This document shows positions 1 to 20,000 of a stretch of 20,000 nt of DNA, in pieces; the stretch's first letter is position 1; each line of letters starts with the position of its first letter. The notes beneath the pieces are model-generated. The model saw only the letters and a program-made list of their open reading frames with translations, ran no database searches and had not been told where the DNA came from. Position numbers and translations under genes: made by a program. This DNA comes from an uncultured virus (IMG/VR IMGVR_UViG_3300032116_000129) (taxonomy: Duplodnaviria > Heunggongvirae > Uroviricota > Caudoviricetes), in the IMG/VR virus record IMGVR_UViG_3300032116_000129. One strand, given 5' to 3'.

Positions 1-254
1 TTTAATTTATTTTTAGCTTCGACGATTGCAGTTATTAAATGATCTGCTTTATCTTCTCTAGCAAATTTTTCTTTTACTAGAGACTGATATAAGTTTAATT
101 CTTTAGCTAACTCAGTAGATTTAGAAAAATACTTTTTCAATATTGGTAAAGCTTTGGAGTCTGTGTTGTTCATCGTGTCCGACGCTACTTGCCTTACTAA
201 CAACTCAAATAATACTCCTGTATTTTTGTATTTTGAATGCTTTAACGGTTTCAT
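1..254 (-). CDS. Hypothetical phage protein downstream of portal (partial, runs off the window edge)
   Basis: Not in the ORF track. Manual translation from ATG at 254 is stop-free to the edge: MKPLKHSKYKNTGVLFELLVRQVASDTMNNTDSKALPILKKYFSKSTELAKELNLYQSL... It is preceded by an ATATTTAT motif. Confidence 0.85.
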   Translation of the reverse strand, partial: MKPLKHSKYKNTGVLFELLVRQVASDTMNNTDSKALPILKKYFSKSTELAKELNLYQSLVKEKFAREDKADHLITAIVEAKNKL

Positions 255-275
255 TATGTATTTATTTCTTTAATA

Positions 276-283
276 ATAAATAT
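276..283 (-). promoter_or_regulatory. Putative late-promoter motif ATATTTAT
   Basis: Intergenic, 21 nt upstream of ATG 254. The same 8-mer occurs before the portal and the 645-aa gene. Confidence 0.5.
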
Positions 284-298
284 GTAAAATATGATCTT

Positions 299-2173
299 TT
301 AAATTTCTTCTGATAACAAATTATTTTCGTCTAACATGCTCTCGGTTTTAGGAGATTCTAATAGAACTTTTGAATTTACTTTAACCTTTAACTTAGATAA
401 CGAATATTGTTTTTTAAGTGTTTCTGGATCAATGCCTTCTTTAAATCGCTTTGCTGAATTATGATAGTCACGGCTTCCTAGCGGATCCCATCCTCGAGGA
501 TGATCATGAGACTTATACTTCATTACTTCTTTAGGTCGACCGGCACCGGGCCACCCTCCTTCAGGAGCTTCGGCACGATTTTTACCTTGCTCGTCATATT
601 GTTTTTGAAGTTTTAAATCAACTCCTTCAAATGGATTGCCGCCGCCTGCTTCTCCTTCAGCTCCACCTGCTTCTCCTTCTTTACCGCCTTCCTCTTCTTT
701 CTTTTGATTTTTAGGATCGGCTGGGTCTTCACCTTCGTCTTCAATCTTCTTCAATCTCCATCCGTCTTTTGCACTTTGAATCATTTCTTTTTCAATATCT
801 TCAATATCAGCTTCTTGCAAATTGAATATATTTTTATAAATCCAATGTCTAGGCATTAATTTCTTTTCAATCATATCACCTGCAAGAGTTACTTTAGTAG
901 CGTATAAAGCTAACTTCTCTTGCTCGTAAATTACTGAAGGAGAAGTCATCGATAAATCAAAACTAATTAAGTCTGCATTTTCAAAGCCTTGCGCGTATAA
1001 ATGCACAATAGCAATTTTATGTAATTCAGATAATACAATACGCTGAACTCTTTCAATAGTGCGAGCAAAACGAACGTCTTCAGCTGCTAGCGTAGCTTTA
1101 CCTGATAATCCTTCTTCGTATCCTAAAAATGCTTTAGGTACTTTCAACGAAGCCATCATTTTATTACGAAGATATTCAATATCATCGATGCCGGTAAATT
1201 CCATACCACTTAACGTGTCAATTTCAGTGCCAGACTGTCCTCCACGTACAGGAAGGAAATAATCTTCTAACATGTTCTGTAAATTGAATTTTAAATTGTA
1301 TTCTCCAGTTTGTTGATCAACATATGGAGTCTTCTTCATTTGATTAATGATACGCTGCATGTAAGCGTCAACCTCGTTAGGTGGAATGTTTCCTACGTCA
1401 ATTTTAAAAATACGTTTTTCGGGGGCACGCATAATACGATGAATCAACATAGCGTCTTCCATCATAGTTAATTGTTTCCATACTTTACGAGCTCCTTCTA
1501 CAATAGATTTACCGTACGGAAGAAAATTAGAATCTGATAGCAAACGAAAATGAGCTAATTCAAAATTTTCATAAAACACATCTCCTGCTCCTAACTGCTT
1601 GAAGCGTACTGAATAAGGATTACTAAGATCAGTTCCTTCTTCACGTATAATTTCGTATGCAGATAATGGCGTAACGTTTACAATTCCAATTTCTTCTTGT
1701 ATATCTAGTTTTAAATACATATCGCCATATTTGCACATATTACGTACCCATGGCCATAAATTAAATTCAACGTTTAAAACGTCATAAAATAAGTTATGAA
1801 GTATTTTTTTAATGTTTTCGTTGTCTGATCTAATAGTTAATACATCCCCGAAGTCATCTTTCATTACAGTTTCATCAGCATATATATCTAATGTAGACGC
1901 AATAATTGGATCTTGATCCATTATTTCGTAGTCTGTATACAATTCCGTTTTAGATGAAAAGTAATTGTAATTAGGATTATAAGTATTTAAAGCGTGTGGA
2001 CGAACCCCATGTAATCTAGTAAAACGATCTATAAAACGAGAGTTGTGAACGTTACCTGCAGATTGAATGTGGTTGTTATCTATAACACGCAGTTTATCTT
2101 TACCTACGCGACGAATAACGACATTAGTGTTAAATAATTTTTTTAAACGTCCGTATATGGAAGTATCAGCCAT
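299..2173 (-). CDS. Portal protein, T4 gp20-like
   Basis: 624 aa with gp20-family motifs (QLTMMEDAMLIHRIMRAPEKRIFKIDVGNIP, LEDYFLPVRGG...EIDTLSG, DDIEYL, EDVRFARTIERVQ). Adjacent to the terminase. Confidence 0.95.
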   Translation of the reverse strand: MADTSIYGRLKKLFNTNVVIRRVGKDKLRVIDNNHIQSAGNVHNSRFIDRFTRLHGVRPHALNTYNPNYNYFSSKTELYTDYEIMDQDPIIASTLDIYADETVMKDDFGDVLTIRSDNENIKKILHNLFYDVLNVEFNLWPWVRNMCKYGDMYLKLDIQEEIGIVNVTPLSAYEIIREEGTDLSNPYSVRFKQLGAGDVFYENFELAHFRLLSDSNFLPYGKSIVEGARKVWKQLTMMEDAMLIHRIMRAPEKRIFKIDVGNIPPNEVDAYMQRIINQMKKTPYVDQQTGEYNLKFNLQNMLEDYFLPVRGGQSGTEIDTLSGMEFTGIDDIEYLRNKMMASLKVPKAFLGYEEGLSGKATLAAEDVRFARTIERVQRIVLSELHKIAIVHLYAQGFENADLISFDLSMTSPSVIYEQEKLALYATKVTLAGDMIEKKLMPRHWIYKNIFNLQEADIEDIEKEMIQSAKDGWRLKKIEDEGEDPADPKNQKKEEEGGKEGEAGGAEGEAGGGNPFEGVDLKLQKQYDEQGKNRAEAPEGGWPGAGRPKEVMKYKSHDHPRGWDPLGSRDYHNSAKRFKEGIDPETLKKQYSLSKLKVKVNSKVLLESPKTESMLDENNLLSEEI

Positions 2174-2191
2174 AAATTTCTACAATTTAAA

Positions 2192-2199
2192 ATAAATAT
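2192..2199 (-). promoter_or_regulatory. Putative late-promoter motif ATATTTAT
   Basis: In the 32-nt terminase-portal gap, 18 nt upstream of the portal ATG. Confidence 0.5.
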
Positions 2200-2205
2200 C
2201 GAAAT

Positions 2206-3786
2206 TTATAATAACCAAGTTAAATCTTCATCTTGGTTGTTAGCAGTAGGCATTGTCCAGCCAGTTCCTTTAAGATTGCCTGAGTTAGAATTATACATTA
2301 AAGTTTGATTGCCTAAATAATCTAAAGTTTTACGATTTAAATCTAATCCTTGCTGACGAAGCTTTAATGCTGTGTCTCGTATCCATAAACCTGTGCAAAA
2401 CGACATTACTAAATCGTCATTATATCCATGTTGTGCTTCAGCTCTAGATCCATTCCAAATAAACACAAACAATTCATCCATTAATCGACGACTGCGAATA
2501 ACTGGCACTCGCTCTCTCATGTAAGTGTCTAATTTAGATATAACAAGAGGTCGTGTACGAGACGACATTGTAAATCCAGGAGTCATTTGTGAAGTGTCTT
2601 TTAAATCTACATATCTTGCTAATTGTTGAGATACATCAGACACCCCTCCATCTTTAGGAGAATAGTATAAATTTCTGTAATTTCTATCAATAGCTACTTG
2701 AATAGTAGCCCAGCCTATATTAGCATTTTCAATTACTAGTAATGCGTCATTATATTCAGTAGCTACGTTTACTAAAAGATTTCCGTAATCCTTAGTATTT
2801 ATTTGACCTTTATATTCTGCAACTTGAGTAACAGTTTCTACATCAATAACGTGAAATGCTGAATGGTCAGCACCATCACCTCGAGCAACGTCGGCTACTA
2901 TTATATAATCTTTTTGATAGTCTGCAGGTTCCCAAATCCATAAATTACTATCAATACCTCGTTTCTCTATAGGATCTTGCACTGTTGTTTGATTAAACCA
3001 TTGCAATAAAGCTCCGTCAACAACGGTATGACCTGAAGATATAAAATCACAATCACACTCTTGAGCAGCTCCTTTAGGACCTAACAATTCATCTTGTTTA
3101 TCTCTCCAAGATTGATTTCTATCAGGATGCACTGACCAATGCAATCGAATAGTGTTAAATCGATTAGTACCTGACTCAGCCCCTACCCATGTTTTATGAA
3201 AAAAGTTACCAGTACCGTTGGGGGTTGATAATATAATAGCACCTCCTCCAGTTGCTAGAGTTTGTTGTGCTGATATCCAAATTTCTTCTACATTAGAAAT
3301 AAATGCGGCCTCGTCTATGATTAATAGTGATAACGCTTCGGAACGACCTGAGTCGCCTGACGAAGAAGTTGCTTTAATTTGAGATCCGTTATTTAAACGA
3401 AGCGATAATTTATTATCTTCAACTGCCGGCAACTTTAACCAAGAAGGTAAATTTTCATACATCACTTTTACCTTTAACACTAAATTCTTAGCTACTTCTT
3501 GTTTAGTTGCAATAACTAATATATTTTTATCCCCAAAAAATGTCATAAGCCATAGTGCATAGCCTGCACTTAGAGTACTGATGCCTAATTGTCGTGACTT
3601 GAGAATGATGTTATAATCGTGATCTCGAAGGTCTCTGAGGGCCGACTCCTGAAACGGGTAAAGATGAAATGGTATTTTACCTTTTTGTGGGTGTTGTATT
3701 TGACAATACTTTTTCATAAAGTGCACAGGATCCTGTAAACACTTTTTGTATTCTTCACGAATAATATCTTTTAATGACTGTGACAT
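2206..3786 (-). CDS. terL: Terminase large subunit, T4 gp17-like
   Basis: 526 aa. LYPFQ adenine-binding motif, P-loop KSRQLGIST, Walker B LLIIDEAAF, coupling motif STPNG, RNase H-like nuclease acids VADVARG and DDLV. Confidence 0.96.
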   Translation of the reverse strand: MSQSLKDIIREEYKKCLQDPVHFMKKYCQIQHPQKGKIPFHLYPFQESALRDLRDHDYNIILKSRQLGISTLSAGYALWLMTFFGDKNILVIATKQEVAKNLVLKVKVMYENLPSWLKLPAVEDNKLSLRLNNGSQIKATSSSGDSGRSEALSLLIIDEAAFISNVEEIWISAQQTLATGGGAIILSTPNGTGNFFHKTWVGAESGTNRFNTIRLHWSVHPDRNQSWRDKQDELLGPKGAAQECDCDFISSGHTVVDGALLQWFNQTTVQDPIEKRGIDSNLWIWEPADYQKDYIIVADVARGDGADHSAFHVIDVETVTQVAEYKGQINTKDYGNLLVNVATEYNDALLVIENANIGWATIQVAIDRNYRNLYYSPKDGGVSDVSQQLARYVDLKDTSQMTPGFTMSSRTRPLVISKLDTYMRERVPVIRSRRLMDELFVFIWNGSRAEAQHGYNDDLVMSFCTGLWIRDTALKLRQQGLDLNRKTLDYLGNQTLMYNSNSGNLKGTGWTMPTANNQDEDLTWLL

Positions 3787-3789
3787 AAC

Positions 3790-4098
3790 TTAACTAATTT
3801 GTGCTTTTGGGGACGGCTTTGATGTTACCGTATTAACTTTACCTACTCCTGATGTTTTAGCTACAACTGATACATTACCAGCTAATCCTGTAACATTTTG
3901 TCCAATAGCATTTGTACCAGTTGATTCTTGACCAGGTGGTATAATAATTGTTGCTGATTTTATATAAGCGTCAATAGCTTCTGTTAAATCTCGAGACAAC
4001 TCTTCAATTGATTGCTCAGGAGTATTATTTTTAGCGGTAAATAACTTTTTAAATGCAGATTTTATCTGCGATTCCAAAACTGCTTTTATTAACGCCAT
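3790..4098 (-). CDS. Hypothetical protein, possibly a small structural protein
   Basis: 102 aa, tightly packed (3-4 nt gaps). Helical N-half and G/T/V-rich C-half. Function not assignable. Confidence 0.75.
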   Translation of the reverse strand: MALIKAVLESQIKSAFKKLFTAKNNTPEQSIEELSRDLTEAIDAYIKSATIIIPPGQESTGTNAIGQNVTGLAGNVSVVAKTSGVGKVNTVTSKPSPKAQIS

Positions 4099-4102
4099 AC
4101 AT

Positions 4103-4606
4103 TTATTTTTTATCTTTTATCGGACCGCCAGTTACCCAAGCGTCGCAAGTACGAGATCCAGCACACTTAAATTTAAGAAATGTGCAATATCCTAACTTTC
4201 CGGCTTCTATAGTATCCCAAGCGTCTTTTTCTGCTCCTTCAGTATCGTCTAATTCTGGTTCAGTTACTGGAGCGTCTTGCTCTTGCATTTCAGGTTCGGT
4301 GACTGGCACTTCTTCTTCGCCAGACGTAATACCTTTTTCAATACAACTAAGCATTCTAGAAGTAATGTTAAACGCTGCACAATTATTACAACGAGACGAC
4401 TTAGCTTCTTCCATAGAATCTAGTTGCCACTCTTCTGCTTTCTTTTTCCAAAATTTAATGTTTGGATTGTTTGGGTTTAAAGGGCCATAGCCGTATTCAT
4501 CAATAGCTTTTTGACGATGTTCAAGATTAACAGAAATGTCCTGCGTTGCCACAGGACACTTCATTTCTTCTTCAGCTTCTTTTAATAAATTAGCTAATTT
4601 AATCAT
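4103..4606 (-). CDS. Cys-rich putative metal-binding head protein with MIKLxxLLKE leader
   Basis: 167 aa. CNNC...GYC...KC...TCDAW cysteine pattern and leader MIKLANLLKEAEE. Confidence 0.75.
   Translation of the reverse strand: MIKLANLLKEAEEEMKCPVATQDISVNLEHRQKAIDEYGYGPLNPNNPNIKFWKKKAEEWQLDSMEEAKSSRCNNCAAFNITSRMLSCIEKGITSGEEEVPVTEPEMQEQDAPVTEPELDDTEGAEKDAWDTIEAGKLGYCTFLKFKCAGSRTCDAWVTGGPIKDKK
4253..4306 (-). repeat. Duplicated PVTEPE hexapeptide (36-nt period) in an acidic loop
   Basis: 4253-4270 and 4289-4306 both encode PVTEPE with synonymous differences. Confidence 0.8.
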
Positions 4607-4607
4607 A

Positions 4608-5546
4608 TTACTTAACTTTGATTATTGATTCTTTTAACATAGAGTCCATACGTTTATTTACTGACTCTTGTTTAAATGGAGGCATATAATTAAGCTCACC
4701 CGTCTTAGCAATATTTTGCCAATTTTTAGCGTCATCTGTCTGAGGCATTACGTCTCTTTTAGGAGCTCCGTCAACTGGCGTTGAAGTTTTTTGCATTTGT
4801 TGTACATTAGCCCAAATGTAATTAGCTGCTTGCTCTAAATTAGTTCCACTTAAATTATCAGCGTCTTTGTTACTGTTAACTTTAACGACACCAGCTTTAA
4901 CAAAAACTTTCATTACGTCTTTAGTAATAGTTTTTCTTACGTACTCTTTTAAATCAGCCTCAGAGATAGTAATTAAGTTTTTAGATCCTTTTGCAGTAGC
5001 CGTTGGCACTTTACCAATATCAGCAGCTATAGCTAATTGCGTTACCTTTAAAAAATCAACAGGTTTAGACACGGCTTTTGAATCCATATCAGTTACTGCA
5101 ATAGAAGCTTCTTTATTCATTGCATATAACTGAGACCATCTATGATGACCGTCGATAACGTATTGACCTTTAGCAGTTACTATACGTTTACCCGCAATTG
5201 CAACGGTTCCTCCTTTTAAGCATTGCATTGCAGATTTTGGGTTTGTTAATGGAAAACTTAACGATTTATCTAAGGCAATTTCATTTTGAGTAGGCCTTAA
5301 ATCTTGCACAGCAATAGCAGTATCTTTTAACGAGATAATTTCATCGGCAGGCTGACCATCTTCTTTACCTTTATTTAATAAAGCCTGAATTTTTGTATCT
5401 TGTGCATTAGAGCCTAATTGAGCTACAAATTTTTCATACGAACCTGCAGTTACGGTAGCCTTTAAATCTTCAGCTTCGTCTTCTTTAAGAAGTCCAGCTA
5501 ATTTTTGCAATCTAGCAGCTTCAACAATTAAATTATTTTTTTTCAT
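4608..5546 (-). CDS. ParB/sulfiredoxin-like domain protein, putative head-internal
   Basis: 312 aa. LRPTQ and YVIDGHHRW motifs typical of the ParB/Srx fold. Leader RLQKLAGLLKE. Confidence 0.75.
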   Translation of the reverse strand: MKKNNLIVEAARLQKLAGLLKEDEAEDLKATVTAGSYEKFVAQLGSNAQDTKIQALLNKGKEDGQPADEIISLKDTAIAVQDLRPTQNEIALDKSLSFPLTNPKSAMQCLKGGTVAIAGKRIVTAKGQYVIDGHHRWSQLYAMNKEASIAVTDMDSKAVSKPVDFLKVTQLAIAADIGKVPTATAKGSKNLITISEADLKEYVRKTITKDVMKVFVKAGVVKVNSNKDADNLSGTNLEQAANYIWANVQQMQKTSTPVDGAPKRDVMPQTDDAKNWQNIAKTGELNYMPPFKQESVNKRMDSMLKESIIKVK

Positions 5547-5564
5547 TATATTACGTTTAAATAG

Positions 5565-5831
5565 TTACCATGCTCTACAACTCCAATAACGTGCTTTCCA
5601 TCTTGGGCCTGGGTTGTCACAATTATGACGAGCTCGAAAAGATTTTCTTCTTTCAGGATTGTTCTTTTTAATTTTCATTCCTGGTTCTCCAAATCCTACT
5701 TTAACTACATTGCCTTTGTCATTGGTAACGTAAACAGCACGCTTTCTAGGACCTCCAGGAGTATAAAAAGGCTTACCTAATTTTACTTTACGGCCTCTGT
5801 ATTCAGCTTCTTTTATTTTTTCCTCTGAAAC
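5565..5831 (-). CDS. Start-less 88-codon basic Cys/Trp domain, likely a -1 frameshift extension of 5813..6220
   Basis: Manual translation: VSEEKIKEAEYRGRKVKLGKPFYTPGGPRKRAVYVTNDKGNVVKVGFGEPGMKIKKNNPERRKSFRARHNCDNPGPRWKARYWSCRAW*. It fills an otherwise 266-nt gap. There is no ATG/GTG/TTG before the internal Met. Confidence 0.8.
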   Translation of the reverse strand, partial: VSEEKIKEAEYRGRKVKLGKPFYTPGGPRKRAVYVTNDKGNVVKVGFGEPGMKIKKNNPERRKSFRARHNCDNPGPRWKARYWSCRAW

Positions 5832-6220
5832 TTTTTTTTTGATTCCATGTAAAGTTCGGTAGGCGACTCTTTAGGCATTTTTTGCTTTTTATCGTAGTCA
5901 CCCATTTTAATTCCTTTTTGTTGAGACTTTTCTCCAAATGCCATAGTCTCTAAATCTTTTTCCTCTGGCATTTCGGCTACTTCCTCATTCTCAAACCAAC
6001 CAGCTCTCATAGCAGCTTTATTCATAGCCTGAGCTACGTCATCTTGATCTTCATCAGGAAACTTTTCAAAAGCTAGCTCGTAGAAGTCGTCCCATTCATC
6101 TTCATCAACGAGTTTTTCTAGCTTCTTTTTGTTTTTATCAAAGAAGTCTGATATAGCATCATGAAGAGAAAGAACCTTTGGCTCTTCTGCTTCTTTTAAT
6201 AAATCTTTTAATTTAATCAT
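5813..6220 (-). CDS. Acidic hypothetical head protein with MIKLKDLLKE leader
   Basis: 135 aa. ATGA overlap with the upstream gene. Leader nearly identical to that of 4103..4606. Confidence 0.8.
   Translation of the reverse strand: MIKLKDLLKEAEEPKVLSLHDAISDFFDKNKKKLEKLVDEDEWDDFYELAFEKFPDEDQDDVAQAMNKAAMRAGWFENEEVAEMPEEKDLETMAFGEKSQQKGIKMGDYDKKQKMPKESPTELYMESKKKFQRKK
5831..5840 (-). other. Slippery site: A9G run containing in-frame A_AAA_AAG (5831-5837)
   Basis: The coding strand reads TCA AAA AAA AAG TTT. The -1 frame continues GTT TCA GAG GAA... for 88 codons. Confidence 0.6.
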
Positions 6221-6573
6221 TTCTTTAACTTTTTTAAAGTTTCAGTAACTACTCTACGAACTTGTTTACGTACAATATACTCTTGAATTTTATGATCTAA
6301 TAAATCATAAATGTCTTCATCTGGCTCAGTAGCTAATAAACGATGAAAGTTAGCATCTGCTGCTGCTAACACTTGCTCAGCAGCTTTTAACTCTCGGTTA
6401 AGTTTAATTAACTTTGGCTTAATTCTTTCTTTTCTAGTAGGATCTGTTTCAGATAAAAAAGCTTTTTTCATTACCATGATTTGCTTTTCCAATTCCTGTT
6501 TAGTTAACATAGCATTTTGTAATGCGTCTGTTGCCTTTTTAAGTTGTCTAGATACGTTAACGTTTGGTTCCAT
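6217..6573 (-). CDS. Coiled-coil hypothetical protein
   Basis: 118 aa, helical composition, TAATG and ATGA translational coupling at its ends. Confidence 0.75.
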   Translation of the reverse strand: MEPNVNVSRQLKKATDALQNAMLTKQELEKQIMVMKKAFLSETDPTRKERIKPKLIKLNRELKAAEQVLAAADANFHRLLATEPDEDIYDLLDHKIQEYIVRKQVRRVVTETLKKLKK

Positions 6574-6902
6574 TATTTAGATAATTTAGGTTCTGTTCTA
6601 ATTTTTACAATTGCACTTTTATCATGCTTTTTAGCATAGTCAGATACTTTTTTAGATATACCAGTAGCTGAAGGTCCGTTTAAATCGATAATTAATGTAT
6701 TATCTTTTACTGCTGGTTTAAATACAATCTTTAAACTAGCGTATTTAGATTTAAAGTCAGGGGCTTTCATCATGTTATTGATTTCCTGCTCTATAGCGTC
6801 TTTTTTAGGAGATGTAATAATAACTCGTCTCCAAGCTCCTACATCTTCTTTAATTACTTTCGCTATCTCCTGGCGAATCAGCGATCTCAACTCTGTTATC
6901 AT
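6573..6902 (-). CDS. Hypothetical protein with ELRSLIRQEI...IKE leader
   Basis: 109 aa. Its stop overlaps the next start (TAATG). Confidence 0.75.
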   Translation of the reverse strand: MITELRSLIRQEIAKVIKEDVGAWRRVIITSPKKDAIEQEINNMMKAPDFKSKYASLKIVFKPAVKDNTLIIDLNGPSATGISKKVSDYAKKHDKSAIVKIRTEPKLSK

Positions 6903-7482
6903 CTTTTAATTTATTTATAAAGTTCTCTTTAAACGTAGCAAACTCTTTTTCAATTTTATCAGCTAATTCATCAGCGTCAATACCTCCGGCCCATTCTTCA
7001 ACAGTGCCATCTGAATTAGCAAATGCTAATTTGCTTCGTATAGCTTCTACAATTTCTTTTGCTTCTTGCTCAGCGTCTTTTAGCCAAGCTTCGGCATTTC
7101 GCAATTGTATATTTTTAACAAACTCATCATACGTTCCGTTAAGCGTCATTTCGTGTTCAGCTGCAACTTGACAGTCTAAACAGTGCTTGTACAGCTTCCA
7201 CATTTTTTCATGCGCCTTTCCTTTCATTTCTCTACTACACTTTGGGCATACAGCAGGCATTTTCAACGATTGTAAATAATTGCGAAGTGCATTTAATTTA
7301 CCTTTATTGATTTTATACCCTTCTTTCTGTTCCCATTCTACTCCATTTTCGTCTTTCCAAACGTCGCCAACATTACGTTTAATGTTTTGTTTTTCGTAAC
7401 CAAAAGTTTTTTTACTTTGCGATTTATGAGTGCCGTCAAGCATCTTTCGTATCGCTTCTATATTTCGTAACTTATTTGCCAT
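6850..7482 (-). CDS. Zn-ribbon (CPKC...CLDC) hypothetical protein
   Basis: Two CxxC pairs. Start moved to ATG 7482 (MANKLRN, 210 aa), 13 nt after the upstream stop, instead of the overlapping start at 7524. Confidence 0.78.
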   Translation of the reverse strand: MANKLRNIEAIRKMLDGTHKSQSKKTFGYEKQNIKRNVGDVWKDENGVEWEQKEGYKINKGKLNALRNYLQSLKMPAVCPKCSREMKGKAHEKMWKLYKHCLDCQVAAEHEMTLNGTYDEFVKNIQLRNAEAWLKDAEQEAKEIVEAIRSKLAFANSDGTVEEWAGGIDADELADKIEKEFATFKENFINKLKDDNRVEIADSPGDSESN

Positions 7483-7495
7483 ATTAATAATTATC

Positions 7496-9433
7496 TTACT
7501 TTCTAAAACTAGTTGCCAAACCACCTAAAATAAACTTACCTGTTATTTTAAACGGTTTACTGTATATAGATTTATCTCGTATAACAATACCTTCATGCTC
7601 TGTAACTGGACCTAACGGAGAAGTTAATTTTTCTAACACTGCATCCCCTAACTTCATAGTAGCCATGTAAATAGTAAATCCATCAATCGCTAACTGATAA
7701 TCTTTAGGATCTGCTACCCATTCTGATAAAGGAACTCCGTCAGCTATTTTAATTAACACTTCTTTAGAAAGTGCACCAATGTCTTTACCTTCTTTAGTTT
7801 TAATTCTAGAGTCTTTAGGATTAGTTGCCTTTGACAATAGAGTCTTAAGAGACTTAGTTACTTTTTTGTCAGGAGTTAAATTAATTGTATACGTTTTACT
7901 TAACGCTGCATCTAAATTAGGAGTACCTTCTAGTTTAGTAGGAACTGACCCTAACACTTCGTATCCTTGTTTACTAGCAACAGGAGTTAAGTTAATAATT
8001 AACTGCTTCATTACAGCTTTATTATAACTTTTTTCTGAAGTAGCTCTTTTAGTTGGAGTTACCTGCTTAATTTCTAATAAACCGTGAATAGCTAAAAAGT
8101 TCTTACCATAATTTAATACGTTAGTTGATCCTGCAACGTATTCAATATTAAACATAATATTTGGATTGTCCCAAAGACCTAATTTCTTTAAGTCTGAAGT
8201 AATAGCTGGTATAGCTTCGTTAAATATGTCTAACACTTTGCCACCTACTATAATCATTCCATGGCCAGCTCCAAATCGATCTTCTAGTTCTGCTTTGGTA
8301 ATACCTTTTACATCCAATGGTTTATTGGATCCTCTATCCATTACAAACGTCTTTCGACCGTCAATTTCTACTAACCGTATAGAAGCGTTTACGCCGTCTA
8401 TTTTAACCGATGCTGCTGTCTTGGATAAGTAATCCACTGATTTGTTAAAGACGGAAATTAAGTCGGTTCCGCTAGTAACTGTAGGTATATCAAAGGGGTG
8501 CGCCATATGTCCTCCAGCTCCTCCCTCTTTTAGCAACTGCTCATACATTGGTACTCCGTATACCGTTTTAGGAAATTGATTAAAATTATAAGCAAACTCT
8601 TTTCCTATTTGCTTACGAAGAAATGCTTTTAACTTTTCTATTTTAGCGTTATGTGCTTGAGCTTGCTCTGGAGTTGGATACCCTTCAGATACAGACTCTG
8701 GTACGCAATTAGGCACTTGCTTCTTTCCTTTCTTTTTCATTCCTACTTGTTTATAGCCGTCCCAGCAAGGGTCGCTATCTTCGTCTAGGTTTAACGACTC
8801 AGACCACCAGTCTTTAGTAAAAAGATTCATTTCAGATTTTATTTTTAGTTTGTCAAATACCAGTTTAGCAATTTCAGGATTCCATGTCCCAAAAACTCCT
8901 TTAAAAACTTTTTGCTGATTTTCAGAAGATAAGTCGCTGCTTAACAATTTACGTAAACTTGTTCCTGACATTTCACCATACCCAGGAACGTTTAACGACA
9001 CATGAGGCGCTACAAACAAGTATCCATGTTTATCGTATCCTTGTAAATTGTTTTTATTAGCTTCGTATGGTTTGTAAAACGATTCAGATCCGTCCTTTTT
9101 AGGTTTCATAGCAAACCGAGGATCTTCTCTCATATCTTTTTCTCCTACCATAAAAACAACAGCTGTTGTGTTAGGATCAAATTGTTGCAATATTTCTGTT
9201 GCAACGTAAGGTTGTTTAGTTAGCACAACGTCGTCTTGCAATCCATATAACGATAAAATTTGCTTTTTATCTTTAAATGTAAACGGAGATTTAGGAAATT
9301 CTACTTTGTCACTAGTTGCTATATATGTATTAGCCTGTCCGAATTTTTTCTGAAGAGCTCGGTAAGCAGTTTCGTGGTGCTTACCAAACGGTTGAAAACG
9401 TCCAGGATAAATTGCAATTACTTTTGATATCAT
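7496..9433 (-). CDS. Multidomain protein: HIGH-type (cytidylyltransferase/NMNAT-like) nucleotidyltransferase plus a C-terminal ATP-dependent ligase-like domain
   Basis: 645 aa. N-terminal YPGRFQPFGKHH and later MSGTSLR (SxTxxR-like). C-terminal VKIDG, NIEYV, EGIVIRD, FKITG. Confidence 0.7.
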   Translation of the reverse strand: MISKVIAIYPGRFQPFGKHHETAYRALQKKFGQANTYIATSDKVEFPKSPFTFKDKKQILSLYGLQDDVVLTKQPYVATEILQQFDPNTTAVVFMVGEKDMREDPRFAMKPKKDGSESFYKPYEANKNNLQGYDKHGYLFVAPHVSLNVPGYGEMSGTSLRKLLSSDLSSENQQKVFKGVFGTWNPEIAKLVFDKLKIKSEMNLFTKDWWSESLNLDEDSDPCWDGYKQVGMKKKGKKQVPNCVPESVSEGYPTPEQAQAHNAKIEKLKAFLRKQIGKEFAYNFNQFPKTVYGVPMYEQLLKEGGAGGHMAHPFDIPTVTSGTDLISVFNKSVDYLSKTAASVKIDGVNASIRLVEIDGRKTFVMDRGSNKPLDVKGITKAELEDRFGAGHGMIIVGGKVLDIFNEAIPAITSDLKKLGLWDNPNIMFNIEYVAGSTNVLNYGKNFLAIHGLLEIKQVTPTKRATSEKSYNKAVMKQLIINLTPVASKQGYEVLGSVPTKLEGTPNLDAALSKTYTINLTPDKKVTKSLKTLLSKATNPKDSRIKTKEGKDIGALSKEVLIKIADGVPLSEWVADPKDYQLAIDGFTIYMATMKLGDAVLEKLTSPLGPVTEHEGIVIRDKSIYSKPFKITGKFILGGLATSFRK

Positions 9434-9447
9434 GTATTTGATTTATT

Positions 9448-9455
9448 ATAAATAT
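9448..9455 (-). promoter_or_regulatory. Putative late-promoter motif ATATTTAT
   Basis: In the 37-nt gap, 14 nt upstream of ATG 9433. Confidence 0.5.
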
Positions 9456-9470
9456 TAATTAAGTAATATA

Positions 9471-12400
9471 TTATCTTTGAAACTCTATACTACCATTTTC
9501 TGCAGTCATACGCCGCGTTGCCGTAATTGTGACATACTTTACGAAATTTGATATAGTAGGGGTTGTAGCGAGATTTGTTGTGTTTTGCATCTGTAATACT
9601 AATTTAACAGTTTTTCCTCCTCCGTTGCCAATTCCCCATGAAGAACTAGGAAATGTAATATGCGAGTCTTGATCCATCGTCCACCAAATAGATCTAGCAT
9701 TAGTCCCAAGCAATGATAATTCTTTAGTACTACTAGTACCTCCGGCAATCCAATTATCGTATCTAGCGTCGCTATTCTGCAGCGACCCTGAATCGGCAGC
9801 GTACATTTGAAATCTTACCTGACCTTTATTATTTGTACTAGTAGCAGATCCTGAAACGTAATGATTGAATGATATTAATAGATGCGTTTCATACGGTAAT
9901 AAATGAAATACAAACGTACCTTTATCAATCCAACCGGTATCGTCTGACGTTGATATTAAACTATATTCAGTTGATATAGTAGCGGCAACTTGTCGACCTA
10001 AATTAAAAAAGTCTGCATATCCTTCATCGGTGTTAATATTTGTATATAACGGATTGTTTCCTATTTTTGTGCGAATTAACAAAGACGACCCTGATATTGT
10101 TCCATTAGATTTTAAATCTAATGCAGCTATCGATTGCGTAACGTTAGTTGTTGAGTATATTCGAGATGCGTCTAATGCAAATCCACCTATTTTTCCTCCG
10201 TCAAATAATACATCTGATCCTGTAATTTGTCCATTACTCTTAAGTATTAAATTATTTCCAGTATCGTTTATTTGAGTTGAAGTTAATGCAAATCCACCAA
10301 CAGTACCTCCGTTAAATAAAACGTTAGATCCAGTTATTGTACCATCCTGCTTAACATTAAATCTTGATGAAGATATAAAAAATGCAGATGCAGGGGTACC
10401 TCCTACAGAGCTTGATATAAAGAAAGTCGAACCTGCAGTAAATGCGTCATTTGAAAGAGTAAATGAACCTATTCTACCACCGTTAAAAAACACGTTTGAA
10501 CCTGATACTGTTCCATCTTGTCTTACATTAAATCGGCTACTGCTTATAAAGAATGCTGACGCTGGGGTACCGCCTACTGATGAAGATATAAAAAATGTAC
10601 TTCCTGCTGTCAATGCATCGTTAGTTAAAGCAAATGAGCCGATTCTTCCTCCAGTAAATAATACTTGAGATCCAGTTACATTTCCATTTGCCTTTACATT
10701 AAAATTAGAAGCTGATATAAAAAATTGATTGCCGGTAGCAGATCCTGATATAAAGAAGTTTGTGCTATTGGATAGAGTATCTCCGCTTATTGTAAATCCA
10801 GCAATAGTATTCAACGATCCTATGCTAACTAATCTAGTATTACCTGAATTGTAAATTTCTAAGTTATCTCCGGTGAACTGCATACGAGCACCGCCTTGAT
10901 CCCCTACACGGAAATTGTTAGTGGTATCTTTGCTCATGTATATACCATCACCATTAGTGAAACTAGTAGCGCCTCCTAATTCAATTTCACCGGCAGTTGT
11001 GTTTACTGCAAAGTTTGTAGCGGTTAGTGAACTCGCTCCTATTGTAAACCCTCCAATAGTACCACCGTTAAATAGTACATTGCTACCAGTTATTTGACCT
11101 GAACTTTTTAATACTAAATTATTACTAGCATCGTTTATTTGAGTTGAAGATAGCGTAAACCCACCAACCGTTCCTCCAGTAAATAATACACTTGAACCAG
11201 TTACGTTTCCGTTAGCTTTTACGTTGAAATTAGAGGCAGATATAAAGAAATTGTCTCCAGAAGCTGCCCCTGATATAAAGAAGTTTGTACTACTTAAAGC
11301 GTTACTGCTTATATTAAATCCACCAATGTTACCCGCAGTTGCAGTTACTGTTCCGGCCATTGTTACGTTACCAGCAGTGTCTAAATGAAAGTTGCTTGAA
11401 GAAATTCTAATATTACCGCCTGAACCTGATATATACTGATTAGCTCCACCTAATAAAAAGCTAGGAGTAAGTAATTCAGTGCTAGATCCAGATACTCGCA
11501 AATTAGTACCGTCCCAAGAAAACTCTGGATTAACATCGCCTCCTAACTTAAATGTACCATTGTTAAGATTAAATTCTGATCCAACGGATCCTCCGGTAGT
11601 CCAATTCGTTGATTGAATCTTACCAGTTTGAATCATGTTACCAGTTATTTTAGTGAATCCGTCATGATACGCTTCTTGAGCGCTATCTCTGCGATACAAC
11701 AAATCTAATAATTTAATTGAAGCTGATGGGTTCAATCCTCGATTCAATTCTCTAGCATTAGTATGTACCCACCTTCCGCCTCTAGGATTTGTTGCATAAA
11801 ACGCTACATATGCCGCAGTGGTATTGGATTCAGGGACTGCATCAGGCTGAGTAGAACCTGATATTGCTAATGGCACGCAAGTACTTGCACCATTCATATT
11901 AGTTTTTAAGCGCGTTGGTAAATTACCAGAATCACCTTCAGACGCAGTATAAAAAGACGTCCAGCCAAAGCCTATAGGATCGTTCGGTGATATACCGCCT
12001 ATACCAGTTGCTAGCGACGATGAAGTAAAATTACCATTTGTTGACTTTGCAGATGCAGCTATTATTGGCCATTCCGATCCGGCAGATCCTGTAGTATTAC
12101 TAGTAGTCGTGTCATTTCCTGTTGAAAATACTGAATATCCAGCGTCAAATAAATCTAATATTAATTTTGCTTTAGTGTTAGCTCCTAAAAATCCATAATC
12201 AAATACATACAAATCATATGACGAGCTAATATCAGATATTGTATCAGATCCTGTTACGGTGGATGTTAATGCACTTGGAAATCCATGACGCGTAAATATT
12301 ACATTTGTATTAGTATTGAATACCGTTGCGCCTGAACCAGATGATATCAACGCAGTAACGTAAGTCGATTTATCTCGTAACGAGGCAAAATCTTCTGTAT

Positions 12401-15400
12401 TAGTTACTGTTATGTCTCCGGTTATACTTAATGTAGTACCGTCCCAAGACAATTTATCTTTAAGTGATAATTGACCGGTATTGTCTACGTAAAATCCAGT
12501 ATTACTGTTATTAAATGTACCAGTTCCTGTAAATAATTTATTAGATTGTATATTAATACCTCCTATCGCACCAGCTGTTGCAGTTACTGTTCCAGCCATT
12601 GTTACGTTACCTGCAGTATCAAGATGGAAATTACTCGATGATATTCTTATCAATCCTCCTGATCCTGATATATACTGATTAGTGCCTCCTAAAAAGAAAC
12701 TAGGCGTTAATATTCGAGCAGATGATCCTGATACTGTTAAATTAGATCCATCAAACTTAAATGCATCACCTATACGAATCGATCTACCGGTTATATCTAC
12801 ATTTGGACTTGATAGCGAAAATCCGCCACGGGTAAACGTTAAATGACTTCCAGAATTGTCTATAAGACCAAAACTGCCACCACCTTTTAAATCAAATGCT
12901 CCGGGTGTTGTAGAATCGTACGCAGCAACAGAATAAAATTCCATTGTTGATGATGTTGGCAAGGTCCATATGGCTGGGTATAAGCTGGCAGTGTTATTAG
13001 TACCAGTGCTTCCGGTTGCAAACGGAGTCGTATAATTTTCGTTTTTATATACTTCATACTGAGTTCCAGATGAAGCTAATGGTTTCATTATTAACTTGTA
13101 TGTATCTCCAACTGTAACGGTAGTATCTAACACCGTTCTTTGAGTATTCCCTTCCCATATTAGTAAGTTTCCGTTAGTAAAATAAAAAGCGTGCACGTTA
13201 CCGGCGTAGTTGGTAGTTCCTGCATCTTCGGTAACGCCTAGCATCATTCTAGGCGACTGGTTTGTAACACCGCCAATTTCAAGTACTTTTGTATGAAACT
13301 CAAACACCGGTGAGTTGGCTCGTTGAAATGCTTTTTTACCTACAATAGCATAGTCCCATTGCGCATCATTGTTTTCTAAACGAAGAGCTCCACTCACAAT
13401 TCTAGCCTTCTCTCCAGCGTTGTTACTGTTATTATACCATAACGTAGAGTCTAACTCTGTACCGTTAAACGTGTCTAAAAATGCAGAACCGCCATTTAAC
13501 GCTCCTGCTACCCCATTTATATTAATGCTTCCAAATTTACCAATACCTGAACCAGTAAATGCTATTTCAGCAGCATCGTATGTTGTATCGCCTAGTAATA
13601 TTTGTTGATTGGTAGCATTTAGTGTTACATTTCCTGAACTTAACTTATCACTGTCTACTGTCCATCCAGCTATTTTTCCTCCGGTAAATAATACACTAGA
13701 ACCGGTTACGTTTCCATTTGCTTTAACATTGAAATTAGAAGCTGATATAAAGAATTGATTACTCGTTGCTGCTCCAGATATAAAGAAATTCGCACTACTT
13801 AATGCATTACTGCTTATATTAAATCCGCCAATGTTACCTGCAGTTGCTGTAACGGTACCTGCCATAGTAACATTGCCGGCAGTGTCTAAATGGAAGTTGC
13901 TTGATGATATTCTAATGTTACCGCTTGAACCAGAAATATATTGATTAGTACCTCCTAAAAAGAAATTCGGAGTTAGTATTTGAGCACTAGAACCTGATAC
14001 TCGTAGATTGGATCCGTCCCATAAGAAACTAGGATTAACATCTCCACCTAATTCAAATGTACCGTTATTCAAATCAAACATTGATCCGACTGTACTTCCA
14101 ACTGCCCAATTAGATGACATTAAACGGCCTGTCTTTATACTATCCCCATCAATTACAGTTTTACCTCCTCCTAATTGAGCGTTTCCTAAGTATATAGACT
14201 CAATTTCAGCATCTGTTAACGAGCCAGTGTATATACGAAATTCACTGAGTATTGTTTGGTTAGTATTTTCTCTAAAGACTCTTAAAGTTAAATCTGGAGC
14301 AGCAATAAATCCTGTAACTGGCACTCCAGCTGCTGTAAAAGTAGCTGTTTTAATTCTAACTCCGTTAACGTATAATTTTAGTGAATTAGCAGCAAAATCA
14401 GAAACAAATCCAATATGATAATTTGATCCAGTAATAAAATATCCAGCATCTGACGCTACAGATGGAAATACAGTTCCAGTACTTCCCTGTGCATTCCAAA
14501 CAAATTGCAAAGTAGGGTGCGCTCTTAATGCAGTGAAATCACTTGAATTTTCTATTCTAAAGTTATTAGAACCAGACACGTTACCAAAAGCGGTGCTAGA
14601 GGTAACTGCAAAAGCTAATATATCTCGATAATCTCCTAAAGGCGTTGTTGGTGTGTACCAAAAACACATTGTAAACTGTGCTGATGTGAGCGCGTCTTTA
14701 ATTGCTGAGCTAGTTACTGGTCTTATGTTTGATCCTCCGCCATCTCTTGCAGCAAATCCAGCTATTGTACCTGATCCTGATACAATTGTCGGGGCAATTG
14801 CATATGAACTAGTACCTGGACAATTTCCAGAAGCGTCAATAAAATTCAACGAATCCAATGGATAATATGCTAACAGCTTTTCTGCTGCCGGAGCATGCGG
14901 TATGCTACCTACTTCAATTTTACCTGAGAAGTAGCCATTGGTTGTATATAATCCATTGCCTGTAATAGTTCCAGCCGGTCCAAAGTTAGTGTCGTTGATA
15001 CCGGTTAAGTTACCCATTACCAACGTTGAGCTAGATATTTGAGTTGAAGTTAAAGTAAATCCGCCTATAGTACCTCCATTAAATAGTACATTTGAACCAG
15101 TTATTGTTCCATCTTGCTTAACATTAAATCGACTGCTGCTTATAAAAAATGCAGATCCAGGTGTACCAGATACTGAACTTGATATAAAAAATGTACTTCC
15201 TGCAGTGAATGCGTCGTTTGTTAACGTAAATGATCCAATCTTACCACCAGTGAATAAAACGTTTGATCCAGTTACGTCTCCATTACCTTTAATGTTAAAT
15301 TTAGATGATGAAATAAAGAATCCAGTAGATGTAGCTGATCCTGATAAATAAAATCCAGAACCAGTTATTGCGTCAGATGTAATAGCAAATCCTCCAATAG

Positions 15401-18400
15401 CTCCTGCAGTAGCAGTTACAGTTCCGACTACGTTTACAGATCCACTGAATAAAGCTGATGAAGCAGTTACATCGCCATTAGCTTTTACATTAAATTTTGA
15501 TGAAGATATAAAGAAATCATTACCAGTAGCAGATCCTGATATAAAGAAATTACTAGCGTTTGATAGAGTATTATTGCTTATAGTAAATCCTGCTATTTTA
15601 CCTCCAGTAAATAAAACATTAGATCCAGTTATTTGACCAGAATCTTTTAATAGTAAAGTTGCACCGCCTACATCGGCTATTTGAGTACTTGTTATATTGA
15701 ATCCACCTACTTTACCACCGGTGAATAACACCTGAGAGCCAGTAACATCGCCATTTCCTTTAATGTTAAATCTACTAGATGATAAGAAAAACGAAGTTCC
15801 GTTGTTAGTTGCAGATCCACTCAAATAAAATCCAGAGCCGGTTATTGCACTATCCGTAATAGCAAATCCACCAATGTTACCATCATTTGCATTTATTGTT
15901 CCTGATATAGATAATGTAGTTCCATTCCAGGATAATTTATCTTTAAGTGATAATTGGCCATTACTATCTAAATAAAATCCAGTATTACTGTTATTAAATG
16001 TACCCGTGCCTGTAAATAATTTACTAGACTGCATATTGATACCACCAATACTTCCAGTATTAGCAATAATCCCTCCCTGCAAAAATACGTTATCGGTTGC
16101 TAATCCAAATCCAGGATTGCTGTTTCCAAATACATAGCTACTATTTGCTAGACCCGATAAATCGCCTAATCGAGCTTTTAACTTAACATCATATATACCG
16201 CTGCCAGTTCTTTCAACAATGTCAATATATGGTGTAGTTTGATCATTTGGGTTAGCGTTTATACGAATAAATCCAGTTCCAATCTTACCAGTTGACACAA
16301 TTACTTGAGATGGCGAGTAGCTTTGTGCTTGGTTTGGCATATCTCCTAAACTTCCGCTATCTCCACTCACCCCATTTCCATAGCTTCTCGTAACGTAAAG
16401 TATGCCAGAAAAGTCGGTATCACTGCTAGGATTAAGACGCATGGTATCTCTTACTTGGAAATACTCAGTTGCAAATCCTGAATTATCAACTTTTTTAGCT
16501 GATAAAATTTCTCCATTAATGAATCCAGTTACGTTGTCAATTTGTATTGCAGGAGTGCCTGCTTCAATACTACCTGTAAAGTAAGATCCGCTATATATTG
16601 TTTGTATTTCAGCGGCTGATAGCGATCCGGTATAGAGACGCACATCTGCAATGTATCCTGGGAATCGCTCTGAATATGATCTGCCAACGCCTATGTTTAT
16701 AGGTGAGGTGTTTACTTTACTAAAAAGATTTACACTTGCAGAAGTAGCGTTACTTGTTAGGCCACTTTGAATTCCATCTACATATACTGTACGAGTGTAA
16801 TTAGCACCGTCAGGCGCAACTGTCAGTGCTATATGAGTCCATGTATTATTACGTAGTACGTTAGAGCGATCAAAACTACTAAAATCTGATTCATTTCCGG
16901 TACTAATACGCAATGATGCAGTTGTGCTAGATTGCACAACAAATCCTATATAAAACGGACCACGTAATGAGCTAGCTACAATAGAACTCGATTTTTCTAA
17001 TATAGATCCGGTTGGCGTACTCGATGTATACGAGCTAAAATTAGGACGTACCCAAGCCATTACAGTAAGACTAGCAGATTCAGCAGTTGTAATACCTGAT
17101 AATTGCGCCGGAACCGCTGCGGTAGCCCCAACTGTATGCGACCCAGAGGCTATTAACAATCCAGTGCCACCAATTGGTTTAAAAGTTTGAGTTGATGTTG
17201 GTAAATTAGCAATTGATGCAGTTACTAGACTAGCTATCGTTACATAGGTATTACCACTTCCTGCAATGTTTTGAATTGCGTTTGATCCCGAATATCCTCC
17301 GAACTTTAAATATACTAGTTGTGGTATTGATGTCGTAGCTTCTGATCCAGTAATTGTTGATGAATTAGCAACGTATAACTGACCTCCAACTGCATTTACT
17401 GTTTCTTTTTCAAATACTGCAGTTTTAAGCGTTCCTCTTATTCTTACATTCTCAAATTCAGCAAATCCATTATCTACTGCAGATATCTTCCAGCCTGTTT
17501 GATTTGATGCGTAGTCTGCAGTTTGCAGGGAACCTGCACTGTCAATTATAATATTTGTACCAGTAATTTTAGTAGAGTCAATAGTAAATCCACCTACTTT
17601 ACCTCCATTAAATAAAACATTTGATCCAGTTATCTGGCCGGAATCGCCTCGAAGTATTAAAGAGTTATTACTAGAAGATATTGCTGTACTAGTTATAGCG
17701 AACCCTCCTATAGTACCCGCGGTAGCTGTTATCGTACCTGACATTCTAACATTTCCATTTCGATCTAAATGAAAGTTGCTAGATGATATTTCTATATTAC
17801 CATTAGATCCGGATACGAATTGATTTGCGCCTCCTAAGAAAAATGTCGGAGTTAATATTCTTGTTGTTGAGCCTGAAATTAATAAATCAGTTCCATTCCA
17901 TTGAAATGAATCTTTTAAAGAAAATTGTCCAGAATTATTAACAAGAAACGAAGTATTTGAGTTACCATATGTGCCAGTGCCGATATAAATTTTATCTGAT
18001 GCTAGTGTTAGACCGCCTATTTTCCCTCCTGTAAATAATACTTGTGATCCTGTTATATCTCCGTCAGAAGTAACTTTAAATCTTGATGAAGATATGTAAT
18101 ACCCATTTAATCCTCCGCCAGCTAAACGTAATTTATCGTCGCTTGATCTTAAATAAGTAGATTCGATATTCCACCCTCCGATTAAACCTGCAGATGCCGT
18201 GACAGTACCTTGAAATACTGCTCCAGATGCAAATAATACTCCACTACTAGAAACAGAAAAATTAGGTCCAAATTTAACGTAATATTTATTTGTTCTAGAT
18301 TGTCCTTCGTTAGGGGTAAAATCAATATAATACTCGTCAGCTAATATGTCAAATGGAGCTGTAGTATCACTTCCTGGGCCCTTATTGCTCATATATAAAG

Positions 18401-20000
18401 CTGCTCCCGCAGCATCTAACGTAGCATTACTACCGCTTAATTTATCTCCTATAATTGTCCATCCAGCAATTTTACCTCCATCAAATAACACCTGCGATCC
18501 TGTAATCGTACCGTCTTGTTTAACGTTAAATTTACTTGAAGATATAAAAAACGAAGTTCCGGGCACCGCCCCTACAGAGCTTGATATAAAGAAAGTCGAT
18601 CCTGCTGAAAATGCATCATTTGATAATGTAAACGATCCTATTTTACCACCGTTAAAAAATACATTACTACCAGATACTGTACCGTCTTGTCTTACATTAA
18701 AACGAGATGACGATATAAAGAATGATCCTGAAGGATTAGAACTATTATATGAGCTTGATATAAAGAAATTGTTGCTATTAGAAAATGCATCGTTTGTTAA
18801 GGTAAACGATCCAATTCTACCACCAGTAAATAAAACATTGCTACCAGTAATATCACCGTTGCCTTTAACATTAAATCTAGAAGCTGATATAAAAAATCCT
18901 GTTGATGTAGCCGATCCGGAAATAAAGAAATTATTTCCAGACAATGAATGTGATGTAATAATAAATCCTCCAATATTACCGGCTGTTGCAGTTATTGTAC
19001 CTGCCATTATTACATCGCCAGAAGATGATAAAAAGAAATTACTAGATGAAATTTGTATTAATCCATCGGCCCCGACTATATATTGACGACTACTTCCTAA
19101 AAAGAATTTATTTGTGCGAATATCTAACAAACCACTTCCAGAAGTTGTATATCGTAAATACGATTCTGAATGAGCAGTTAATTCTAATCCAATACCGCGG
19201 TAATTTTCAGTTTGATTACTATTAAGCATAGTTGCAACTGATCCGGAATACATAATAAATCCTGGTTGGCCATTCGCTCCATTCGCTACTACATTTTGAA
19301 ATCCTTCATACCCAACAGAACGAATAAATGCTCCGTCATTTGATCCTTCAATTGATACTCCTGTGCCAGTTTGACCTGCTACGTATATAGAACCAGTAAT
19401 TAAATTATCATCTCCTCCAATATATACATTACCACCCGGCATTCCTACGTCTTTGACATATAATACCTGTTTACTTACAGCATCTGCAAAATTTAAAAAT
19501 TGAAATTTTAAATCAAATTTATCGTTACGATGCACAGTTGGTAACGGAACTATTATAGAAGCTGACTCAGGCGTATATCCAAACTCAGATGCTTGATCTG
19601 TAATATCTGTTTCACTGGCTAAAACATATTCGCCAACGCCAACACTTTTATAAAAAGTTCGTATTTTAGTAATATTACCTACTTGAGGAGTTAATCCAGA
19701 AAACGATGCTGATATAATAGTATACGTGTTTTCAGAGCTAGCAGTTGAAGCGGTTTGTTCGAAATATAAACTACCTGTTGTACCAGTACCGTTTATAAAC
19801 GTATGAACTTGAGTAGACCCTTGTATACTAGATTCAAACGGAAAATCAATAGTAAAAATTGTTGTTGACCCAGTACTAATATAATCAATAACAGATCCTG
19901 ACAAAGTTTGTGTTATTAACGTTAAATTATTATCAGGATTAGGTCTTCCTGTAAACTTAGAACGTGATACTTCAAATACACCGGCGCCGTTAATATAAAT
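9471..20000 (-). CDS. Giant repeat-rich tail fibre/adhesin-like structural protein with LamG-like domains (5' partial, at least 3509 aa)
   Basis: The frame stays open upstream of the track's TTG at 19904 (IYINGAGVFEVSRSKFTGRPNPDNNLTLITQTL). G/S/T/N-rich, with many GGxIGGFxI and FFISSSxFNVKxxG repeats. Confidence 0.85.
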   Translation of the reverse strand: MYINGAGVFEVSRSKFTGRPNPDNNLTLITQTLSGSVIDYISTGSTTIFTIDFPFESSIQGSTQVHTFINGTGTTGSLYFEQTASTASSENTYTIISASFSGLTPQVGNITKIRTFYKSVGVGEYVLASETDITDQASEFGYTPESASIIVPLPTVHRNDKFDLKFQFLNFADAVSKQVLYVKDVGMPGGNVYIGGDDNLITGSIYVAGQTGTGVSIEGSNDGAFIRSVGYEGFQNVVANGANGQPGFIMYSGSVATMLNSNQTENYRGIGLELTAHSESYLRYTTSGSGLLDIRTNKFFLGSSRQYIVGADGLIQISSSNFFLSSSGDVIMAGTITATAGNIGGFIITSHSLSGNNFFISGSATSTGFFISASRFNVKGNGDITGSNVLFTGGRIGSFTLTNDAFSNSNNFFISSSYNSSNPSGSFFISSSRFNVRQDGTVSGSNVFFNGGKIGSFTLSNDAFSAGSTFFISSSVGAVPGTSFFISSSKFNVKQDGTITGSQVLFDGGKIAGWTIIGDKLSGSNATLDAAGAALYMSNKGPGSDTTAPFDILADEYYIDFTPNEGQSRTNKYYVKFGPNFSVSSSGVLFASGAVFQGTVTASAGLIGGWNIESTYLRSSDDKLRLAGGGLNGYYISSSRFKVTSDGDITGSQVLFTGGKIGGLTLASDKIYIGTGTYGNSNTSFLVNNSGQFSLKDSFQWNGTDLLISGSTTRILTPTFFLGGANQFVSGSNGNIEISSSNFHLDRNGNVRMSGTITATAGTIGGFAITSTAISSSNNSLILRGDSGQITGSNVLFNGGKVGGFTIDSTKITGTNIIIDSAGSLQTADYASNQTGWKISAVDNGFAEFENVRIRGTLKTAVFEKETVNAVGGQLYVANSSTITGSEATTSIPQLVYLKFGGYSGSNAIQNIAGSGNTYVTIASLVTASIANLPTSTQTFKPIGGTGLLIASGSHTVGATAAVPAQLSGITTAESASLTVMAWVRPNFSSYTSSTPTGSILEKSSSIVASSLRGPFYIGFVVQSSTTASLRISTGNESDFSSFDRSNVLRNNTWTHIALTVAPDGANYTRTVYVDGIQSGLTSNATSASVNLFSKVNTSPINIGVGRSYSERFPGYIADVRLYTGSLSAAEIQTIYSGSYFTGSIEAGTPAIQIDNVTGFINGEILSAKKVDNSGFATEYFQVRDTMRLNPSSDTDFSGILYVTRSYGNGVSGDSGSLGDMPNQAQSYSPSQVIVSTGKIGTGFIRINANPNDQTTPYIDIVERTGSGIYDVKLKARLGDLSGLANSSYVFGNSNPGFGLATDNVFLQGGIIANTGSIGGINMQSSKLFTGTGTFNNSNTGFYLDSNGQLSLKDKLSWNGTTLSISGTINANDGNIGGFAITDSAITGSGFYLSGSATNNGTSFFLSSSRFNIKGNGDVTGSQVLFTGGKVGGFNITSTQIADVGGATLLLKDSGQITGSNVLFTGGKIAGFTISNNTLSNASNFFISGSATGNDFFISSSKFNVKANGDVTASSALFSGSVNVVGTVTATAGAIGGFAITSDAITGSGFYLSGSATSTGFFISSSKFNIKGNGDVTGSNVLFTGGKIGSFTLTNDAFTAGSTFFISSSVSGTPGSAFFISSSRFNVKQDGTITGSNVLFNGGTIGGFTLTSTQISSSTLVMGNLTGINDTNFGPAGTITGNGLYTTNGYFSGKIEVGSIPHAPAAEKLLAYYPLDSLNFIDASGNCPGTSSYAIAPTIVSGSGTIAGFAARDGGGSNIRPVTSSAIKDALTSAQFTMCFWYTPTTPLGDYRDILAFAVTSSTAFGNVSGSNNFRIENSSDFTALRAHPTLQFVWNAQGSTGTVFPSVASDAGYFITGSNYHIGFVSDFAANSLKLYVNGVRIKTATFTAAGVPVTGFIAAPDLTLRVFRENTNQTILSEFRIYTGSLTDAEIESIYLGNAQLGGGKTVIDGDSIKTGRLMSSNWAVGSTVGSMFDLNNGTFELGGDVNPSFLWDGSNLRVSGSSAQILTPNFFLGGTNQYISGSSGNIRISSSNFHLDTAGNVTMAGTVTATAGNIGGFNISSNALSSANFFISGAATSNQFFISASNFNVKANGNVTGSSVLFTGGKIAGWTVDSDKLSSGNVTLNATNQQILLGDTTYDAAEIAFTGSGIGKFGSININGVAGALNGGSAFLDTFNGTELDSTLWYNNSNNAGEKARIVSGALRLENNDAQWDYAIVGKKAFQRANSPVFEFHTKVLEIGGVTNQSPRMMLGVTEDAGTTNYAGNVHAFYFTNGNLLIWEGNTQRTVLDTTVTVGDTYKLIMKPLASSGTQYEVYKNENYTTPFATGSTGTNNTASLYPAIWTLPTSSTMEFYSVAAYDSTTPGAFDLKGGGSFGLIDNSGSHLTFTRGGFSLSSPNVDITGRSIRIGDAFKFDGSNLTVSGSSARILTPSFFLGGTNQYISGSGGLIRISSSNFHLDTAGNVTMAGTVTATAGAIGGINIQSNKLFTGTGTFNNSNTGFYVDNTGQLSLKDKLSWDGTTLSITGDITVTNTEDFASLRDKSTYVTALISSGSGATVFNTNTNVIFTRHGFPSALTSTVTGSDTISDISSSYDLYVFDYGFLGANTKAKLILDLFDAGYSVFSTGNDTTTSNTTGSAGSEWPIIAASAKSTNGNFTSSSLATGIGGISPNDPIGFGWTSFYTASEGDSGNLPTRLKTNMNGASTCVPLAISGSTQPDAVPESNTTAAYVAFYATNPRGGRWVHTNARELNRGLNPSASIKLLDLLYRRDSAQEAYHDGFTKITGNMIQTGKIQSTNWTTGGSVGSEFNLNNGTFKLGGDVNPEFSWDGTNLRVSGSSTELLTPSFLLGGANQYISGSGGNIRISSSNFHLDTAGNVTMAGTVTATAGNIGGFNISSNALSSTNFFISGAASGDNFFISASNFNVKANGNVTGSSVLFTGGTVGGFTLSSTQINDASNNLVLKSSGQITGSNVLFNGGTIGGFTIGASSLTATNFAVNTTAGEIELGGATSFTNGDGIYMSKDTTNNFRVGDQGGARMQFTGDNLEIYNSGNTRLVSIGSLNTIAGFTISGDTLSNSTNFFISGSATGNQFFISASNFNVKANGNVTGSQVLFTGGRIGSFALTNDALTAGSTFFISSSVGGTPASAFFISSSRFNVRQDGTVSGSNVFFNGGRIGSFTLSNDAFTAGSTFFISSSVGGTPASAFFISSSRFNVKQDGTITGSNVLFNGGTVGGFALTSTQINDTGNNLILKSNGQITGSDVLFDGGKIGGFALDASRIYSTTNVTQSIAALDLKSNGTISGSSLLIRTKIGNNPLYTNINTDEGYADFFNLGRQVAATISTEYSLISTSDDTGWIDKGTFVFHLLPYETHLLISFNHYVSGSATSTNNKGQVRFQMYAADSGSLQNSDARYDNWIAGGTSSTKELSLLGTNARSIWWTMDQDSHITFPSSSWGIGNGGGKTVKLVLQMQNTTNLATTPTISNFVKYVTITATRRMTAENGSIEFQR
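10310..10652 (-). repeat. Tandem 57-aa (171-nt) repeat, two copies
   Basis: GGRIGSFxLxNDAxTAGSTFFISSSVGGTPASAFFISSSRFNVxQDGT occurs twice. The anchor ggggtacc lies at 10393 and 10564. Boundaries approximate. Confidence 0.85.
14185..14885 (-). other. LamG/concanavalin A-like domain 2 within the giant protein
   Basis: LLAYYPLD...FTMCFWY...YHIGFV...LYVNG...LSEFRIYTGSLTDAEIESIY. Boundaries approximate. Confidence 0.75.
16580..17325 (-). other. LamG/concanavalin A-like domain 1 within the giant protein
   Basis: LTVMAWVRP...WTHIALT...VYVDG...FPGYIADVRLYTGSLSAAEIQTIY. Boundaries approximate. Confidence 0.8.

What the first reader, a model, noticed from the sequence alone, without database searches (positions are those of the whole stretch)
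5565..6220. Hidden gene segment joined to its upstream gene by a -1 shift at A_AAA_AAG
Seen: the 135-aa ORF ends ...TCA AAA AAA AAG TTT CAG AGG AAA AAA TAA. Its -1 frame has no canonical start before an internal Met, yet encodes 88 protein-like codons ending RRKSFRARHNC...ARYWSCRAW and fills the largest gap in a tightly packed operon. Known: A_AAA_AAG is the bacterial -1 slippery heptamer of E. coli dnaX and IS3-family elements, and A9 runs can also cause transcriptional slippage. Inference: two products are made, a 135-aa acidic protein and a ~218-aa fusion with a very basic, possibly nucleic-acid-binding domain. An IKE|AE site just after the junction could let the prohead protease release that domain, so frameshifting would set cargo stoichiometry. 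I see no strong stimulatory hairpin. Alternatives are a homopolymer sequencing error, or an ATA start after GAGGA.
Basis: partly seen in the sequence, partly recalled or inferred. Interest (0 to 1): 0.85.

Follow-up and report, generated by a model that had tools for sequence, protein, structure and literature searches.

The report
Slippery A-run splits phage protein gene
A run of nine A's splits a phage gene into an acidic front half and a strongly conserved basic back half, so the back half can only be made when the polymerase or the ribosome slips at that run.

Summary
On the minus strand a 135-aa ORF (5813-6220) ends TCA AAA AAA AAG TTT CAG AGG AAA AAA TAA. Its -1 frame stays open to 5568 and has no ATG, GTG or TTG before the conserved part.

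That frame encodes a real domain: 78 aa, pI 11, phrog_7595, 4249 database relatives. It is under strong purifying selection (dN/dS 0.01-0.14).

Among 47 distinct related ORF1-ORF2 regions, 31 carry both halves in one frame. Sixteen, falling in at least six or seven lineages, have the back half in the -1 frame. None of the 16 has a canonical start codon. Among 110 protein clusters, 48 are fused and 53 stop just after the KKK.

The A-run is kept almost everywhere, in frame or not, although AAG is common at other Lys codons.

An assembly error, an own start codon and a dead gene are all unlikely. The mechanism is not settled. I found no stimulatory structure, and A9 is a classic RNA-polymerase slippage tract, so transcriptional slippage is at least as likely as -1 ribosomal frameshifting.

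The conserved [ILV]-x-E before the domain, a shared MIKL..LLKE N-terminus and a T4-type prohead protease in a relative fit a processed capsid-internal protein. This is a new member of a known kind.

The parts
5813..6220 (-). ORF1, 135 aa, with its stop. An acidic, mostly helical N-terminal module (residues 11-126: pI 4.4, net charge about -16).
   Evidence: Relatives in 17+42+30 loci. Helices with pLDDT about 88 at residues 19-72 of the L007 homologue.
6191..6220 (-). N-terminal decapeptide MIKLKDLLKE, with L at position 8 and E at position 10. Candidate capsid-targeting or propeptide signal ending in L-x-E.
   Evidence: Shared 11 of 13 with the N-terminus of the unrelated 167-aa ORF at 4103..4606. 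Conserved in relatives. The T4 CTS is the first 10 aa, with processing determinants at residues 8 and 10 (review text). Function is inferred.
5832..5840 (-). A9 homopolymer, encoding the wobble base of Ser and the K-K-K of ..ESKKK. This is the slippage tract.
   Evidence: A run of 8 or more A's is present in 45 of 47 distinct relatives.
5831..5837 (-). A_AAA_AAG heptamer, in phase with ORF1 (P-site AAA, A-site AAG).
   Evidence: read directly from the sequence. The same phase holds in all 16 shifted relatives.
5568..5831 (-). -1 frame coding segment, 88 codons, read from the G of AAG. The stop is at 5565-5567.
   Evidence: In the related pair L018/L020, coding constraint in this frame starts at the first base after the run: 11 synonymous and 1 non-synonymous differences.
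5802..5816 (-). I-K-E-A-E, an instance of the conserved [ILV]-x-E|A-E motif just before the domain. Candidate prohead-protease site.
   Evidence: (19 of 19 sequences). The gp21 motif is L/I-X-E. Cleavage is inferred, not shown.
5568..5801 (-). Conserved basic domain, 78 aa, pI 11.1, net charge about +18. Predicted as four strands followed by two helices. Function unknown.
   Evidence: No fold match.
6217..6573 (-). Upstream 118-aa gene, whose stop overlaps ORF1's start (ATGA). In some relatives it is fused in frame to ORF1.
   Evidence: L017, L019; G002 31544-32248, 234 aa.
4103..4606 (-). 167-aa ORF that starts MIKLANLLKEAEE, the same N-terminal signature as ORF1.
   Evidence: Its homologue in G002 starts MIKLVDLLKEDE.

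Best explanation
The two ORFs are one gene interrupted at a slippery homopolymer.

Standard decoding gives the 135-aa acidic protein. A slip at the A9 / A_AAA_AAG tract (5831-5840) gives a 218-aa protein, in which the acidic module is joined through ..ESKKK-VSEEKIKEAE.. to a very basic 78-aa domain.

The slip can be either of two events:
- RNA polymerase adds one A, so the mRNA carries A10 and is read normally.
- The ribosome moves back one base on A_AAA_AAG.

Both give the same protein. I rate the polymerase route somewhat more likely to carry most of the flux, because there is no stimulator and the run is exactly 9. Both may contribute.

Inferred, not shown: the protein is a head-internal (packaged) protein of a phage with a T4-type head module. 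It would be targeted and processed through L/I-x-E sites, after residue 10 and just before the basic domain. The tract would then set how much basic domain is made relative to the acidic module.
For: (1) Same protein in relatives. Of 47 distinct ORF1-ORF2 regions, 31 are continuous ORFs and 16 are shifted, all with ORF2 in the -1 frame. Of 110 protein clusters, 48 are fused and 53 end within 16 aa after KKK.

(2) ORF2 is translated. dN/dS is 0.01-0.14 for all 45 pairs. This includes shifted-shifted pairs: WIN-L010 has dS 1.04 and dN 0.066, and L038-L043 has Sd 36 of 51.5 sites and Nd 5 of 182.5 sites.

(3) Constraint in the ORF2 frame begins at the first base after the run: L018 versus L020 has 11 synonymous and 1 non-synonymous differences.

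(4) No own start. None of the 16 shifted sequences has ATG, GTG or TTG before the domain. L043, L058 and L063 have no near-cognate codon after the run either.

(5) The shifted state is real DNA.
- It is identical in the window, L005, L006, L022 and run X3.
- The L010 type comes from 7 IMG/VR records and 4 metagenome contigs. Some of these are the same contig held in both collections (for example L014 and L029).
- L009 keeps the shift with TCG+A8.
- The state changes at least 7 times on the tree, 6 of them forced by well-supported branches.

(6) The tract is kept at the nucleotide level.
- All 23 in-frame phase-1 sequences read AAA AAA AAA.
- AAA makes up only 0.80 of Lys codons (966 of 1202).
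- Other KKK sites in the same genes are uninterrupted A9 in only 5 of 38 cases.

(7) Published precedents, from passages of PMC5009743 and PMC3711429.
- Runs of 9 A/T slip efficiently in bacterial transcription.
- A_AAA_AAG is the most shift-prone heptamer tested in E. coli.
- dnaX exists in both frame configurations.

(8) Head-protein reading.
- PF03420 is found at E 9e-31 on relative contig G002.
- The window holds a T4-like portal and terminase.
- The motif and the shared N-terminus are conserved.
- Many distant homologues carry acidic N-extensions that start MKTF...
Against: - No RNA or protein data. The one RNA run laid (X20) did not cover the junction.
- All read evidence is from assembled contigs, which hide minor length variants.
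- No downstream hairpin or pseudoknot. The 102 nt after the site fold worse than shuffles (z +1.36). The 60-nt windows in 10 shifted lineages have z from -2.4 to +0.7 with no common structure. A purely ribosomal shift would therefore be weak.
- A near-identical strain carries A10 and a continuous 218-aa ORF (X12; P0127 at 98% identity). The tract therefore also varies in DNA, and frequent toggling could keep ORF2 under selection without any recoding.
- One protein (P0126) has a tail matching the third frame. The states are therefore not strictly limited to 0 and -1.
- The host, its tRNA-Lys set and the transcribing polymerase are unknown.
- The capsid-internal reading rests on short motifs, and the protease was found on a relative's contig, not in the window.
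Confidence: 0.72

Rival explanations
1. Strictly programmed -1 ribosomal frameshifting of the E. coli dnaX type. tRNA-Lys slips on A_AAA_AAG and polymerase slippage contributes nothing meaningful.
For: The heptamer is in phase in all 16 shifted sequences. It is retained in L009, where the run is only A8. All 16 DNA-level shifted states, including the A11 variant L027, place ORF2 in the -1 frame. A_AAA_AAG is highly shift-prone where a single tRNA-Lys reads both codons.
Against: The phase follows automatically from losing one A, so it is not independent evidence. No stimulatory structure was found and I saw no consistent SD-like element upstream by eye. The run is kept at 9, longer than a heptamer needs, including in in-frame lineages. 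A9 is sufficient for polymerase slippage. P0126 suggests a state that -1 frameshifting cannot rescue.
Confidence: 0.25
2. DNA-level phase variation only. The tract gains and loses an A during replication, so the population mixes fused (ON) and split (OFF) genomes. The window is an OFF variant that makes no basic domain.
For: A9 and A10 occur in near-identical strains (X12; P0127). The frame state flips at least 7 times on the tree. About half of the 110 protein clusters are in each state. Poly-A tracts are known phase-variation sites.
Against: Shifted states are the assembled consensus in many samples. They are shared by diverged pairs (L038/L043 with synonymous sites saturated; L009, L010 and L030) while ORF2 stays intact. 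Phase variation does not explain why the tract sits at A9 rather than longer. It also does not exclude slippage in RNA, which an A9 run is expected to cause in any case.
Confidence: 0.13
3. Assembly or sequencing error. The true run is A10 and the gene is simply continuous.
For: Homopolymers of 9-10 are error-prone. A10 variants exist. Only contigs could be inspected, not raw reads.
Against: The same A9 is seen in L005, L006, L022 and run X3 for the window type, and in 7 IMG/VR records and 4 metagenome contigs for the L010 type (some the same contig in both collections). L009 is shifted with A8 behind TCG. None of the 23 N+A9 in-frame sequences shows A8 or A10, which random length errors should produce. 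Fifty-three of 110 protein clusters are split.
Confidence: 0.05
4. The basic domain is a separate gene, started at the ATA after GAGGA or by termination-reinitiation at a near-cognate codon.
For: In the window, GAGGA lies 5 nt before ATA, and ATA overlaps the TAA stop. Stand-alone 79-aa homologues that begin just before the domain exist in other phages, for example Aegir gp13.
Against: The ATA position is the conserved hydrophobic residue of [ILV]-x-E. It is ATT, ATC, CTA, CTT or TTA in other shifted lineages. Three shifted sequences have no near-cognate codon after the run. In L020 a conserved 48-codon insert directly after the run would be lost.
Confidence: 0.05

Closest known systems
dnaX tau/gamma of Thermus thermophilus (transcriptional slippage on a run of 9) and the two-ORF dnaX genes with poly-A runs
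   Same: A run of 9 A/T inside a gene. One N-terminal part yields two products. There are nearby stops in the other frames. Orthologues exist both as one ORF and as two ORFs joined by the run. Source: passages of PMC5009743 and PMC3711429.
   Different: Here the gene is a phage protein of unknown function. In the window the long product needs the slip. No RNA evidence is available.
E. coli dnaX -1 programmed ribosomal frameshift at A_AAA_AAG
   Same: The same heptamer in the same phase. The second Lys codon is AAG.
   Different: dnaX has an upstream SD-like element and a downstream stem-loop (recalled). No downstream structure was found here. In E. coli dnaX the shift shortens the protein, whereas here it lengthens it.
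T4 internal proteins IPI, IPII and IPIII with their capsid targeting sequence, processed by prohead protease gp21
   Same: A short N-terminal peptide with a hydrophobic residue at position 8 and Glu at position 10. A basic mature part. L/I-x-E sites. A T4-type head module with a gp21-like protease in a relative.
   Different: No sequence similarity to the T4 proteins was tested or shown. The acidic module and the recoding joint have no T4 counterpart that I know of. Presence in virions is untested.
Poly(A)-tract frameshifts rescued by polymerase infidelity in Buchnera and Blochmannia; 'compensatory' frameshifting
   Same: Genes interrupted at A-runs remain under selection because slippage restores the frame. 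These are mentioned in PMC5009743.
   Different: Here the tract is also conserved in the uninterrupted relatives. That points to use rather than mere tolerance.

Membership tests
-1 programmed ribosomal frameshift site (dnaX / IS3 type) | Slippery heptamer X_XXY_YYZ in phase with the upstream ORF | tested here: met
   A_AAA_AAG at 5831-5837, in phase. The same holds in all 16 shifted relatives.
-1 programmed ribosomal frameshift site (dnaX / IS3 type) | Downstream stimulatory stem-loop or pseudoknot at a short spacing | tested here: not met
   102 nt fold at -14.1 kcal/mol, z +1.36. The 60-nt windows of 10 shifted lineages show no shared structure. Pseudoknots were not modelled.
-1 programmed ribosomal frameshift site (dnaX / IS3 type) | Upstream SD-like stimulator about 10 nt before the site | tested here: inconclusive
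   By eye only, on the junction sequences. The upstream context is GA(A/G)TC, with no consistent GGAG-type element at about 10 nt. The host's anti-SD sequence is unknown.
-1 programmed ribosomal frameshift site (dnaX / IS3 type) | -1 ORF conserved, under purifying selection and lacking its own start | tested here: met
Programmed transcriptional slippage (T. thermophilus dnaX type) | Homopolymer of about 9 or more A/T at the frame junction | tested here: met
   A9 at 5832-5840. Among the 47 distinct relatives, 40 have A9, 3 have A10, 1 has A11, 1 has A8 and 2 have no run.
Programmed transcriptional slippage (T. thermophilus dnaX type) | mRNA population with extra or missing A's relative to the DNA | not testable with these tools
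   The RNA run X20 gave contigs only, and none crossed the junction.
Programmed transcriptional slippage (T. thermophilus dnaX type) | Tract conserved at the nucleotide level beyond what the protein needs | tested here: met
   All 23 in-frame phase-1 sequences are AAA AAA AAA, against 5 of 38 at other KKK sites. The AAA share of Lys codons is 0.80. Relatedness of the sequences inflates these counts; by my count on the tree there are about 15 lineages.
T4-type capsid-internal protein with a capsid targeting sequence | N-terminal propeptide of about 10 aa ending L/I-x-E and shared between otherwise unrelated proteins | tested here: met
   MIKLKDLLKE. Shared 11 of 13 with the 167-aa ORF. The criterion comes from the text of PMC9026906.
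T4-type capsid-internal protein with a capsid targeting sequence | gp21-type prohead protease encoded by the phage | tested here: inconclusive
   PF03420 at E 9e-31 on relative contig G002. The window ends before that position. G001 and G003 are fragments with no match.
T4-type capsid-internal protein with a capsid targeting sequence | Protein present in virions, cleaved at the predicted sites and ejected with the DNA | not testable with these tools
   Needs virion mass spectrometry.
phrog_7595 (uncharacterised phage protein family) | Significant profile match over the whole profile | tested here: met
   E 5.9e-12, profile positions 3-96 of 96.

The most novel reading that the evidence does not exclude
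The A9 tract is a selected, high-efficiency RNA-polymerase slippage joint that makes the genomic reading frame almost irrelevant. Whether a lineage carries the fused or the split configuration, it produces both the acidic module alone and the acidic-basic precursor. That would explain why the family flips between configurations at least seven times and sits near 50:50 in nature while never losing the run. The ratio would set how much of a DNA-binding cargo domain, charge-neutralised by its acidic partner and released by the prohead protease, is loaded into the capsid.
Probability: 0.3. Interest if true: 0.7.

Novelty: new member of a known kind. Interest (0 to 1): 0.55.

Why it matters
Gene callers miss this domain in about half of the family. 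The ESM Atlas holds ORF2 only from its internal Met, and 53 of 110 protein clusters stop at the KKK. An abundant phage domain with 4249 relatives is therefore systematically truncated or lost in annotations of freshwater phages.

Biologically, this is a clean natural series in which one gene exists in fused and split forms joined by the same homopolymer. Such a series is useful for measuring how much polymerase and ribosome slippage contribute in uncultured phage-host systems. It also allows a test of whether recoding sets the stoichiometry of packaged proteins.

The principle itself, slippage at A-runs and two configurations as in dnaX, is already known.

Tried and rejected
- Function of the basic domain. 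No Pfam match at E <= 0.01. The AlphaFold model has pLDDT 81. It gave no Foldseek PDB match at E <= 0.001, and the best VIA-align Z was only 2.1, to cyanovirin. I draw no conclusion about the fold. The ESM Atlas gave only unnamed clusters.
- ORF1 had no match in the phage record collection.
- The full-length model of the in-frame homologue L007 was poor (pLDDT 58, pTM 0.31). I used it only to note confident helices at residues 19-72 and a low-confidence linker at 114-135.
- RNA evidence. Run X20 covered 5497-5717 and 6334-6566 but not the junction, so it says nothing either way.
- The window's own assembly is not held. G001 is a 13.4-kb fragment with no protease match.
- No tRNA genes were found in the window or in G002, so there is no clue to Lys decoding.
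- I first argued that only the 0 and -1 frame states occur. That holds for the 47 DNA sequences, but P0126's tail fits the third frame, so I dropped the argument.
- The dN/dS pairs of L054 with sequences other than L044 are misaligned by an indel in the domain and were ignored.
- Literature. Searches found reviews on T4 heads and on recoding. They found no paper on this gene or domain. This does not show that none exists.

Full report
**What is there**

All genes in the window run on the minus strand.

- ORF1 (5813..6220, 135 aa) ends ...GAA TCA AAA AAA AAG TTT CAG AGG AAA AAA TAA.
- The run of nine A's is 5832-5840. The in-phase heptamer A_AAA_AAG is 5831-5837.
- The frame at -1 relative to ORF1 is open from 5870 to a stop at 5565-5567.
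- Read from the G of AAG, that frame gives 88 codons: VSEEKIKEAEYRGRKVKLGKPF...RRKSFRARHNCDNPGPRWKARYWSCRAW.
- It has no ATG, GTG or TTG before an internal Met at codon 41 of the conserved 78-codon domain.
- A -1 shift, or one extra A in the mRNA, gives 130 + 88 = 218 aa.

**The -1 frame is a real protein domain**

- It matches phrog_7595 at E 5.9e-12 across the whole profile.
- It matches 27 phage records by tblastn. These include phages of Pelagibacter, Roseobacter, Flavobacterium and Methylophilales.
- It matches 4249 proteins of 44-142 aa in the large protein collection. None of the 120 listed has a Pfam domain or an informative name.
- The conserved part starts at Tyr (EAE-YRGRKV).
- In other phages the domain stands alone (79 aa, Aegir gp13). 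It also forms the C-terminus of longer proteins of 105, 133 and 185 aa with acidic N-terminal extensions.
- It is very basic (pI 11.1, net charge about +18). ORF1 residues 11-126 are acidic (pI 4.4, net charge about -16).
- An AlphaFold model built on a 48-sequence alignment is fairly confident (pLDDT 81). It shows four strands followed by two helices.
- It has no convincing structural neighbour. What the domain does remains unknown.

**Relatives show one gene with a joint at the A-run**

- Three scans with ORF1 or its alignment returned 89 loci. Many are the same contigs fetched twice.
- With the window that makes 90 records. Of these, 85 hold both parts, and they collapse to 47 distinct ORF1-ORF2 regions.
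- In 31 of the 47, the two parts form one continuous ORF:

| Configuration | Count |
|---|---|
| non-A base + A9 + G | 23 |
| TCA + A9 (A10) | 3 |
| A9 + C | 2 |
| in frame with a 60-aa insert (L079) | 1 |
| no run | 2 (one of these, L023, has an in-frame TAA instead) |

- In 16 of the 47, the basic domain is in the -1 frame: 14 with TC+A9+G like the window, L009 with TCG+A8+G, and L027 with TCT+A11+G. None is in the +1 frame.
- A wider protein-level sample gives the same picture. Of 110 clusters related to ORF1, 48 contain the basic domain, 53 end within 16 residues after a KKK, and 9 are partial or different.
- P0127 is 98% identical to ORF1 and is a fused 218-aa protein.
- P0126 (95% identical) has a tail that matches the window's third frame. 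At least one genome therefore seems to carry one A too many rather than one too few.

**The split state is not an artefact and not a dead gene**

- The window's A9 is reproduced without any difference in a contig of run X3 at depth 12.3. X3 has the same organism label and year as the runs flagged as the possible source.
- Run X9, from another study, has a roughly 91%-identical variant with no indel at the tract.
- Run X12, from yet another study, has a variant with 3 mismatches in 193 bases and one extra A, which puts it in frame. These are assembled contigs, so minor variants are invisible.
- The L010-type shifted sequence comes from 7 IMG/VR records and 4 metagenome contigs. Some of these are the same contig held in both collections (for example L014 and L029).
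- The domain is under strong purifying selection in every comparison (45 pairs, dN/dS 0.03-0.14). This includes pairs in which both members are shifted.
- L038 and L043 are both shifted and are sisters on the tree. They differ at 36 of 51.5 synonymous sites but only 5 of 182.5 non-synonymous sites.
- In the pair L018 (in frame) and L020 (shifted), the 48 codons that begin at the first base after the run differ by 11 synonymous changes and 1 non-synonymous change in the ORF2 frame. The other two frames are full of stops.
- None of the 16 shifted sequences has a canonical start before the domain.
- The window's ATA corresponds to the conserved hydrophobic residue of the motif described below. 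In other shifted lineages that codon is ATT, ATC, CTA, CTT or TTA.
- On a maximum-likelihood tree of 44 sequences, the frame state changes at least 7 times, 6 of them forced by well-supported branches. Three sequences were left out for incomplete coverage. L023 was set aside in the count.

**The tract itself is conserved**

- The linker around it varies in length and sequence. Even so, 45 of 47 distinct sequences carry a run of 8-11 A's at this spot, and 40 of them have exactly A9.
- All 23 in-frame phase-1 sequences spell KKK as AAA AAA AAA. By my count on the tree they fall into about 15 lineages.
- AAA makes up 0.80 of Lys codons in these genes (966 of 1202).
- The other conserved KKK sites in the same genes are uninterrupted A9 in only 5 of 38 cases.
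- In the in-frame lineages both alternative frames stop within 0-9 codons after the run. A slip there would yield the acidic module alone.

**Mechanism**

The fusion is shown only by comparative evidence. How it is made is inferred.

For a ribosomal -1 shift:
- The heptamer is in phase and is kept in L009 despite A8.
- All DNA-level shifted states are -1.

Against a purely ribosomal shift:
- The 102 nt after the site fold worse than shuffled sequence (z +1.36).
- Ten shifted lineages share no structure.
- I saw no consistent SD-like element upstream by eye.
- The phase is an automatic consequence of losing one A.

For RNA-polymerase slippage:
- Bacterial polymerase slips efficiently on runs of 9 A or T.
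- T. thermophilus dnaX uses exactly this to make about half of its product in another frame.
- dnaX genes exist in both one-ORF and two-ORF forms with poly-A runs of 7-10 (passages of PMC5009743; PMC3711429).

Both routes give the identical 218-aa protein, so only RNA sequencing or reporters can separate them.

My odds are 0.72 that the basic domain is expressed as a fusion by slippage at this tract. Within that, I rate polymerase slippage as the larger contributor somewhat above the ribosome. The main rival is pure DNA-level phase variation (0.13). Assembly error and an own start each get about 0.05.

**What the protein may be (inferred)**

- The window holds a T4-type portal (PF07230, E 2.6e-73) and large terminase.
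- The 42-kb contig of a shifted relative (G002) has the same gene order. It also has a T4 gp21-type prohead protease (PF03420, E 9.2e-31) a few genes after the portal.
- According to a review, gp21 cleaves after Glu in L/I-X-E (PMC9026906, passages).
- The same review says the capsid targeting sequence of T4 internal proteins is their first 10 residues, with processing determined at residues 8 and 10.
- It also says that T4 relatives carry diverse basic proteins with such N-termini.
- ORF1 begins MIKLKDLLKE, with L at position 8 and E at position 10.
- The otherwise unrelated 167-aa ORF at 4103..4606 begins MIKLANLLKEAEE, which is 11 of 13 identical.
- The basic domain is preceded by [ILV]-x-E-A-E-Y in 19 of 19 aligned full-length relatives. 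The same holds in most distant homologues I looked at.
- In some lineages the upstream 118-aa gene is also fused in frame through ..L-T-E-A.. or ..L-N-E-A...

No cleavage, packaging or DNA binding has been tested. The T4 peptide sequences themselves are recalled, not retrieved.

**Comparison and novelty**

- It works like dnaX, either the E. coli or the Thermus version. It is not a member of that gene family.
- The features of a stimulated -1 frameshift site are only partly met: the heptamer yes, the stimulators no.
- The sequence features of a transcriptional slippage site are met, but the RNA evidence is missing.
- My three literature searches found no paper on this gene or domain.
- I class it as a new member of a known kind.
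- It has one interesting extra. The tract is kept in both configurations, and the family sits near half fused and half split.

Noticed in passing
window 4103-4606 (-) and 6191-6220 (-): Two otherwise unrelated ORFs start with nearly the same 13 residues, MIKLANLLKEAEE and MIKLKDLLKEAEE. Neighbouring genes in relatives also start MIKL..LL.E. This looks like a shared targeting or processing peptide.
   Followed up: partly
L023 (metagenome contig), junction region: The sequence is identical to L024 in the tree columns, but the junction reads AAA AGA AAA GAA TAA instead of AAA AAA AAA GAT TTA. That is three clustered changes that break the run and create an in-frame stop with no way into the domain.
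   Followed up: no
L018, L020 and L060, directly after the A-run; L079: Some lineages carry an extra module of about 40 aa with two Cys pairs (..DPSCWDGYK..GKRVNNCV..) between the run and the basic domain. L079 instead has a 60-aa insert (..KVGDIIHFKDGEDWKVMKV..). The joint appears to be a place where modules are swapped.
   Followed up: partly
window 6217-6573 (-); G002 31544-32248; L017, L019: In several relatives the upstream 118-aa coiled-looking gene is fused in frame to ORF1. In the window it is a separate gene with an ATGA stop-start overlap.
   Followed up: partly
window 9471-20000 (-): A giant ORF of at least 3509 aa runs off the window. It has Laminin_G_3 / ConA-like lectin domains (E 5e-25) and is probably a fibre or adhesin.
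   Followed up: no
window 4608-5546 (-): The 312-aa protein just downstream has a weak ParB-like nuclease match (PF08857, E 0.0014, below the cut-off) with a DGHHR motif. Its N-terminus, MKKNNLIVEA..AGLLKEDE, also contains [LIV]-x-E motifs.
   Followed up: no
window 5568-5700 (-), ESM Atlas record: The Atlas holds ORF2 only from its internal Met. Its nearest clusters are 41-46-aa 'hypothetical proteins' with up to 257 members. This suggests that gene callers routinely truncate the domain in split genomes.
   Followed up: no
protein P0126 (95% identical to ORF1): Its C-terminal tail SFRKSNRRS matches the window's third frame (SFRGKNKRS). That implies a relative with one A more than the in-frame length. 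The DNA could not be fetched.
   Followed up: partly
window 7496-9433 (-): The 645-aa protein has an N-terminus like nucleotidyl- or cytidylyltransferases (GRFQPFGKHH; phrog_395, E 6.6e-4). It also has a short region that matches many uncharacterised PHROGs.
   Followed up: no
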